Source: an uncultured Verrucomicrobiae bacterium | GTDB lineage: Bacteria > Verrucomicrobiota > Verrucomicrobiia > Limisphaerales > Palsa-1400 | Reading direction: 5' to 3' | DNA: 64,000 bases | Assembly: GCA_963707025.1 (NCBI GenBank) | Contig: CAVPOM010000003.1 | Span: forward strand, 291,750 to 355,749 | Shown here: piece by piece, positions 1-64,000 of the stretch | Position numbering within the stretch: the first letter of the stretch is position 1 | Layout: each line of letters starts with the position of its first letter | Notes under the pieces: model-generated | Seen by the model: the letters and a program-made list of their open reading frames with translations, nothing else | Databases searched by the model: none | Told to the model about the DNA's origin: nothing | Program-made: the position numbers and the translations under genes

Positions 1-42
1 TTTAAACGCCCGCTACGCTACATGATTTATGGAAATGCTCTA
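1..42 (+). mobile_element. Right end of a second copy of the IS630-family element (transposase 3' end, terminal IR, TA)
   Basis: Bases 1-42 are identical to 21463-21504, the right end of the complete IS630 in this window. Confidence 0.93.
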
Positions 43-50
43 ATTTAGAA

Positions 51-974
51 TTGACAATCACGACGGCGCTGGACAATTTTCCCCTGATGCCGACGGCGAT
101 CAGCGGCCTGACGGCGGCTCTGGGCACGAGCAATGACAGCGCGCCGGCCTGGGCGGACGCCAGCGCGCAGGAGGCGGCGGCGGCGGGGACTTTTGTCCAT
201 GATTGGACCTTCCCCGGCAATTACGACGGGACAGCGGCGACTTACACGCCGCCGGGGACGCCGCCGGGCGCGGCGCAGGCGGAGCTGGTTTTTCCGGCGC
301 TGCCCTATCAACGGACGGTGAATTTCTCCCCGGTCTATCCTGGCGGGGGCGCGATCAACAGCGTCTTCGCCATCGTGGCATCGCCCCCGGCGGTTTATCT
401 GCCGGGCCTGGTGAGCTGGGCCTGTTCGGCGAGTTCGTTGCAATGGGAGTTCGCGGCCTGGAGTTGGAATGCGAGCGTGGAATACAGTTTCGCCCTCGGC
501 CACTTTGGCGCGCTGGCCACGGCGCCGGGGACAATCACGCAGACGATCACGCTGGGCCGGCCTTACTCCTTAAGCGATGTGGCGGCGCAGGCGGCGGCCT
601 TGATGAGCGCCACGACCTTTGCCGCGATTGCCTGGGGAACGTCGTGGCAGAACACCTACGATGCCACCGGGGCGGTGGTCTCGACCCAGAATTTTGCGTT
701 CGATGTCACCAACGCCATCACGGCTTCCTGCCGGATCGGCACGGAGGTGAAGTGGGGCGCGGCGGTCAACGGGCTGTTCACCTCGGGGGCGGCTTCGTGT
801 TATTGCAGCAAAGCCCTGGTGGACGTGTGCGGCAATTATTGCCAGCGGACCTACCACTGCCCGACGGTGACGTGTGTTTCGGGCAATGTGGACGGATACG
901 CGCCGGTGGAGATTGACCCGCCGGGCACGCCGGGGGAATCTTCTGCGATTTACGCGGGGTGCCAATGCACCTGA
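51..974 (+). CDS. Hypothetical Ala/Thr/Gly-rich protein with Cys-rich C-terminus, probably 5'-truncated by IS630
   Basis: 307-aa ORF with host-like codon use; begins at a TTG 8 bp after the IS end with no RBS. Confidence 0.65.
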   Translation: MTITTALDNFPLMPTAISGLTAALGTSNDSAPAWADASAQEAAAAGTFVHDWTFPGNYDGTAATYTPPGTPPGAAQAELVFPALPYQRTVNFSPVYPGGGAINSVFAIVASPPAVYLPGLVSWACSASSLQWEFAAWSWNASVEYSFALGHFGALATAPGTITQTITLGRPYSLSDVAAQAAALMSATTFAAIAWGTSWQNTYDATGAVVSTQNFAFDVTNAITASCRIGTEVKWGAAVNGLFTSGAASCYCSKALVDVCGNYCQRTYHCPTVTCVSGNVDGYAPVEIDPPGTPGESSAIYAGCQCT

Positions 975-975
975 A

Positions 976-1110
976 GAAATGCAGAGTGCAGAATGCAAAA
1001 TGCAGAATGAAATGCGGCCTCCTCCGCAGAGCCTGCCACCTGCGCCGGGCCTTCGGTGGACAGGACGGTGGACGGGATGGTGGACAGGGAATGAAGAATG
1101 CAAAATGAAA
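976..1110 (+). repeat. Short tandem repeats: AATGCAR-type 7-mers (976-1015, 1090-1110) and GGTGGAC-core 12-mers (1055-1087)
   Basis: gaaatgcagagtgcagaatgcaaaatgcagaatgaaatgc; ggtggacaggac ggtggacgggat ggtggacaggga. Confidence 0.7.
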
Positions 1111-1331
1111 ATCAGCCCATCCTCCTGCGCCTCAGCCTCGCCGAAATCCACTCGCGCGGACGGGTCAGGACGCCGGGATATGTGGAGGCGCTGCTGGCGG
1201 CGGGGCGGGCGGACGCGGACGGGGTGCATTGGCTGGTGCCGCTGGCGGCGCTGCGGGAGGTGTGGGCCCGCCATGGCGCGCCGGGCTTGGACCTGGAGCA
1301 TGGGGGCGGCTGCGGCGGATGCGGCTCCTGA
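1098..1331 (+). CDS. Small hypothetical protein ending in GGGCGGCGS
   Basis: 77-aa ORF with plausible composition and a terminal CxxC motif. Confidence 0.55.
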   Translation: MQNENQPILLRLSLAEIHSRGRVRTPGYVEALLAAGRADADGVHWLVPLAALREVWARHGAPGLDLEHGGGCGGCGS

Positions 1332-1483
1332 AACGGGGCGGGCTTTTGGCCGGCGCACAGTCAAACACAATGTTGCCATGCCGGGAACCAGGCCCTTTGC
1401 CAGGCGCGTGTGCTCCCCGGAACGGGCCGGGTTTTGCGCTGGCGGCTTGTGGAAAGGGCGGGGGGATGGCATGGTGGCGGGGC

Positions 1484-2041
1484 TTGAAAATACTCGTCGC
1501 CATGACCGGGGCCAGCGGGGCCATCTACGCGCAGCGCCTGCTGGATAATCTGGATCCGGGCCGGCACGAAATCCATGTGGTGCTGAGCCATTACGCGCAG
1601 GTGGTGCTGGCGGAGGAGCTGCCGGGCGGCCTGCGCCTGGCGGCCGGGGTGACGACGCACGGCCTGAAAAGCATGAACGCGCCCTTCGCCAGCGGCTCCA
1701 ATCCAGTGGACGCCATGGTGGTGATCCCCTGCACCATGGGCACGGCGGGACGGATCGCGCACGGGTTCAGCGAGGACATTTTGCTGCGGGCGGCGGACGT
1801 GACGCTGAAGGAGAAGCGCAAGCTGATCCTGGTGCCGCGGGAAACGCCGCTGAGCCTGATTCATGTCAGGAATTTTGAGCTGCTCCTGCTGGCGGGGGCG
1901 GTCATTCTGCCGGCCAATCCGTCCTTTTATCATCGTCCGGCCAGCATTGAGCAAGTGGTGGACAGCGTGGTGGGGCGGGTGCTGGATCATCTGGGAATTG
2001 GGCACGGGCTGGTGCCGCGCTGGCAAGAAGAAAAGGAGTGA
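1484..2041 (+). CDS. ubiX: UbiX-family flavin prenyltransferase
   Basis: KILVAMTGASGAIY, ASGS, PCTMGT, LILVPRETPL and PANPSFY motifs; TTG start inferred. Confidence 0.93.
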   Translation: MKILVAMTGASGAIYAQRLLDNLDPGRHEIHVVLSHYAQVVLAEELPGGLRLAAGVTTHGLKSMNAPFASGSNPVDAMVVIPCTMGTAGRIAHGFSEDILLRAADVTLKEKRKLILVPRETPLSLIHVRNFELLLLAGAVILPANPSFYHRPASIEQVVDSVVGRVLDHLGIGHGLVPRWQEEKE

Positions 2042-2065
2042 GGCCGCCACAGCCGAGGACGCAGG

Positions 2066-2989
2066 ATGTTTTTCTCGAAAATACGGAAATGGGCCGGGTT
2101 CATCAAGCTGTCGCACACGGTGTTTGCCCTGCCCTTTGCCCTGGCGGGGATGGCAGTGGCGGCGCGGGAGCAGCGCGGCTGGCCGGGCTGGCGGAAGTTC
2201 CTGCTGATCCTGGCGGCGATGTTTTGCGCGCGGACCTGCGCCATGGCCTTCAACCGCATCGCGGACCGGGAACTCGACCGGGCCAATCCGCGCACGGCGG
2301 GGCGGCCCCTGGCGGCGGGGGAGATTTCGGCGGCGGGGGCGTGGGCGCTATGTTTGACAGGGGCGGCCGGGCTGGTGCTGGCGAGCTGGCTGCTCAATGA
2401 TGTCTGCGCGGCGCTGTCGCCGGTGGCGCTGGTCATCGTGTGTTTTTATTCGCTGACCAAACGGTTCACCGATTTCAGCCATGTTTTCCTGGGGGTGGCG
2501 CTGGGGCTGGCGCCGGTCGGGGCCTGGCTGGCGGTGAAGGGGAGTTTTCATTTTTTCCCGGACGGGGCCAGGACGCTGGAGAACAGCGCCATCCTGCCGC
2601 TGCTGCTGGGGGCGGGGGTGGTGTTCTGGCTGGTGGGCTTCGACATTATTTACGCGCTGCAGGACTATGAGTTTGACCGGGCGCACGGCCTGCATTCGCT
2701 GGTGGTGCGGTGGGGTGTCAACAATGCGCTGGCCGCGTCGTTTTTGTCGCACATGATCATGTGGCTGGTGTTGATGGTGTTCGGATTGCTGGCCCGCTTC
2801 CGGCTGGCCTATTATGTCGGGCTGGTTTTTATTCTGGGCTGCCTGTTCATGGAACACTGGCTGGCGCGGCGGCGGAGCTTGAACTGGATCAACCAGGCCT
2901 TTTTCCGGCTCAACGCCGTGATCAGCGTGGTGTTCGTGGTGGTGACGCTGACGGAAATCGTGTTTCCATTCCTGCGCTTTAGAAGGTGA
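2066..2989 (+). CDS. UbiA-family polyprenyltransferase (MqnP-like)
   Basis: FIKLSHTVFALPF, AMAFNRIADRELDRANPRT and GFDIIYALQDYEFD motifs; multiple TM segments. Confidence 0.9.
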   Translation: MFFSKIRKWAGFIKLSHTVFALPFALAGMAVAAREQRGWPGWRKFLLILAAMFCARTCAMAFNRIADRELDRANPRTAGRPLAAGEISAAGAWALCLTGAAGLVLASWLLNDVCAALSPVALVIVCFYSLTKRFTDFSHVFLGVALGLAPVGAWLAVKGSFHFFPDGARTLENSAILPLLLGAGVVFWLVGFDIIYALQDYEFDRAHGLHSLVVRWGVNNALAASFLSHMIMWLVLMVFGLLARFRLAYYVGLVFILGCLFMEHWLARRRSLNWINQAFFRLNAVISVVFVVVTLTEIVFPFLRFRR

Positions 2990-3123
2990 ACTTTTTTTGA
3001 GGCGGAGCGGACCAGGACCAAGCCGGCAAAGGCAGGGGTCGGTGTCTTAATTTGTTTTTTCGGGCGTTCTCCGATTGCGTTCAATGGGTTACGCACGAAA
3101 TTGCCGCATGGGTTGTATTACAG

Positions 3124-3725
3124 TCATTTTTGCACTGGCCCGGCATTGGTTAAAAGCCCGTATCCGGCGGCGATAAAACCGCCGTTCGTCAAAAAAGTAG
3201 AAACCCTCCAAAATTGGTTTGTTTGCGGCGGTATCTGGAAAGTTTTTGGCCAGTTCTTGTTCACAATAAGGACAATTTCTCCACCCATAGTTTGCAAAGG
3301 CGATGTGGCTTCATCCTTCCCGAGTCCCTCAATCTGCACAAAACTCAGGTCGTTAAACGTCACCCTATTTGGGTTCCGAAATCCATCCTGCTTGGTGGAG
3401 TCAAATGTCAAATCAAAACAGATGTTTGGAACGTATGGCTTATTTCTGCGGATACCCAAAGCTTCTCCAGAAAGCGTCCCCACAAAAACCACATGCCCGA
3501 TAAGCACCATTTCTGCGAACCCTTCTTCCAGTGATATGTTAGGCCGCTGCCCTAAAACCAACAGAGCGGTCTCGCCCTTTTTACTATCCAAATCACTGAA
3601 CTGCGGCTCATCGTTGCGAAAGGCATCATGGAAATTCAGTAATTTCTTCGCAAATTCCATTTCTCGACCGTCCTTGGGTCGAATCTCGATGCGGGCATAT
3701 CCAGAGATAGAATTGATTGGGAGAT
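3124..3725 (-). pseudogene. Low-GC hypothetical gene lacking its 5' end, cut by IS3
   Basis: Open frame runs up into the IS3 left IR; AT-rich relative to the flanks. Confidence 0.6.
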
Positions 3726-3806
3726 TGAGGGGGTCCCCAAAAACTAGACCACTGCTGAAGAAGATAGACTTTTGTTGGTCTGCTGGAAATGAGAGAAAGC
3801 AGACTG

Positions 3807-4097
3807 ATGAAAACAAAACGGAAGCGGCACAGTGCGGCCTTCAAGGCCAAAGTGGGATTCGAAGCCCTGGTGGGGCTTAAGACGGTCGCGCAGCTGGCGC
3901 GAGAGTACGCGGTGCATCCGACCCAGGTCACGCAATGGAAAGCGACGATTCGCGACCGGTTGCCCGACCTGTTTGAGGCGGGGCATGCGGGCAGCGCAGA
4001 CCAGGAGGAGTTGATCGGGCAATTGCACCAGAAGATCGGGCAGTTGACGGTGGACCTGGACTGGCTGAAAAAAAAATCCAAACAACTGGGCCTTTAA
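3807..4097 (+). CDS. IS3 transposase OrfA (HTH)
   Basis: KRHSAAFKAKV...LAREYAVHPTQVTQWK...LDWLKKKS. Confidence 0.93.
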   Translation: MKTKRKRHSAAFKAKVGFEALVGLKTVAQLAREYAVHPTQVTQWKATIRDRLPDLFEAGHAGSADQEELIGQLHQKIGQLTVDLDWLKKKSKQLGL

Positions 4098-4111
4098 AGA
4101 GCCTGGCGGAG

Positions 4112-4993
4112 TTGGTCGGCCCGGATGCGCAGGTGAGCGTGCGGCATCAGTGCGACCTGCTGGATTTATGCCGGAGCAGTTACTATTACCAACCGTGCCC
4201 CGAGACGCCGGAGAATCTGGCGCTGATGCGGCGTTTGGACCAGTTGCACTTGGACCATCCGGTCTATGGCAGCCGCAAGTTGCGGGTGCTGTTGGGCCGG
4301 GAGGGCTGGGAAGTCAATCGCAAGCGGGTGGTGCGGCTGTTGCGGGTCATGGGCATCGAGGCCATCTACCGCAAACCCCGGACCAGCCTGCCGGGGCCGG
4401 GCCATCAGATCTATCCGTATCTGTTGGGCGAGTTGGAGATCACCGGGCCCGATCAGGCTTGGTGCGCGGACATCACCTATGTGCCGATGGCACAGGGGTT
4501 TATGTATCTGGTGGCGGTGATGGATTGGTGGAGCCGGTATGTGCTGGCGTGGCGCTTGAGCAACACGTTGGAGAGCGCCTTCTGCGTGGACGCCTGGGAA
4601 GCGGCGCTGCAGAGCGGGCGGAAGGCCCCGCTGATCGCCAACACCGACCAGGGGTCGCAGTTCACTTCGCCGCTGTATATCAACGCGGTGGAATCGGCGG
4701 GGGTGGACGTGAGCATGGATGGCCGGGGGCGGTGGATGGACAACCGGTTTATCGAGCGGTTGTGGCGGAGCGTCAAGCATGAGGACATATATCTGCAAGA
4801 TTACCTGGACGGGATCGAGGCCGGGCGCGGGCTGGCGCGCTGGTTTGAGGATTACAACCGGTTGCGTCCGCACGCGGCTTTGCACTATGCGACGCCCGCG
4901 GCCGTGTATTCTGATCCCGGGGCCTACGGAGCCCAACCGGCCCGATGGGAAGCGATGCAGCCCAAGGAGGGCTGGCCGGCCGGAAAAACTTGA
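4112..4993 (+). CDS. IS3 transposase OrfB (DDE/rve), in -1 frame to OrfA
   Basis: WCADITY, NTDQGSQFTS, SMDGRGRWMDNRFIERLWRSVK; frame stays open back to the A9 run. Confidence 0.95.
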   Translation: MVGPDAQVSVRHQCDLLDLCRSSYYYQPCPETPENLALMRRLDQLHLDHPVYGSRKLRVLLGREGWEVNRKRVVRLLRVMGIEAIYRKPRTSLPGPGHQIYPYLLGELEITGPDQAWCADITYVPMAQGFMYLVAVMDWWSRYVLAWRLSNTLESAFCVDAWEAALQSGRKAPLIANTDQGSQFTSPLYINAVESAGVDVSMDGRGRWMDNRFIERLWRSVKHEDIYLQDYLDGIEAGRGLARWFEDYNRLRPHAALHYATPAAVYSDPGAYGAQPARWEAMQPKEGWPAGKT

Positions 4994-5201
4994 AATCAGA
5001 CCGCCTGCGGCGGTAAGGTTGGAAACCCTAAGAAAACGGAGAGGGAGGACGGGCGGTGCCAGGCGCGGCTCGTTCTCTCTTTTCGAAAGGGTTTGGAAGC
5101 GCGGAATGAACAACAGACAAACAAAAATACAAATGACAGCGGACCTCCAGAGTCTATCTTATTCTCCGCGCTCCGTGGTCTAAAGGATGGGGTCCACCTC
5201 A

Positions 5202-5595
5202 AATCGCCAGGTTTCGTTGTCCCTCTGGGCGTAATCAGGCTTGATGATCGGCCTGGGTCAATAAGCTTTTCAAGTTCTATCGGTCTTCCGCTCAATTCAG
5301 CTATTTTCTTTCGTTTCTGCCCCCTCTCAAGGATCGCCCATGATGTGCTTAAGCCAGCAATCACCCATGCAACCCATTGATTTATCGCCACACTTGCTAA
5401 TAATTTTTCTGCGAACTTAGCCATGGTCACTTTACCACTCAGCGCCTTAATTGATTCGTTGGCATAATGCGCCCAAAAAATAAGCACCAGACCCCATATT
5501 GCCACTTTCACAATCGCAACTGACGCTTCAATCACTTTAACCATCAGCGTAGTTTTATATTGCATCTCCGCTTTGGATAATGGAGGTTTGCCCAT
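5202..5595 (-). CDS. Low-GC hypothetical membrane protein whose 3' end runs into IS3
   Basis: Two hydrophobic segments, then LEKLIDPGRSSSLITPRGTTKPGD at the IS junction. Confidence 0.6.
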
Positions 5596-5775
5596 GTGCC
5601 ACAGTAAATCAAAACCCCCAAAAACTGTCAATTAGAATCACTGGTAAAGAACAGCCCTTTCCACAACCATTTTAGCACAACTCATGCCAAAGTCAATAGT
5701 GCAACAATCTAATTATTCAACCAAAACGGATTGAGTCAAACAACCCGGAAGCGCACCATGACCCTAAATGAGGAT

Positions 5776-5830
5776 GGCAGGGCGCGCACTCCGTGCGCGC
5801 CGCGGCGGGCAACGGAGTGCCCGCCCTACC
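5776..5830. repeat. REPIN-like inverted pair (GTAG-type REP)
   Basis: GGCAGGGCGCGCACTCCG (5776-5793) and CGGAGTGCCCGCCCTACC (5813-5830) are 16/18 reverse complements, each with an internal hairpin. Confidence 0.75.
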
Positions 5831-6121
5831 TTTCGCGGCACATCCATGACGGACGAGTTGCCAAGAATTGTTGCGGGGCCGGCGCCCTGCGCCGAGTTCG
5901 AGCCACAGGCTCGACGCTACACCGTTGGAAGGAACGAACCGCCAGCCATGAACCCGCGGCAAACTCCCTCTCCACGGCCCTGCTCCTCCACGAGGGTGCG
6001 GAGTAGAGGGGAAGACGCACGGGGTCCCATACCTTTTCCAGTTCGTAACGGCACTATGGCGAAGGCGATTGGCGACGGTCGCAGAACGCCGCTACAGTGG
6101 GAGAGCAAACTGGAAACGGGG

Positions 6122-6307
6122 TCAATCTTCGGGGCGCTCGCCGCTGGGGGCCATCTTGACCAGCTTGGGATCGAATTGGCCCAGCACGGTGACCAGGTCT
6201 TGCTGGGCGGCCATGACCTGGCGAATGTTCTTGCAGGCCATGGGCACTTCGTCCAGGCCGGCGGAAATCAGGGTGACGCCGGCCTGTTTGAGAAAACGGC
6301 TTACGTC
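6122..6307 (-). pseudogene. rtcB: 3'-terminal remnant of an RtcB-family RNA ligase
   Basis: Own translation: DVSRFLKQAGVTLISAGLDEVPMACKNIRQVMAAQQDLVTVLGQFDPKLVKMAPSGERPED*. This resembles the RtcB C-terminal DExPxAYK motif and is preceded by an in-frame TAG. Confidence 0.75.
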
Positions 6308-6323
6308 CTATCAGGCCGGGAGA

Positions 6324-7616
6324 TCAATGGAGCTGGCCGATTTGGAAATCCAGGGCGGCGCGCTGGATGTGGTAATCGTAACGCGCGCCGGCTTCCTCAA
6401 TTTGGGCGGAGGTTTGGTTCAACTCCGCCTGGCTCAATTCCACGATGGAATTGAGGCCGAGGTTGAAGCGGGCCTGGGCCAGTTGCAAGGCCTGGTTGGC
6501 GTTTTGCAACAGGCTGGCCGTCAGCGCAATGCGGGCGAAGGAATAGTCGAGGTTGAGCTTGGAAATCTGGGTGTCGCGCGCGATGGTGTTTTCCTGGTCG
6601 CGCACGGTCTGGCCGGCGGCATCGGCCAGCAAGGCGGCCTCGCGCTGGCGGGCCTGATAAAGACCGCCGGTGAAGAGCGGGAAATTGAGGTTGACGCCGG
6701 CGGCGGCGTAATTGTCCCCCAGGCGCGAATCGCCCAGCGGCATCAGGCCGCCGCCGGCCAGGGCGCTGAGGGTGGGGTAACTCAACTTGTTTTCGGCGCG
6801 CGCGAATTCCTTGGCGGCGTCGCGCTGGTAGCGGGCGCGGGCCAGGTCGGGCCGGTTGGCCAGGGCCAGGACGATGAGGTCCGGGCCGCTGTTGGTGACC
6901 AATTCGGGCATCGGCTCCTCGGCCAGGTCAAAGCTTTGGGGCTGGCGCTCGCCCAGCACGGTGGAGAGGCTGGCGAAGGCCGATTGCAAATCCTTGTCCG
7001 CCTTGGCCACGAGGAGATGGGCTTGATCGAGGTCCACGCTGGCAAAGCTGACATCCAGCTCGGACCTCGTTTTGGCGGTGGCGGCCAGTGCCTGGGTCTG
7101 GCGCAGGACGACCGTGCGTTCATTTTCTGTTTGACGCGCGGTGGCCAGAATGGCCTGCGATTCCAAGGCGGAGAAATAAGCGGCATTGACCTCGAGCAGA
7201 ATTTCCTCACGGGTCGCCTCCCGGTTCATTTCCTCGGCGCGGGCGCGCAGACTGGAGCTGCGGGTCAGTTCGGAGGTCCGGCCAAAATCGGTGAGGAGCT
7301 GGGCGATGGTAATGCCCTCGGCCTCACGCTGGAAGACATTGGGATTATTGAGGTAGCCGGCGGAGACGTGGGTGTTGTTGGGGTCGGCCGTTCCGACCGC
7401 CGTGGCGCTGGCGTAGATGTTGGGAAGAAACGCGGCGCGGACCTCTTTGACAGATTGCCGGGCGGCCAGGGCCTGAAGATTGGCGACGGAAATGCGGGGG
7501 TGTTGGGCCAGAGCGATGTCTTCGGCTTCCCGCAAGCTCAGGCGCCGCGGGGCATCGGCGGCGGGCAGAGAGCCGGCGGCGCAGAGCAAGAGCATAAAGC
7601 AAGCGGCTTTTTTCAT
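6324..7616 (-). CDS. TolC-family outer membrane efflux protein
   Basis: Signal peptide, LSLREAEDIALAQHP, two OEP repeats; lies downstream of an RND pump. Confidence 0.92.
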   Translation of the reverse strand: MKKAACFMLLLCAAGSLPAADAPRRLSLREAEDIALAQHPRISVANLQALAARQSVKEVRAAFLPNIYASATAVGTADPNNTHVSAGYLNNPNVFQREAEGITIAQLLTDFGRTSELTRSSSLRARAEEMNREATREEILLEVNAAYFSALESQAILATARQTENERTVVLRQTQALAATAKTRSELDVSFASVDLDQAHLLVAKADKDLQSAFASLSTVLGERQPQSFDLAEEPMPELVTNSGPDLIVLALANRPDLARARYQRDAAKEFARAENKLSYPTLSALAGGGLMPLGDSRLGDNYAAAGVNLNFPLFTGGLYQARQREAALLADAAGQTVRDQENTIARDTQISKLNLDYSFARIALTASLLQNANQALQLAQARFNLGLNSIVELSQAELNQTSAQIEEAGARYDYHIQRAALDFQIGQLH

Positions 7617-10600
7617 GAGGCGGGATGGACCTTGAGTCCGGCGGAACGGGCGGCATCGTGTTTGCCATAGAGGATCAGGTAAGCGGCCGGGACGATGAAC
7701 ACGGTCAGCACCACCGAAACAGCCAGTCCGCCGATGATGGCCCGGGCCAGAGGCGCGTAGGCCTCGCTGCCGGTGCCCAGCTTGAGTGCCATCGGAATGC
7801 AGGCCGATTAAGCGTGGCCAGCGAGGTCATCAGCACCGGACGCAGCCGCACCCGGCAGGCCAGCGACACGGCCTCCCGCAACGGCCGTCCTTCTTCCCGC
7901 AGCCGGCTGGTAAATTCCACGATCAGGATGCTGTTGGAAACCACGATGCCCACCATCATCACCACGCCCATCAGCGACATGACGTTCAGCGTCGTGCCGG
8001 TCAGCCAACAGGATGAGCAGCACTCCGGTCAGCCCGGTCGGCACCGCCAGCAGAATCAGCAACGGATCCACGAAGGACTTGAACTGCGCGACCAGGATCA
8101 GATAAACCAGCAGCGTCGACAGGATCAGCCCCAGCCCGAAACTGCGTGAAGGAGGAGCGCATGGCCTGCACCGAGCCGCGCACGGCGATCTTCATGTTTT
8201 CCGGCAATACGAGTTGCCTGAATGATCTTTTGCACGCCGGCATAGACCCGGCTCAAGTCCTCGCCCGCGGGGGCGACATAAACATCCACGGCGCGCCGGA
8301 TCTGGTAGTGGTCCACCTCGGTGGGGCTGAGGATGTGGGAGATGCGGACGACCGAGTCCAGCCGGGTCGGCTCCTTGAGGTGGGGCGCGCGCAAGGGCAT
8401 CGAGCCAAGGTCGGCCAGATTTTTCACGATGTTCTCCGGGTATTGGACGGTCAGCAAGTAGTCGTTGCCGGTCTTGGGGTCAATCCAGTAGCTGGGCGCG
8501 ATCATGCCGTCGGAGGTCAGCGCGGTGATGAGGCTGTCCACGACTTCCTTGGCGCTGAGGCCCAGTTCGCTGGCGCGCTCGCGGTCAATGTCAATTTTCA
8601 ACGCCGGATAATCCACGTCCTGCGGCACCAGCACGTCGCTGACGCCCGGCAGTGCGCGCACTTGCTGGGCGATTTTGGTGGCGACGGCGTGCGTCGGCCG
8701 TGCAGGTCCATGCCGCTGACTTGGATGTCCAGCGGCGCGGGCATGCCCTGGTTGAGGATGGCGTCCACCAGGCCGCCGGTCTGGAAATAGGCGCTGAGTT
8801 GCGGCAACTCCTTTTGGAGACTGGCGCGGACCAGGTTCATGTAGGCAAAGCTGCTGCAGTTCGATGGCCGTCGTTTAGCCCGACCTGGACAAAGGCGGTG
8901 TGCGGGCCGGAGTTGGGGGTGAGGATGGAGGAAAAGCCGGGCGTGATGCCGATGTTGGAGACGATGATTTTGAGGTCGCGCTTGGGCACGACCTCGCGGA
9001 CGATGTCCTCGACCTGGCCGACCAATTGGTCGGTCAGTTCCAGGCGCGTGCCGGAGGGCGCTTTGACATTGATGACGAACTGGCCGGGATCGGTGCGCGG
9101 GAAGTAGGCCTTGCCGACCAGCGGATAGAGCGCCAGGCTGAGCAGAAAGACGCCGGTGATGCCGAGCACGGTGGCCAGCGGGCGCAGCAGGGCGATGTTC
9201 AAGCACGCCCTCGTAGCGGTCGAGCATCTGGTGGAATTTGTGGTTGAACCAGGCGTTGAAGCGCGCGCCCCAGCTTTTCCTGGGCGCTGGCACGCCCGGC
9301 TCCTCTCCGAGTTCCTCGTCGGCATCGTGCCTTTTGATCAGCTTGGCGCAGAACAGCGGCACCACCGTCATGGCCACGAAATAGGAGGCGAACAGCGAGA
9401 GCACCACCGACAAGCGCCAGGCGCCGAAACAGATAGCGGCTGACGCCGTAAAGGAAGGTGACCGGAAAGAAGACAACGACCGTGGTCAGGGTCGCCGCCA
9501 GCACCGGCAGGGCGACTTCCTTGCCGCCGCGTTCGGCGGCGACCTCGGGCGGCTCGCCCATTTCCAGGTGGCGGAAAATGTTTTCCAGGACGACGACCGA
9601 GTTGTCGATCAGCCGGGAAAAGGCCAGGGCCAGCCCGCCCAGAACCATGGCGTTGATGGTGCTGTTGCCCAGATCCAAGGCGAATAAAGGCCGCCAGGGC
9701 CGAGAGCGGAATGGAAAGGAACACCGCCGCCGTCGCCCGCAGGCTGCCCAGAAAGATCAGAATCATCAGCCCGGTCAGGACCAAGCCGATGGTGCCTTCA
9801 TGGATCAGGTTTTCAATGGCCGCTGCGACAAACACCGACTGGTCGAAGACGACGTCTGCGTGCACCAGTTGCTTGGGCACGTCCAGCAGTTTGGCAACGA
9901 CGTCTTTGACGCCGTCGACCACCGCGATGGTGTTGGCCTCGCCCCCCTGCTTCAGGACCGGGAGATACACCGAAGGCTGGCCGTTCATGCGCACTTTGTT
10001 ATAACTGGATTTGCGAGGCGTCCTGGGCCTTGCCCACATCGGCCACCAGCACCGAGGCGTCGCCCACCGTCTTCAGCGGCACCAGGTTGATGTCTTTCAT
10101 GGCGTTGATCTGGCTGTTGGCATAGAGGTTGTAGTCGTAAGGCCCGATCTTCACGTCGCCCGCCGGCAGAATGAGGTTGGCCTCGTTGACCGCGCGCACC
10201 ACATCCATGACGCTCAACTGATGCGCCTCCAGTTTGAGGGGGTCCACATAAACCATGATCTGGCGATAGCGTCCGCCGAAGGCGGCGGCACGGAGGCCCC
10301 CGGCACGCCGGCCATCTGGTTGCGCACGTTGAACTGGCCCAGGTCGCGCAGCTGCGCTTCGCTCAGGCCCTCGCCTTTCAAGGTGACCAGGCAGACCGGC
10401 AGGCTGGAGGCGTCGAATTTCAACACGACCGGCGGCAGGGTGCCCGGCGGCAGCTAACGCAGGTTGGCCATGGCCAGGTTGGCGATGCTCGTCACGGCCG
10501 AATCCGGATTGGAGCCGGGCTGGAAATAGACCTTGATCAGACTGACGCCCGGCAGCGAGCGGGACTCCATGTGGTCGATGCCGGTGGCCAGCGTGAAGAA

Positions 10601-10802
10601 GCGCTCGAACTGGCCGGTGATGTCGTTTTCAATCTGCTCCGGCGGCATGCCCGGAATAGAACGTGGCCACCACCACCACGGGAATTTTGATCGGGGGAAA
10701 CAAATCCACCGGCATGCGCATCAGGCTGGTCACGCCCACCACGCAGATGATCAGGCACAGCACGACGATGAAATAGGGATAGCGGATGGCAAAGCGGGAC
10801 AT
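7613..10802 (-). pseudogene. RND efflux permease (AcrB/CzcA family) broken by roughly a dozen frameshifts
   Basis: Collinear fragments MSRFAIRYP...MPVDLFP, IDNSVVVLENIFRH, GIVVSNSILIVEF, RLRPVLMTSLA in shifting frames; may be sequencing error. Confidence 0.88.
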
Positions 10803-10817
10803 AATGAGATGAGGGGT

Positions 10818-11522
10818 TCAGTATTTTGCCTGGGCCACCGCCGCCTTCAACTTTTCCAGGGAGAAGCCGGAGGAGCGGCAGAGTGAGATCAGCGTCTCCT
10901 CCACCGCCTCGATTTTCGCCGCCGCCTGCGGAATCTGGGCGGCGATCTCCAGGGGAATGGATTGGACGCCGTGAATGTCGCCGTGCAGCAGATCGCCGGT
11001 CTGAATCTTCAAGCCGCCGATCTCCACCGGCCCGCCGATTTCCACGATGTGGACATAGGCGTGCGAGACCGAAACGCTGCCGGCAAAGAGGGAAAAACCG
11101 AGGGCCTCCGCCTCCGGAATGTCGCGCACCGAACCGTTGGTGACGGCTCCAACGCAGCCCAGGGCGCGCAGGATGTTGACATGCACCGCGCCGAGCAAGG
11201 AGCCAAGCCCCGGGCGCGTGGCGCAGTCCTGCACCACCACCACGCGCGGCGCGGGGAGGGACAGGATGTACTCCCACCAGTCCGTGCGGTCGGGATAAGG
11301 CCCGTCGGCCGTCGGAGGCGACGAACCGCGAATCTGCACGGTGGCGGCGTAGCCGAGCATGGGCGGAAGGGACGGGAAAAGGCAATGCACCTCGCCGGTC
11401 ACGAAGCCTTCGTTGCGCAGGCGTTTATGGAAGGTTTCAATGGCGTTGGCCAGCAGACAGGCGTTGAGTTTGCGCAAGGCTTCCAATTGGTCTTCCGTCA
11501 ACACTGTTTTCATCGGTTTCAC
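10818..11522 (-). CDS. RraA/HMG-aldolase family protein
   Basis: GYAATV, LG..H..ILRALGCVGAVTNGSVRD and GDLLHGDIHGV motifs. Confidence 0.85.
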   Translation of the reverse strand: MKPMKTVLTEDQLEALRKLNACLLANAIETFHKRLRNEGFVTGEVHCLFPSLPPMLGYAATVQIRGSSPPTADGPYPDRTDWWEYILSLPAPRVVVVQDCATRPGLGSLLGAVHVNILRALGCVGAVTNGSVRDIPEAEALGFSLFAGSVSVSHAYVHIVEIGGPVEIGGLKIQTGDLLHGDIHGVQSIPLEIAAQIPQAAAKIEAVEETLISLCRSSGFSLEKLKAAVAQAKY

Positions 11523-11549
11523 ATTATCCTTTCCGCTTCACTTGGGCCG

Positions 11550-12740
11550 TCATTGCAGCACCGGCTCCTGCCAGGGTTTGGTCTCCACTTTTTCGCCGGC
11601 GCGGACCAAGGTGCGCCCGCCAATCATGACCAACTCCCCCTCGTTGAGGCCGGATGTGACTTCGCAGCGCGTGGGCGTTTCCAGTCCAATGGTGACGGTG
11701 CGGGTCTCAATTTCATGGCTGGCGTTGACCACATAAACGGTGTCGGTAACCCCAAGGGACACGGCTTGGATGGGAATGGAAAGGGCGTGCGGGCTCTCAT
11801 CCAATTTGAAGGCGGCGGCGGCGTACATGCCCGGCACCAATTCCAAGGTAGGATTGGGCACTTCGATTTCAGTGATCATCGTTCGGGTGTCGTGATTGAC
11901 CCTGCTGGTGAAACGTGAAACCTCGCCCGTGAAGAGTTTGTTGCCCAAGGATTGCACCCGCACCGCCACCTTGTCCCTCAAGTGAATGAATCTAACGTCG
12001 TCCACGGAGACGGGAAAATCCAGGCGGAGCCGGTAATTGTCCGACACGCGCACCAGCGGCCGGGCCTGGGTGTCCGAAGAGGTGCCGGCCTGAATGAGCG
12101 CGCCAGGGTCGGCATACCTCATGGTGACGACGCCATCAAAGGGCGCGATGATTTGCGTGTAGTCCACCAGCGTTCGATATTTCTCCACGTCCGCCTTGGC
12201 GGAGGCCAGGGCGGCGGCAGTGGCCATGTCCTTGGCTTCGGCGGTATCAATATCCTGCTGGGCGACGAGATTGGAATGCTCCACGTTGACCCCGTCCAGC
12301 CGGGTAAAGATCAGATGGGCATTGGTGTATTCGGCTTCGGTCCGCTGTTGCGCGGCCCTGGCTGCGTCCAGTTCGGCGTGTAATTCTGGAACCTCCAGCG
12401 AGGCCAATAGCTGCCCCTTCTTGACCTTGTCCCCAAAATCCACGTTCATGTTGGTCACATAACCGGAGACCTTGGCGTTCAATTCCACCTCGACGTACGG
12501 ACGGAATTCGGCGGCGATGGTCACTTCATTGTAAAGGTCTTCACGGTCCACCTTCGCCACTGCCACCAGGGGCGACAGGGTGTCCGGCGAATCGGATGTT
12601 GCTTGATGGTGTTTGCGCACATAAAGCCAAAGACCACCGATCATGATCCCCACCGCCAGCAGCGGCCAGATCAGGCCGAGCCGCCGGGGCGGGGCGGCGG
12701 ACGGCTGGGGGTCGGACGAGATAACAGTTTCTGATTCCAT
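11550..12740 (-). CDS. RND efflux periplasmic adaptor (MFP)
   Basis: N-terminal TM, AKVSGYV...VDFGDKVKKGQLLA, IIAPFDGVVT, LVPGMYA. Confidence 0.93.
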   Translation of the reverse strand: MESETVISSDPQPSAAPPRRLGLIWPLLAVGIMIGGLWLYVRKHHQATSDSPDTLSPLVAVAKVDREDLYNEVTIAAEFRPYVEVELNAKVSGYVTNMNVDFGDKVKKGQLLASLEVPELHAELDAARAAQQRTEAEYTNAHLIFTRLDGVNVEHSNLVAQQDIDTAEAKDMATAAALASAKADVEKYRTLVDYTQIIAPFDGVVTMRYADPGALIQAGTSSDTQARPLVRVSDNYRLRLDFPVSVDDVRFIHLRDKVAVRVQSLGNKLFTGEVSRFTSRVNHDTRTMITEIEVPNPTLELVPGMYAAAAFKLDESPHALSIPIQAVSLGVTDTVYVVNASHEIETRTVTIGLETPTRCEVTSGLNEGELVMIGGRTLVRAGEKVETKPWQEPVLQ

Positions 12741-12745
12741 AACAT

Positions 12746-14161
12746 TTATTTAGTGGCTGGGGATGAGAGGGGCAGTTCCACACGGAAGCAGCTTCCTTTC
12801 CCCTCCACGCTTTCCACTTCCACCTTGCCGCCATGCGCGGCGCAAATGGATTTGACGATGGCCAGGCCCAAGCCGGCTCCGCCCGCGTCGCGGGAGCGCG
12901 CTTTGTCCACGCGAAAAAAGCGCTCGAAAAGGTGCGGCAAAGCGCCGGCCGGAATGCCCATGCCCGTGTCCGCCACTTCCAGGACGGCCTTGCCGCCGCG
13001 GGCGTGAACATTGAGGCTGATGGAACCGCCTGCCGGGGTGTATTTGATGGCGTTGTCCAGGAGATTGACGACCACTTGTTTGATGCGGGACCGGTCGCCA
13101 TCCACGCTGACTTTGCCCTCCACATTGCAGGCCACGGCAACGCCTTTATCCTCTGCCAGCAAAGACATCTGCTCGGTCGTGCTGGCGGCCAGCGGGGCCA
13201 GGTCAAATCGTTCCCACGGTTGCTGCGACTCCCCGGCGTCGAGACGGGAAATGGCAAAAAGGGCGTCCACAATTTTCGCCAGACGATCCACCTCCTCCAA
13301 CACACTCCCCGCCCGGTCGCTCAATTCCGGCAAGGTTTGAGCTTGTGCGACCACACTTTCCATTTCGCCGCGCAACGCCGCCAGCGGCGTGCGCAACTCA
13401 TGCGAGGCGTCGGCGAGAAAGCGGCGGTTTTGTTCCAACGCCTCATTCAACCGGACGATCATGCGGTTCAGCGCCAGCGACAAGTGCTCCAGCTCATCTC
13501 CGGTCCGGGTCACCGGCAGTCGCTCCTCCAGATTATGCAGGGTGATTTGTTCGGCGCTCCGCGCCATTTGCACCACCGGCGCCAGGGCGCGGCCCACCAG
13601 AAAAAGGCCCCCGCCCACCGCCACCAGGCCCAAGAGGGGCACGCCGAGCAGGAGCGAGAACAGCAAATGCGACAAGATCGTGTCAATCGGCGCCATCGGC
13701 CCGCCACTCTCGATGAGGAACCGATGCCCGTCGCTGGATTGAAAATTCTTGACCGCCACCAACAGGCGGCCGCCGTCTTCCAGCAGCGCCTTTTGCACGA
13801 AGTCGCCATGAACCGCGTTGACCGCCAAGGGCCGCAATCCGGTTGGATCAAAACTCGCGGTCCGGCCCGAGGCGTAGAGGATGCTTCCGTCCTGGCGGGT
13901 AATGCGAATAAACCGGTCGTAGTTTTCCGGCGCATAGCGGGCGGTGATCTGATCGGCCACATAACGCGCCCCGGCGTCATCGGCGCCGTCCAGGAGGGAG
14001 AGAGCGATCTGATCGGAGCGACGGGTCAGCGTCTGGGCCAGGCTATGCTCCAAATAACCCCGCAGGACTTGGTACAAAGCGATGCCGAAGAGCAGGAACA
14101 CCCCGGTGAGCAAACCGGCGTACCACATGATGAGGCGAAAGCGAATGGAACGGGGATTCAT
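12746..14161 (-). CDS. Sensor histidine kinase (CusS/CzcS-like, HAMP-HisKA-HATPase)
   Basis: FLADASHELRTPL, NLLDNAIKYT, DTGMGI, GAGLGLAIV. Confidence 0.95.
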   Translation of the reverse strand: MNPRSIRFRLIMWYAGLLTGVFLLFGIALYQVLRGYLEHSLAQTLTRRSDQIALSLLDGADDAGARYVADQITARYAPENYDRFIRITRQDGSILYASGRTASFDPTGLRPLAVNAVHGDFVQKALLEDGGRLLVAVKNFQSSDGHRFLIESGGPMAPIDTILSHLLFSLLLGVPLLGLVAVGGGLFLVGRALAPVVQMARSAEQITLHNLEERLPVTRTGDELEHLSLALNRMIVRLNEALEQNRRFLADASHELRTPLAALRGEMESVVAQAQTLPELSDRAGSVLEEVDRLAKIVDALFAISRLDAGESQQPWERFDLAPLAASTTEQMSLLAEDKGVAVACNVEGKVSVDGDRSRIKQVVVNLLDNAIKYTPAGGSISLNVHARGGKAVLEVADTGMGIPAGALPHLFERFFRVDKARSRDAGGAGLGLAIVKSICAAHGGKVEVESVEGKGSCFRVELPLSSPATK

Positions 14162-14837
14162 GGCTCGGCCTCGTCGCTGATGGAGTAACCGACCCCCCGC
14201 ACGGTGCGGATCAGTTTTTTCGGATTCGGATCATCCACCTTGCTGCGCAAATGGCGCACATAGACATCCACGATGTTGGTCAAGCCTTGGAAACTTTCGT
14301 CCCAAACGTGTTCAATGATCATGGTGCGGGACAGGACTCTGCCGGCATTGGCGGCCAGATATTCCAGGAGGCTGTATTCCTTGGGGGTCAGCTCAACGCG
14401 TTTGCCGGCCCGTTTTGCCTGCTGCCTTTGGCGGTCAATTTCCAAATCACCCAGCCGCAGAATGCTGGACCGGTCCGGCGAGCCGCGGCGCAAGAGCGCC
14501 TTGACCCGAACCAGCAATTCATCAAAAGCGAAGGGTTTGGTCAGATAGTCATCGGCCCCCGCCTCGAAATTCTCCACCTTCTCCGCCGTGCCGGCGCGCG
14601 CCGTCAGCACCAAAACCGGCACCGTGGAGCCTGCCGCCGGATGCGTTTCAGAACCTCGTTCCCGCTCAGGCTGGGCAGCATCAGATCCAGCACCACCAGA
14701 TCGTAATGGCAGGTGCTGGCCATGTCCCAACCGGCCTGGCCGTCGTTGGCCACGTCCACGGCGAATCGTTGGTCCCGCAAACCTCGCGCCACAAACTCCG
14801 CCACCTTCCGCTCGTCTTCTATTACTAGAATTCTCAT
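14158..14837 (-). CDS. OmpR-family response regulator (CusR-like), one frameshift near 14625
   Basis: MRILVIEDE...LDLMLP in one frame; PVLVLTA...GADDYLTKPF...IRTVRGVGY in another. Confidence 0.9.
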
Positions 14838-15253
14838 TGCTTCCGGTCTATCAGACAGGATCAACATTAAAGTTCGGTGAAGGACACATTAAAATTCATT
14901 CAGAATTCCCATTTGCCTGGATCGGCCTCAGCTCCCCCCATCCCGCCCGCCAGGTCCGCGGATGGCAAATTGCGGATTTGAAGAGACCTGTCGCCGCCGT
15001 GCTCCATCCCCAATTCGCAACCGGCCACGTGCCTTGGGCGGGAAAACTGAACCATTCCGCATTGCCGTGCCAGGCCCTGCCGGCGGCGGGCCGGGCGGGG
15101 GACACGGTTTGGCAAAAGCGAGCTGCACAAATCCGATGTCCCTGTGAGCGCGCAATCATTGCCGGCGGGGAGGCCACGGGGTCGCGGGCCAGGCAAAGAT
15201 TATTTGCGTGGTCTCGATTTCGAGCCGCCGGATGCCCTGTGGAAAGGCCTTAA

Positions 15254-15742
15254 TCAGGCCCCCTTGGCCGCAGCCATTTTGGAGCAGGCTTCGTCCATCC
15301 GCTTCTTCATTTCTTGCGGCGGCACGTCCTCGATGTGGGTCATCAAGGTCCAAACATGGCCGAAGGGATCCACCAGGGTGCCCGCCCGCTCGCCATAGAA
15401 CTTGTTTTCGAGCGGTTGCTTGACGGTGGTGCCGGCAGCCACGGCGCGTTGGAAGGCCGCGTCAACGTCCGCCAGGTAAATCAGCAAAGAAACGGCCGTG
15501 CCATGGAGCGTCTGGGGGGACTGGCCGCAGCCCGGAAATTCGTCCGCCAGCATCAAGATGGAATTTCCGATGGTCACTTCCGCATGGCCGAGGGTCTTGC
15601 CATCAGGGCCGGGCATGTGGAATCGTTCCTTTGCGCCGAAGGCGCGTTTGTAAAAGTCAATGGCCTGGGCTGCGCCTTTGACCGTCAAATAAGGGGTCAA
15701 CGTATGGAATCCGTCCGGAATGGGTTTTACTTTGGCATTCAT
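15254..15742 (-). CDS. VOC/PhnB-like glyoxalase family protein
   Basis: IPDGFHTLTPYL, AIDFYKRAFGA, FYGERAGTLVDPFGHVW. Confidence 0.9.
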   Translation of the reverse strand: MNAKVKPIPDGFHTLTPYLTVKGAAQAIDFYKRAFGAKERFHMPGPDGKTLGHAEVTIGNSILMLADEFPGCGQSPQTLHGTAVSLLIYLADVDAAFQRAVAAGTTVKQPLENKFYGERAGTLVDPFGHVWTLMTHIEDVPPQEMKKRMDEACSKMAAAKGA

Positions 15743-15891
15743 AATCAACTGTTTTCTCTGCTGTTTTGACTGCACCACTAATCTTGACTCTCCGGCTCGA
15801 ACTGTCAAGTGGCGGCTGGGTGACAAGAAGCGGGAGCCGCCACCTTCATCACCCCTGCGCTGGCATGAACCGGCCCGGTTCCCGGCTTTTG

Positions 15892-16719
15892 CTAAAGGAG
15901 GTAGCCAGTGAACAGGCCGGCGAAAATCAGGGCCGCCAGGAGGATGCGATAGCAGCCGAAGGCGACAAAGGTGTGGGTCTGAACATAACGCAGGAACCAT
16001 TTCACGACGATGAATGAAACCACCGCCGCCACGATGGAGGCGATCCAAACCATCGTCCAGTTCTCCTGGACCTGCACAACCGGGTGGTGGAAGGCCTTGA
16101 AAATCTTGTAGCCGCCGGCCGCCATCATCGTCGGGATGCCGGCGAGGAATGAAAATTCCGTCGCCAAGGGGCGGTTCAAACCCAAAATCAGGGCGAGCAG
16201 TATGGTCGTGCCAGAGCGCGAGCTGCCCGGGAAGACAGCGGCGATCAGTTGTCCGATCCCCACCGCCGCCGCCACGGTCCAGGTGATGGAGGCGAGGGAG
16301 GAGCCGGGTTCCTTTTTTCTTTTTGACAGCCATCCTTCCACCAGGAGAAAGAGCACGCCGCCGATGAGCAGGGCGGAGGCCACGGGCTGGAGTGTCTCGG
16401 GAAGTTTGAAGTTGGTTTTTTCGAGGAGGAAGCCGCCCACGCCGGTGATGACAAAGGCGGCGGTGATTTTGATGAAATAACTCAACACGTCCGGGTCGCG
16501 CCAGCGAAAGATGAATTGATGGAACCGCTGGCGAAAGAGCGGAATGACCGCCAAAACCGCGCCGCATTGGATGACCACGTTGAACAGGTCGTGGTCGGTC
16601 TGTGGCGGCAAGGGAAACCAGTGTTCGGCAATGAGCAGGTGGCCGGTGGAGGAGACGGGAAGGAACTCGGTGATTCCCTCGACCACCCCGAGGACGACGG
16701 CGGTAAATGGGTCGGTCAT
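15892..16719 (-). CDS. uppP: Undecaprenyl-diphosphate phosphatase (BacA)
   Basis: LGVVEGITEFLPVSSTGHL and FPGSSRSGTTI motifs. Confidence 0.95.
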   Translation of the reverse strand: MTDPFTAVVLGVVEGITEFLPVSSTGHLLIAEHWFPLPPQTDHDLFNVVIQCGAVLAVIPLFRQRFHQFIFRWRDPDVLSYFIKITAAFVITGVGGFLLEKTNFKLPETLQPVASALLIGGVLFLLVEGWLSKRKKEPGSSLASITWTVAAAVGIGQLIAAVFPGSSRSGTTILLALILGLNRPLATEFSFLAGIPTMMAAGGYKIFKAFHHPVVQVQENWTMVWIASIVAAVVSFIVVKWFLRYVQTHTFVAFGCYRILLAALIFAGLFTGYLL

Positions 16720-16749
16720 GCTTTTTGGGGTGAAAGGCCGCGGGAGGGA

Positions 16750-17154
16750 TCAGCTTTTTTTCTTGAACATGGAGGTGATGAAATTCTGGCCTTCGACCTC
16801 CCGCTGCTTGACCTTGACCTGGCCGAGCAGCGCCTGGAATCCGACGTAGATTTTATGCCACTGGTTTTCCAAGGCGCGCAGGGCGCCCTCGTTGCTCTCG
16901 CTCAGATACCGCAGCGAGGGCGCGGCGGAGACAAAGGCGTAAATCTCTTCGCGCGACGGAGAGGTGAATTCAATGGCGGCGCTGATCAACTCCACCTCCT
17001 GCACCACGATGGCTTTGACTTCCAGAAACTGGTTTTCATCCTCGGCGGTGAATTTTTTGCCGCGGGCCAGGTTGATGAAGTTGTTGAGGATCTTCCAGCA
17101 CTCCACAAAGTGTTCCAGTTGGGTGACGAGCTGGTCCAATTTTTGATTTTTCAT
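16750..17154 (-). CDS. Hypothetical helical protein
   Basis: 134-aa ORF with host codon use; start overlaps the upstream stop. Confidence 0.8.
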   Translation of the reverse strand: MKNQKLDQLVTQLEHFVECWKILNNFINLARGKKFTAEDENQFLEVKAIVVQEVELISAAIEFTSPSREEIYAFVSAAPSLRYLSESNEGALRALENQWHKIYVGFQALLGQVKVKQREVEGQNFITSMFKKKS

Positions 17155-17483
17155 AACACAGATTTCACTAATTCGTCGGCAGGGCGCAGGGGCTGCCCCG
17201 CCGGCTTGGGCGAAAGAAAAATGATGGCCCCCCCGCGCATGGCACGGGCGGTAATGCGAAACGCCTCATAATGCACCCGCAATTCGGCAAAGGGCAGGCG
17301 GACGCCGGAGGCGCCTTTGAAAATGGTCAAAATCTGCCGGCCGATCTGCACGACCCAATCCTCCGGAACCCATTGGGGCATGGTCGAGCTGACCAGGTTC
17401 CCTTGCGCATCCACGGTGAACGCCCCGCTGGGAAGCCGGTGCAGGCCGGATTTGCCGGCGCCTGATTTTGTCAGGAAACCCAT
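17151..17483 (-). CDS. Hypothetical protein, possibly roadblock/profilin-like fold
   Basis: 110-aa ORF overlapping both neighbours; fold guessed from the hydrophobic pattern. Confidence 0.7.
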   Translation of the reverse strand: MGFLTKSGAGKSGLHRLPSGAFTVDAQGNLVSSTMPQWVPEDWVVQIGRQILTIFKGASGVRLPFAELRVHYEAFRITARAMRGGAIIFLSPKPAGQPLRPADELVKSVL

Positions 17484-18559
17484 TTGTCAAAAACGTGTTT
17501 CATGGTCTGTTCCACTTGTTCGGCGCTCAAGGCGGGCCGGAACCCGACACAGAGCAGCCCTTTTCGCTCGTGGGCATCCAAGGCCCAATGTTCCTGATAG
17601 CCGAAGCCAAGGGCGCCGACAAAGGCGCCCGCGCGCAGGCCTTCGCCCAATTGGGTCAGCCGGAGATGGGCGTCCCGCGCCCAATTGGCCACGTCCATGG
17701 AGTTTTCCAGGCTCCAGGAATCCACCGGCGCCCTGGCATCCAGCGGAATGGCCAGGACAAAGCCCACCCCTTCAAAGCGGCCCAGCGCGGCCAGACCGAT
17801 GGGGACGCCGCCGGTGGTTTGGCTGCCCGCCTCCGGCCCGGCGCCAGCGGCCGGCCCTTTGGATTCGTCCAGCGCTTGGGCCGTGTCGAGCAGCAGGCCC
17901 TGGGAGGAAATGTTGATGGTGCGGGCGCGGCTGGGATCGGCAGGAAGTATTTCAAAATTGCCGCTTTTCCATGACAAAATCTCCTTGAAGGCCTCCTCCC
18001 CGGTCAGGCTGGCGGTGGCCGCATCCATAATTTCACCGTTCTGAATCCAGATTTTGCCATGGAGACCGCCGCGCATGATGTTGAGGATGGAGGAACTGCG
18101 CGACAAACATTCCAACTGGATCAGGTCCACCAGGCTCTTGTTTTGCACCCCGCGGAAACCCTCCGCCATTTGGGTGGGGCGGTCGAGCATGGATTCGATG
18201 CAGTCCTGGAACAACTGAATATCCTCGGCGCTGTTCGGCTTCTGCCAGAACATCTCCACCCCCTGGGCGTAAGCCCGCGAGCGGTATTCCTCGTCGGGCA
18301 CGGCGGTGAGCACGACAATCCGCAAGAGCGGGAATTTTCGGCGCACGATGGCCAGGACCTGCAGCCCGTCCATCTTGGGCATGCGCAAATCGGTAATGAG
18401 CAGGGTGAACGGCTCTGAATCGAGCATGGCAATGGCCCGCGCGCCGGCATTGCAAACCTGCACCTCCGGATGGCTGGGAATTTGCTCGATCAAGGCCTGA
18501 TAAAGCTCCAGCATTTGCTCATCATCATCGAGCAAGAGAATTTTATTTTGCGCCGGCAT
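17471..18559 (-). CDS. Response regulator with REC and DUF4388 (PATAN-like) domains
   Basis: KILLLDDD, ITDLRMPKMDG; SLVDLIQLECL...GKIWIQNGEIMDA...GEEAFKEILSWKSGNF. Confidence 0.88.
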   Translation of the reverse strand: MPAQNKILLLDDDEQMLELYQALIEQIPSHPEVQVCNAGARAIAMLDSEPFTLLITDLRMPKMDGLQVLAIVRRKFPLLRIVVLTAVPDEEYRSRAYAQGVEMFWQKPNSAEDIQLFQDCIESMLDRPTQMAEGFRGVQNKSLVDLIQLECLSRSSSILNIMRGGLHGKIWIQNGEIMDAATASLTGEEAFKEILSWKSGNFEILPADPSRARTINISSQGLLLDTAQALDESKGPAAGAGPEAGSQTTGGVPIGLAALGRFEGVGFVLAIPLDARAPVDSWSLENSMDVANWARDAHLRLTQLGEGLRAGAFVGALGFGYQEHWALDAHERKGLLCVGFRPALSAEQVEQTMKHVFDKWVS

Positions 18560-18666
18560 AGTCTGGGGCGAACATAAACCCAACCCGGCCCCGCATGCAA
18601 GCCGGGTTAATGTCCCCAACTCACCCGCCACCGTGACCACCCCCGCCATTCATCATTTTGCGTTTA

Positions 18667-19323
18667 TCATGGCGCCCGGTCCATGGGTGCGCCGGTCCCG
18701 CGCCCCGCTCCAAGCGGCATCGCCCGATACGCCGCCCGCAAAGTCTGGATGCCTTTCTGATTGAAATCGCGTTCAAAGTCAGTCACCAGCGCGGCGAGCG
18801 CAGCCGGGGTGTCGGTCTCTTGAAAAAATGGGGCTGCGCCGAAGACCTCCCGCATTTGCGCGAAATAATCGGCGTCGTCGGTGCGCAGCCAGACCACGCC
18901 GCCGGGGACGAGCGCCTGCCGGGCGGATTTGGCAAAAGGCGGGTTGATCAGCCGGTGTTTGCGATGTTTGCGTTTGGGCCACGGATCGGGGAAGTAAACG
19001 TGAATGGCCTGGGCCGAGTTTTCCGGCAGGAGATACTGCAAAAAATACGCGGCCTCCATCCGCAGGCAGCGCAAATTGGCCAGGCCGGCCCGCCGCCCTT
19101 TGCGGTCCATTTTGCGCAGGCGGCCGAGCAGGCGTTCCACCCCGAGCAGGTTGATCTGCGGATGCCGCGCCGCGTAGTCCACCAGGAAGGTGCCGTCGCC
19201 GCTGCCCAATTCCACCTCCACCGGTTGAAGGCGCGGAAACAAACCGGGCAGGTCCAGCCTCTCCACAATGCCGGCAGGCTGGTGGATCAGGCTGGCTGGC
19301 GGCGGTGTCAGGGCTTGGGCCAT
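18667..19323 (-). CDS. trmB: tRNA (guanine-N7)-methyltransferase
   Basis: EVELGSGDG, YFPDPWPKRKHRKHRL, LRTD, TDFE. Confidence 0.95.
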   Translation of the reverse strand: MAQALTPPPASLIHQPAGIVERLDLPGLFPRLQPVEVELGSGDGTFLVDYAARHPQINLLGVERLLGRLRKMDRKGRRAGLANLRCLRMEAAYFLQYLLPENSAQAIHVYFPDPWPKRKHRKHRLINPPFAKSARQALVPGGVVWLRTDDADYFAQMREVFGAAPFFQETDTPAALAALVTDFERDFNQKGIQTLRAAYRAMPLGAGRGTGAPMDRAP

Positions 19324-19416
19324 GAGTTTTATGAGCGGTTGATCATCAAAACAATGACTTGTGCTATAGAGCGGGAATGGGTTAGAAACAATAGCGAAAG
19401 GGCTTTGCTCTCTGGA

Positions 19417-20397
19417 ATGAACAGAATGGTGTGCAAGTTAATTGATCGCTGGGTGATTCGTGCCGCCGCCTCCCGCCTGCCCCGGCCGACCGGAGCCGAC
19501 CCTCATTGGGAGCAAGCCCAGCGCCTCATGGAGTCCCCGGATTTTTTCGCGGAAAGGACGCCGCCGGCGGCGATTTCCTTCACCGGCGGGAAGAATTTCC
19601 AATTTCCTTCGCCGGTCGTCACGGCCTCCCCGGAAAACAACCTGGTGACGGGGCGCATCTCGCGTTGCGGCAAGCATTGGCGGAAGAGGCCGGCGGTGGT
19701 GCTCTTGCATGGCTGGAACGACCGCTGGGGTTATGGCTACCGCTTCCCCTGGCTGGCCCGGCGCTTTAACCGCCGCGGCATCAACTCGGTCATGTTTGAG
19801 TTGCCCTATCATTTCCAGCGCCGGCCGCGCCAGGGCGTGGTGCGCAATTTTATTTCCGAGGACCTCGGTCGGACGATGGAGGCGGCCCATCAGGCGCTGG
19901 CGGAAACCAACTCGGTGGTCAACTGGCTGTTGGAACAAGGCTGTCCGCGGGTGTCGTTGCTGGGCCTGTCGTTGGGGGCGTGGATGGCCGGATTGGTGGC
20001 CTGCCATAATTCCAGGATTGCCTGCGCCGTTTTAATCACGCCGGTTTCGCGCATGGATCGGATGATTGACGAGATGGCCTTCTGCCAGCCGATCCGGGAG
20101 GCGCTGCTAACGAAGCCGCTGGACTTGACCCGCTTGAATCTGGCCTTCCACAAACCCAAATTGACCCGCGGGTTTATTTTGGTGGTGGAGGCCGAGCACG
20201 ATGTCTTCGTGCCGGCGGATACCACCCAGGAACTTTGGCAGGCCTGGGGCAATCCTGAGCTTTGGAGCCTGCCCTACGGCCACATCACCGTGTTGGGTTC
20301 TTCCAGCCTGTTCAAGCGGGCCAGCAAGTGGATTAGCCAGCGCATGAGAATTCCCGATGCGGCTCAGGAAGGCATCCGCCCGGACTACACTGTGTAG
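19417..20397 (+). CDS. Alpha/beta hydrolase (ABHD18/DUF2048-like)
   Basis: VLLHGW, GLSLG nucleophile elbow, D (HDVFVP) and GH; start inferred. Confidence 0.82.
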   Translation: MNRMVCKLIDRWVIRAAASRLPRPTGADPHWEQAQRLMESPDFFAERTPPAAISFTGGKNFQFPSPVVTASPENNLVTGRISRCGKHWRKRPAVVLLHGWNDRWGYGYRFPWLARRFNRRGINSVMFELPYHFQRRPRQGVVRNFISEDLGRTMEAAHQALAETNSVVNWLLEQGCPRVSLLGLSLGAWMAGLVACHNSRIACAVLITPVSRMDRMIDEMAFCQPIREALLTKPLDLTRLNLAFHKPKLTRGFILVVEAEHDVFVPADTTQELWQAWGNPELWSLPYGHITVLGSSSLFKRASKWISQRMRIPDAAQEGIRPDYTV

Positions 20398-20495
20398 TCA
20401 ACGGGTCCAGGATGACCAACAGCGGTTTCTGCTCGTAATCCTAATCTTAATCTTAATCCTAATCTTATTCTTATTCTTGCCTTGGGGAAGGAGAT

Positions 20496-21504
20496 TAGAG
20501 CGTTTCCATAAATGATATAGCTTGACTGGGGCGAGAGGGCTGGCAGGCTTGAGCCATGCGAGCGATACCCGTGTCTGCGCGCGAGCGCATCCTGCAACTC
20601 TATGAACAAGGCAAAAGCACCCGCGAGATCGCGGACTTTTTCGGCTTTTGCGTGGCGGCGGTGCGCCGGGTCCGGCAGCAGTTCCAAGAGCGCGGCACGC
20701 TCCAGCCGCAAACCCATTTGTGCGGGCGCAAAACGCTGCTGAACGCCGGACGCCAGGCTCGCCTGCAAAAGCTGGTGGCGGCCCAGCCCGACGCGACGTT
20801 GGCCGAGTTGGGGGCGCGTCTGGACCGCCCTTTCGGGACCTCCACTGTGGATTTGTGGCTGCGCAAACTGGGGTTGAGCTATAAAAAAAACGCTCTGCGC
20901 CGCCGAGCAGAACCGTCCGGAACGTGGCCGAAAAGCGGGCCCATTGGCATGAGCGTCTGGCAAGTGACCCACCTGCCCGACTGGTCTTCGTGGATGAAAG
21001 CGGGGCCAACACCAAGATGACCCGTTTTTGCGGGCGGTCACCCGTGGGCCGAAGACTGGCGGCCCACGTCCCGCAGGGACATTATCAGACCACCACCCTG
21101 GTCTGCGCCATTCGTCTGGCCGGGCCTGCGGCCCCCTGCCTCTTTGAGGGGGCCATGGACGGGGAAATGTTTTTGGCCTGGATCCAGCAGGGGCTGGTGG
21201 TGGAGTTGCGCAAGGGTGACTTGGTCATCATGGACAACTTGGCCACGCATAAGGTGACCGGAGTCCGCCAAGCCATCGAAGAGGCCGGGGCAACGCTGCT
21301 GTATCTGCCGCCCTATTCGCCAGACTTTAATCCCATCGAAAATATGTGGAGCAAGGTCAAACAAATTATGCGAGGTCTCGCGCCGCGAACCGCCAAGGAA
21401 CTGCTCCAAGCGGCGAAGATTGCCTTTGAAGCCATCTCCACCGCCGATTGCCGGGGCTTCTTTTTAAACGCCCGCTACGCTACATGATTTATGGAAATGC
21501 TCTA
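20496..21504 (+). mobile_element. IS630-family insertion sequence with TA target duplication
   Basis: IRs TAGAGCGTTTCCATAAAT / ATTTATGGAAATGCTCTA; split transposase. Confidence 0.95.
20556..21487 (+). CDS. IS630 transposase, split reading frame (A8 run at 20883-20890; apparent extra base near 20920)
   Basis: HTH N-terminus, then VFVDESG, IMDNLATH, LPPYSPDFNPIENMWSKVK. Confidence 0.93.
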
Positions 21505-21574
21505 AGATTAGGATTAAGATTAGGATTGAGAGGAGCGCCCTGACCGCCCACTGCAAACCACATGGCTCATCCTC

Positions 21575-22192
21575 TCATTTTCCAGCGATCCGCCTGGAGA
21601 CATACCGGCTTCCTTCCAGCGAATAACGCAGCGGCCAATCCGCCGCTTTGCTGATGCCGACCCGGCGGGTGACGACGACCGGCTGGCGTGACCGGCGGAA
21701 CCCCCTCACCTTCGGATGGCGGGCCAGCAGCAACGCCGACCCGGCGTCGCACAAATCCGCGCCGTCCAGTTCCCGCTGGATTCCCAGGGCCGCGCAAAGT
21801 TTTCCCGGACCGTTGGTCAACTGAAGGTCAGCCTGGCCCGGCCGGTTGCCGCGCAGAATCTCCAGGCCGAATTGCGCTTCCACCGCCCGGATCAGCACCG
21901 CCTCCGCCTTTCCGGCCCCGCGGCAAACCGCGTTCACGCAAAAATGGTTCCCATAGATAAAATAAACATAGGCCCGCCCCGGCGGCCCGTACATCGTGCG
22001 GTTTCGCGCGGTTTCGCCCGCGAACCCGTGGGAGGCTGGATCATCCTGCAAATAGGCTTCCGTTTCCACGATGGGCCCCCCGCAGAATCCCGCCGCCGTC
22101 CGGCGGATCAGCCAATGGCCGAGCAACCGCCGGGCGACCACCGCCGCCGAGGGCGCGAAAAAAGAGCGGGGCAGCGGAGAGAATTTCGTCAT
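21575..22192 (-). CDS. mpg: DNA-3-methyladenine glycosylase (MPG/AAG)
   Basis: IVETEAY, GRAYVYFIYGNH, AVLIRA, NGPGKLC, RVGI. Confidence 0.93.
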   Translation of the reverse strand: MTKFSPLPRSFFAPSAAVVARRLLGHWLIRRTAAGFCGGPIVETEAYLQDDPASHGFAGETARNRTMYGPPGRAYVYFIYGNHFCVNAVCRGAGKAEAVLIRAVEAQFGLEILRGNRPGQADLQLTNGPGKLCAALGIQRELDGADLCDAGSALLLARHPKVRGFRRSRQPVVVTRRVGISKAADWPLRYSLEGSRYVSRRIAGK

Positions 22193-23106
22193 CCAACGGC
22201 ACCAGGCGCGGCGGGCAAGCTGAATTCGTCGGCGTGGTAGGAACTGCGCACCATCGGACCGCTGGCGACATGGAGGAAACCGAGCTGTTCGGCCACGGTC
22301 TTGTAGTGCGCGAAGCGGGCCGGGGAGATGAAGGCCACCACCGGCAAATGTCGCAGGGTCGGTTGCAGGTACTGGCCCAGCGTCAGCAGGTCGCAACGGG
22401 CGCGGCGCAGATCGGCCAGGGCGGTGAAAAGTTCCTCCTCCGTTTCCCCCAGCCCCAGCATCAAACCGGACTTGGTCACGATGGCCTCTCCGCGCCGGGC
22501 CTTGACTTTGCCCAGGACGCTGAGGGAACGATCATAAGTGGCACGGTGGCGCACGGCGGGGGTGAGACGCCGGACGGTTTCCAGGTTGTGATTGTAAATG
22601 TCGGGACGGGCGGCGAGGACGGAATCAATGGAGGCGTCGTTGTCAAGAAAATCGGGGACCAAGACTTCGATGACGGTTCCGGGGTTGAGTTGGCGGACTT
22701 TTTCGATGGTCCGGCCGAAGTGGCCGGCGCCGCCATCGGGCAGATCGTCGCGGGCCACGGCGGTGACCACGACGTGTTTGAGCCCCAAGCGGCGGGTGGC
22801 TTCGGCGACGCGGGCCGGTTCGTCGGTTTCCAGGGGAAGCGGTTTGGCGGTGCTGACGGCGCAAAAGCCGCAGGCGCGGGTGCAATGATCGCCGGCGATC
22901 ATGAAAGTGGCGGTGCTCCTGCTCCAGCATTCCCAATGGTTGGGGCATTTGGCGCTCTGGCAAACGGTGTGGAGCTTGAGTTCTTCCAGGAGCGCGCGGG
23001 TCTGGCTGAAGCCCTGGTGGACGGGCAGTTGGAAGCGCAGCCATTCCGGCAGGCGCGGGCGGGATGGCGGCGTTGTCTCAGTCGTGTTCACGTTGCTCTG
23101 GCTCAA
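22189..23106 (-). CDS. lipA: Lipoyl synthase
   Basis: TVCQSAKCPNHWEC, CTRACGFC, NHNLETV, VRSSY; start uncertain. Confidence 0.96.
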   Translation of the reverse strand: MSQSNVNTTETTPPSRPRLPEWLRFQLPVHQGFSQTRALLEELKLHTVCQSAKCPNHWECWSRSTATFMIAGDHCTRACGFCAVSTAKPLPLETDEPARVAEATRRLGLKHVVVTAVARDDLPDGGAGHFGRTIEKVRQLNPGTVIEVLVPDFLDNDASIDSVLAARPDIYNHNLETVRRLTPAVRHRATYDRSLSVLGKVKARRGEAIVTKSGLMLGLGETEEELFTALADLRRARCDLLTLGQYLQPTLRHLPVVAFISPARFAHYKTVAEQLGFLHVASGPMVRSSYHADEFSLPAAPGAVG

Positions 23107-23345
23107 ATTGCTTCCAGAATAGTGCCAGTTGTCCGGGGTCGAAGTCAGCCAAAATCTGGCCGTCCGCCTCGATGACCGGGGCGAGTGTCTGTCCGGATAA
23201 TGCCCGCATTTCCTGGCGTGCGGCGCGGCTGGAACGTCACGTCAATCAGATCGTAACGGATGCCTTTTGCGTCCAGCCAGGCCTGCGCCTCGCGGCACCA
23301 AGCGCACCAGGGTTTGACAAACAGACGAACATGTTCCGGTTTCAT
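23078..23345 (-). CDS. Glutaredoxin-like protein, one frameshift near 23233
   Basis: KPWCAWC; after the shift SGQTLAPVIEADGQILADF. Confidence 0.8.
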
Positions 23346-23493
23346 CTTGCACATTCAGTTTAAACTTTAAGCCGTCTTATTCGAGTTTTAAACTTCTGTT
23401 GTGAAGCGTTTTGAAAGCGAGGGCCGATTTTCGGCCGAGCTGCGAGACGAATCCCAAGTTGCCTTATGCCGGGAACGGCGGTATTGTTTTAGT

Positions 23494-23685
23494 ATGATTA
23501 CAACTGGTCCCTTTGATCTGCCTCCGGACGAAAGGCTGGAATTGGCCCGTCGTTTGGTTGAAAGCGTGGTGGCGCCCGAACCTTTGAATGAGGCGGTTCT
23601 TGAGGGCATCCGGCGGATCGAGGATATTGCCACGGGTCGTACGCAAGGATTGACAGAAGAGCAATACCGCGCGGCCTTGAAATGA
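23494..23685 (+). CDS. Addiction-module antitoxin
   Basis: LPPDERLELARRLVESV...RRIEDIATG; ATGA overlap with a ParE-like gene. Confidence 0.8.
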   Translation: MITTGPFDLPPDERLELARRLVESVVAPEPLNEAVLEGIRRIEDIATGRTQGLTEEQYRAALK

Positions 23686-24006
23686 CCGTGTTTTTTCATC
23701 CCGAGTTTCCGGGTGATATTCGGAAATTTGAAGTCAGCTATTTGCCAGTTTCCAAAGGTCTCGCGGCGCGGTTCCGCAAGGAAGTTGACGATGCGGTCGA
23801 GGCAATCCAAACATCTCCGCGCAGCGCCGGCCACCTGCTGGCGCCACGGATCATCTGCGGCCGGCGAACTGCGACAAAGAAATGTGCGGTCCTTTCCATT
23901 CTTCGTCCTTTACGGCATAGTGGGCGACCGGTTGATTTTCGGCTCGATCATCCCGAGCCGTTCCGATCCCTTGACTTGGCTGACCCGTTTTTCTGGAAAA
24001 AATTGA
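23682..24006 (+). CDS. RelE/ParE-family toxin, frameshift near 23840
   Basis: FHPEF...GLAARFRKEVDDAVEAI..SP, then RNVRSFPFFVLY in another frame. Confidence 0.8.
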
Positions 24007-24076
24007 CTTTCGCCTGGCAGCATTTCGCCCGCTTGCTTCCAAGCGGCCACTAAAGCCAATAAGCACTTCAACGCTC

Positions 24077-25015
24077 TTATTCGGTGGGGAGCCAGAGGCG
24101 GCCGAAGAATTTTTCCCAGTTGGCCTGGCCGAGGAAGACCCCGGCGCCGATCAGGATCATGGCGGGCCAGAAGGTGCCGGTCAGTTGTTCGCCGAGGCAG
24201 AAATAGGCCCAGGCGGTGGAACTGAGCGGAACCAAATTGTTGAACAAATAGACCCGGCTGGTCGGCCAATGGCGCAAGGCGCTGTTCCAAATGGCAAAGG
24301 CCACCACGCCGCCGCCCAGCACGCAAACCAGTTGGGCCAAAATCAGGCTGCTGCGGACCGGGACGGCCTGGTGGGTGAACAACTCCCCGGCGGCAAAGGG
24401 GGCGAGGATGAGGCCGGCCCGCCAGAAGGTGTGGGCGCTGACCTCCGCCCCGTTGAGGTCGCGGCCCAAGGCGTGGCATTGATGGCCAAAATTGGTCCAG
24501 AGAACGCTGCAAGAAAAGCCCAGGAGTTCGCCCGTCAGGCTGCCCCGGCCGGTGCGCAGAGCGGGCCAAAGCAGAACGAGCACGCCGCAGAAGGCGAGGG
24601 CGGAAGCGCCGTAACGCTGGGCGGATTTCCAGCTTTTTTCGGGCCATCCTTCCCAGAGCAAGGCCCAAACGGGCGAGGCCCCGAGGTAAAGCACGACATG
24701 CGACAGGGCGGTGAGTTTCAAGGCCCAATTAAACACCACTATGTAAGCGGCCAGGCTCAGCCCGCCGCGCCACCACAAACGGCGGTTTAAATCCGGCGGC
24801 ACGGCATGGATTTCGCCGAACCATTTTGTCCAGCGGAGCAGCGCCACCAGAATCAGCCCCGCTGCCAGGAACCTCGTGCTCCCCGTAAAATTGGCCGGCC
24901 AACTTTTGAGGATGAATTTGGCGGCCGCGTTGTTTGCGCCCCAAATGAAAATGGCCAGGAACAGTTCGGCGGCGATGATGGTGTTGTTCGGCTTATTTTG
25001 CACGTTCGACAACAA
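24077..25015 (-). CDS. EamA/DMT family transporter
   Basis: FIWGAN; about ten TM segments in two repeats. Confidence 0.88.
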   Translation of the reverse strand: MLSNVQNKPNNTIIAAELFLAIFIWGANNAAAKFILKSWPANFTGSTRFLAAGLILVALLRWTKWFGEIHAVPPDLNRRLWWRGGLSLAAYIVVFNWALKLTALSHVVLYLGASPVWALLWEGWPEKSWKSAQRYGASALAFCGVLVLLWPALRTGRGSLTGELLGFSCSVLWTNFGHQCHALGRDLNGAEVSAHTFWRAGLILAPFAAGELFTHQAVPVRSSLILAQLVCVLGGGVVAFAIWNSALRHWPTSRVYLFNNLVPLSSTAWAYFCLGEQLTGTFWPAMILIGAGVFLGQANWEKFFGRLWLPTE

Positions 25016-25039
25016 TCCTTTTGCACCGCCGTCGCGGGC

Positions 25040-26749
25040 TTACGAAAGGAGCAGTTCCAGGATTTTTGCCACGGCATCATCGGCTTTGACCAGGGTCAAC
25101 TGCCCGCCGCGCCGCTTCAGTTCGACTTCGCCCTTGGCCAGGGATTTTTCGCCAATGGCCAGACGAATCGGGAACCCAACCAGTTCGGAATCCTTGAACT
25201 TGGAGCCGGGACGCTCGTCGCGGTCGTCCAGGATGACCTCCACGCCCTTGGCGGTGAGTTCGGCGTAGATTCTTTCTGCGACTTGCATGACGGCGCTGGC
25301 GGGAGCGACGGTCAAGGGGGTGAGACAAACGGTGTAGGGGGCGATGGCCACGGGCCAGAGGATGCCGTCCTTGTCGTGGGATTGTTCGATGACGGCTTGC
25401 ATGGTCCGGGCAATGCCGATGCCGTAGGAACCCATGATGGCGGGTTGTTGTTTGCCGGATTCGTCGAGGAACAGAGCGTTGAGGGCCTTGCTGTATTTGG
25501 TGCCAAGTTTGAAGAGGTGGCCGACTTCGATGGCGCGGCGGATGGCCAGGGGGTGGCCGCAATGGGGACAGGCTTCGCCGGCTTGGACGAGACGCAGATC
25601 GCTCCACCCGTTGACCTGGATGTCGCGGGCCATGTCAACCTGCCGCAGATGAAATCCATCTTCGTTGGCCCCGGTGGTCATGCCGGTCGCGCCTTGCAAG
25701 GATTCATCGGCGTGAACGGGCAGGTCTTTTACGCCGACGGCGCCGAGGCTGCCGGGATGGGCGTGGAGGACCGCAAAAATTTCTGCCGGCTCGGCGGGGC
25801 GGAAGTTGGTGGTCACCAAGGCGGCGGTGAGTTTGGCCTCATTGAGTTGATGATCGCCGCGCAGGAGGATGAGAACGGGTTTGTCGGCGACGATATAAAC
25901 CAGGGTTTTGATCTGGCGCTCCGGCCGGACATGGAAGGGAGCGGCGGCCAGGGCATCAATTGTAACCACGCCGGGGGTGGCAAATTTTTCGGGAGCGGGC
26001 GAAGGGACGGCGGCGGGCTGGACTTGGGCCACGCGGCTGGCGGCTTTTTCGATGCTGGCGGAGCGGTGGCAGGCTTCACAGGAAACGATTTCGTTCTCGC
26101 CCGTTTCGGCCGGGACCATGAATTCATGGGAGAATTTTCCGCCCATGACGCCGGTGTCGGCCTCGACCGGGATGGCGCGCAAGCCGCAGCGCTGAAAAAT
26201 GCGGGTGTAGGCGTCAAACATTTTTTGGTAGGCGGCGGCGCAGGCCTCGTCGGTGGCGTCGAAGGTATAGGCGTCCTTCATGATGAATTCGCGGGTGCGC
26301 ATGAGGCCGAAGCGGGGGCGGATTTCGTCGCGGAATTTGGTTTGGATTTGATAGAAATTCTTGGGCAACTGGCGGTAGGAACTCAGTTCGCCGGCCATCA
26401 TGGTGGCGGTGGCTTCCTCGTGGGTGGGGCCGAGGACCCATTCTCTTTTGGCGCGGTCATAGGCCTTGAAGAGGACGCCTTTGGCGGTTTCGTAGCGGCC
26501 GCTTTGCTGCCAGATTTCAGGCGGTTGCAGGGCGGGCATGAGAATCTCCAGGGCGCCGGCGCGGTCCATTTCCTCGCGCACGATTTGCTCGACCTTTTTC
26601 AGGGCGCGCAAGCCGAGCGGCAGAAAGGTGTAGAGGCCGCCGGCCAGCTTGCGGATGAGGCCGGCGCGGAGCAGGAGTTGGTGCGAGGGGATTTCGGCTT
26701 CGGCCGGGGTTTCCTTGAGGGTGGGGATGAAGGTTTGGGTCCAGCGCAT
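25040..26749 (-). CDS. proS: Proline--tRNA ligase
   Basis: LGPTHEE, QTKFRDEIRPRFGLMR, EVGHLFKLGTKYS, MGSYGIG; INS editing domain. Confidence 0.98.
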   Translation of the reverse strand: MRWTQTFIPTLKETPAEAEIPSHQLLLRAGLIRKLAGGLYTFLPLGLRALKKVEQIVREEMDRAGALEILMPALQPPEIWQQSGRYETAKGVLFKAYDRAKREWVLGPTHEEATATMMAGELSSYRQLPKNFYQIQTKFRDEIRPRFGLMRTREFIMKDAYTFDATDEACAAAYQKMFDAYTRIFQRCGLRAIPVEADTGVMGGKFSHEFMVPAETGENEIVSCEACHRSASIEKAASRVAQVQPAAVPSPAPEKFATPGVVTIDALAAAPFHVRPERQIKTLVYIVADKPVLILLRGDHQLNEAKLTAALVTTNFRPAEPAEIFAVLHAHPGSLGAVGVKDLPVHADESLQGATGMTTGANEDGFHLRQVDMARDIQVNGWSDLRLVQAGEACPHCGHPLAIRRAIEVGHLFKLGTKYSKALNALFLDESGKQQPAIMGSYGIGIARTMQAVIEQSHDKDGILWPVAIAPYTVCLTPLTVAPASAVMQVAERIYAELTAKGVEVILDDRDERPGSKFKDSELVGFPIRLAIGEKSLAKGEVELKRRGGQLTLVKADDAVAKILELLLS

Positions 26750-26765
26750 AAAAACGGGCCGAATC

Positions 26766-27521
26766 TCATTTTACCGAGTTGACCAGGGGCGACAGGCCCT
26801 GGATGCGCACTTCCAGACGGTCGCCGGATTGGATCGGGCCCACGCCGCTGGGAGTGCCGGTCAGGATGATGTCGCCCGGCAGCAGGGTCATGTTGGTGGA
26901 GACAAAACTGACCAGGTGGTGACAATCGAAGATGAGCTGGCTGGTGTTGGAGTTCTGGCGGAGCTGGCCGTTCTGGAACAATTGAATGGTCAGATCACGC
27001 GGGTCCGCCTTGGTTTCGACAAAGGGCCCGAGCGGGGTGAAGGTGTCGAAGGACTTGGCCCGGGCCCATTGGCTCTCGGCGTTTTGGATGGTGCGGTCGC
27101 TGATGTCCTGGGCGGCGGTGAAACCCAGGATGTAACGCGACGCGCCGGCGGGGGTGACGTTGCGGACGCGGCGGCCCATGACAATGGCCAGCTCGGCTTC
27201 GTAATCGGTGCGATGCTGGGGAAAGGGGATTTCAATCTTGCCGCCGTCCGGCAGAAGGGAGGTGGCGGCTTTGAACCAGAAGAGCGGTTCCTTGGGCAGC
27301 GCCTTGCCCTGCTCGCGGGCGTGGTCGGCATAATTGAGGCCGATGGCGATGATCTTGGAAGGGGCCACCGGCGTGAGCATTTTGAGGCCCTTGGACGGCA
27401 TTGGTCTCTTGTCGAAAGAGGGAGAGCCAAAAACGTCGCCGCGCAGGCGAAATAATTCGCCTTCAACCACCTTGGCGTAAAAGATCTCGTTGCCTTTCTG
27501 AAACCTGCCGATCGCTGCCAT
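26766..27521 (-). CDS. Fumarylacetoacetate hydrolase family protein
   Basis: KIIAIGLNY, DYEAEL, AKSFDTF, PGDIILTGTPSGVG. Confidence 0.93.
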   Translation of the reverse strand: MAAIGRFQKGNEIFYAKVVEGELFRLRGDVFGSPSFDKRPMPSKGLKMLTPVAPSKIIAIGLNYADHAREQGKALPKEPLFWFKAATSLLPDGGKIEIPFPQHRTDYEAELAIVMGRRVRNVTPAGASRYILGFTAAQDISDRTIQNAESQWARAKSFDTFTPLGPFVETKADPRDLTIQLFQNGQLRQNSNTSQLIFDCHHLVSFVSTNMTLLPGDIILTGTPSGVGPIQSGDRLEVRIQGLSPLVNSVK

Positions 27522-27574
27522 ACGTGCCCTTACTAATAACAAATTCAACTCTCCTCGCAAGGAAAATGGGCCGG

Positions 27575-28234
27575 TCAGGATGAGGCCGCCTGGCCGGTGT
27601 CCTCGGCGGCGGGGGCGAGGGACGGTTCCGCCGGCCCGGTTTCCGCCTCCGGCTCCTCCTTCTCCTCCTCTTGCGCCGGGGCCTCCTCCATGGCTTCCGA
27701 CAATTTCATGGCGCCCACAAAAAGTCCGGTAAAAATGCCGCCGCTCAAGAAGGTGCCTCGGAAAAACTCCCAGGTGGAGGGGTAGCCGGGTTGCCCGGTG
27801 GTGAGGGCTCTGATCCATTCAGCCAAAGTTTTTCCATACCACGGGCCCAGCCATGCGCCCGTGTTGGAAATCAGATAAAATAGGATGGCCCCCAAAATGC
27901 CGCCGCTCCACAACGTGGCAAAAGAACGCTTCTTCGCCCCAAGGGCGCATCCCAGCCAGATCAAGACCGCGTAAGCGACATAATTGCCGGCCTGGTCCCG
28001 CGCGAAGGTGAGCAAAGTGCAATCCTTTGGATGGTAATAGCAAAAGGTCAGGAGCAGGTCGGTCGCCACGACTACCGCCAAGGGAACAGTCCAGGCCAGA
28101 CGCCGCGGCAGGCACAAGCCGGCGCAAAAACAGAGGGCGTAGGTCGCGCTGAAATTTTGCGGCATGGCTCCAGGCCAGCGGCTCAAGGCGAAAATTAAAA
28201 TCAGCGCCACCGGCCAGAGGATTTTACTTTTCAC
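27575..28234 (-). CDS. Putative membrane transport protein (DUF6580-like)
   Basis: SRWP..PQNFS, FYLISNTGAW; multiple TM segments. Confidence 0.7.
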   Translation of the reverse strand: MKSKILWPVALILIFALSRWPGAMPQNFSATYALCFCAGLCLPRRLAWTVPLAVVVATDLLLTFCYYHPKDCTLLTFARDQAGNYVAYAVLIWLGCALGAKKRSFATLWSGGILGAILFYLISNTGAWLGPWYGKTLAEWIRALTTGQPGYPSTWEFFRGTFLSGGIFTGLFVGAMKLSEAMEEAPAQEEEKEEPEAETGPAEPSLAPAAEDTGQAASS

Positions 28235-28307
28235 GCGGCCATCATAGCGCCAGCGCCGGAAGTGGCAAGCCGAATGGGAATTGAGAGCGCGTTTCGGTTT
28301 CTTGGAT

Positions 28308-28394
28308 ATTCTTAATCTTAATCATAATCTTAATCTCCTTTGCGCATCGGTAATCGTGGAAATCAGGATGACGATTGGGATTAAGATTAAGATT
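28308..28394. repeat. (TAATCY)n...(RGATTA)n hexamer hairpin element
   Basis: cttaatcttaatcataatcttaatc ... gattgggattaagattaagatt. Confidence 0.8.
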
Positions 28395-28881
28395 GGCCTT
28401 CCCGGGCGAGGAGTTGGCGCTTCCAATGGAGGCCGCCGGAAAACCCGCCCAAGCCGCCGCCGGAGGCCAGGACGCGATGACAGGGAATGAAGAGGGGGAT
28501 CGGGTTGGCGCCGCAAGCACTGCCCACCGCCCGCGCGGCTCCGGGCGCGCCGAGCGCGGCGGCCAATTGGCCGTAGGATTTGGTCTGGCCCGCGGGGATT
28601 TGACGCAAGGCCGCCCACACCTTTTTTTGGAAGGCCGTTCCGCCCGCCAGGTCCAAGGGCGGCAATGGGCCGGCCCGGCGGCCTTGCAAGACCCGCGCCA
28701 CGGCGCGGCAGGCGCGTTTGTGCCAGCGGCGCACGGAGGGGGAAACGGCGGGAGCTTTTGCTATTTTCTTCCGGCCGGGAAAATCCAGGCGGGCGAGGCC
28801 GGCGGCGGAATAATGGGCGGCAAAGGCGCCGAGCGGGGTTGGGATGGGGCAGGTGGCGAGGATGATGGGTTTGGGTTTCAT
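28387..28881 (-). CDS. ogt: Methylated-DNA--protein-cysteine methyltransferase
   Basis: FQKKVW, ARAVG, IPCHRV active site. Confidence 0.93.
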   Translation of the reverse strand: MKPKPIILATCPIPTPLGAFAAHYSAAGLARLDFPGRKKIAKAPAVSPSVRRWHKRACRAVARVLQGRRAGPLPPLDLAGGTAFQKKVWAALRQIPAGQTKSYGQLAAALGAPGAARAVGSACGANPIPLFIPCHRVLASGGGLGGFSGGLHWKRQLLAREGQS

Positions 28882-28891
28882 AAGAGTTTGG

Positions 28892-29410
28892 TCAGCGGCG
28901 GTGGCCGAACAGCCAGTAAAAAAAAAGTCCGAGGCAGGTGAGGACGACACAACCCGCCAGCGCGAAAAAGCGGTTGCGGGCCACGCGTTTCTCGTAGCGC
29001 AAAGGACGCAAGCCCTGGATGCTGCCCGCCGCCAGATAGTTGATCAGCTTGGGATTGGCCAGGGGACGGCCGGCCACCTGATTTCTCAGGCGTTGCCAGA
29101 CGGCCAAAAGATCAAATTTGCGCACGCCCAATTCGTTGAAATGCTGGGGGGTGGCGGCCGTTTCGGGCGGCTGGGTCAATGGGCTGACTTCCTCGAAAAT
29201 CGGCTCGCTGGCGGCGGGCGCGGCGGCGCGGGGGGACTTGCCCGGCGCCCCCGGCCCGGAGGGATAAACGGTGGAGCGCAAGCGCGGCCCCTGGCCGGCC
29301 TGGACCTGCTGGTGGAGCTTTTTGATTCTGACTTCCAGGGCGGCAATTTCGGCGTTCAACGCGCGGGCGCGGTCGGTGATGGGATCGGCTTTTTTTCGGA
29401 AAAGTCCCAT
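28892..29410 (-). CDS. Hypothetical protein with C-terminal TM
   Basis: 172-aa ORF; LRPLRYEKRVARNRF before the TM; operon context. Confidence 0.8.
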   Translation of the reverse strand: MGLFRKKADPITDRARALNAEIAALEVRIKKLHQQVQAGQGPRLRSTVYPSGPGAPGKSPRAAAPAASEPIFEEVSPLTQPPETAATPQHFNELGVRKFDLLAVWQRLRNQVAGRPLANPKLINYLAAGSIQGLRPLRYEKRVARNRFFALAGCVVLTCLGLFFYWLFGHRR

Positions 29411-29422
29411 GGGCGGGCCAGG

Positions 29423-30100
29423 CTATTTGCGCAGGAGCAAGACGGCCAGAATGGCCAGGCCGACCAGCACGAGCGGCAAGGTCAGCGCGAAACCGATCTT
29501 GCAAAGCTGGCCCAGGCCGGCGGTGGCGGCCAGGGCGGGGGCGCCGGTGGGGGCGGCGGATTCGGGCGGGACCGGCGGGATGCCGGAGAGGAGGGGGAAT
29601 TTCAAGCGGGCGGCGTTCCACTCCATGCGGGCGTTTTCCAGGGTGGTGAGGGCGCGGGTCAGTTCCACGGAGAAATTGTCCTGGCTCCACAGTTGTTCGT
29701 TGATGGTCTGCACCTTGGAAACCGCCTGGCGGAATTCACCGAGGGTGCGGGCCATTTGTTCGGTTTCGCGGCGCGCCGTCAGCTCGGCTTCCTCCAGCAG
29801 GCCGATGCCGCGGGTGAGATGCTGGAGCATTTCGGTGCGGCCGGTTTGGAATTCCATCTGGCGGCGGCGCAATTCCTCCAGGCCGGCCCGCTCGCGCTCC
29901 AATTCCTCCTGGGCCCGTTTCAGCTCGGCCAGCTTGAGGTGTTTCTGGCTGACCATCGCTTCGATTTCTTCGCCGGTGGGCGGGCGGTTGGACGGGCGGG
30001 GCGAACCGGCCGGCGATTCCGGCGCCGGCGCGGGGTAGGCGGCCTGGTGGGCGGATTGAAAATCGCTGTCAACAAATTCTGAGGCGTCGTGCGCTGGCAT
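29423..30100 (-). CDS. Hypothetical coiled-coil protein with C-terminal TM
   Basis: E/R/L-rich heptads and a hydrophobic tail. Confidence 0.8.
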   Translation of the reverse strand: MPAHDASEFVDSDFQSAHQAAYPAPAPESPAGSPRPSNRPPTGEEIEAMVSQKHLKLAELKRAQEELERERAGLEELRRRQMEFQTGRTEMLQHLTRGIGLLEEAELTARRETEQMARTLGEFRQAVSKVQTINEQLWSQDNFSVELTRALTTLENARMEWNAARLKFPLLSGIPPVPPESAAPTGAPALAATAGLGQLCKIGFALTLPLVLVGLAILAVLLLRK

Positions 30101-30241
30101 GAGCAGGAGCGTAACGCGGAAAACGCAAAATGCAAAATGCAAAATGCAGGATTATAAATGCCGGAGTTTTAGTTTTCGGCGCCGCGCGTGGTCGGAAGGG
30201 ACGCAGGAAGCCGCATCTCTTCAATAAGCCAGAAGGATTTC

Positions 30242-30358
30242 AACGCAAAGGCGCGAAGACGCCAAGGCGCAAAGCTGGAAATTGCAAATCGCAAATTGTC
30301 AATTGCAAATTGTCAATTGCGTCGCTTCTGCGCCTTCGCGCCTCTGCGTCTTTGCGTT
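30242..30358. repeat. REPIN-like palindrome enclosing 7-mer tandem repeats
   Basis: aacgcaaaggcgcgaagacgccaaggcgcaaag ... cttctgcgccttcgcgcctctgcgtctttgcgtt; inner aattgca/aatcgca/aattgtc units. Confidence 0.8.
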
Positions 30359-30374
30359 AAAACCGTACGGACCT

Positions 30375-33300
30375 TCATAAGGTGGAAACCAACTCGCGGG
30401 CTTTTTGCAAGGCGTCGGGGAGTTTGCCCACCTCTTTGCCGCCGCCGCGGGCGTTGTCCGCCTTGCCGCCGCCTTTGCCGCCGACCAGCGGGGCGATGGC
30501 CTGGATGATCTTGCCCGCCTGGAATTTGGCGGTGGCGTCTGGAGAGACTGTGGCCACCAGGGAGACGGCCCCGTTGGACGAACCACCCAGAACGACCACG
30601 CCTTTGAACTGGCTCTTCAAGGCATCGGCCACGGCTTGGAGGAAATCGCCATCCACGGCGCCGAGGTTTTCGATGATGGCCTGGGTGGTCTGCGTGGACA
30701 TGGTGGACATCGTGGACTTGAGGAGGGCGTGTGCGGTTTCAGCGGCTTGCTTTTGCTGGGAGGCTTTGCGTTGTTTTTCCAGGTCTTTTTGCTGGGTCAG
30801 GAGAGAATCGAGTTTTCTCTCCAGTTCGGCGACGGGGGAGTTGACTTTGCCGGCCAGGGTGGAAATGAGGGTGGTTTCCTCGCGCGCTTTTTCGTAGGCG
30901 CGCAGTCCAGCCACGGCTTCGATGCGGCGAATGCCCGCGGCGACGGCGCTTTCGCTCACGATGCGGAACAAGCCGAGCTCGCCGGTGGCGCGGGTGTGGG
31001 TGCCGCCGCAAAGCTCCATGGAATAACCGTCCAATCCACCGGCGCGGCCGCCGATTTGCACGACGCGAACCAGGTCGCCGTATTTCTCGCCGAAGAATTG
31101 CATGACCTCCTTGCGGCCCTTGATTTGAGCGTAGGGAATTTCGGTCCAGGTGACGCCGGCGTTTTCGAGGATGCGCTCGTTGACCAGCTTTTCCACGTCG
31201 GCGACTTGGGAGGGAGCGAGCGCGGCGCTGCTGAAGTCGAAGGTCAGCTTGTCCGGGCCGACGTAGGAGCCTTTTTGGGTGGCGTCATGGCTGACAACTT
31301 CGTGCAAGGCCCAATGGAGCAAATGGGCGACGGTGTGATGGCGCTGGATGGCGGCGCGGCGCGGGACGTTGACGCGAAGCTCGACCTTTGCGCCCGGCTC
31401 CGGCGCGTCTTTGCCGGCCAGGAAATGGAGGAAGGTGTTGCCGGTTTTCTGAGTATTGACAATCTGCCAGATTTTTCCGCCGGCCTGAATTTCGCCGGTG
31501 TCGCCGACTTGGCCGCCCATTTCGGCATAGAGGGGAGAGGTGCCGAGGGTGACGGCTGTCTTGTCTTTGATGTTGACAGCGGCGAGGACGGTGGAGGAGG
31601 CGGTCAGGCGGTCGAATCCGACGAAATCGGTCGGATGGGACGTATCGAGGTTGGAAGCGGCGATGATTTCTTTTTTTTGGGCGGCGCGGGCGCGGGCGCG
31701 CTGCTCCTCCATCAGCCTTTCGAAATCGAGAGTGTCAACGGCCAGCCCGCGCTCGCGAGCCATAAGCTCTGTGAGGTCCAGAGGGAAACCATAAGTATCA
31801 TAAAGAGTGAATGCCCAATCCCCTGCAAAGAGCGGTTGCTTTTCTTCCATCACTTTCGCAGAACCTTTCGCGATTTTTACATACTCATCAAAGAACTTTA
31901 GGCCGCGATCAAGCGTCTTATTAAACGCCTCTTCTTCGGCCTTGATCACTTCTTGGACATGGGCTTGTTTCTTGCGGAGTTCTGGAAAGACATCCCCCAT
32001 GGTTTCGACGAGGACTTCCACCAGTTTGTAGAAGAATGGTTCGTGGAAACCGAGGGTGCGGCCGTAGCGGACGGCGCGGCGCAGGATGCGGCGCAGGACG
32101 TAGTTGCGGTCGGTGTTGGCGGGGAGAATGCCGTCGGCAATGGAAAAACTCAGGGTGCGGATGTGATCGGCGATGACGCGAAAGGCGATGTCTATTTTTT
32201 CCTGTTCGGATTGCAGGGGAGCGCACGCGCCCTCGCGTGCAGGGGTTGACGCCTCGTCAACCGCATCTTGAGTGTTCGGAGATGCCATCAGCGAGGGCGC
32301 TGATGGCGACACGCGAGGGCGCGTGTGCTCCCCGGAGGTGTCGGTCCACAGCCACGGGTAATCCCCGGTCACCTGCGCGACGCCTGCCTGCCAGGGATTC
32401 TGACAGATGTAATGGAACTTTTCTTCCATGTCGGACGCTCCGCGAATCATCCGGTCCAATGATTCTTGCGCCCAAACGTGTCCTGTCTGGCCGGAAATCT
32501 GGTTAATGTTATGGGCGCTGGCGGACTTGATGCCTTGCAGTATTTCGCGCAGCGGCCAGAAAACCGGCTGGCCTTCCTTGTCCTGTTCCTTGATTTGTGG
32601 CTCGAACAGCAGGTGAACATGGTCGGGCATGACACACGCGGCGTAGAGTTGATACTGCCGCTGTTCGTTGGCGTAAAGAATGCACTTGAGCACAATGTCG
32701 CGCTCGGGGGCGGCAAGTTGGCGGCGCTGGTGCGTGGAAAAAGTGACCATGTATTTGGCCCATGGTCGCTCGAAATGAGGAAGGTTGCGGCGGGAATACT
32801 CGGCCTCGATAACGCCGGACGGTCCAGGAGCCGACCGAGGGGGCGCGGTCGGCAACACGCGAGGGCGCGTGTGCTCCCCGGGCAGGGTGCTGGCGTATTT
32901 TTTGCCGCTGAGGTTTTCCAGACGGTCGAAGATGGGGCGGAAGATGTCGGTTTCGTAGTTGGAGATGACGCGGCTGAAATCGGTGAAATTCCTGGTGTTC
33001 TGCAGGATGCCCGTCACACGCTCGAAACCCATGCCGGTGTCCACATGCTGGGCGGGCAAGGGGGAAAAGGTTCCGTCGGGATTGGCGTTGAATTGGATGA
33101 AGACCAGGTTCCATATTTCAATGCAACGGGCGTCGCCTTTGTTAACCAAACTGCCTTTGGTGTCGCCGGCAGGTGTCAGGTCAACGTGGATTTCGCTGCA
33201 TGGGCCGCAGGGGCCGGTTTCGCCCATCATCCAGAAGTTGTCCTTTTTGCCGCCGTGGACGACGTGGACTTTGGGGTCCAGGCCGGCGGCGGAGAATTTG

Positions 33301-33782
33301 GCGGTCCAAAAATCATAAGCTTCCTGATCCAAGTCGCTGGGCTCGCCTTTGGCTTTGTCGGGGCTGTAAACGGTGGCGTAGAGGCGTTTGGCAGGGAAGC
33401 CCCACTTTTCCACGACCAGTTCCCAAGCCCATGCGATGGCCTCTTTCTTGAAGTAATCGCCGAAGCTCCAGTTGCCGAGCATCTCGAAGAAGGTGTGGTG
33501 ATAGGTGTCCAGGCCGACGTCTTCCAGGTCATTGTGTTTGCCGCCGGCGCGGATGCACTTCTGGGTGTCGGCGGCGCGGGTGGGCTTGCCGGGGATGGCG
33601 CCGGGCCATTGGTCAACGTCGGGCGCGCGCTGGTTGAGGAAAATGGGGACGAACTGGTTCATGCCCGCGTTGGTGAAGAGCAGGCCGGGGGAATCGGGCA
33701 TCAGGCTGGCGGAAGGCACAATGGTGTGCCCTTTGGATTTGAAAAAATCCAGGAAGGATCGTCGAATTTCAGCGGAAGTCAT
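30375..33782 (-). CDS. alaS: Alanine--tRNA ligase (1135 aa) with an in-frame RAYT insertion
   Basis: LFTNAGMNQF, HHTFFEMLGNWSFGDYFK, VDTGMGFER, RVIADHIR, HHTVAHLLH/CGGTH editing site, C-Ala GGKGGG. Confidence 0.98.
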   Translation of the reverse strand: MTSAEIRRSFLDFFKSKGHTIVPSASLMPDSPGLLFTNAGMNQFVPIFLNQRAPDVDQWPGAIPGKPTRAADTQKCIRAGGKHNDLEDVGLDTYHHTFFEMLGNWSFGDYFKKEAIAWAWELVVEKWGFPAKRLYATVYSPDKAKGEPSDLDQEAYDFWTAKFSAAGLDPKVHVVHGGKKDNFWMMGETGPCGPCSEIHVDLTPAGDTKGSLVNKGDARCIEIWNLVFIQFNANPDGTFSPLPAQHVDTGMGFERVTGILQNTRNFTDFSRVISNYETDIFRPIFDRLENLSGKKYASTLPGEHTRPRVLPTAPPRSAPGPSGVIEAEYSRRNLPHFERPWAKYMVTFSTHQRRQLAAPERDIVLKCILYANEQRQYQLYAACVMPDHVHLLFEPQIKEQDKEGQPVFWPLREILQGIKSASAHNINQISGQTGHVWAQESLDRMIRGASDMEEKFHYICQNPWQAGVAQVTGDYPWLWTDTSGEHTRPRVSPSAPSLMASPNTQDAVDEASTPAREGACAPLQSEQEKIDIAFRVIADHIRTLSFSIADGILPANTDRNYVLRRILRRAVRYGRTLGFHEPFFYKLVEVLVETMGDVFPELRKKQAHVQEVIKAEEEAFNKTLDRGLKFFDEYVKIAKGSAKVMEEKQPLFAGDWAFTLYDTYGFPLDLTELMARERGLAVDTLDFERLMEEQRARARAAQKKEIIAASNLDTSHPTDFVGFDRLTASSTVLAAVNIKDKTAVTLGTSPLYAEMGGQVGDTGEIQAGGKIWQIVNTQKTGNTFLHFLAGKDAPEPGAKVELRVNVPRRAAIQRHHTVAHLLHWALHEVVSHDATQKGSYVGPDKLTFDFSSAALAPSQVADVEKLVNERILENAGVTWTEIPYAQIKGRKEVMQFFGEKYGDLVRVVQIGGRAGGLDGYSMELCGGTHTRATGELGLFRIVSESAVAAGIRRIEAVAGLRAYEKAREETTLISTLAGKVNSPVAELERKLDSLLTQQKDLEKQRKASQQKQAAETAHALLKSTMSTMSTQTTQAIIENLGAVDGDFLQAVADALKSQFKGVVVLGGSSNGAVSLVATVSPDATAKFQAGKIIQAIAPLVGGKGGGKADNARGGGKEVGKLPDALQKARELVSTL
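32216..32880 (-). mobile_element. REP-flanked RAYT (Y1/HUH tyrosine transposase) cassette in frame within alaS
   Basis: RRNLPH, YMVTFST, CVMPDHVHLL (HUH, 32613-32621), VWAQESLDRMIR, YICQNP (Tyr, 32409-32411), DYPW; REP copies at 32855-32880, 32309-32335 and inverted at 32216-32240. Confidence 0.9.
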
Positions 33783-33968
33783 CCGAGCCAGTTTAAAGTC
33801 AGGGGTCTGAAGTGCAAAGCTCTTTTGGCGGAAAAGCGTTGTCCTCCGGCAGGCCGGGCCGGCCTGGCAAAGGATCTTCATCTTCCCTTAAGGTTGACCA
33901 TGTTAGATTGCGGAATGATAAAAAGCAGTTTCGTTTAAACGTTGGTTCAAATAAAAAAAGTCATCATT

Positions 33969-34760
33969 ATGAATACGCCATGGATCACATCTCGCGCGGC
34001 GGCCGGTGCTTCGCGCCGCCGTTTTCTCCAACAATTCGGTCTGGGCGCGGCCCTGTTCACAGTGCGCGGCGCCTTTGCCGAGGAACTGGCGCGCCCCACG
34101 GCTTGGGTGGAAGAAGGCCCGTTCTATCCGCCCAAACTGCCGCTGGACACGGACAACGACCTGATCATCGTCAACGACTCGATTACGCCGGCGATCGGTG
34201 AGATCACCCACCTGAGCGGGCGGTTGCTGGACGGCAAAGGCGATGCGGTGCGCAACGCCACCATCGAAATCTGGGAAGTGGACCACACCGGGGTTTACCT
34301 GGCAGACCGGCCAAATCGAAACAAGTTTGACGCCAATTTCCAGGGGTTTGGCCGGTTTCTCACCAGTTCGACCGGCGAGTATTATTTTCGCACCCTCAAG
34401 CCGGTGCGTTACACCGGACGCCAGGCGCCGCATATTCATTTCAAGGTCAAGATGAAGGGTCGCCAGGCCTGGACCACCCAACTTTTTATCAAAGGCTTTC
34501 CGGGCAATGCCGGGGACGGCGTTTATCAAGGCATTGGGGATGCCCAGGCGCAGGAGACGGTGACGGTGGATTTCGCCCCGCTGAAAGGGTCGGAGATTGG
34601 GGAACTGTCGGCCAAATTCGACATCGTGCTCGGGCGAACGCCGCGGGAGGATGAAAATGGCAATTTGCGGGGTGGCCGCCGTGGCCGGGGCGGCCCGGGC
34701 CAGGGAGGCGGACCGGCCGGTGGCCGCCGATTCGGCCCACCGCCGGGCGAGGGTGGCTAA
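33969..34760 (+). CDS. Tat-exported intradiol ring-cleavage dioxygenase family protein
   Basis: SRRRFLQ Tat motif, EGPFY, IEIWE, RY.GR..PHIHF. Confidence 0.88.
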   Translation: MNTPWITSRAAAGASRRRFLQQFGLGAALFTVRGAFAEELARPTAWVEEGPFYPPKLPLDTDNDLIIVNDSITPAIGEITHLSGRLLDGKGDAVRNATIEIWEVDHTGVYLADRPNRNKFDANFQGFGRFLTSSTGEYYFRTLKPVRYTGRQAPHIHFKVKMKGRQAWTTQLFIKGFPGNAGDGVYQGIGDAQAQETVTVDFAPLKGSEIGELSAKFDIVLGRTPREDENGNLRGGRRGRGGPGQGGGPAGGRRFGPPPGEGG

Positions 34761-34943
34761 CCCTTGGCGCGGCCGGCAGCTATTGGAGGGAGAGGTTGGC
34801 GCGGGGCTGGCCTGTGCTGGAGGGGCTGACGGGCGCCGGGGCGACCAGGAACCCAACGACGCTATAGACCACCAGCGCGCCGCCCAACCAAAACAGCACT
34901 TTGACGGCGCGCGGGAATCTTTTCGTTTTAGGGGCGTCCGTCT

Positions 34944-35564
34944 TCATGGCGGCGGCTTGCGCATAAAACGATGAACCAGGAAATAATAAAGAGAGGAGAG
35001 GACGATAATCAAGCCCAATAGCCAGTAAAGGGCATGATGCACATTTCCTTGTATGTCGTTGCCAGCGGCGACGCCGGCCCAGGCGAGGACAGAGCACCAA
35101 AGGGCGGAGCCAAGCAGAGTAAACAGGGAGTAAAGGCGGAAATCCATTTCCACAATGCCCATGGGAATGCCGATGAGATGGCGGACGACCGGGAGGAGGC
35201 GGGCGACAAAGACGCCAAAAGCGCCAAAGCGCGCGGCCCAATGCTCGGCGGCGTGGATCTTGGCCTCGGTGATGCGGACATACCGCCCGTAATGCAGGAC
35301 CAGCGGCCGGCCAGCCCAGCGACAGGCCCAATACATGACCGTCGCCCCCACCCAGGAACCGAGAGTGCCGGCGACCACCACGCCGGTCAGGCTCAGATTC
35401 CCGCCGGCGTGGGCGCGGTAGGCGGCGAAGGGAATGATCGCTTCGCTGGGGATGGGCAAAATGGTGCTCTCCCCCGCCATGAGAGCCGCAATGAGCGGAT
35501 AGCCGCCGCCGGAATCCAAGGTGGCTTTATACCAATCAATCAGCTTGGCGATTTCAGCAGTCAC
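34944..35564 (-). CDS. DedA family protein
   Basis: ESTILPIPSEAIIP, ARLLPVVRHLIGIP; GTG start inferred. Confidence 0.92.
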   Translation of the reverse strand: MTAEIAKLIDWYKATLDSGGGYPLIAALMAGESTILPIPSEAIIPFAAYRAHAGGNLSLTGVVVAGTLGSWVGATVMYWACRWAGRPLVLHYGRYVRITEAKIHAAEHWAARFGAFGVFVARLLPVVRHLIGIPMGIVEMDFRLYSLFTLLGSALWCSVLAWAGVAAGNDIQGNVHHALYWLLGLIIVLSSLYYFLVHRFMRKPPP

Positions 35565-35623
35565 AGGATAGCTGCGGGCGGCGAGACACGGCCCGCCGCG
35601 CGCGGGGGCGGGTGCGCTCCCCG

Positions 35624-36931
<1,308 letters not shown>

Positions 36932-37014
36932 TTAAGGTTCAGTACCACCAGCGAACAAGGCTGCACAGGGTGAGGGGGAAATGCAAAATGAAAAACGCAA
37001 AATGACCGGCCGGG

Positions 37015-37914
37015 TCAGGGGACGATGACGCGCAGGGCTTGAGGCTCGACGGTGAGGGTGGCGGGAAGTTCGCCGACGTTTTCGCCGTCCAGTTGCAGCA
37101 GGACGCGGGCGGGGCTGGTGAGGGTGAGGGCGGGGGCGGCGAGGAGGCGGGCGCGGCAGAATTGGTGCATTCGCCCCACCAACAGGCCGGCCAGCGCCGC
37201 GGCCAGGATGGGGAAGCTGGTTTTTGGAAGGACACAAATATCGAGCAGGCCGTCGTCCAGGCGGGCGCGGGGAAAGACGGCCAGGGGGCCGCCGTAAAAG
37301 CGCCCGTTGCCGACGGCGACCCATTCGCCGGCCAGAGGCGGGCCGGCCTGGACGGTGACGAGGGGGCGGTTTTCGGAGAGGGCCTGGAGAGCGGCGAGGA
37401 GATAGGCGAGCGGGCCAATTTTCTTTTTGACACTCCAGCCGGTCAGCTCGATGGCGCGGGAATCAAGCCCAGCGCCGGCCAGTTGCATGAAATAACGGCG
37501 CTGGGGCAGGCCGGCGAGGGTGAATTCGGCGCGGCCCAAATCAATGGTCCTTTCCCGGGCCCGGACCAGCACTTGCCAGGCGCGGCGGGTGTGGAGGGGC
37601 AGACGGAGTTCGCGGGCGAAGACGTTGATGGTGCCCAAGGGCAGAATGCCGAGGCGGACGGCGCGGAGGCCGCCGGGAACGTCGGCGATGCCGTTGAGCA
37701 CCTCGTTGGCGGTGCCGTCGCCGCCGGCGGCGATGATGATTTGGAAACCGTCGCGGACGGCCTGGGCGGCCAGGCGGCGGGCGTCACCGGGGGCGGAGGT
37801 GGCCAGGAAGACACATTGGCCGTGAGGGAGGTCGGGATGGGAGCGAAAGCGGCGGGCTTTGCCGCCGCGGGCCGAGGGGTTGAAAATCAGGCAGGGCGTG
37901 GAGGCCGGGTTCAA
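37015..37914 (-). CDS. Diacylglycerol/lipid kinase family protein (YegS-like)
   Basis: FNPSA, GGDGTANEV, PLGTINVFA, QLDGE. Confidence 0.92.
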   Translation of the reverse strand: MNPASTPCLIFNPSARGGKARRFRSHPDLPHGQCVFLATSAPGDARRLAAQAVRDGFQIIIAAGGDGTANEVLNGIADVPGGLRAVRLGILPLGTINVFARELRLPLHTRRAWQVLVRARERTIDLGRAEFTLAGLPQRRYFMQLAGAGLDSRAIELTGWSVKKKIGPLAYLLAALQALSENRPLVTVQAGPPLAGEWVAVGNGRFYGGPLAVFPRARLDDGLLDICVLPKTSFPILAAALAGLLVGRMHQFCRARLLAAPALTLTSPARVLLQLDGENVGELPATLTVEPQALRVIVP

Positions 37915-37929
37915 AGGTGTTTTGAACGT

Positions 37930-38991
37930 TCAGAAAGCGGTGGCGGCGGCGCCGAGAGCCACGGCCAACTGGCCGGAGACCTGTTCGAGTTCGGCCATTT
38001 GCTGCGGGGCCAGACCCACCTGGACTGCGGCGGTGGGAACCCAGGGCTGGCAGACCACGCCCAGTTCGGCCTGCAAAAGCTGGAGGATAAACTCCGAGCG
38101 GGCCGCGCCCCCCGAAATGAGAGCCTTGGCCACTGTCTTCTCGCACTGGTGCTCGAAGAAATCCATGGAAGCGCGCAGTTCGCGGCCCAATGGAGAAATC
38201 AACGGCTGGAGATGGGCTTCGACCTCCTTGGGCATGCCGATCTTGATCCCTTCGGCTTCGGCGTAGCTGATGCTCATGGCCTCGGACAGGCCGGCGGTCA
38301 GCTTGTCGCCGCCGATTTCGACGGTGCGGTTCAGGCACAGATCGCCGCAGTTGAGGATGCTGATGGTGGAGGTGCGGAAGCCCAAATCCACCAGGGCGAC
38401 GACTTCCTTGGCAAAAGTTTCCGGCTCGGCCAGTTCCAGGGCGTTGATCGGCCCCAGAACCGCCAGCGTGATTTGGTCGGCGACCAGGCCGGCGCCCTTG
38501 ACCGCCCCTTCCAGGTTGGCCAGCCATTCGCGGCGCGCGCCTCCGACCCAGACTTTGTACTTGGAGGCGGCCCGGCCCAGTTCCGCCCCGGCTTTGGAGG
38601 AAGGCGGAACAATGTAGCAATCGAAGACGTAATCGCGCAGGTCTTGTTGCAAATAACTTTTGGCGTTGAATTTGAGCATCTGGCGCATGTCGCTCAGGGG
38701 CAGCAGCGGCATTTCCGTGCTGCGCAATACCGAGTCTTCCGAGCCGACGGCCAGGGTCACTTGCCGGGTCTTTGGGCTCATCCGTTCCACCATGCTGCGG
38801 AGGTGCTCGGTCAGGAGCCCCTGCGGGATGCCCTTTTCGTAGATGGGCGCGTCGGTGATGGCATAGCGGGAAAGGGTGAAGGAATCCTGCTTGCGATCCA
38901 ACAACACCGCCTTGGTGGCGCGGCTGCCCAAGTCAATGGCGAGAATCTGGTGGCGCTTTTTGCCTTTGTTCAGCATGGGTGGTAAGGTCAT
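37930..38991 (-). CDS. pilM: Type IV pilus assembly protein PilM-like
   Basis: AIDLGS, LVDLG, IGGDKLT, ISGGAA (actin-like), LAVALGAA. Confidence 0.85.
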   Translation of the reverse strand: MTLPPMLNKGKKRHQILAIDLGSRATKAVLLDRKQDSFTLSRYAITDAPIYEKGIPQGLLTEHLRSMVERMSPKTRQVTLAVGSEDSVLRSTEMPLLPLSDMRQMLKFNAKSYLQQDLRDYVFDCYIVPPSSKAGAELGRAASKYKVWVGGARREWLANLEGAVKGAGLVADQITLAVLGPINALELAEPETFAKEVVALVDLGFRTSTISILNCGDLCLNRTVEIGGDKLTAGLSEAMSISYAEAEGIKIGMPKEVEAHLQPLISPLGRELRASMDFFEHQCEKTVAKALISGGAARSEFILQLLQAELGVVCQPWVPTAAVQVGLAPQQMAELEQVSGQLAVALGAAATAF

Positions 38992-39179
38992 GGGGTGTAT
39001 TTAACACCACTCAACAGCAAAGGCAAGCCTGTCGTGGCCAGGGGGCAGACGCCTCTGCATTGAGTGGGGTTGGTGCGGGTGCGGGGGCGCGTGCGCTCCC
39101 CGGCGGCGGACGATCCGCGCCGGCAGGCCGGGCAGCATGAAATTCAATGGAGGCATGGTGCTTTGGCGGGGTGGCCGCG

Positions 39180-39749
39180 TCACCGCGGCAGTTTCCCCGG
39201 CTCCTTTATGATCTCCACGCGAAAGGAGGACAAGAAAAGATTGAAGACCACACGGCCTTTATCGAAGTCCTGGTCTTTGGCGGAAAACATGAATTCGACC
39301 ATGCCTTCCGGGCAGGCGACAAAGGCGTGCCGCGTCCGGATGTTGCGGGTCGGGTCCAGGCTGCGGGCGGTGTCCACAAAGCGGGCGGGGTGATAGCCGG
39401 TGGCGCAACCGGACACCTGGAGGACGGTGGCGCCGGGATCGGCGGCCAGCGCGCTGTCGCGCAGGTTGTTGTCCTCCGGCATGGCGCCGGGGGAATTGGT
39501 GGTGACCCGCATGGCAATGGCGATGCTGCCCGTGTCCTCCTTGAAGAGGACCGATTGGGTATCGTTGGCCACGGTGGCGGAGTAGCTGCGGGGCAGCCGG
39601 GTGGTCAAATGCTCATGGCCGGCCTCCACCACCAGCGTGTGAGCCGTGCCTCCTTCGATCATATCCTCGTAACTGTCAAAGGCGCGAAAAGGGATCTGGC
39701 CGGAGGCGGCCAGGGAGCCGGAAAGGAAAATCAAACAGACCAGTTTCAT
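39180..39749 (-). CDS. Hypothetical exported protein
   Basis: Signal-peptide-like N-terminus; follows the pilin cluster. Confidence 0.7.
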   Translation of the reverse strand: MKLVCLIFLSGSLAASGQIPFRAFDSYEDMIEGGTAHTLVVEAGHEHLTTRLPRSYSATVANDTQSVLFKEDTGSIAIAMRVTTNSPGAMPEDNNLRDSALAADPGATVLQVSGCATGYHPARFVDTARSLDPTRNIRTRHAFVACPEGMVEFMFSAKDQDFDKGRVVFNLFLSSFRVEIIKEPGKLPR

Positions 39750-39762
39750 CTGGGGCGCGGGT

Positions 39763-41885
39763 TCAGAAGGAAACGGTGTTGGTCTGGAGAAAAGTCCACG
39801 CGCCGCGGTTGACGGAGATGACATGGGGCGTCAGCGGCGGCTGCTTGAGGGAGTTGTTGAAGTTCAGGTCGAACGCCCAGTTGCGCGTGGGCGGGTTATA
39901 GACCGTGCCGGTGCCCGGCCATGGGGCGGTGGCGATCTGGCTGGTGAACATGCAGACCATGGAGCCATTGTAGGTAAAGGTATAACCGCTCCAGTTTTCC
40001 AGGAAGCGCGGAAAATTTTCTACCCCGCCGCTGTAGTAAGTGCCATTGGATGGCACGTTGCCGGTGAGAAAGGCGGCGTTGACCGTATCGTTGGCCGCCG
40101 TCCGGCTGCCGATGCCGGCGCTGCTGTTGGCCGGGTTCCAAGCGCTGGATAATATGGTGATGGCATCGGCATAAACGGCGGCGGGGCGGGTCTTGGAGGT
40201 GTCGAAAGTGCCCAGGTTGACCGGGGTGCCGTTGGTGGAGACGTTGTAATTGCCGACGATATAAACCGGGTCGGGAGTGACCACGGAAAGGCCGAGGGTG
40301 GGCAAGGTGGTGCCGTTGGTGAGCACCACGCCGGCTTGTGAAACGATATTGTAGTTGGTGGTATAATAGGGGGTGGTGGTCACGCCCGTGATCCACTCGT
40401 AACTATAACCGTTGATCAGGCTAAATTGGTAAAGCTTGGGGTGGACGCTGGTGTTGGTCGAGATGCCGCCCAGGTAAGTGCCGTTGGCCGGGTAGTTGGT
40501 GCTTTGGGTCAAGGTGGTGTTGGTGGTGATGGGAGGGATGACGTTGGTGGAGCCGCCGGCGGGGTGGGCCACCGTATTGGTGAAGACAATGTTGGTGGTG
40601 TAGTTTTCGTTGGTCGTGACCACCGCATTGCTGTTGGCCCGCTCATCGGCAATAAAGACCGAGTCCAGATCCCGGTTGCCCAGGGCGACGCGCAGGGTGG
40701 TGTTGGTCGCGCTCCAAGCGGTTAATTTTCCCACGTCAAGGTCCGCGGTTTGGATGTTGACGCCCTGGCGCTGGTCATAGAATTGAGTGCTGGCATTGGT
40801 GTTCAGCCAGAGCGACCAGGCGGCATTGGAGATCACCGTCGCCTGGTTATTGGCGTTGACGCCGCTGGTCACCGTCACGCTGTTGTTGGAAATGAGGACG
40901 ATCATGTCCGCCTGGTTGTAGAGGTAATTGCTCCCGGTCTGGGAGGTGGCGGACACGCCGGCGGGCGGTATTTGCAGGATGGCATCGACGTTCTGGGAGG
41001 TGTTGGTGGCCGAGCCGGAGTTGTTGGTGCCCACCGGCAGAATCAGGGGGTCAACCCCGCTCAAATGGTAGCCATCGAAGAGCGGGTTGCTGGTGGCCGG
41101 GCGGCTGGAAGGATCCAACGGATTCTCCCCCAGGACGATGGTGCCGGCGGAGGACACGTCGTTGGAAAAGGTCAGGGTGACGCCCGAATTGGGATCAAGG
41201 TAGATGTTATTATTGCCATGGGCGAAGCCGTTGACGGTCATGTTGGCCCCGGGGTCAATTTCCATCGTGTTCTGGAAAAAAATGGCGAACTGAAAAATCG
41301 GGATCGTCCCCAGATTGACCTGCTGCCCCACCGCGGCGCCGATATGGAAATCGGTGTTCTTGTTCATGGCGGTGGAGATGATCTCGTAGGTGGAGGCCAG
41401 CATGTACAAGCCCTGATAGGGCGGCCCCAGCACGATGATGTTGGTCGGATTGATCCGGTTGATCACGGCCACATTGGTTTGTCCCAGCCGGCGGTAAAGG
41501 TGTAGTTGCCCCAGTAGGCATCGTCGCTGGCAGTGGGGATGTAATTGGAATAGGTGGAAAGCCTGGAAAAGACGATCGGTTCCCCGTAGTTCTCATAATC
41601 GGCCACGATGGCCGAGAGGATCTTCTCGGTGGCCCCTTCGGCCGCATAAGTGGTGGCGTAAAACTCGTTGTTGCGGGCGGTTATATTGGCGGAGACATTC
41701 GACCAGCTCAACACACTCCCGACCACCAGGAGCGCCCCCACGGCCAGCACCATGACAATCATGAGCGCCCACCCGCCGCGGGCGCGCCGGAATTTGACTG
41801 GAGGCAGGAGGGTGGCGGCCTGGCGGGCCGTTGGCTGGACGCCGCGGGCGCGCCCGAATTTGACTGGAGGGAGGAGTAGTTTCAT
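39763..41885 (-). CDS. PilX-like large minor pilin/adhesin, frameshift near 41470
   Basis: RARGGWALMIVMV prepilin-like N-terminus; Thr/Asn-rich body; SGGVENFPRFLENW...YNPPTRNWAFD. Confidence 0.78.
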
Positions 41886-42514
41886 GGTCTCATGCGCGGG
41901 GCGATTCTGGAGTTGATCTGATAAAAATCCACCGGGTTGCCGGGCGTGATCTCAATCTGGGGGTTTTGCAGGGCGGTGAACGACAAATAGATGTTGATGA
42001 CCGGGTAAGGCGTGGCGTTGCTCAGAATGTTGCCCAGATAATCCTGCATGGAGAAAATATAGTTGTCGTTGGTGACGGGGTTGGCCGAGACGATGCGGTA
42101 GTCGCCGACCGCGGTTCCGTCCCAGTTGGTGCGGTAGAGCGTGCTGGAAGGGGCGTCATAGTAGTAGAGTGTCCATTTGTTGGTGTTGGTGCTGGCATAA
42201 AGTTTCATGGCGTTGCCGGCCTGGATGTTGCTCGCGCCCGCATTGGTGAAGCCCGCCATGCTGCCGGTCCCGACGTAAATGGAATAGGCGGTGCGGACAT
42301 CCTCATGGAGCATGCCCATGCTGCGGCGGGCGTCGTCGCCGGTCAGGAGCCAGATTTCGCTGCGCTGCGTCATGGCCAGGCCCCACAAATTAATGGCGAT
42401 CACGGCGCCAAACACCATGACCAGGGTGGTGCTGGAAATCATCAACTCGGCCAGAGTGAAACCCCGGCCCCGGCCCATCCGGCTGCTTTTGTCCAGCGCC
42501 AGCTTCATATTCAT
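41882..42514 (-). CDS. Prepilin-type minor pilin (PilW-like)
   Basis: RGFTLAELM N-methylation motif. Confidence 0.88.
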   Translation of the reverse strand: MNMKLALDKSSRMGRGRGFTLAELMISSTTLVMVFGAVIAINLWGLAMTQRSEIWLLTGDDARRSMGMLHEDVRTAYSIYVGTGSMAGFTNAGASNIQAGNAMKLYASTNTNKWTLYYYDAPSSTLYRTNWDGTAVGDYRIVSANPVTNDNYIFSMQDYLGNILSNATPYPVINIYLSFTALQNPQIEITPGNPVDFYQINSRIAPRMRP

Positions 42515-42966
42515 AGATTGGGACCGCGCAAGACGGCGACGGTGTTGGTATAAGTGGCCAGCCCGTTGAAACCCCAGACACAATCCACCCGGATCATCAG
42601 ATAGGGCGGATTGGTGGAAAGCTGGGTGATGGTGGTATAGTTGGTGCAGGTTATAACGTTGGTCATGGCCACCGGCATCTCCAAATCCTCCTTGTCAACG
42701 TTGGTCAAGGCCGGGTTAAAGATATTGGTCACGCCATAACTGGGAATCCAGTTGGCGTAGATGACCTGCTCGATCTTCTTGACCGCCTGCATATTGGCGG
42801 CCAGGGAGCAGGCGGCATATTGCGATTTGTAAGACCCGGTGGAATAGCACTTGACCACCGCCGCGCACAGCAGGGCGGCAATGGCCGCCGCCATCACCAC
42901 CTCGGCCAGCGTAAAGGCGCGCCCCCCGGCAACTCCCCGTCTCCGGTATGGTAAAGTAAATTTCAT
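42511..42966 (-). CDS. Prepilin-type minor pilin (PilV-like)
   Basis: RAFTLAEVV motif. Confidence 0.88.
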   Translation of the reverse strand: MKFTLPYRRRGVAGGRAFTLAEVVMAAAIAALLCAAVVKCYSTGSYKSQYAACSLAANMQAVKKIEQVIYANWIPSYGVTNIFNPALTNVDKEDLEMPVAMTNVITCTNYTTITQLSTNPPYLMIRVDCVWGFNGLATYTNTVAVLRGPNL

Positions 42967-43177
42967 GGAACAGTCGGACAATCAAGCCGCGCGCGAAAAG
43001 AGCGTCTTTCGCCTATTTTGAATATAGCAAATACCCTGCCATGTCAATTTCGCCACGGCCTGTGGGCGGGGCTTCCCCGGAGGGCCGGGCCATACTGCAC
43101 ATAATTGGGACACCGTGTCCCGGTGGATTCTCAAAATTGCGCTTTGCACTTGGCGTTTTCCCTCTAACCTTGCCGGG

Positions 43178-43978
43178 ATGACAAATGATTCGCAAAGCCC
43201 GCCGCTCTGGCCTTTTCTCCTGGTGGACGCGTTGTTTCTCGGCGTGGCCGTGCTCCTGTTGGAGTTGGGCCACCGTCCCCTGCTCTGGTGGGAGGCGGCC
43301 GGGCTGATCCTCTGCGCCGCCGCCGGGGCGGGCGTTTTCCTGACGCCCTTCCTGCGCCGCAGCGCCAACAGCCAGACCCTGGCCCAGGCCGAGAAACTGG
43401 CCGACGCCGCCGGAAAGATTCAAAAGCTGGATGAACTGGCCAACCAAATAAGCAACTCCACCGCCCAATGGCAAGCGGTGCAGGACACGGCGGCCAAAAC
43501 GGCGCAAACCGCCACCGACCTGGCCCAAAACATGGCCGCCGAAGCCAAGGCCTTCACCGAATTCCTGCAAAAAGCCAATGACGCCGAGCGCGCCCATTTG
43601 CGGCTGGAAGCGGAGAAGCTCCGCCGCAACGAAACCGAATGGCTGCAAATCGTCATCCGCCTGTTGGACCAGGTCTATGCCCTGTTCCAAGCGGCCCTGC
43701 AATCCGGCCAGCCGGCGCTGGCCGAGCAGATCGGTCATTTTCAAAATGCCTGCCGCGACATCAGCCGCCGGGCCGGATTGGCCGTCGTCACCCCGCTGGC
43801 CGGCGAACCTTTCGATCCCAAACGCCATCAACTCATCCACGACGACGACGCGGAAGAGAACGCCCTCGTCCTGGACACCCTGGCCCCCGGCTACACCTAC
43901 CAGGGCCAATTGGTGCGCCGCGCCCTGGTGCGCTTGCAGGAGGCCAAGCCCGCCGCCACCGGCGCCGGAAAAGCCTAA
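43178..43978 (+). CDS. Membrane-anchored protein with C-terminal GrpE-like domain
   Basis: Two N-terminal TMs, a coiled coil, GEPFDPKRHQ...PGYTYQGQLVRRALV. Confidence 0.8.
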   Translation: MTNDSQSPPLWPFLLVDALFLGVAVLLLELGHRPLLWWEAAGLILCAAAGAGVFLTPFLRRSANSQTLAQAEKLADAAGKIQKLDELANQISNSTAQWQAVQDTAAKTAQTATDLAQNMAAEAKAFTEFLQKANDAERAHLRLEAEKLRRNETEWLQIVIRLLDQVYALFQAALQSGQPALAEQIGHFQNACRDISRRAGLAVVTPLAGEPFDPKRHQLIHDDDAEENALVLDTLAPGYTYQGQLVRRALVRLQEAKPAATGAGKA

Positions 43979-46900
43979 TTCCCGTCCAACTCCACCGTCC
44001 GGCCAACGGCGAAGAAATGGAGCCAGCGCCGAGTCACCGGCCGGCCGTAAATGCGGGCGATGGCCCGGGCGTAAAGGCAGAGTTGCGGGCGGTAGAAGCG
44101 GACCTTTTCTGCCAATTCCTCCTCGGCAAAATGATCTGTTTTGAAATCCAGCACCCACATCTCCTCCGACGTGACCACGGCCAGGTCCATGACACCCTGC
44201 ACGATGACGAACTCCTGGCCGTCAGCATTGGGCGGGTGGTGAAAGGCAGGGCTCCCGGCAGGCCGGGACTGCCCGCCGTCGGGCCTTGGAAGAGAATTCA
44301 ATATCCCACCACCTTTCCCCGGCAGGTCCCGATAATTCCGGACCCGCCCTGGCACTGAAGCCTGGGGCCTTGCGCCCTCCGACTCCTCCCGGCCGCCCTG
44401 CAAATCTTCCAGTTCCGACGGGGAAAACCGCGCGGTGAAGGCCAGCTCGCGCCGCACCTGGTCGCGCCGGGCCAGCAACTGCCGGCCCACCTCGGATTGC
44501 CAAAAAGCGGCCAGCGCCTTGAAATCCAAACACGCCGCCTGCGCTTCCGACAAAATGCCCTCGCCCCGCAAGCGGGCGGCTTCGGCTTGCAAGCGGGCCG
44601 CGCTGCCCGTTTCGGCCAGCGCCACGCCCTCCAAAAACGCATGATGCGCCGAACCGGTCTCCGCCGCCGACAGCGGGCCGGTCCGCCTTTCCCCGCGCGG
44701 GTCCGGCGGGGGTGTAAATAATAGTTCTGAGGCGTCCTCCTGCTCCTCCTCCTCCGCCAGGAGGCGGCGCAGAGCGGAAACGGAAGTTTTGGCGGCGCGG
44801 CGGGTCGCCTCCTCGAAGCCATAGCGCCACGCCAGTGCCGCCCGGCCACGGCGCAGGAACGGCCCATCCGCGGCCTGTGACGGCGGAGCGGGAGCGGCTT
44901 CCTCTTGGCCCGGCGCCGTGGCTGGTTCCTGTTCATCAATAATTGTCCACGCCAGCAGCGCATGGCCGCCGGATTGGCCGGCCGCCTGCGGGCCAAATTT
45001 CAGGACCAGCCAGGCGCCCAGCCAGTCCAGGAAGCTGCGGCCCGCCAGAATTTCCGCCGCGCCCAGTCCGCGTTCCGCCGCCTGCGGCCATTTGGTGGCA
45101 AGGGCGCTGTGCCGGGCCGAGCCGCACAAGATCAGCCGGTCGGCCGCGCGCGTCAGGGCCACATAAAGCAGGCGCAACTCTTCGCCGCAGGTTTGGCGTT
45201 GCTGACGCCGTTGGGCCAGCCAATGCGGCAGGCTGGGATAAAATTGGGAAAGCCCCGGCGGCTTGACTTGCGGGCAGAGGCCCAATTCCTCGTCCAAAAT
45301 GACCCGCCCGCGCGTATCCTCCAAGTTGAAGCGCTTGCCCAAATCGGCCAGCGCCACGATGGCAAACTCCAGCCCCTTGCTCTGATGAATGCTCATCAGG
45401 CGGACGGCATCCCGCAAGGGCTGTCCGGCCGGCTCGACCTCCAGCTCGTTTTCCTGCTGGGCCTGGACAAATTGGAGGAAACGGTAGAGCCCTTCGCCGC
45501 GAAAGCTGTCAAACTGCCTGGTCAGGTGGATCAAGCGGGAAACATTGGCGGCCCGTTGGGCCGCGTCGGGCGCGCCGGCCATCCATTGGCCGAAGCCGGT
45601 TTCCTCCACCACCTTTTCCAAAACCAGGGAGACGCCCGCCAGGCGGGAGAGGCGGCGCCAGGCGCCAAAGCGCTGCAGAAAAGTATTGACACGCTCGTGT
45701 TCCGGGTTGGCCTCGTGCCAGCGGAGCAACGCGGCCCAGATGCGTCCCGGCCGTTGCGCCAAGCGGATGGCGGCCAGTTCATCCGCCGTCAATCCCACCA
45801 AGGGCGAGCGCAACACGCCCAGCAGCGGCAGATCCTGCGAGGGATTGTCCAGGACTTGCAGCAGGCTGAGCAGGTCGCGCACCTCCAGGCCCTCGTAAAA
45901 GCCGCCGCGCACCGCCGCCAGCGGCACGCCCAGGCGGGCAAATTCCCGGACGTAGGCTTCCACCTTATGGCGCGGGGAACGGAGCAGAATCACCATGTCG
46001 CTCCAAGTCGCGCGCCGGGGCGGCTGGCCGGGAATGGCGATTTCCTGATTTTTCAATTCCATGAGCCGCCGCCCAATCAGGCGCGCTTCCATCTCGGTGT
46101 CGGAAATGGTTTCGGCCTCGCCGGTTTCCGCCCCGCCCTCCGCCTCCGGGCCGCGTCCGGTGCGGCGCAGGAGCAATTCCACGCGCGGGGCGGATTCCGC
46201 GCGGGCCGCCTGACCGGCCCGTTGCCCAGGGTTGCCGCAACGCAGGCGGGCTTGGTCATCGTAGGCCACGCCGCCCAATTCCGGGCGCATGAGCGTGGCG
46301 AACAGGGCGTTGACGAAATTGAGAATGTCCGGGTGACTGCGGAAATTGTCCGAAAGCGAAATCACGCGCGCGCCGGGCTGGCTCTGCCAGGCGCGCTGGT
46401 AGTGGAGAAAAATGCGCGGGTCGGCGAGCCGGAAACGATAAATGCTTTGTTTGATGTCGCCGACCAGGAAACGGTTGGCGTCGGCGCCTTCGCGGCCCAG
46501 CGCGCAAAGGATCGCCTCCTGCGCGCGGTTGATGTCCTGGAATTCGTCCACGAAAATCAGGCGCAGCCGGGCGCGCCAGTGCGCGGCGATGGGGCCGGGC
46601 CGCCCGCCCTCCCGCCCGCCCAGCAGTTGCAGGGCGAATTGTTCCAGGTCGTGAAAATCAAGGCCGCCGGCCTCGCGCTTGGCGGCCCGGTAAGCCTGCC
46701 CGAATTGTTGTGTCAAGTCGAGCAATGCCAGCATGGAGGGCGCGCTCCATTTCCAGTCTTCGGCCAGCGGATCGGTTTTTTCCACCGCGCAGACCGAACG
46801 CAAAAAGCGCGCTTCGGCCAAAAGGTTTTCCAAAGGCTTGCGCCATTTTGGCTGGCATCCGTCCGCCGCCTGGCCAATGGCCTGGAGGGCGGCGGCAAAT

Positions 46901-47658
46901 TCCGGGCGCGACGGTTTTTGCGGGAGGCGGGCCAGGGCTGCGGCGCAGGGCTGCGCGCATGGGTTCTGCGCCGGCAGCGCCCGCATAACTTCGAGCCAGG
47001 AGCGGCGGCAGCCTTCCAACTCCGCCATGAGCCAGTCCTCCCAGGGGCCGGGCGGGGCTTGTTCAAATCGGGCGGCTTGGGCTGCAAACCACCCGGCCGG
47101 ATCGGGCAGGGTCTGGGCATAATGATGCAGCCGGAGGACGAGCGCGCGCACGGCCAGGTCGGAGTCGCCCCCCAGCGATTGGATGGTTTGCTGGATGGCC
47201 CTGGCCGGGGCGGTTTCGCGGCTGTAGTTCTGTTGCAACACCGCGTCCAGCGCCTGGCGGGCCAGGAGTTGGGCGCGTTCCTCGGGCAGCACGATCATCT
47301 GCGGGTCCAGGCCGAGGGTGTAAAAATGCTCGCGCACGAGCCGGAAACAGAAACTGTGCAGGGTGCAAATCCATGCCGTATCCAGCAGCGCCAACTGCTC
47401 CGCCAGGCGCGGCGAGGGGCTGGCGGCGTGGACGGCTTGCAGGGCCGCGCGCAAGCGCTGGCGCATTTCCGCGGCGGCGGCTTCGGTGAAGGTGACCATC
47501 AGAATCTGGTCCATTGAGCCGGGATTTTGGGTTTCCAGCAACCAGGCCAGGCAGCGGTCCACCAGCGTGCGCGTCTTGCCCGCGCCAGCGCCGGCCACGA
47601 CCAGCACGTTCCCGCGCGCGGCGATGGCCGCTTGCTGTTGTGGCGTGGGATGGCTCAT
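43975..47658 (-). CDS. addA: AddA-like UvrD helicase-nuclease
   Basis: AGAGAGKT, TLHSFC, VDEFQD, VGDIKQSIYRFR, SIHQSKGLEF, YVALTRA, VQGVMD...LDFKTD. Confidence 0.92.
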   Translation of the reverse strand: MSHPTPQQQAAIAARGNVLVVAGAGAGKTRTLVDRCLAWLLETQNPGSMDQILMVTFTEAAAAEMRQRLRAALQAVHAASPSPRLAEQLALLDTAWICTLHSFCFRLVREHFYTLGLDPQMIVLPEERAQLLARQALDAVLQQNYSRETAPARAIQQTIQSLGGDSDLAVRALVLRLHHYAQTLPDPAGWFAAQAARFEQAPPGPWEDWLMAELEGCRRSWLEVMRALPAQNPCAQPCAAALARLPQKPSRPEFAAALQAIGQAADGCQPKWRKPLENLLAEARFLRSVCAVEKTDPLAEDWKWSAPSMLALLDLTQQFGQAYRAAKREAGGLDFHDLEQFALQLLGGREGGRPGPIAAHWRARLRLIFVDEFQDINRAQEAILCALGREGADANRFLVGDIKQSIYRFRLADPRIFLHYQRAWQSQPGARVISLSDNFRSHPDILNFVNALFATLMRPELGGVAYDDQARLRCGNPGQRAGQAARAESAPRVELLLRRTGRGPEAEGGAETGEAETISDTEMEARLIGRRLMELKNQEIAIPGQPPRRATWSDMVILLRSPRHKVEAYVREFARLGVPLAAVRGGFYEGLEVRDLLSLLQVLDNPSQDLPLLGVLRSPLVGLTADELAAIRLAQRPGRIWAALLRWHEANPEHERVNTFLQRFGAWRRLSRLAGVSLVLEKVVEETGFGQWMAGAPDAAQRAANVSRLIHLTRQFDSFRGEGLYRFLQFVQAQQENELEVEPAGQPLRDAVRLMSIHQSKGLEFAIVALADLGKRFNLEDTRGRVILDEELGLCPQVKPPGLSQFYPSLPHWLAQRRQQRQTCGEELRLLYVALTRAADRLILCGSARHSALATKWPQAAERGLGAAEILAGRSFLDWLGAWLVLKFGPQAAGQSGGHALLAWTIIDEQEPATAPGQEEAAPAPPSQAADGPFLRRGRAALAWRYGFEEATRRAAKTSVSALRRLLAEEEEQEDASELLFTPPPDPRGERRTGPLSAAETGSAHHAFLEGVALAETGSAARLQAEAARLRGEGILSEAQAACLDFKALAAFWQSEVGRQLLARRDQVRRELAFTARFSPSELEDLQGGREESEGARPQASVPGRVRNYRDLPGKGGGILNSLPRPDGGQSRPAGSPAFHHPPNADGQEFVIVQGVMDLAVVTSEEMWVLDFKTDHFAEEELAEKVRFYRPQLCLYARAIARIYGRPVTRRWLHFFAVGRTVELDGN

Positions 47659-47856
47659 CTGGCTTTAACCGGGTTGCGGTGCGATTGCATGATGCAGTTT
47701 AGGGTGACGCGGCGGGGGAAGGCCAATCAACAATTACCAAATCGCCCCACCCTCCCTCCTTTGCTCAGATCGGGCGGAGGGCAAGCAGGGCCTGGGCTTG
47801 CCGGTCCGCCCTTTGCCTGGCAGGCTTCCCGCGCCGGGACAGGAGAACAGGTGGTT

Positions 47857-47874
47857 CTGTCACCCAATTGTCAC
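47857..47874 (+). promoter_or_regulatory. Pho box upstream of pstS
   Basis: CTGTCAC-CCAA-TTGTCAC with 11-bp period, followed by TTGACG-N18-TATCGT. Confidence 0.8.
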
Positions 47875-47943
47875 AGTGCTTGCGTTGACGAAAATCGAGC
47901 CGGCGGCCTATCGTGGCTGTCAGTAGAACAAACCATAAAGATT

Positions 47944-48963
47944 ATGACGCATCAAAAAACTCTGGCCGCCATCCTGGGCATCGCGCTGCTGGCGGGTTGC
48001 GTGCAAAAGGCGGCCGCGCAACTGCTCCTCAACGGGGCGGGAGCCACTTTTCCGTACCCGATTTATTCCAAGTGGTCCTTTGAATACCGGAAAGTGGATC
48101 CGACCGTCAACATTAACTACCAGTCCATCGGTTCGGGGGGCGGGCAGAAATCAATTCTGGACGGGACGGTCGCCTTCGGAGCCTCGGATGGGCCGATGAG
48201 CGACGCGGATCTGGCCAAGGCACCGGGGAAAATCCTGCACATTCCGACGGTGGCCGGGGCGGACGTGGTCACTTACAATCTACCCGGCAACCCGGCGCTG
48301 CAATTGGACGGGCCGACCATCGCGGGAATATTTCTGGGAAAGATCACCAAATGGAACGACCCGAAAATCGCGGCGCAAAATCCAGCGGCGAAATTGCCGG
48401 CCACGGACATCGCGGTGGTGCATCGGTCGGATGGCAGCGGCACGACCTACATATTTGTGGATTATCTGAGCAACATCAGCCATGAATGGGAAACGGGCGT
48501 GGGGCGGGGCACGGCGGTGAAATGGCCGGTTGGGGACGGGGCCAAAGGGAACGAAGGGGTCACCGAACAAATCAAACAGATGCCCGGCTCGGTCGGCTAC
48601 GTGGAACTGGTCTATGCCGTGCAGCAGAAGCTGCCCTTCGCCAGCGTGAAAAATGCGTCGGGCAAATATGTTGTTCCATCCATCGATTCGGTCACGGCGG
48701 CGCTGGCCACGGCCAAGATTCCCGAGGATTTCCGTTTCTCGATGGTCAATCCGCCTGGGGAAAAGGCCTATCCGATTGCCGGGACGACCTGGCTGCTGGT
48801 TTACCAGAAGCAGGCCGACGCGCAAAAGGGAAAGAAGCTGGTGGAGTTTCTCAAGTGGGTGGAAACCAAGGGCCAGGCCATGGCGCCGGCGCTGAATTAC
48901 GCGCCGTTGCCGGAGCAACTGTCCCAGCGTGTTCTGAAAGAGATTGATTCGATCACGTATTGA
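47944..48963 (+). CDS. pstS: Phosphate ABC transporter substrate-binding protein
   Basis: GAGATFPYPIY, YQSIGSGGG, RSDGSGTT. Confidence 0.97.
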   Translation: MTHQKTLAAILGIALLAGCVQKAAAQLLLNGAGATFPYPIYSKWSFEYRKVDPTVNINYQSIGSGGGQKSILDGTVAFGASDGPMSDADLAKAPGKILHIPTVAGADVVTYNLPGNPALQLDGPTIAGIFLGKITKWNDPKIAAQNPAAKLPATDIAVVHRSDGSGTTYIFVDYLSNISHEWETGVGRGTAVKWPVGDGAKGNEGVTEQIKQMPGSVGYVELVYAVQQKLPFASVKNASGKYVVPSIDSVTAALATAKIPEDFRFSMVNPPGEKAYPIAGTTWLLVYQKQADAQKGKKLVEFLKWVETKGQAMAPALNYAPLPEQLSQRVLKEIDSITY

Positions 48964-49043
48964 ATTCAGGCTGGCCCAGTGCAACCGGGGCGCGGAATTC
49001 TGGCGGGTGAAAGGGGCCGCTCCTGGAAGAATGAAGCAGTCTT

Positions 49044-50021
49044 ATGAACTCTGCCGCAGTTTCAGGCAAGACCGGACCGCCCGCAGGGATGACCCTGGCC
49101 CCACCGGGCAAGCTCGGCGACCAGGCGTTCCGATTCCTGACCTGGCTGATGGCCTTGATGGTGTTGGTTCTGCTGGTGCTGTTGGGATGGACGTTGCGGA
49201 AAGGATCGGCGCTTTCTTTGGACAAATTCGGCTGGGCTTTCTTGTTTCAATCAGACTGGAATCCGGTGACTGGGGTGTTTGGGGCCTACACATCTATTTT
49301 TGGGACGTTTGTGACCTCCTTTGCCGGATTGCTCATCGCGCTGCCATTGAGCCTGGCGACGGCGGTTTATCTGACGGAGTTGGCGCCGGGCTGGGTGCGG
49401 CAACCGGCGATTTCGATGATTGAGATGCTGGCGGCCATACCGAGCGTGGTCTTTGGCCTCTGGGGCATGCGAGTGCTGGTGCCGTGGCTGCAGGGCGGAC
49501 CGTATATTGTGCTGAACCAGTATTTGGGATTTCTGCCATTCTTCAAGGGGCCGATTCACGGCCGGTGCCTGCTTTCGGCGGCGATCATTATCGCCATTAT
49601 GATCCTGCCCATCATCACCTCCATTACGCGCGAGGTTTTCCGCGCCGTGCCCGATTCACAGCGGGAAGCGGCCTTTGCCCTTGGGGCAACCCGCTGGGAA
49701 GTGACGCGGCTGGCGGTGTTGCGGCATTCCGTACGCGGCATATTTGGGGCCGCCATGCTGGGGCTGGGCCGGGCGCTTGGGGAAGCGATGGCGGTGACGA
49801 TGGTGATCGGCAACGCGGACAACAGTTCCTGGTCACTTTTTTCGTCGGGCAACACGCTGGCCAGCAAGATGGCCAATGAGTATGCGGAAACGACTCCGGG
49901 CATTCATTTGAGCGCGCTGTTTGAACTGGCGCTGATGTTGCTGGTGGTGACGCTGGCCACCAATATCCTGGCGCGCCTCTTGATTGGCGCGATGGGAGGC
50001 CGCAAACCCGCTGGAACCTGA
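49044..50021 (+). CDS. pstC: Phosphate ABC transporter permease
   Basis: [33 protein letters not shown]. Confidence 0.96.
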   Translation: MNSAAVSGKTGPPAGMTLAPPGKLGDQAFRFLTWLMALMVLVLLVLLGWTLRKGSALSLDKFGWAFLFQSDWNPVTGVFGAYTSIFGTFVTSFAGLLIALPLSLATAVYLTELAPGWVRQPAISMIEMLAAIPSVVFGLWGMRVLVPWLQGGPYIVLNQYLGFLPFFKGPIHGRCLLSAAIIIAIMILPIITSITREVFRAVPDSQREAAFALGATRWEVTRLAVLRHSVRGIFGAAMLGLGRALGEAMAVTMVIGNADNSSWSLFSSGNTLASKMANEYAETTPGIHLSALFELALMLLVVTLATNILARLLIGAMGGRKPAGT

Positions 50022-50026
50022 GCGCC

Positions 50027-50869
50027 ATGAATAATTGGTATCATCACTGGAGAAAGATCAAAAGTGCCTGCCTGTCGGGCCTGTGCCTGATGTGCGCGCT
50101 GGTGGTCATCGCGCCGCTGGCCTTTGTGCTCTTTAGTCTGATCAAAGCGGGAACCAGTTCGCTGGATCTGGACTTTTTCACGCAGTTGCCCAAACCGGTC
50201 GGGGAAGTCGGCGGGGGCATGGCGAACGCCATTGTGGGGAGCATGACGTTGGTCGGATTGGCCGGGTTGGTCGGCATCCCGATCGGGGTGCTGGGGGGAA
50301 TTCATCTTGCGGAATTCGGGTCGCCGCGGATGAACTGGGCGGTTGGATTCGCGGCGGACATCCTCAATGGCACGCCCTCCATCGTGTGGGGCATCCTGGT
50401 ATATGCGCTGGGGGTGGGTTATTCGGCGTATGCGGCCGGACTGGCGCTGGGGTTCATCATGATCCCGCTCATCATCCGCACGACCGAGGAGATGATCAGG
50501 CTGGTGCCCAACAGCTACCGCGAAGCGGCGTTTGCCCTGGGCATCCCGCATTGGAGAATTGTGCTCAATGTCGTCCTGAAAACAGCGGGGAAGGGAATCA
50601 TTACCGGCATCCTGTTGGCGGCGGCGCGGATCGCGGGTGAGACCGCGCCGCTTCTGTTCACGGCGTTTGGCAACAATTTTTGGAGTCACAAACTTTCCGA
50701 ACCGATCGCAGCCTTGCCGTTGCAGATTTTCACCTATGCCACTTCGCCTTATGATGACTGGCTCCGGCAGGCTTGGGCTGGGGCGCTGGTCTTGATTCTG
50801 TTCGTCCTGGCGCTTAACATTGGAGTGAGGGTGTTGACGCGCGGCGGCGCACCCCATCTGGCAAGATAA
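50027..50869 (+). CDS. pstA: Phosphate ABC transporter permease
   Basis: [20 protein letters not shown]. Confidence 0.96.
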
Positions 50870-50876
50870 AAATTGC

Positions 50877-51719
50877 ATGACCAAAGACACCCAGTTGCCC
50901 GCGTTGAAAACCGAGACCTCGGCCCCGGCTCCGATTCCGCCCGCAGCGGCGGCGGCGGGAACGGCCGCGACCTTTGACGTGCGGCGGCTCAACGTCTGGT
51001 TTGGCAGCCATCATGTGTTGCGGAACGTGTCGCTGGAAATCGTGCCCAAAGCCGTCACGGCGATCATTGGCCCCAGCGGCTGCGGGAAGTCCACTTTTCT
51101 GCGGAGCCTCAACCGCATGCACGATCTGGTGCCGATAGCGAGGGTGGAAGGCCGCATCACGTTGTTTGGCGAGGATCTCTACGCGCGGGGAGTGGACGCG
51201 ACCCTGGTGCGGCGGCGGGTGGGGATGGTGTTCCAGAAATCAAATCCGTTCCCCACCATGAGCGTGGCAGAAAATGTGACGGTCGGGCTGCGGCTCAACG
51301 GCCTGCGGCAGAAGAACCTCATCCTGGAGCGGATGGAACGCTCCCTGCGGATGGCGGCGCTGTGGGAGGAAGTCAAGGACCGGCTGAACGCCAACGCCCT
51401 GAGCCTATCCGGCGGGCAGCAGCAACGCCTGTGCATCGCCCGGGCGCTGGCGATTGAGCCGGAGGTGTTGCTCATGGACGAGCCGGCCTCGGCGCTGGAC
51501 CCTCTGGCCACGGCCAAGATCGAGGAATTGATTCTGCAATTGAAACAGGACTACACCATTGTTATCGTCACCCACAACATGCAACAGGCCGCGCGCATTT
51601 CCGGCCAGACCGCTTTCTTTTATCTGGGGGAGTTGATTGAATTTGACCAGACCAACCGGATTTTCACCAGCCCCAGGCAAAAGCAAACCGAAGATTATGT
51701 GACCGGCCGCTTTGGCTGA
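50877..51719 (+). CDS. pstB: Phosphate ABC transporter ATPase
   Basis: [29 protein letters not shown]. Confidence 0.98.
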
Positions 51720-51738
51720 GCCAAGGCCGGCTTAGATT

Positions 51739-52404
51739 ATGACGAGACATTTCGACGAGGAATTGGCCAAGTTCAAGGAAACCCTGCTCACCATGGGCAG
51801 TTACGCGGAGAGTTCCGTCGCCCAGGCCATCCAGGCGGTGACCCACCGCAACGACAAGCTGGCCGAACAGGTCCAGCACAACGACGACATCATGGATCGG
51901 TATGAGGTGGAGATTGACGACATGGCCATCAACCTGCTGGCCAAGGCGCCCCTGGCCTCCGATCTGCGCCTGATCACCGTGGCCATGAAGATTTCGCAAA
52001 ACCTGGAGCGCATCGGCGACGAGGCCACCACCATCGCCCGGCGCGCCCTGGAGCTGAATGGCGAGCCGCAGCTCAAGAGCTACATTGACATTCCCCGCAT
52101 CGAGGCGATCACCCTGGGCATGCTCAAGGAATCGCTGGACGCGTTTGTCAACAAAGATCCCGAAAAAGCCCGCGCCGTCATCCCGCGCGACAAGGAGGTG
52201 GACGCCCTCAACCACCAGCTTTACCGCGAACTGTCCAGCTACATGGTGGAGAATCCTTCCAACATCACCCGCTGTTTGAACCTGATGACCGTTTCCAAGT
52301 GTTTGGAACGCGTGGCCGACCACGCCACCAATATCGCCGAGGAGGTCGTTTATCTGTGCGAGGCGCGCGACATCCGCCACGAAGCCAACAAACCGCTGCC
52401 ATGA
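51739..52404 (+). CDS. phoU: Phosphate signalling protein PhoU
   Basis: LERIGD / LERVADHATNIAE repeats. Confidence 0.97.
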   Translation: MTRHFDEELAKFKETLLTMGSYAESSVAQAIQAVTHRNDKLAEQVQHNDDIMDRYEVEIDDMAINLLAKAPLASDLRLITVAMKISQNLERIGDEATTIARRALELNGEPQLKSYIDIPRIEAITLGMLKESLDAFVNKDPEKARAVIPRDKEVDALNHQLYRELSSYMVENPSNITRCLNLMTVSKCLERVADHATNIAEEVVYLCEARDIRHEANKPLP

Positions 52405-52910
52405 ACCTCTTCTTCCTCCGCCACGCCAAGGCTTGTCCCCGCGGCCCCAAATACCGCCCGGACAGCAAGCGCCCGCTGACCCGCGAAGGCGAAAAAACCA
52501 TGCGCGAAGTTGCCCGGGGCATGCAGAAGCTGGATTTGTCGTTTGACTTGATTCTGGCCAGTCCGTATCTGCGGGCCTTGCGCACGGCGGAAATCCTGGC
52601 CCAAGTTTTCCATTCCAAAAAGCTCTTTGTCACCAACCATCTGGCGGCCGACGCCGACACCCGGCAGGTCGTGGCGGAAATCAACGAAAACTTCGGCGCC
52701 CTGGAAAACATCGTTCTGGTCGGGCACGAGCCCTTTTTGAGCGGCTTGATCTCCCATCTGCTCACCGGCCAGCCGGGCATGAAGATTGATTTTAAAAAGG
52801 CGGCGTTGTGCAAGTTGAGCGTCGAGGACCTGCGTTTTGGCGATTGCGCCAGCCTGTGCTGGCTCCTGACCCCGCGCCAACTGGCCCGCCTGGGCAAACG
52901 CAGAAGCTGA
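52401..52910 (+). CDS. sixA: Phosphohistidine phosphatase SixA
   Basis: LRHAKA, RPLT, SPYLRA, LVGHEP. Confidence 0.93.
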   Translation: MNLFFLRHAKACPRGPKYRPDSKRPLTREGEKTMREVARGMQKLDLSFDLILASPYLRALRTAEILAQVFHSKKLFVTNHLAADADTRQVVAEINENFGALENIVLVGHEPFLSGLISHLLTGQPGMKIDFKKAALCKLSVEDLRFGDCASLCWLLTPRQLARLGKRRS

Positions 52911-52994
52911 ATCTGGCTGGCTTGGGGATGGAGAGCCGCCAAGACACCAAGTTAATCCGTGGACGGGCCATGCATTCGCTGCACGCGATTTTCA

Positions 52995-53393
52995 CTATGG
53001 CAGTTGAATTGCGTTCTCCGAAAAATGTTGGTCTTGGGCGATGGCTTCCGTGAGTTGGAGCCGGCGCATCACCTCAAAGGAAAGGCAGTCGGTCAGACTC
53101 AATTTCCGGCGGCGCGACTGGCGGCAGCTTTGCGCGGCCTGCGAGTGCAACGCCTCGTCCACAAATTCCACCCGGCATAATGGCAACATTACGTCCAGGA
53201 AATCCTCCACTGCATTCCAACCGAGCCGGTGCTGCACCAGCGCCCAGGTTTCATGCACCACATAGTTCGTAGTCACCAATTGCCACCCTTCCTGCTCCGC
53301 GCGCTCAAAGGCGGCCTTGGCAACCGCATGAAAAGGATCGTCCGCGTCCAACACGGCGTAGAATCCCGATGTGTCAACGAAGACAGATTTCAC
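52995..53393 (-). CDS. PIN-domain (VapC-like) toxin
   Basis: FVDTS, VVHET, SLTDCLSF, DQHF. Confidence 0.92.
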   Translation of the reverse strand: MKSVFVDTSGFYAVLDADDPFHAVAKAAFERAEQEGWQLVTTNYVVHETWALVQHRLGWNAVEDFLDVMLPLCRVEFVDEALHSQAAQSCRQSRRRKLSLTDCLSFEVMRRLQLTEAIAQDQHFSENAIQLP

Positions 53394-53407
53394 GAAGCGG
53401 CCAGAGG

Positions 53408-53629
53408 TCAGTCGGCGGCGGCGGCGGCGGCGGCGAATCCGCGGTCGTGATCTTTGGCGTCCGGGTCTGGATTGGCCCGGTATTTGCCGGCTATGTCAGC
53501 AATCGTGCGGCGGCGCGAAGGCGGCGGAGCGGAGACATAATGTTCCAAAATAAAATGGGAAACCTCGCGCTGCTCTGCCGGAGGCAACGCTCGAATTTCT
53601 TCCAAAATGGCCTGGGCTTTTATGCTCAC
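53408..53629 (-). CDS. Putative antitoxin
   Basis: 73-aa ORF directly upstream of the PIN gene. Confidence 0.7.
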   Translation of the reverse strand: MSIKAQAILEEIRALPPAEQREVSHFILEHYVSAPPPSRRRTIADIAGKYRANPDPDAKDHDRGFAAAAAAAD

Positions 53630-53751
53630 GGTTTATACCATACCACCCCGCCAGGAAAAAGACAAGCCGGCCGGGATAGCTCCAACGGCCTTTGCTCCCA
53701 ATCGTCTTAATTGCTCAAACGAGTCATTAATCTATAGTTTGCACGTTAGCC

Positions 53752-54036
53752 TCACCGTTTATTTCGCCGCATCCTGGCTATGGCAAGGCAGCCTGCGACC
53801 AGCGGAACAAGGGACATCAGAAAATCGATTGAGGACCAATACTCCATCAACTCTAATGTCACCCATAATGCCAGACAGCCCCCAACTACGGAAATCCATG
53901 CACAGAATACTGTGAACAAAGTAAAATGACGGCGAAACGTTCCAATTAATGCCAGGATACTTGCTGTGTAAACCGCCAGCTCACCCAAAAACTCAGGAAT
54001 CAAAACGTTCAGGGCATTTTCTCCTACGGCAAGCAT
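53752..54036 (-). CDS. Small low-GC membrane protein
   Basis: Three hydrophobic segments; AT-rich patch. Confidence 0.5.
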   Translation of the reverse strand: MLAVGENALNVLIPEFLGELAVYTASILALIGTFRRHFTLFTVFCAWISVVGGCLALWVTLELMEYWSSIDFLMSLVPLVAGCLAIARMRRNKR

Positions 54037-54103
54037 AATTACACCCTTTTGCGTTCGTTTAATTCACTCGAGGATTTCAGAAAAGTCATATTGTGCGCCG
54101 GTC

Positions 54104-54805
54104 TCACGGGGCGGCCACCAGGCGGTAGCCCACCCCGGGTTCTGTCAATATTAATTCAGGGCGGGCGGCGTCGGCCTCGAGCTTTTCCCGCAGGTGGGCC
54201 ACATAGACGCGCAGATAATGGGTTTGCTCCCCGTAGGCCGGCCCCCACACCTCCTTGAGAATCTGGCGGTGCGTCACCACTTTGCCGGCGTTGCGCACCA
54301 GCAGGCGCAAAAGCGAATACTCCGTCGGTGTCAGTTTGATCTCCTGGCCCCGCACCGTGACCCGGCGCGCCGCCAGCTCCACCTCCAGGTGGCCGGAGCG
54401 GAACACGGCGTTGTCCGCCTCCGGCTGGGCGCGGCGCCGCGCCACCCGCAGGCGCGCCAGCAACTCCGCCGTGCTGAAGGGCTTGGTCATGTAATCGTCG
54501 GCCCCGTTGTCCAGGGCGGAGACCTTGTCCACATCGCCTTCCTGCACGGAGAGCACCAGCACCGGGGCCTTGCTCCATTCGCGCAGCCGTTTCAGCACGG
54601 TCAGGCCGTCCATGCCGGGCAGGCCCAGGTCCAGAATGATGACGTCCGGATTGCGCTGGGCCGCCTCGGCCAGGCCGTCCGGGCCGTTGGCCGCCTCCAG
54701 CACGCGGTAGCCGTTGGCCTCCAGGGTGACGCGCAGCAGCCGGCGGATCTGCACCTCGTCGTCCACAATCAGGACAGAGTGGGTGGCCGCGGGATTTTCG
54801 CTCAT
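54104..54805 (-). CDS. kdpE: Response regulator KdpE
   Basis: LDLGLPGMDG, HYLRVYV, TEPGVGYR. Confidence 0.94.
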   Translation of the reverse strand: MSENPAATHSVLIVDDEVQIRRLLRVTLEANGYRVLEAANGPDGLAEAAQRNPDVIILDLGLPGMDGLTVLKRLREWSKAPVLVLSVQEGDVDKVSALDNGADDYMTKPFSTAELLARLRVARRRAQPEADNAVFRSGHLEVELAARRVTVRGQEIKLTPTEYSLLRLLVRNAGKVVTHRQILKEVWGPAYGEQTHYLRVYVAHLREKLEADAARPELILTEPGVGYRLVAAP

Positions 54806-57498
54806 GCCACCGCCTCCAGGCTGGGTTCGGGGCTGCTGGCCACCGGCAAATAAACGGTGAACTGCGCGCCGCCGCCGTCCCGGTTGCGCGCCTCGACCCG
54901 GCCGCCGTGGGCTTCCACAAATCCCTTGACAATGGATAAGCCCAGGCCGGTGCCGCCCGGCGGCGCGCCGGGAACGCGATAGAACTTCTCGAAGACGTGC
55001 GGCAGGCTTTCCGGCGGCAGCCCCGGCCCGCGATCGCCCACCGTCAGGGACACTTCCCCCGCCCCGCCCGCCGCCGTGATTTCCACCGGCGTGCCCTCGG
55101 CGGTGTAAGCGGCCGCGTTGAGGAGAAGATTGTTCAGGGCCTGCTCAATCAGCACAAAATCCATGCGCACCAGGGGCAGCCCCTTGGGCAGTTCCACCTT
55201 GACCGGGTGGCGGGCCAGGACCGTTTCATTGCGCCGCAAGGCGACGTTGACCAGGTTGCCCAGGTCGCACCATTCCAAGCGCGGCTTGACCTTGCCGGAC
55301 TCCAGCCGGGTCATGTCAAGCAAATTGCCCACCAGCCGGTTGAGGCGGGCGGCGCTTTCCTGGATTTCCCCCGCCAGGGTTTTTTGCAGGACGGCCTGGT
55401 CGCCGGGCTGGAATCCGGCCAGGGTGCTGGCGGCGGCGGTGATGGCGGAAATGGGCGTGCGCAACTCGTGGGAAATGGAGTTGAGCAGGGCCTTGCTCAA
55501 TTTCTCCGATTCGGCCAGCAACCGCGCCTGTTCGGCCTCGGCGCCCAGGCGGAAACGGTCCAGCACCAGCGCCGTCTGCCGGGCAAAGGCGTCCAGCAGG
55601 TCGCGCTGTTCCAAGGTCGGCGGCTGCTCGCCCGGCAGTTTCACCGCGATGATGCCGACCGTGCCGCGATTGGTGGTCAGCGGCAGGTAAACCGCCCCGG
55701 CCGACGGCAGATTGTCGGTGAAACGACCGGCCGCTTTGCCGAAGCGAAAGGCCCACGCCGCCACGCCCTGTTCTTTTTCCGAAATGGAAAACATGCTCGC
55801 CGGATGCGCCGTCTGGGACAGGCCGCCGGCGGCGTCGCGCAAGAGAATGGCCACGTCGCTTTTAAAAGCCTGGGCCACCTGGCGCACCAGCCGGCGCGCC
55901 ATGTCATCCACGTCCGCCGCGTCGGCCAGGTCGCGCGTCAGCAGATACAAGGCGGTGGAACGTTCCTCGCGCCGGCTCTCCGCCCGTTCCTGCCAGCGGA
56001 GGCGCGAAACCAACTGGCCCATGACAATGGCCACCACGAAATACATCCCGAACATCATCACGTCCGCCAACTGCCCCATCTTCAGCGAGAACAGGGGCAT
56101 CGTAAAGAAGAAATCCCACAACAGCGCGCTCGCCGTCGCGGCCAGCAAAGTGGGGCCGCGCCCGACGAAGCAGGCTTGCACCACCACCCCCAGCAAGTAG
56201 ATCAAGGCCAGGGCGTGCGCATCCACTTCGAGCGCTTTTTGCAGCACCGCGTTCAAGACCGTGCAGCCGCCCACCGTGACCAGCGCGGCCAGATACTGCT
56301 GCGGCGGGGAGTGTTCCAGGCCGCGCCCGCGCCCGCGCCGGGCGGTCTTGCTTAACTCGGAGGCCTCGGGCCGCACCACATGCAGGTCAATATGCCCGCT
56401 GTCCCGCACCAGGCGGCGCAGCAGTCTGCCCCCGCGCCAGCGGTCCAGCAGCCGTCCCCAACCCGGCTTGCCCACAATAATCTGCGTGACGTTTTGCTGC
56501 TCCGCCACGCGCAAAAGTCCGCGCGCGATGTCCGTGTCGGCTGTCGCCACCACTTCCGCCCCAAGTTCCCGCGCCAGGGCGAGATGCCGGGTCAGGCGGG
56601 CCTGGTCCTCTTCGGACAAGGACTGCGGCTGCTCGACATAAACGGCCAGCCACGGGCAGTCGTAGCTGTCCGCCAAACGCCGCGTCCAACGGATCATGTG
56701 GGGCGAATAGGGGCTGGCGCTGACCGCCACCAGCAGGCGGTGGCCCGACTTCCACGGCCCGGTGATTTGCATGGCCTGCAGATAATCATGCACCTCCTGT
56801 CCGACGTGATCCGCCGCCAGGCGCAGCGCCATTTCGCGCAACGCGTTCAAATTGCCCTCGCGGAAGAAGTTCATCATGGCCAGTTCCGCCCGCTCCGGCA
56901 CATAGACTTTGCCTTCATCCAGGCGCTTGAGCAATTCATCGGGCGGCAGGTCAATCAACTCGATCTCGGCCCCGTCCAGCACGCTGTCCGGGACGGTCTC
57001 ATGCACGGTGGAGCCGGTGATCTGCCGGACTGTGTCAACACGACTTTCCGCGTGCTGCACATTCATGGTGGTGAACACGTCAATGCCGGCATCGAGCAAT
57101 TCGCTCACATCCTGGTAACGCTTGGCGTGGCGGGAGCCGGGGATGTTGGTGTGGGCCAGCTCATCCACCAGGGCCAACTGCGGCCGGCGCGCCACCAGCG
57201 CATCCAGGTCCATGTCCTCCAGCATCACGCCGCGATACTCCGCCTTGCGCCGCGGAATGACGGGCAGCCCGGCCACCAGGGCGTCGGTCTCCTGCCGTGC
57301 GTGCGTCTCGACATAGCCGATGACCACGTCGCGCCCCTCGCGCTGGGCGCGCTGGGCGGCGCGGAGCATGGCATAGGTCTTGCCGACACCGGCGGCCATG
57401 CCGAGGAAGACCTTGAACTTGCCGCGTTTTTTCGCAGCCTCGGTCTTCTGGATGGCGGCCAGCAACGCATCCGGATCGGGGCGATCATCGTCTGCCAT
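54802..57498 (-). CDS. kdpD: Sensor kinase KdpD
   Basis: GMAAGVGKTYAML, VDELAHTN, USP/TM/GAF domains, SHELRTP. Confidence 0.96.
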   Translation of the reverse strand: MADDDRPDPDALLAAIQKTEAAKKRGKFKVFLGMAAGVGKTYAMLRAAQRAQREGRDVVIGYVETHARQETDALVAGLPVIPRRKAEYRGVMLEDMDLDALVARRPQLALVDELAHTNIPGSRHAKRYQDVSELLDAGIDVFTTMNVQHAESRVDTVRQITGSTVHETVPDSVLDGAEIELIDLPPDELLKRLDEGKVYVPERAELAMMNFFREGNLNALREMALRLAADHVGQEVHDYLQAMQITGPWKSGHRLLVAVSASPYSPHMIRWTRRLADSYDCPWLAVYVEQPQSLSEEDQARLTRHLALARELGAEVVATADTDIARGLLRVAEQQNVTQIIVGKPGWGRLLDRWRGGRLLRRLVRDSGHIDLHVVRPEASELSKTARRGRGRGLEHSPPQQYLAALVTVGGCTVLNAVLQKALEVDAHALALIYLLGVVVQACFVGRGPTLLAATASALLWDFFFTMPLFSLKMGQLADVMMFGMYFVVAIVMGQLVSRLRWQERAESRREERSTALYLLTRDLADAADVDDMARRLVRQVAQAFKSDVAILLRDAAGGLSQTAHPASMFSISEKEQGVAAWAFRFGKAAGRFTDNLPSAGAVYLPLTTNRGTVGIIAVKLPGEQPPTLEQRDLLDAFARQTALVLDRFRLGAEAEQARLLAESEKLSKALLNSISHELRTPISAITAAASTLAGFQPGDQAVLQKTLAGEIQESAARLNRLVGNLLDMTRLESGKVKPRLEWCDLGNLVNVALRRNETVLARHPVKVELPKGLPLVRMDFVLIEQALNNLLLNAAAYTAEGTPVEITAAGGAGEVSLTVGDRGPGLPPESLPHVFEKFYRVPGAPPGGTGLGLSIVKGFVEAHGGRVEARNRDGGGAQFTVYLPVASSPEPSLEAVA

Positions 57499-57724
57499 GA
57501 GCCAGAGCCTATCATGCCGCTTCGGAAATGGCCAGTGCTGGCGACAGGCCGTTGCGCACCAGCCGGGGCCAAGCCGCAAGGTCCGGTCGCCGACCGCTGA
57601 GACTGGAGTGGTGGAGTGATGGACCGCCGGGCGCGGGGGACGGCACGGCGCGACGATAGCGGCCGCGCCGGTCGGGACCGCCGCGAGTGTGCTCTGGTGG
57701 TTGGCCCCCCCCTGCCTAGTAATA

Positions 57725-59161
57725 CTAGGGTGCGCTGGGGCGGGATGGGTTGACGTAGGCGGAGACGGGGCTTTCGTGGCCGGCCCGGTCCACCGCCTTG
57801 ACGCCCAGCACGATTTGATCAATGGGCGTGTCCTTCAGGGTGAATTGATGGACGTTGCCGGCCCAGATTTCCTTTTCCCAATCCGGCGCGGTGGTGGCAC
57901 GAACGAGCACCACGAAACCGGCCAAATCAGGCCCGGCTTCCGGCTCGTTCCAACGGAGCACGGCGTCATAACCCGTCCCGCGGCTCAAGCCCGGGCGGTT
58001 GGGCAGCGCCAGATTGCCGGCGGCGCTGCCGGCGGCAAAGGAGGTGACGGGCGGGCCGGGCGCCAGGGCCATGAGGGCGGCGGCGGCGGCGTTGACGCGC
58101 ACCACCCGCGTGGCGTAGGCCGGGGAAGCATTGGCGAAAGTGTCCAGACGGTTATGTTGCCGGGCGTAGTACTCGTTGGGCGTGGTGAGACGGACGGCGG
58201 CATAGCCCTCCTGGTTGAACGGCGTTTGATCGCCGCCGCGCCCGAAACGGTCATAGCGAAAAATCATGTCCGCCGCCATGTCCGGGCAATACCTGGCGGC
58301 GGCGGCGCGGACAAAGCGCGCAATCTGGCGCGAGGTGGAATCATTGGGATCTTCGGAAAAAACCAGCACGCGGTGCTGGTCGCTGGAGCCGTTGCCGCTG
58401 ACTTCGTTGCCGATGATGTCGTTGTTCAGGACAGCCTCGATGCCCTGGCGCGCGGCCTTGAGCCGCCGGGCCAGGGCGCGGGAGCCGTAGAGGCCCTCCT
58501 CCTCGCCGGCGAAGGCGACAAACACCAGCGTCGCGCCAAACTCGTATTGACTCATCACCCGGGCGCATTCCATGGCGCAGGCCGCGCCGCTGGCGTCGTC
58601 GCTCACGCCCGGCGCGGGCAATTCCGCGGCCTCGGCCGGCCGCAGGCCGGCGGCGTCCAGGAGATTGATCGAGTCGTAATGGCCGGAAATCAGAATCCAG
58701 CGGTTGCCGGCCTGCGGCGCGGAGCCCGGCAGGATGGCCAGGATGTTGCGCAATTCGGTGTCCTTGTAGATGCGGTTGGTTTTGGGGATGGTGTAGGTGT
58801 CAAAGCTGACTTGCAGCCGCGGGCTGTAGCTTTTGAACTGGTCAAATATCCACTGCCGCGCCGCCCCGATGCCGCGGTTGGCCGGGGTGGGATCGGACAC
58901 GGTGCTGCGCGTCTCAAAATCGCCCAGCCGGCGCATGATGTCCGCCACGCGCTGTTCGGAAATTTCGGAGACGATTTTTTGGATGAGCGGATCCAAAGTT
59001 TGGGCAGGCCGCCGGGTTTGGGTGAAATTGGTTTCTTCCAGCAGGTCCGTCCGGGGCTGCGGAGCAAGCTCCCGGGTTTGCGCAGGCCGGCAGAGCGGCG
59101 GGAGGAGCAGCAGGGAGAGGAGGCACAAGGGGGCGCGCGCCCGAAAAGAGGATTTAGTCAT
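57725..59161 (-). CDS. M28-family exported peptidase
   Basis: GHYDS, DDASG, GEEEGL, NNDIIG. Confidence 0.9.
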   Translation of the reverse strand: MTKSSFRARAPLCLLSLLLLPPLCRPAQTRELAPQPRTDLLEETNFTQTRRPAQTLDPLIQKIVSEISEQRVADIMRRLGDFETRSTVSDPTPANRGIGAARQWIFDQFKSYSPRLQVSFDTYTIPKTNRIYKDTELRNILAILPGSAPQAGNRWILISGHYDSINLLDAAGLRPAEAAELPAPGVSDDASGAACAMECARVMSQYEFGATLVFVAFAGEEEGLYGSRALARRLKAARQGIEAVLNNDIIGNEVSGNGSSDQHRVLVFSEDPNDSTSRQIARFVRAAAARYCPDMAADMIFRYDRFGRGGDQTPFNQEGYAAVRLTTPNEYYARQHNRLDTFANASPAYATRVVRVNAAAAALMALAPGPPVTSFAAGSAAGNLALPNRPGLSRGTGYDAVLRWNEPEAGPDLAGFVVLVRATTAPDWEKEIWAGNVHQFTLKDTPIDQIVLGVKAVDRAGHESPVSAYVNPSRPSAP

Positions 59162-59206
59162 GGGACGGCTATACTTTCCCCGCCACGGGCTGGCAATGAT
59201 TTTTCT

Positions 59207-59243
59207 GATCCTAATCTTAATCCTAATCTCCTTTGAGATTAGG
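59207..59243. repeat. Short (TAATCY)n hexamer element
   Basis: gatcctaatcttaatcctaatctcctttgagattagga. Confidence 0.75.
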
Positions 59244-59258
59244 AGCGGCCGCGCCCGG

Positions 59259-59681
59259 TCATTTGGATTCGGGCGGCTTGGGGGGCGGCGGGACGAGGTG
59301 GATGACCAGGGGATAGCGAATTTTCATGACGTCATCCACCAGCACTTCCACGTAATAAGGCCCGGCGGTTTCAAATTTGACCGCGCCGAGCATGACCACG
59401 TTGATGGCGTGCTGGGTGACCTCTTGCAGGGCGAATTTGGATTCGTGCTTGCGCAGCACCGTGATCTGGTCCGGCGCCATCAGCCGGATCGTCTCGAGGA
59501 ACTCGCCGTAGCCGGCCGTCCAGCGGTTGAAGAGGCAGAGCCGGGGCGCGGTCACGGGCACTTCCGGGACGCGCACGGCGTGAAAAACGCCGATGAGCAT
59601 GAAGCTGCCGTTGATTTCCTGGCGGACTTCCTCGCAGAGAAGCGAGCATTGCAAGTCGGGCAGGATGCGGGATGGTGTCAT
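59259..59681 (-). CDS. Conserved hypothetical protein (DUF6941-like)
   Basis: LLCEEVRQE..G...LIGVF; F...GPYYVEV. Confidence 0.78.
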   Translation of the reverse strand: MTPSRILPDLQCSLLCEEVRQEINGSFMLIGVFHAVRVPEVPVTAPRLCLFNRWTAGYGEFLETIRLMAPDQITVLRKHESKFALQEVTQHAINVVMLGAVKFETAGPYYVEVLVDDVMKIRYPLVIHLVPPPPKPPESK

Positions 59682-59765
59682 AAAAGGAAAAGTTGGGGTG
59701 ATGGAGTGATGGAGTGAAGGGATGGGAAATGGGCGGTGCGATCTTGGGGGGCGCTAATTGTTATT

Positions 59766-60665
59766 TTACATGCGGTCAGCGGCGGCCATTTCGGCGGCGC
59801 GGACGGTGTTTTGCAGGAGGAGGGCGATGGTCATGGGGCCGACGCCGCCGGGGTTGGGGGTGATTTTGCCGGCGATGGGTTGCACGCCGCCAAAATCAAC
59901 GTCCCCCACCAGGCGGGTCCCGCCCGGGGCGGCCGGGTCGGGCACGCGGTTGACTCCGACATCAATGACGACCGCACCCGGTTTGACCATGGCGGCTTTG
60001 ACGAATTGGGGCGAACCGATCGCCGCAATTAAGATGTCGGCGCGCCGGCAATGGCCGGCCAGGTCGCGCGTTTGGGAATGGCAGAGCGTGACGGTGGCCC
60101 CGGCCTGCCGGGTTTTCTGCCACAGCATCGCGGCCAGCGGCTTGCCCACGATGTTGCCGCGGCCCAGCACCACGACATCCGCCCCGGCGATGACCACCCC
60201 GGAACGAAGCAACAACTGGTGAATGCCCGCCGGGGTGCAGGGGCGAAATCCGTCCTCCGCGCCCAGCAGGAGTTTGCCCATGTTGACGGGGTGAAATCCA
60301 TCCACGTCCTTGTCCGGCGCGACGGCGGCAAAAGCCCTGGGTTGGGAAATAGACCCGGGCAGCGGCGCCTGCACCAGGATGCCATGAACCGCGGCATCGG
60401 CATTGAGCCGGGCGAGCAGGCCGAGCAGTTCGGTTTCGGAGGTGTTTTGGGCCAGCACCCGGGTCTGCGAGGAAATGCCCAGGCGGGCGGCTGCTTTTTC
60501 CTTCATCCCAACATAAACCCGCGAGGCCGGGTCTTCGCCCACGCGGACAAACACCAGGCTGGGCTGGACGCCGCGGGCGTTGAGCGCGGCCACGCGCCGG
60601 GCCGTCTCCTGATGAATCTGTTCAGCGATGGCGCGGCCGTCAATGAGGTTGCCCGGCGGCATCAA
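59766..60665 (-). CDS. folD: Bifunctional methylene-THF dehydrogenase/cyclohydrolase
   Basis: KDVDGFHP, PCTP, IVGKP, PGGVGPMT. Confidence 0.97.
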   Translation of the reverse strand: MMPPGNLIDGRAIAEQIHQETARRVAALNARGVQPSLVFVRVGEDPASRVYVGMKEKAAARLGISSQTRVLAQNTSETELLGLLARLNADAAVHGILVQAPLPGSISQPRAFAAVAPDKDVDGFHPVNMGKLLLGAEDGFRPCTPAGIHQLLLRSGVVIAGADVVVLGRGNIVGKPLAAMLWQKTRQAGATVTLCHSQTRDLAGHCRRADILIAAIGSPQFVKAAMVKPGAVVIDVGVNRVPDPAAPGGTRLVGDVDFGGVQPIAGKITPNPGGVGPMTIALLLQNTVRAAEMAAADRM

Positions 60666-61780
60666 GGCATGAGGTCAACGGTTTGAACGCGCAGAATCGG
60701 CGTTTTTGGCCAGCGCCGATCCAGCCACTCCGGGCCGGTCACCGCCGCCCGGGTGCCGGTGTATTTCTTGAAGTTCTTGTCCTTGGGATCGGGCTGGAGA
60801 TATTCGGTGAGCGCCCCGGAACGGATGTCGCGCAATTCATAATCGGCCGGCGCCTGAACGTTGAGCGTCTTGCGAATGTAGCCTTCGCGCGTCGCGAGGC
60901 GCGGCTTCATGTCAAGACTGGCAATTTCCGGGGCGGCGGCGGCCGGCGCGGCCGCGGGTGCGGCCGGGGCGGGGACGGCGGCGGGCGGCGCGGGCGCGGG
61001 CGCGGCGGCCGGGGTGGTGGCCACGGGTTCGGGCGCGACAATGGGCGGCGCAGTCGCCGTGGCCGGAGTGGCATTGTTGGATTCAGGGGTCGAATTGGTG
61101 GCGGGCGGCGGCACCGGCTCCGTCGTGACCGCGGCGGCAGCCACGGGCGCGTTGGTGGCCGGGGCGGCGGCGGCCGGGGCGGCGGCCGGTTCAGCCGCCG
61201 CCACCGCCGCGGGCGGAGGAGCGGCCGGCGGCGCCATCGTCAGATAATCGGAGGCGATCCATCCGCAGGCATTGGTGGGCGGTTCGATTTGAATCCAGTC
61301 TGCAGTCCGGCGCACTTGCTTGACAGGGGCGCCTTGTTCCAAGCGGGCGACGACATCATGGAGATCGTCGGCCCTGGCCCGCACGTTGATGCGCCGGGCG
61401 GAAACGGTCATGGAATTGGTGTCAATATAATTGGCAAAGACCCAGACGGCGGTGTTGGCGGGCAGGAGGATGCGCGCCCAATTGGTCGGTTCATTGGGCT
61501 TGGGCTTGGCCAGGGTGATTTGTTCCAGGACGGTGAGCGGCTGGCCTTTTTTCACAAGGATGAGGACATCGCTGGTGAAGGCAGGCTGGGAGCGCACGTT
61601 GAGCGACTCTCCATTGACGACGGCGAGGACAGGCGGATCCAAAAGGACGTCTTTGGCCAGCGCGGCGGTGAGACTGCGCGAGAGGGCGGGGGGCTTGGCC
61701 TCCCGGGCCGCATCTTGCGCCAGAACAGAGGCGGCGGCCAGCCAGGCCAGCCCGCCCAAAAGCCAGGAATTCGATTTCAT
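60662..61780 (-). CDS. Exported SH3-domain protein with Pro/Ala-rich linker
   Basis: Signal peptide; two LNVR/INVR...W SH3b repeats. Confidence 0.85.
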   Translation of the reverse strand: MKSNSWLLGGLAWLAAASVLAQDAAREAKPPALSRSLTAALAKDVLLDPPVLAVVNGESLNVRSQPAFTSDVLILVKKGQPLTVLEQITLAKPKPNEPTNWARILLPANTAVWVFANYIDTNSMTVSARRINVRARADDLHDVVARLEQGAPVKQVRRTADWIQIEPPTNACGWIASDYLTMAPPAAPPPAAVAAAEPAAAPAAAAPATNAPVAAAAVTTEPVPPPATNSTPESNNATPATATAPPIVAPEPVATTPAAAPAPAPPAAVPAPAAPAAAPAAAAPEIASLDMKPRLATREGYIRKTLNVQAPADYELRDIRSGALTEYLQPDPKDKNFKKYTGTRAAVTGPEWLDRRWPKTPILRVQTVDLMP

Positions 61781-62487
61781 AAGATTTGAAGTAGAGATTG
61801 GATCTCCGGTTCTGTCAACGCCCGCCATTTGCCGGCGGGCAACTCGCCCAGTTTGATTGGCCCGATCCGCACCCGTTGCAAGCGCTGCACGGTCAGGTTT
61901 TCCGCCTCGAAGAGACGCCGCACCTGGCGGTTTTTTCCCTCGGCCAATTCCACTTCCACCGTGCTGCTGGTATTATTGGCTGAGATGAGCCGCGCGCGCC
62001 CGGCCTGCAATTTTTCACCCCCGCTCACCAGGCCGTGGGTGAACTTGCGCAAAGTTTCCGGCTTGACCCGGCCTTGGATCCTGGCCAGATAAGTCTTGGT
62101 CATGCCATAGCGGGGATGAGTTAATTTCAAGCAAAAATCGCCGTCATTGGTCAAAAAAATCAGCCCTTCGCTGAGGTAATCCAGCCGTCCGACGGAAAAC
62201 AAATCGCTCCATTCCTTGGGGAGCAAATCGCCGATCCGTGGCCGGTCCTCATCCGCCGCGCGCGAGCAAATATACCCGCGCGGCTTGTGCAGCGCAATGT
62301 AGCGCCTGGCTTTGCGCCCCAGCACCCGGCCATCCACCGCCACCTCATCCCGGCCCGGCTCGACCTGCGCGCCCATTTCCCGGACCACCGCTCCGTTGAC
62401 CGCCACCCGGCCCGCGGCGATGATCCGTTCACTGGCCCGCCGTGAGGCGACGCCCGCCTGCGCCAAAATTTTTTGCAAACGAACCAC
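61777..62487 (-). CDS. RluB/RsuA-family pseudouridine synthase
   Basis: RLQKILAQAGVASRR (S4), VGRLD, EGKNRQVRR. Confidence 0.94.
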   Translation of the reverse strand: MVRLQKILAQAGVASRRASERIIAAGRVAVNGAVVREMGAQVEPGRDEVAVDGRVLGRKARRYIALHKPRGYICSRAADEDRPRIGDLLPKEWSDLFSVGRLDYLSEGLIFLTNDGDFCLKLTHPRYGMTKTYLARIQGRVKPETLRKFTHGLVSGGEKLQAGRARLISANNTSSTVEVELAEGKNRQVRRLFEAENLTVQRLQRVRIGPIKLGELPAGKWRALTEPEIQSLLQIL

Positions 62488-62591
62488 GGCTGGAATGGCG
62501 GATTGCGGCCGGCCAATGGCGGATGGAAAAACGGGGTTGCGGGGCGGCCAATCCACGGTCTCCCCCCCGCCACCCGCCTTCCGCCATGGGC

Positions 62592-62747
62592 TCACACTTC
62601 CGCCTTGGTTTTGCGCAGCCCGGTGACGCGATCTCCGGTCTTCCACTGGCCGCGTTTCTTGAGAATCTCGACGCGTTCAAACCGTTTCAAGACATTGCGC
62701 TTGGCCCCGGAGGTGGTGGCGGCGCGCAGACTTCGATGCTGTGACAT
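62592..62747 (-). CDS. PVC-superphylum small basic protein (TIGR04137-like)
   Basis: Own translation MSQHRSLRAATTSGAKRNVLKRFERVEILKKRGQWKTGDRVTGLRKTKAEV (51 aa, below the ORF-track cutoff). Confidence 0.88.
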   Translation of the reverse strand: MSQHRSLRAATTSGAKRNVLKRFERVEILKKRGQWKTGDRVTGLRKTKAEV

Positions 62748-62901
62748 AATTTTAAAAAATGCTTTTTCCGTCCTGTGCGGGATCGGCCTGTTTTTCTACC
62801 ATGTCCGCCCCCCAAAGCAAAGCGTTTTCTTCTTTTGCGTCCCGCCCAAATCTTCTGGACAACGGGGAGGGCGCCGGATAAATTCGGGAAAAACAGTGGT
62901 T

Positions 62902-63406
62902 ATGTCACCCAAACTCGCCGCCGCCCTCAATAGACAGGCCAGACAGGAATTGCAGGCCGCGCAAGCTTATCTGGCGATGGCCTATTGGTGCGAGGTTCAC
63001 CACGCCGGCGGCTTCGCCAAATTCTTTCATGGACAAGTGTTCTGAGGAACAAGGCCACGCCGCCAAAATTCTCAAGCACTTGGCCGACCGCGAGGTGGTT
63101 CCGGCCATCGGCGCTCTGGAGGCTCCGAAGGTGTCCTTCAAGCATCTCACCGACGTGGCCCAGGCGGCTTACGACTTGGAGCGGGCCAACACCGCCGGCA
63201 TCCACGCCGCCTATGAAACGGCGCTGGCCGAGAAGGATTATCCCGCCCAGGTTCTGCTCCACTGGTTCATCAGCGAACAGGTGGAGGAGGAAGCCTGGTC
63301 GGACAAACTGCTCGCGAAAACCCGCGAGGCCACCTGCGCCGGAGCGCTGCTGAACCTGGACCGGCACTTGTCCAAAATTCTCTCCGGCGAATCTGCGGAC
63401 GACTAG
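62902..63406 (+). CDS. Ferritin, one frameshift near 63038
   Basis: LNRQ..EL.A...YLAMA, GFAKFF, EEQGHA, LHWFISEQVEEE. Confidence 0.9.
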
Positions 63407-63729
63407 GAGATTCTCCGCCGGGCCAACGGTCTGCCCATCGCAGGATGCCATTGGGCAGGCCGGAGGGCCATGGCACTGAAAACCGCTCCTCAGTCTGGCG
63501 CGGTTTCCACCGGGTTGGTCCTGAGCCGGACGGACCGTTTCTGCCGCCCCCGATTTCCCCGCGCGCCACAGGGGACCGCGCCCCGAGGCTGGCCCTCCGC
63601 CCCCAGGCCTTTTATGACGGTGACGCCGCCCAGAGGCCGGGCCGGCATGCAAATGCGGGACGCCCGATCTGGCGTCTTCCTGCTTGCTCCGGTGAAAGCG
63701 GTTCCGCTAAGGTGTCGCCAGGCTTGGGA

Positions 63730-63769
63730 GCCGATGTGGCGGAATTGGCAGACGCGCCAGACTCAAAAT
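63730..63769 (+). tRNA. 5' half of tRNA-Leu(CAA), interrupted just after the anticodon loop
   Basis: GCCGATGTGGCGGAATTGGCAGACGCGCCAGACTCAAAAT; the expected CTGG, variable arm and T arm are absent. Confidence 0.85.
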
Positions 63770-63888
63770 TCGATTTTTCCATGTTTTAAGGTGGTTCAAC
63801 CTTTTTCATCAAGTTGCACAAAACCCTTGATTTTATTGGGGAAAATGCACTTTTTTCCAAACTGCCGGGGAGCTTCGAGAAAACCATG

Positions 63889-63912
63889 AAAGTGGCACAA
63901 AAAGTGGCACAA
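63889..63912 (+). repeat. Tandem 12-bp repeat, candidate integrase arm-binding sites
   Basis: AAAGTGGCACAA x2 in AT-rich DNA after the broken tRNA. Confidence 0.6.
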
Positions 63913-64000
63913 ACTTCAGGGATCAAAATTCCTTCGGATTACTTGATTGTGAGGCAAGGCAGTCCTCCGCAATAGCCCTCATTTCTGAGCTATAAAGTAT

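Follow-up and report, generated by a model that had tools for sequence, protein, structure and literature searches.

In an uncultured Verrucomicrobiae bacterium (genome G000), the gene for alanyl-tRNA synthetase (AlaRS, alaS) probably houses a mobile, non-splicing REPtron, which would occupy a permissive surface loop of the enzyme and, judging from the reading frame, be translated as part of its host. The gene lies in a stretch of 64,000 nucleotides, the whole of which is hereafter called the window; all coordinates refer to the window, and all features named below lie on its minus strand.

The alaS gene and its insert

The alaS coding sequence (30375..33782) runs uninterrupted over 1135 codons plus a stop, counted from the conserved MTSAEIR start at 33782 within a longer ORF (30375..33881) that is open over 1168 codons; an earlier interpretation made from the letters alone (the sequence-only reading) had arrived at the same count. 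The product carries the domains of a bacterial AlaRS, with scores of 599, 57.2 and 46.8 bits for tRNA-synt_2c, tRNA_SAD and DHHA1/C-Ala, respectively. Residues 1-301 (32880..33782) comprise the catalytic core up to KKYASTLP, with a first stretch of tRNA-synt_2c, while residues 526-1135 and the stop (30375..32207) hold the tRNA-recognition helices (EQEKIDIAFRVIADHIR...), the tRNA_SAD editing domain and DHHA1/C-Ala. Between them lies an insert of 224 aa (residues 302-525, 32879..32208), whose previously drawn bounds of 32216-32880 were essentially right and are refined here to 32208-32879. Pfam accordingly splits the tRNA-synt_2c match in two around a Y1_Tnp match at residues 343-431, which is the nesting that had been predicted. 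The insertion point (site A) is a variable loop of 8-24 aa between the post-motif 3 helix and the VIADHIR helix, and its position before the latter in the alignment of relatives bears out the earlier placement after motif 3. AlaRS proteins of relatives without the insert measure 895-915 aa, a size with which the 870-900 aa previously quoted for bacterial AlaRS is in keeping.

It is extremely improbable that this architecture reflects a chimeric join in the assembly, or a pseudogene alaS backed by another copy. Repeats can mis-join, and since the assembly (18 contigs) is 88% complete a second alaS may exist; tblastn of the assembly, however, returned a single alaS. The host columns moreover evolve under purifying selection, with dN/dS of 0.186 (G000-G003), 0.187 (G000-G005) and 0.178 (G003-G005), and the same architecture recurs in independent assemblies, namely 10 genomes of relatives and at least 86 database proteins with a site-A RAYT among the matches listed. 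No sequencing run, RNA runs included, contained the stretch (best word share 0.18), and four metagenome runs yielded only contigs of relatives at 88–99% likeness. Some of these span a junction, and two join the alaS flanks around a different, shorter filling; relatives' contigs cross both junctions, which is weak evidence here as they stem from other organisms.

A RAYT domain with intact catalytic motifs

The core of the insert (residues 329-479, YSRRNLPHF ... DYPWLW; 32346..32798) is modelled with a pLDDT of ~90-98, and contains an HUH motif (H388-V389-H390, 32613..32621) as well as the presumed catalytic Tyr458 in the last long helix (KFHYICQNPW; 32409..32411). All the motifs quoted in the sequence-only reading were located in the insert and at its junctions (KKYASTLP 294-301, RRNLPH 331-336, HVHLL 388-392, YICQNP 458-463, DYPW 474-477 and EQEKIDIAF 526-534), and its identification of the domain as a RAYT stood up in both profile and fold searches. 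The NCBIfam model NF047646 ('REP-associated tyrosine transposase') matched with 84.7 bits against a cut-off of 80, over model positions 4-145 of 146, and Pfam Y1_Tnp (PF01797) with 28.4 bits against a cut-off of 23. The closest fold in Foldseek was 4er8_A, the E. coli TnpA-REP (E 2.1e-8, target TM 0.66, rmsd 3.1, 150 columns; core pLDDT ~95-98), followed by the TnpA proteins of ISDra2 and IS608; phmmer against the PDB alone matched 4er8_A weakly (E 0.025), so that the fold search was decisive. The HUH motif and Tyr458 align to PEHMH and DYIYINP of 4er8_A, and H388, H390 and Y458 are each kept in at least 90% of 101 AlaRS-RAYT proteins and in each of the 11 alaS genes of relatives that bear a RAYT.

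Read in the alaS frame, the RAYT core gave dN/dS values of 0.145 (G000-G003), 0.089 (G000-G005) and 0.102 (G003-G005), i.e., 0.09-0.15 versus 0.18-0.19 for the host. The core is thus under protein-level purifying selection in the frame of its host, although this selection could in part stem from the need to keep an essential enzyme from misfolding and not from the nuclease activity. The domain is embedded in the 1135-aa ORF and has no Met where its stand-alone relatives begin. It is the one RAYT of the alaS type in G000, the two other RAYT ORFs being only 24-28% identical. In the full-length model, pLDDT falls below 50 at about residues 301-334 and 483-523, on either side of the core; parts of the AlaRS catalytic domain are also poorly modelled, with values below 50 for residues 39-107, so a clash of the extra domain with tRNA cannot be judged from this model.

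REP units at the ends of the insert

The sequence-only reading did not cover the termini. On the left stands a REP unit (32830..32879), in which a 24-nt head with hairpin 1 (32856-32879) is followed by hairpin 2 with a variable stem. On the right, a REPIN-like doublet (32216..32333) places two small hairpins between a direct 24-mer (32310-32333) and an inverted one (32216-32239), and as ssDNA forms one long hairpin of -53 to -58 kcal/mol. Both ends of the insert fold as ssDNA hairpins, and given the head at the left edge and the direct and inverted copies at the right edge, its termini are 24-nt inverted repeats. The heads inside alaS are read as GEHTRPRV (hairpin 1) and REGACAP, and the segments of low pLDDT correspond to two linkers that are largely REP-encoded, the left one covering residues 302-328 (32799..32879) and the right one residues 480-525 (32208..32345).

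The genome holds 28 copies of the REP 24-mer at 22 loci (up to 4 mismatches), each followed by a second hairpin whose stem differs between copies while the pairing is retained; a further head of the family, with 3 mismatches, lies within the window at the boundary of eno and a dedA-like gene (35599..35622). Because its ends are REP units repeated in the genome, the insert is a complete REPtron rather than a bare domain. The hypF gene of G000 has an in-frame insert consisting of the same REP unit only; the remaining G000 ORFs that span REPs, besides alaS and hypF, appear by eye to be spurious GC-rich frames.

The REP units are stop-free in all frames in 12 of 28 cases (43%), compared to 39% of GC-matched windows, and since they are no more stop-free than these, there is no sign of adaptation to translation; the right doublet has stops in four of its six frames. 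A strict coupling between the RAYT type in alaS and the REP family of the genome was only loosely observed, as type-1 REPs occur in genomes where no type-1 RAYT was found in alaS (27 copies in G015, 22 in G035 and 10 in G002), and G000 has 15 type-2 REPs but no type-2 RAYT.

Expression and removal signals

A simple consensus scan of 31900-34100 found no sigma-70-like site on the coding strand, its one match being on the other strand. With no stop, no promoter-like site on its strand and a frame continuous with that of the host, the insert would be translated as an internal domain. Alternatively, it may be removed before the enzyme matures, through a new type of intein, IStron-like RNA splicing or, in most cells, DNA excision catalysed by the RAYT, which we consider very unlikely. 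IS200/IS605-type enzymes are capable of precise excision, and the range of host genes (replication, repair and translation) is intein-like. The Pfam scan of the alaS product, however, gave no Hint or intein family, and the Rfam scan of 31800-33300 no intron or ribozyme (the lone match, to a miRNA at E 0.82, is chance), in agreement with the sequence-only reading, which had seen an open frame and no intein signature. Furthermore, the junctions (P/GEHT and PLQS/EQEK) have a Gly on the N side and LQS/E on the C side, where inteins carry an N-terminal Cys/Ser and a C-terminal His-Asn before Cys/Ser/Thr, and they differ among relatives in sequence and length, a strict frame with low dN/dS would be unneeded under RNA splicing, and the filled allele is the one found in this assembly and in hundreds more.

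Filled and empty alleles among relatives

Both the filled and the empty alleles that had been anticipated were found: of 37 alaS genes from relatives that were placed on the host tree, 10 have a filled site A. The fillings belong to three RAYT/REP subtypes and are patchy, requiring no fewer than 7 gains or losses, compared with a mean of 8.9 for shuffled labels. G002 and G004, from the same genus, are without the insert, as is G014, the sister of G019. Within the genus the RAYT subtype was also swapped: between G001 and G000, identity is 87% for the host but 52% for the RAYT, while the RAYT of G001 shares 85% identity with its counterpart in G039, a member of a different family with 72% host identity. 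The idea that a long tract of homologous recombination brought this type-3 element into G001 was unsupported, as the flanks of the G001 alaS are genus-like right up to both junctions, and a dip in 40-codon windows beside site A is explicable by variable linker columns. The alaS gene of G026 has a broken frame at the left junction, which may point to a split gene that is tolerated or to a fault in the assembly.

Spread across other host genes

Matches to the insert were found in 1120 public proteins with lengths of 624-1987 aa, the hosts among the matches listed being AlaRS, MetH and ThrRS; other searches added RecG, PurH, PriA, ValRS, DnaE and DinG. In the RAYT tree, one clade unites the occupants of site A and of a second site, site B, and the RAYTs of MetH, ThrRS and PriA interleave with those of alaS. 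These comparisons show the same RAYT clade in the predicted products of many other housekeeping genes. Public pipelines label such proteins automatically as 'alanyl-tRNA synthetase/REP element-mobilizing transposase RayT'; in the literature we found no description of a RAYT embedded in essential genes, which matches the earlier remark that no characterised example was known. The habit of RAYTs of living inside essential genes is apparently widespread and undescribed.

The sequence-only reading had offered two options, a non-splicing parasite or a domesticated domain. In the latter case, AlaRS would have co-opted the RAYT fold as a moonlighting domain, for nucleic-acid binding or regulation, and it would no longer be the enzyme of a mobile element. 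The strong purifying selection on the core and the conservation of the domain across hundreds of AlaRS clusters would fit, and RAYTs in general are said, in the accessible part of a family survey, to resemble housekeeping genes and to be inherited vertically (PMC6006769, citing Bertels et al. 2017). Against this, G002, G004 and G014 do well without the domain, the same loop is filled by three subtypes, each with its own REPs, one of which took the place of another within a genus, the same clade sits inside the unrelated MetH, PurH, RecG and PriA, and the HUH motif, the Tyr and the flanking REPs are all retained, none of which a mere binding module would need. We therefore regard domestication as unlikely and favour the parasite, since the insert was gained, lost and swapped in close relatives and the same clade is found in unrelated genes.

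Discussion

How a non-splicing REPtron could live within AlaRS can be outlined as follows. The HUH/Y1 nuclease domain would fold independently, tethered to AlaRS by two disordered linkers of roughly 30-45 aa encoded by the REP DNA, and may still be an active ssDNA nuclease/ligase on REP hairpins, i.e., on its own ends and perhaps on dispersed copies. Residence in an essential gene would secure its expression and guard it against deletion, frameshift and nonsense decay, a protection that would resemble that of inteins but without splicing. The element family would move between loops and genes, probably by landing on REPs that a loop already contains, and now and then alaS alleles may also exchange it by homologous recombination.

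The insert shares the HUH/Y1 fold, the HUH and Tyr residues and the match to a curated model with known REPtrons and RAYTs (TnpA-REP; E. coli YafM, PDB 4ER8), as well as inverted flanking REPs, a single copy per genome and a dispersed cognate REP family. Known RAYTs, however, are free-standing genes in intergenic REP clusters, while the alaS RAYT is an internal domain without a start or stop of its own. IStrons, in which a group I intron is fused to an IS200/IS605 element, are related through the Y1 transposase and also reside in genes without killing them, but they escape by RNA self-splicing, whereas the alaS insert matches no intron model and its frame is open and under selection. Inteins with homing endonucleases likewise are selfish, nuclease-coding inserts in the frame of conserved essential genes; their filled and empty alleles are patchily distributed, and a given site is used repeatedly. 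In contrast to inteins, the alaS insert has neither a Hint domain nor conserved splice-junction residues and presumably stays in the mature protein, and it codes for a HUH nuclease acting on ssDNA, with hairpin ends, instead of a homing enzyme of the LAGLIDADG or HNH type.

Intragenic REPs and Rickettsia palindromic elements are in-frame palindromes that add 20-80 residues to housekeeping proteins (Di Nocera et al. 2013, PMC3733652; Ogata et al., cited there), among them, in the accessible part of that paper, products of repair genes and tRNA synthetases; such inserts also occur in the verrucomicrobium Opitutus terrae. They resemble the alaS case in that a palindromic unit repeated in the genome is read in frame, most directly in the REP-only insert of hypF, but they consist of non-coding repeats only, whereas the alaS insert carries the transposase itself in frame; the supplements of PMC3733652, in the parts available, contain neither 'alanyl' nor 'transposase'. 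According to the accessible part of the RAYT family survey, 'unexpectedly long proteins' were dropped as 'gene fusions or annotation errors' (PMC6006769).

Taken more broadly, we judge the chances to be about even that the RAYT REPtrons found in Verrucomicrobiota and other phyla are a mobile class of their own, an 'intein without splicing'. Its members would have lost the signals for their own expression and be translated as domains within essential enzymes, joined to them by disordered linkers that their REPs encode; they would colonise recurrent loop sites and swap there, possibly via resident REPs and sometimes by recombination between alleles of the host gene; the host product would be a bifunctional aminoacyl-tRNA synthetase and ssDNA nuclease, with the dose of nuclease tied to a housekeeping enzyme.

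RAYTs are seen as 'domesticated' transposases, free-standing and single-copy, with no explanation for their maintenance. In G000, as in hundreds of public assemblies, essential genes instead carry an intact RAYT, hairpin ends included, within their frames, and in alaS purifying selection on it goes together with gain, loss and swap between close relatives. Filters that remove 'too long' transposase matches as annotation errors have discarded this class of in-gene RAYTs. The inserts also serve as natural cases in which aminoacyl-tRNA synthetases, helicases and metabolic enzymes tolerate a large inserted domain, and they provide a testable model for the upkeep of REP families. If the fusion is expressed, it would add a third lifestyle of selfish nucleases within host genes to those of inteins and self-splicing introns, and would explain the persistence of RAYTs, since a frameshift or an inexact deletion would then kill the host.

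The alaS frame and the inserted domain

The alaS gene occupies an open frame at 30375..33881 on the minus strand (ORF scan), in which the conserved start MTSAEIR at 33782 gives 1135 encoded residues. A Pfam scan of this ORF recovered four families, namely tRNA-synt_2c, tRNA_SAD, DHHA1 and Y1_Tnp, with the tRNA-synt_2c match (599 bits) split in two stretches and Y1_Tnp lying between the halves at residues 343-431 (28.4 bits against a cut-off of 23). The extra block, herein the insert, spans residues 302-525 (32879..32208, minus strand). The sequence-only reading had described a REP-associated tyrosine transposase (RAYT, HUH/Y1) domain in frame within alaS; the observation is real, and every motif that it named was found in AlaRS where it had been placed. 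In the source assembly (G000; 18 contigs, 6.96 Mb, 88% complete), a tblastn search with the AlaRS parts returned the alaS locus as its single match, while the insert retrieved itself and two distant RAYT ORFs (24-28% identity). These two RAYT-like ORFs, both outside the window (G000:C10:162518-163399, 294 aa, and G000:C6:93668-94366, 233 aa, stop to stop), appear free-standing, with stops reported within the C10 match.

An intein was rejected, as the Pfam scan of AlaRS contained no Hint/intein family and the junction residues are variable. Likewise, a self-splicing intron or ribozyme was discarded, with no model match over the insert region, and a consensus scan found no promoter-like site on the coding strand within the insert.

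REP termini of the insert

On the coding strand the insert begins with a 24-nt word (translated GEHTRPRV), which is repeated directly 3' of the RAYT core, and it ends with the reverse complement of that word with one mismatch (translated REGACAP). Since the word stands at the left edge and its inverted copy at the right, the element is bounded by inverted repeats of 24 nt, with a doublet of REPs, the genome-repeated hairpin units, at its right end; the insert is a whole element rather than a bare domain. Each 24-mer comprises a short head and a hairpin of 6 bp; a second hairpin comes after it, with a stem that varies among REP copies while pairing is always kept, and the right end as ssDNA forms one long predicted hairpin (-53 to -58 kcal/mol). 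The source genome holds 7 exact copies of the word, and 28 copies in 22 loci at up to four mismatches, with inverted doublets at four other loci (copies 87-128 bp apart). For 13 of these 22 loci, the REP is not crossed by any ORF that extends at least 60 residues to each side, and the family is therefore mainly intergenic. The stop-free share of the REP units in this genome is not unusual for their G+C, which implies that the open frame is the outcome of selection on alaS and is not inbuilt in the repeats.

Further REP heads were seen elsewhere. Two degenerate type-1 heads lie in the window on the minus strand (35599-35622, at the boundary of eno and a DedA-like gene, and 39078-39101; three mismatches each). 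Outside the window, a type-1 head in the GEHTRPRV frame lies in hypF (G000:C18:743092-743115; L051:1593-1616), whose 858-aa product carries a REP-only in-frame insert that breaks the HypF_C_2 Pfam match in two.

Family membership, fold and selection

The insert scored 84.7 bits (cut-off 80) against the NCBIfam equivalog model for REP-associated tyrosine transposases, covering model positions 4-145 of 146. A model of the insert by itself, built on a 74-sequence alignment, gave the core a pLDDT of ~95-98, and the top structural match was E. coli TnpA-REP in complex with a REP hairpin (4er8_A; target TM 0.66, E 2.1e-8), with the ISDra2 and IS608 transposases next. In the full-length AlaRS model the core (about 335-482) is again confident, and pLDDT drops below 50 in the two segments encoded by REPs (301-334 and 483-523), as would be expected of flexible linkers. 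Parts of the AlaRS catalytic domain (39-107) were modelled poorly, which limits any view of steric effects.

Selection was assessed by Nei-Gojobori dN/dS, with the RAYT core, read in frame with alaS, set against the host columns. The core had the lower value in all three pairs: 0.145 versus 0.186 (G000-G003), 0.089 versus 0.187 (G000-G005) and 0.102 versus 0.178 (G003-G005). Residues H388, H390 and Y458 are each kept in at least 90% of 101 AlaRS-RAYT proteins (P0001 plus 100 of 120 listed public proteins, the other 20 being partial, non-AlaRS or self rows), and the HUH and Tyr motifs are intact in 11 of 11 RAYT-bearing alaS genes of relatives. Low dN/dS together with these conserved residues implies that the fold and active site are constrained and that the insert frame is translated now, or was until very recently.

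Filled, empty and swapped alleles in related genomes

An alaS match was found in 40 of 41 related genomes, of which 38 were aligned, excluding G033 (empty by coordinates) and G035 (broken across contigs). The insert occupies a loop between KKYxSTLP and EQxxIDIAFR (site A), which holds 8-24 variable residues in empty alleles. Ten genomes carry a RAYT here. Three subtypes can be told apart, and the ends of each bear a distinct REP type: type 1 (GEHTRPRV / REGACAP) in G000, G003, G005 and G008, type 2 in G019, G020, G021 and G026, and type 3 in G001 and G039. On an AlaRS gene tree of 37 rows, from which two partial ones had been removed, the ten filled alleles require at least seven presence/absence changes, a count that is approximate given some weak nodes; shuffled labels gave a mean of 8.9, with 7% of shuffles as low as the observed seven.

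A change of subtype is seen most clearly in G001. G001 and G000 are 87% identical in the host part of AlaRS but only 52% in the RAYT core, whereas G001 and G039, from another family, are 85% identical in the RAYT and 72% in the host. A long recombination tract bringing the type-3 element into G001 was not supported, because its alaS DNA is genus-like up to both junctions (16-21 differences per 108 nt from genus mates, 27-39 from G039). With a mismatched RAYT between genus-like flanks, the type-3 element therefore replaced the type-1 element at site A, or came independently of it. In G020 (L003) the site-A allele is a chimera of a type-2 left REP and RAYT with a type-1 right doublet, whose DNA is 90% identical to that of G000, while four-fold sites of the host gene are only 59% identical.

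Site A is not the only insertion point, and AlaRS of the order Limisphaerales has further hot spots at sites B, C and D. Site B (~645 in G000 residues) shows 17-154 extra residues in 17 aligned genomes, mostly not REP-like, with a type-3 RAYT in G036 near residue 645. Site C, near residue 793, holds REP-only in-frame doublets of 35-65 aa in G019, G026 and G027; site D (~141) has about 30 extra aa in G014 and G028. A REP-only in-frame insert also occurs at site A, in G029. The alaS DNA of G019 (L005) and its sister G014 (L035) is 88-98% identical at both ends but only 53-79% over residues about 606-835, a divergence around sites B and C that suggests mosaic alleles made by recombination. In G026 (L033, G026:C178:3200-9200), alaS lies in two overlapping frames, a 398-aa N-terminal ORF and a 1040-aa ORF starting just ahead of the RAYT core; the break falls at the left REP junction and could be a frameshift error in the repeat or a real split AlaRS.

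REP families and RAYT types

Type-1 REP heads were counted in 41 genomes at up to two mismatches, with reversed-pattern controls all at zero. They were most abundant in the four genomes whose alaS holds a type-1 RAYT (G000 28, G003 84, G005 18, G008 40) and absent, at this threshold, from 25 of the 41. Heads also occurred where no type-1 alaS RAYT was found (G015 27, G035 22, G001 16, G002 10), as did type-2 REPs without a type-2 alaS RAYT (G000 15, G003 47, G012 63). From this distribution the association between REP type and alaS RAYT type is real but loose, among genomes that are kin and not independent.

RAYTs in other hosts

Against public proteins of 624-1987 aa, the insert gave 1120 matches at E <= 1e-3 among 1547 candidates. 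The 120 matches listed derive from Verrucomicrobiota metagenome bins (labelled Verrucomicrobiae or Limisphaerales) and are nearly all AlaRS with Y1_Tnp, besides three MetH and two ThrRS; many bear the automatic name 'alanyl-tRNA synthetase/REP element-mobilizing transposase RayT'. Among those listed, 86 have a single RAYT at site A, and a pair of cores is present in 11, namely the three MetH and eight AlaRS proteins or fragments. Some public AlaRS (P0003, P0005, P0006, P0010, P0011, P0014) combine one subtype at site A with another at a site further on, and the MetH proteins with two RAYTs each (P0016, P0017, P0024) are cobalamin-dependent methionine synthases of 1648-1692 aa.

The RAYT core searched against 1.84 billion cluster representatives yielded 4870 matches at E <= 1e-3 (65 at <= 1e-30), among which both long proteins and stand-alone ones of 150-300 aa are represented. 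A Pfam census of the 35 longest of the best 150 matches assigned 16 to AlaRS, five to RecG, four to PurH and two to Y1_Tnp only, with one each of PriA, ValRS, a glycyl-radical enzyme, shikimate kinase, a tRNA_SAD protein, an MmeI-type methylase, ThiE and BirA. More distant RAYTs lie in frame in relatives' PriA, DinG-like helicase, DnaE, a UDPGP-domain protein, proline racemase and a class II synthetase. When 144 RAYT cores were placed on one tree, the cores from MetH, ThrRS, PriA and the G005 class II synthetase branched among the alaS clades, and site-A and site-B occupants group together in the type-3 clade (support 1.0).

Discussion

These results support the earlier interpretation of a REP-mobilising nuclease expressed as an internal domain of an essential enzyme. 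We infer that the element is translated together with AlaRS and that its REP-encoded peptides serve as flexible tethers, allowing the nuclease domain to fold next to the synthetase; this domain is probably still active on hairpins of the REPs. By residing in an essential frame, the element would gain expression and be shielded from loss and decay. REPs already resident in the loop may act as landing pads for RAYT-bearing units, an idea that fits the REP-only sites and the chimeric G020 allele but is not proven by them.

Full-text literature searches, with subscription journals largely outside their scope, found no account of a RAYT/Y1 transposase embedded in the reading frame of a synthetase or any other essential gene, and a term search of Bertels et al. 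2017 (PMC5581495) gave no occurrence. Di Nocera et al. 2013 (PMC3733652) report REP-only inserts within genes, with repair genes and tRNA synthetases among them, and also in Opitutus terrae; four of its supplementary files contain neither 'alanyl' nor 'transposase'. According to Quentin et al. 2018 (PMC6006769), over-long RAYT family members were thrown out as gene fusions or annotation errors. The alaS insert represents a novel lifestyle of an already known family, widespread in public data yet, within the scope of these searches, undescribed.

Follow-up and report, generated by a model that had tools for sequence, protein, structure and literature searches.

Insertion sequences of the IS200/IS605 family and IStrons use Y1 HUH chemistry on hairpin ends, with precise excision as their hallmark, and homing-endonuclease inteins place an in-frame nuclease in essential genes, are patchy among kin and bring about co-conversion of flanking sequence. 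The closest described relatives of the locus analysed here are the REPtrons and REPIN-RAYT systems, whose likeness to it lies in the Y1 fold, the HUH and tyrosine motifs, tetranucleotide-tagged REPs that flank the gene and are also scattered through the genome (28 copies), and inverted REP pairs. REP recognition and cleavage are described in the accessible text of PMC8266576, and RAYTs are presented in the available portions of two further reports as single-copy and not self-copying (10.1101/2021.07.10.451892, 10.1101/2024.07.17.603846). REP singles and dimers have been reported in frame within known genes, including tRNA synthetases, with intragenic REPs most numerous among the GTAG repeats of the verrucomicrobium O. 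terrae (main text of PMC3733652), and the TnpA-Y1 survey of Quentin et al., as far as its accessible sections go, set over-long proteins aside, taking them for fusions or errors of annotation (PMC6006769). Our literature search, from which supplements (for example the intragenic REP/REPtron lists of PMC3733652) and many subscription journals fell outside, turned up no account of a RAYT domain read in frame within a housekeeping gene; JGI automatic protein names do record the fused RAYT form.

The window, that is, the whole 64,000-nucleotide stretch analysed from an uncultured Verrucomicrobiae bacterium, holds an alanyl-tRNA synthetase gene (alaS) in which a RAYT domain and three REP units are translated in frame. 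We use the name REP-A for the GGAG-tagged 6-bp hairpin core of these units, which reads as tag, two bases, 6-bp stem and 4-nt loop, a layout resembling that of the group 3 REP in the accessible text of PMC8266576. The features, in window coordinates, are as follows.

30375..33779, minus strand: alaS, a 1134-aa alanyl-tRNA synthetase with the cassette in frame (TIGR00344, 817.5 bits, cut-off 457)
32830..32880, minus strand: REP1, the opening arm, a GGAG-tagged REP core (32855-32880) with a variable second hairpin (32830-32853)
32352..32777, minus strand: RAYT (Y1 HUH transposase) domain with no start or stop codon of its own (NF047646, 85.6 bits, cut-off 80)
32284..32334, minus strand: REP2, the internal forward copy, core 32309-32334 with its own 10-bp hairpin
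32216..32262, plus strand: REP3, the closing inverted copy or arm, core 32216-32239 with hairpin 32244-32262
32216..32334, no strand assigned: coding REPIN, made of REP2 and REP3 with 70 nt between the cores
32335..32880, minus strand: 546-bp unit of one REP core, hairpin 1, the RAYT and linkers
35599..35622, plus strand: degenerate intergenic REP-A copy with 4 mismatches

The last of these lies just 3' of a gene that, from its translation, we take to be enolase-like.

An earlier note on this DNA had described a 26-nt direct repeat at 32309-32334 and 32855-32880, 546 bp apart from start to start, with three side hairpins (32830-32853, 32284-32307 and 32244-32262) and all copies translated in the alaS frame, as GEHTRPRV in both direct copies and REGACAP in the inverted one; our analysis, including folding of the hairpins, confirms each of these points, as well as the inverted copy itself (24 nt, 1 mismatch), which occupies 32216-32239 and does not extend to 32240 as the note had it. 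The two direct-repeat units, adjacent hairpins included, align over 52 nt at 83% (repeat family D1), and the three REP matches of the window compare with 0.00 expected from 100 shuffles. For the REP2-REP3 pair the computed folding energy is -53.3 kcal/mol (z -9.7), and the pair's inverted cores (32216-32239 and 32310-32333), at 70 nt, lie well inside the ~130 bp below which two inverted REPs count as a REPIN. REP1 is without a stop codon in all six frames, the REPIN leaves a single frame open on each strand, and the protein stretch that it encodes is predicted to be disordered.

The source assembly, which is 88% complete, holds one alaS only. By alignment with solved AlaRS catalytic domains, the insertion site falls in a short variable loop, presumably a tolerant one on the surface of the enzyme, and across relatives this alaS loop is a general hotspot for inserts. 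A recurrent non-REP peptide of ~35-45 residues fills it, alone or behind a cassette, in L147-L153, L159, L164 and L172 and in P0058, P0061, P0068 and P0069, and L165 carries a 113-residue insert that resembles an Atl1/Ogt-type DNA-binding domain. Just 3' of alaS the window contains 7-bp tandem repeats (30120-30147 and 30280-30312), the second of them enclosed by the two halves of a 34-nt inverted repeat (30238-30271/30329-30362); in relatives L021, L028, L033, L163, L168 and L171 the alaS loop has low-complexity repeats of a similar sort within its translated sequence.

All four catalytic positions of the RAYT domain, His387, His389, Tyr457 and Asn461 of the fusion, are intact, and both histidines, the tyrosine and the asparagine are kept in 131 of 134 unique RAYT domains (the tyrosine in 134/134, with the profile built from domains first picked by their Tyr motif). 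In the seven pairs, out of nine, that allowed an estimate of dS, dN/dS is 0.07-0.18, as low as in the host part; at the level of sequence, these comparisons show that the RAYT domain is under purifying selection and its nuclease maintained. In an alignment-based model, in which the N-terminal AlaRS part is poor, the RAYT core reaches a pLDDT of 94-98 and both REP-coded linkers remain below 50, consistent with a separate folded domain on flexible linkers; its best transposase structure match is E. coli TnpA-REP (PDB 4ER8, E 8e-7, rmsd 3.3). The alternative single-sequence fold reached a pLDDT of only 37. Unlike members of IS200/IS605, the domain scores 21.8 bits against the IS200-family profile NF033573, below the cut-off of 55, there is no intron, and excision cannot restore an empty site (see below).

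The cassette would also resemble inteins, in having an in-frame nuclease in an essential gene, a patchy presence and exchanged flanks, but it differs from them, as judged from its sequence, in carrying no splicing domain, in occupying variable loops and not conserved active sites, and in that its nuclease would be an HUH single-strand enzyme. Removal of the cassette from RNA or protein in the manner of an IStron or intein, which would render its reading frame incidental, is scarcely credible: we found nothing in its favour, neither an intein domain in the Pfam scan nor an intron family in the Rfam scan (which gave one chance match), the frame is kept in all 95 order-wide RAYT matches, and the RAYT core is modelled as a domain folding on its own.

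These 95 close matches are spread over 79 of the 401 genomes sampled in the order, and every one lies in an open frame of 569-1398 aa, uninterrupted by any stop codon (one row, from G263, is unpublished); the RAYT domain was not found in the remaining 322 of 401. The same RAYT clade occupies three AlaRS loops and many other housekeeping genes, the common unit being a RAYT between inverted REPs, which is found also at the two other AlaRS loops and in ThrRS, PriA, MetH and RecG; a Pfam scan of 57 representatives among the 150 listed identified CarB, pyruvate formate-lyase, shikimate kinase, PurH, ThiE, BirA and ValRS as further hosts. Some AlaRS and MetH proteins carry two RAYTs, usually with different REP families (P0003, P0005-P0010, P0017, P0026, P0027, P0039). 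There are also short same-clade RAYT proteins with translated REP tails (P0148, P0149, P0150, P0161, P0167, P0169, P0179), possibly stand-alone REPtrons or fragments, and because such representatives may be stand-alone we restrict the term exclusively fused to the genomes searched. This is where the locus departs from known REPtrons: here the RAYT lacks its own start and stop and is translated inside essential genes, at many sites and in many hosts.

REP-A itself occurs in 28 copies at <= 4 mismatches in the source genome, almost every one with a second, variable hairpin behind it; the core is thus repeated, whereas the side hairpins of the window's REPIN occur genome-wide at this locus only. 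By a crude codon-bias score four of the 28 copies are clearly coding (three in alaS, one in hypF), one is ambiguous and 23-24 look non-coding. The hypF copy, a single REP-A unit translated in frame in an 876-aa HypF (L091, G000:C18:743092-743115), provides the other coding copy that the earlier note had proposed to seek in the proteome. REPIN-only alaS alleles and this hypF copy are of the same kind as the intragenic REPs and Rickettsia palindromic elements (RPE) already described; those reports, however, concern short repeats only, while here a transposase lies in frame and the coding REPIN is apparently its remnant. The genome's seven other RAYT-family matches have no REP-A within 1.5 kb, and no free-standing RAYT was found between paired REP-A copies in 10 regions from 7 genomes. 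REP-A is present in all six genomes with a REP-A-flanked cassette (26, 75, 9, 30, 15 and 3 copies). We rejected the fused RAYT as sole source of REP-A since some genomes in which the search detected no RAYT of the cassette's clade are rich in REP-A as well (G015, G028 and G041, with 19, 14 and 20 copies), an abundance that also counts against the cassette model favoured below.

We compared a tree of 142 RAYT domains with one of the host protein (182 of 198 sequences, 16 being without the anchor; 748 columns), both built with FastTree and midpoint-rooted, with many weak nodes. RAYTs group by REP family and not by host or site: clades B, C and D (support 0.845, 1.0 and 0.965) each extend across hosts, and REP families A and C are found at more than one site. 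In the host tree loop states are interleaved, and REP families alternate at one site among sister taxa. Unlike the vertical inheritance described for RAYTs, the RAYT tree here follows REP family across hosts and sites, with alleles exchanged between lineages. An ancient insertion followed by domestication and vertical descent, with diversity produced by loss only and by ordinary recombination, would fit the low dN/dS and stop-free matches reported above, as well as the description of free RAYTs as single-copy and vertical in the accessible text of 10.1101/2021.07.10.451892; we nevertheless hold it to be decidedly unlikely, given that RAYTs of one and the same clade sit in several loops and genes, that different RAYT/REP families alternate at one site among sisters, and that most relatives are without the domain.

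The loop could be read in 45 of 61 genomes searched, with 12 RAYT cassettes, 7 intermediate inserts and 26 short loops, one of the 45 states being judged from an alignment gap; the source labels of these relatives are Verrucomicrobiota and Limisphaerales. The window's genus by itself contains REP-A cassettes, a cassette of another REP family and, as the earlier note had anticipated for relatives, empty alleles (G002, G004). A locus pattern, defined as a closing REP-A copy beside the downstream alaS motif, retrieved 22 metagenome and 11 genome loci, among which three metagenome loci (L049, L052, L057) and none of the genome loci are REPIN-only, that is, have the REP pair and no RAYT; one more pattern locus has a broken frame. 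All three join the REP1 upstream junction straight to the REP2-REP3 pair, the architecture that results from removing the 546-bp unit 32335..32880 from the window. RAYT-less coding-REPIN alaS alleles had been predicted from the window alone, and they exist at the protein level as well (P0121, P0122, P0124, P0128); a protein search with a REPIN-only allele (89 matches) contributed P0122 and P0128, together with P0129 and three degenerate cases. In sequence, the REPIN-only alleles match the REPIN plus tail of the window at 89-93% identity. Close relatives hence display three loop states, empty, REPIN only and cassette, the last with the anatomy and catalytic residues given above.

RAYT-less alleles are also seen for REP families B and C (L093, P0130), and P0129, which branches within a group of RAYT alleles (support 0.958), has lost the RAYT by an internal deletion that involves no direct repeats. 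Loop inserts of 80-400 nt were located by pattern in 37 of 401 genomes, and the 30 that were read are other REPINs, low-complexity repeats and other peptides. A forward REP stands on both sides of the RAYT in 10 of 24 non-redundant RAYT-bearing loci, the nearest pair 540-627 bp apart and always at a multiple of 3, with one RAYT-bearing locus having in addition a 644-bp out-of-frame pair. L012 is a chimera with family B on the left and family A on the right, and L056, L058 and P0044 have REPIN-like blocks on both RAYT sides. REPINs without a RAYT occur at another AlaRS loop too. In the P0030 cluster the third AlaRS loop holds a hybrid REPIN that opens with an arm of family A and closes with one resembling family D, and in P0299, L079 and L087 the third-loop REPIN matches the REP family of the first-loop cassette; single examples such as these hint at same-gene seeding of REPINs. 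Frame breaks in or beside the cassette of L022 (G032) and L046 are either real or assembly errors.

Collapse of the direct repeats during assembly is a very unlikely origin of the REPIN-only alleles. All of these are on metagenome-derived contigs, with none among the 11 genome-collection loci, and in alleles of the L058 type repeats of ~125 bp could indeed collapse; the shared repeat, however, is usually ~26 bp, and two REPIN-only alleles recur in JGI and ENA assemblies (possibly from the same reads), on contigs of up to 262 kb and 43 kb. They also carry private substitutions, including in L049 a two-sided change in the REP2 hairpin that keeps the stem paired within coding sequence, and no RAYT-bearing twin was found in their 90% clusters. 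Read mapping in four runs at 82% likeness gave none that spans the locus (best DNA share 0.18), and no joint falls at the repeat among the 15 listed of the 22 joints from these runs. One contig in X20, left out of the argument, connects the alaS sequence on either side of the loop through 151 unread letters, which weakly hints at an allele that lacks the cassette yet is not empty.

The distribution of the hairpins bears on the order of events. The REP2 hairpin is restricted to a nested RAYT clade (support 0.96), with the exception of the chimera L012, and the closing hairpin is found in many cassettes without REP2, outside that clade. Because the closing hairpin is thus more widespread than the clade-confined REP2 hairpin, the REPIN most likely formed inside the cassette, and alleles with the REPIN alone would therefore be losses; in the host tree they occupy three distinct positions. 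In L011, L058, P0024 and P0044, REP1 and REP2 have become homogenised, an outcome that requires recombination between the two. REPIN-only alleles would most simply be loss scars, the RAYT likely having been lost between direct repeats. Since RAYT-less REPINs sit at another AlaRS loop, a REPIN can also arrive alone, and we only infer the direction of change, as a near-identical pair of a cassette and its cognate REPIN-only allele was not found among the alleles compared (the closest are ~85-95% identical in the flanks).

Two near-identical pairs differing in state are informative for gain, one of them at the protein level only, and in neither is a cognate REPIN the acceptor. L016 (empty) and L058 (cassette) are 98-99% identical overall, with 11 differences in the 100 bp upstream of the site, 10 in the next 655 bp and none in the first 228 bp downstream, the tail right after the site being different; further clusters of differences at other places in alaS (7 within 64 bp, 22 within 337 bp) imply that recombination was not confined to the site, and cassette gain is the simpler reading as a sister allele is empty. 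P0131, with an unrelated REPIN, and P0030, with a cassette, share an identical stretch of 665 residues after the site and show differences next to it. The exchange of the cassette together with flanking codons in both pairs points to recombination, and not to clean excision or landing-pad re-entry. Empty alleles moreover hold loop codons that are absent from cassette and REPIN-only alleles, so excision could not restore the empty site from a cassette allele. From these alignments, allele exchange of the loop with short flanks appears the better-supported gain route over landing-pad re-entry.

Such re-entry had been put forward in the earlier note, whereby the REP1-RAYT unit would be excised by the RAYT or by crossover as a 546-bp circle and would reversibly enter coding REPINs as landing pads. 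Of the outcomes that the note named as counting against it, a lack of REPIN-only or empty alleles in relatives and a lack of further coding REP copies are both contradicted by the loci above; excision products, the third point, were not seen. In a non-redundant set of 90 REP-A cassette alleles, sorted on the basis of peptide motifs and with a sampling bias to the query, direct repeats occur in 37 alleles, 34 of them in the same frame, as tandem entry of the unit requires, and 3 in different frames; 51 lack the internal forward copy (REP2) and 2 the upstream copy. The existence of REPIN-only alleles and the REPIN-like blocks flanking the RAYT in L056, L058 and P0044 also agree with reversible entry. 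We nonetheless consider it unlikely: the internal repeat on which it depends is missing in those 51 of 90 alleles, cassettes read at other AlaRS loops and in other genes are mostly a RAYT between inverted arms only, and one founding event suffices for the same-frame pairs, since later indels keep the frame. In both near-identical state changes the partner of the cassette allele is empty or unrelated and the flanks are altered, REPIN-only alleles of REP-A are seldom met (0/30 intermediate inserts read from the 401 genomes), and in E. coli REP-derived circles were not detected, according to the accessible text of 10.1101/2024.07.17.603846. Nor is the notion of a frame-preserving design with exactly spaced direct repeats supported, given the 540-627 bp spread in spacing, the 37 of 90 alleles with direct repeats, three of them in different frames, and inverted REPs as the basic unit; frame would be preserved because survival in an essential gene selects for it.

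Overall, we favour, with moderate confidence, a translated REPtron: a RAYT between inverted REP arms, in frame in AlaRS, with loss scars and allele exchange. The cassette would borrow the promoter, start and stop of its host, and as the whole of it is translated in an essential gene, presumably only frame-keeping arrangements survive. An extra forward REP would have arisen inside the cassette of a sub-lineage, creating direct repeats, between which recombination or slippage could then drop the RAYT and leave a stop-free coding REPIN as a scar, through host machinery perhaps stimulated by RAYT nicks beside REPs. Most gains and replacements of cassettes would come about when alaS alleles exchange the loop, along with ~10-35 flanking codons, and a smaller number when the RAYT transposes to new loops, an inflow that may offset losses and keep the nuclease under selection. 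We tentatively entertain a more active role as HUH-nickase homing, possible though doubtful, where the RAYT would nick single-stranded DNA beside REPs and promote copying of the loop, in a cycle from empty loop to cassette to REPIN scar to re-invasion; if so, housekeeping proteins would gain and shed a 150-residue domain without splicing.

RAYTs have been described as immobile, single-copy and vertical, and movement of RAYTs and REPINs is hard to catch. Here one locus displays all states, from empty through REPIN only and cassette to cassettes of other REP families and chimeras, with the reading frame as a built-in filter, and it makes the self-movement of RAYTs, the origin of REPINs from REPtrons and the source of coding REPs testable. 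For annotation, about a fifth of the sampled genomes in the order (79/401) carry a RAYT domain inside a long gene, and for the organisms themselves a gene that they need appears to acquire and shed an entire protein domain and yet remain unbroken.
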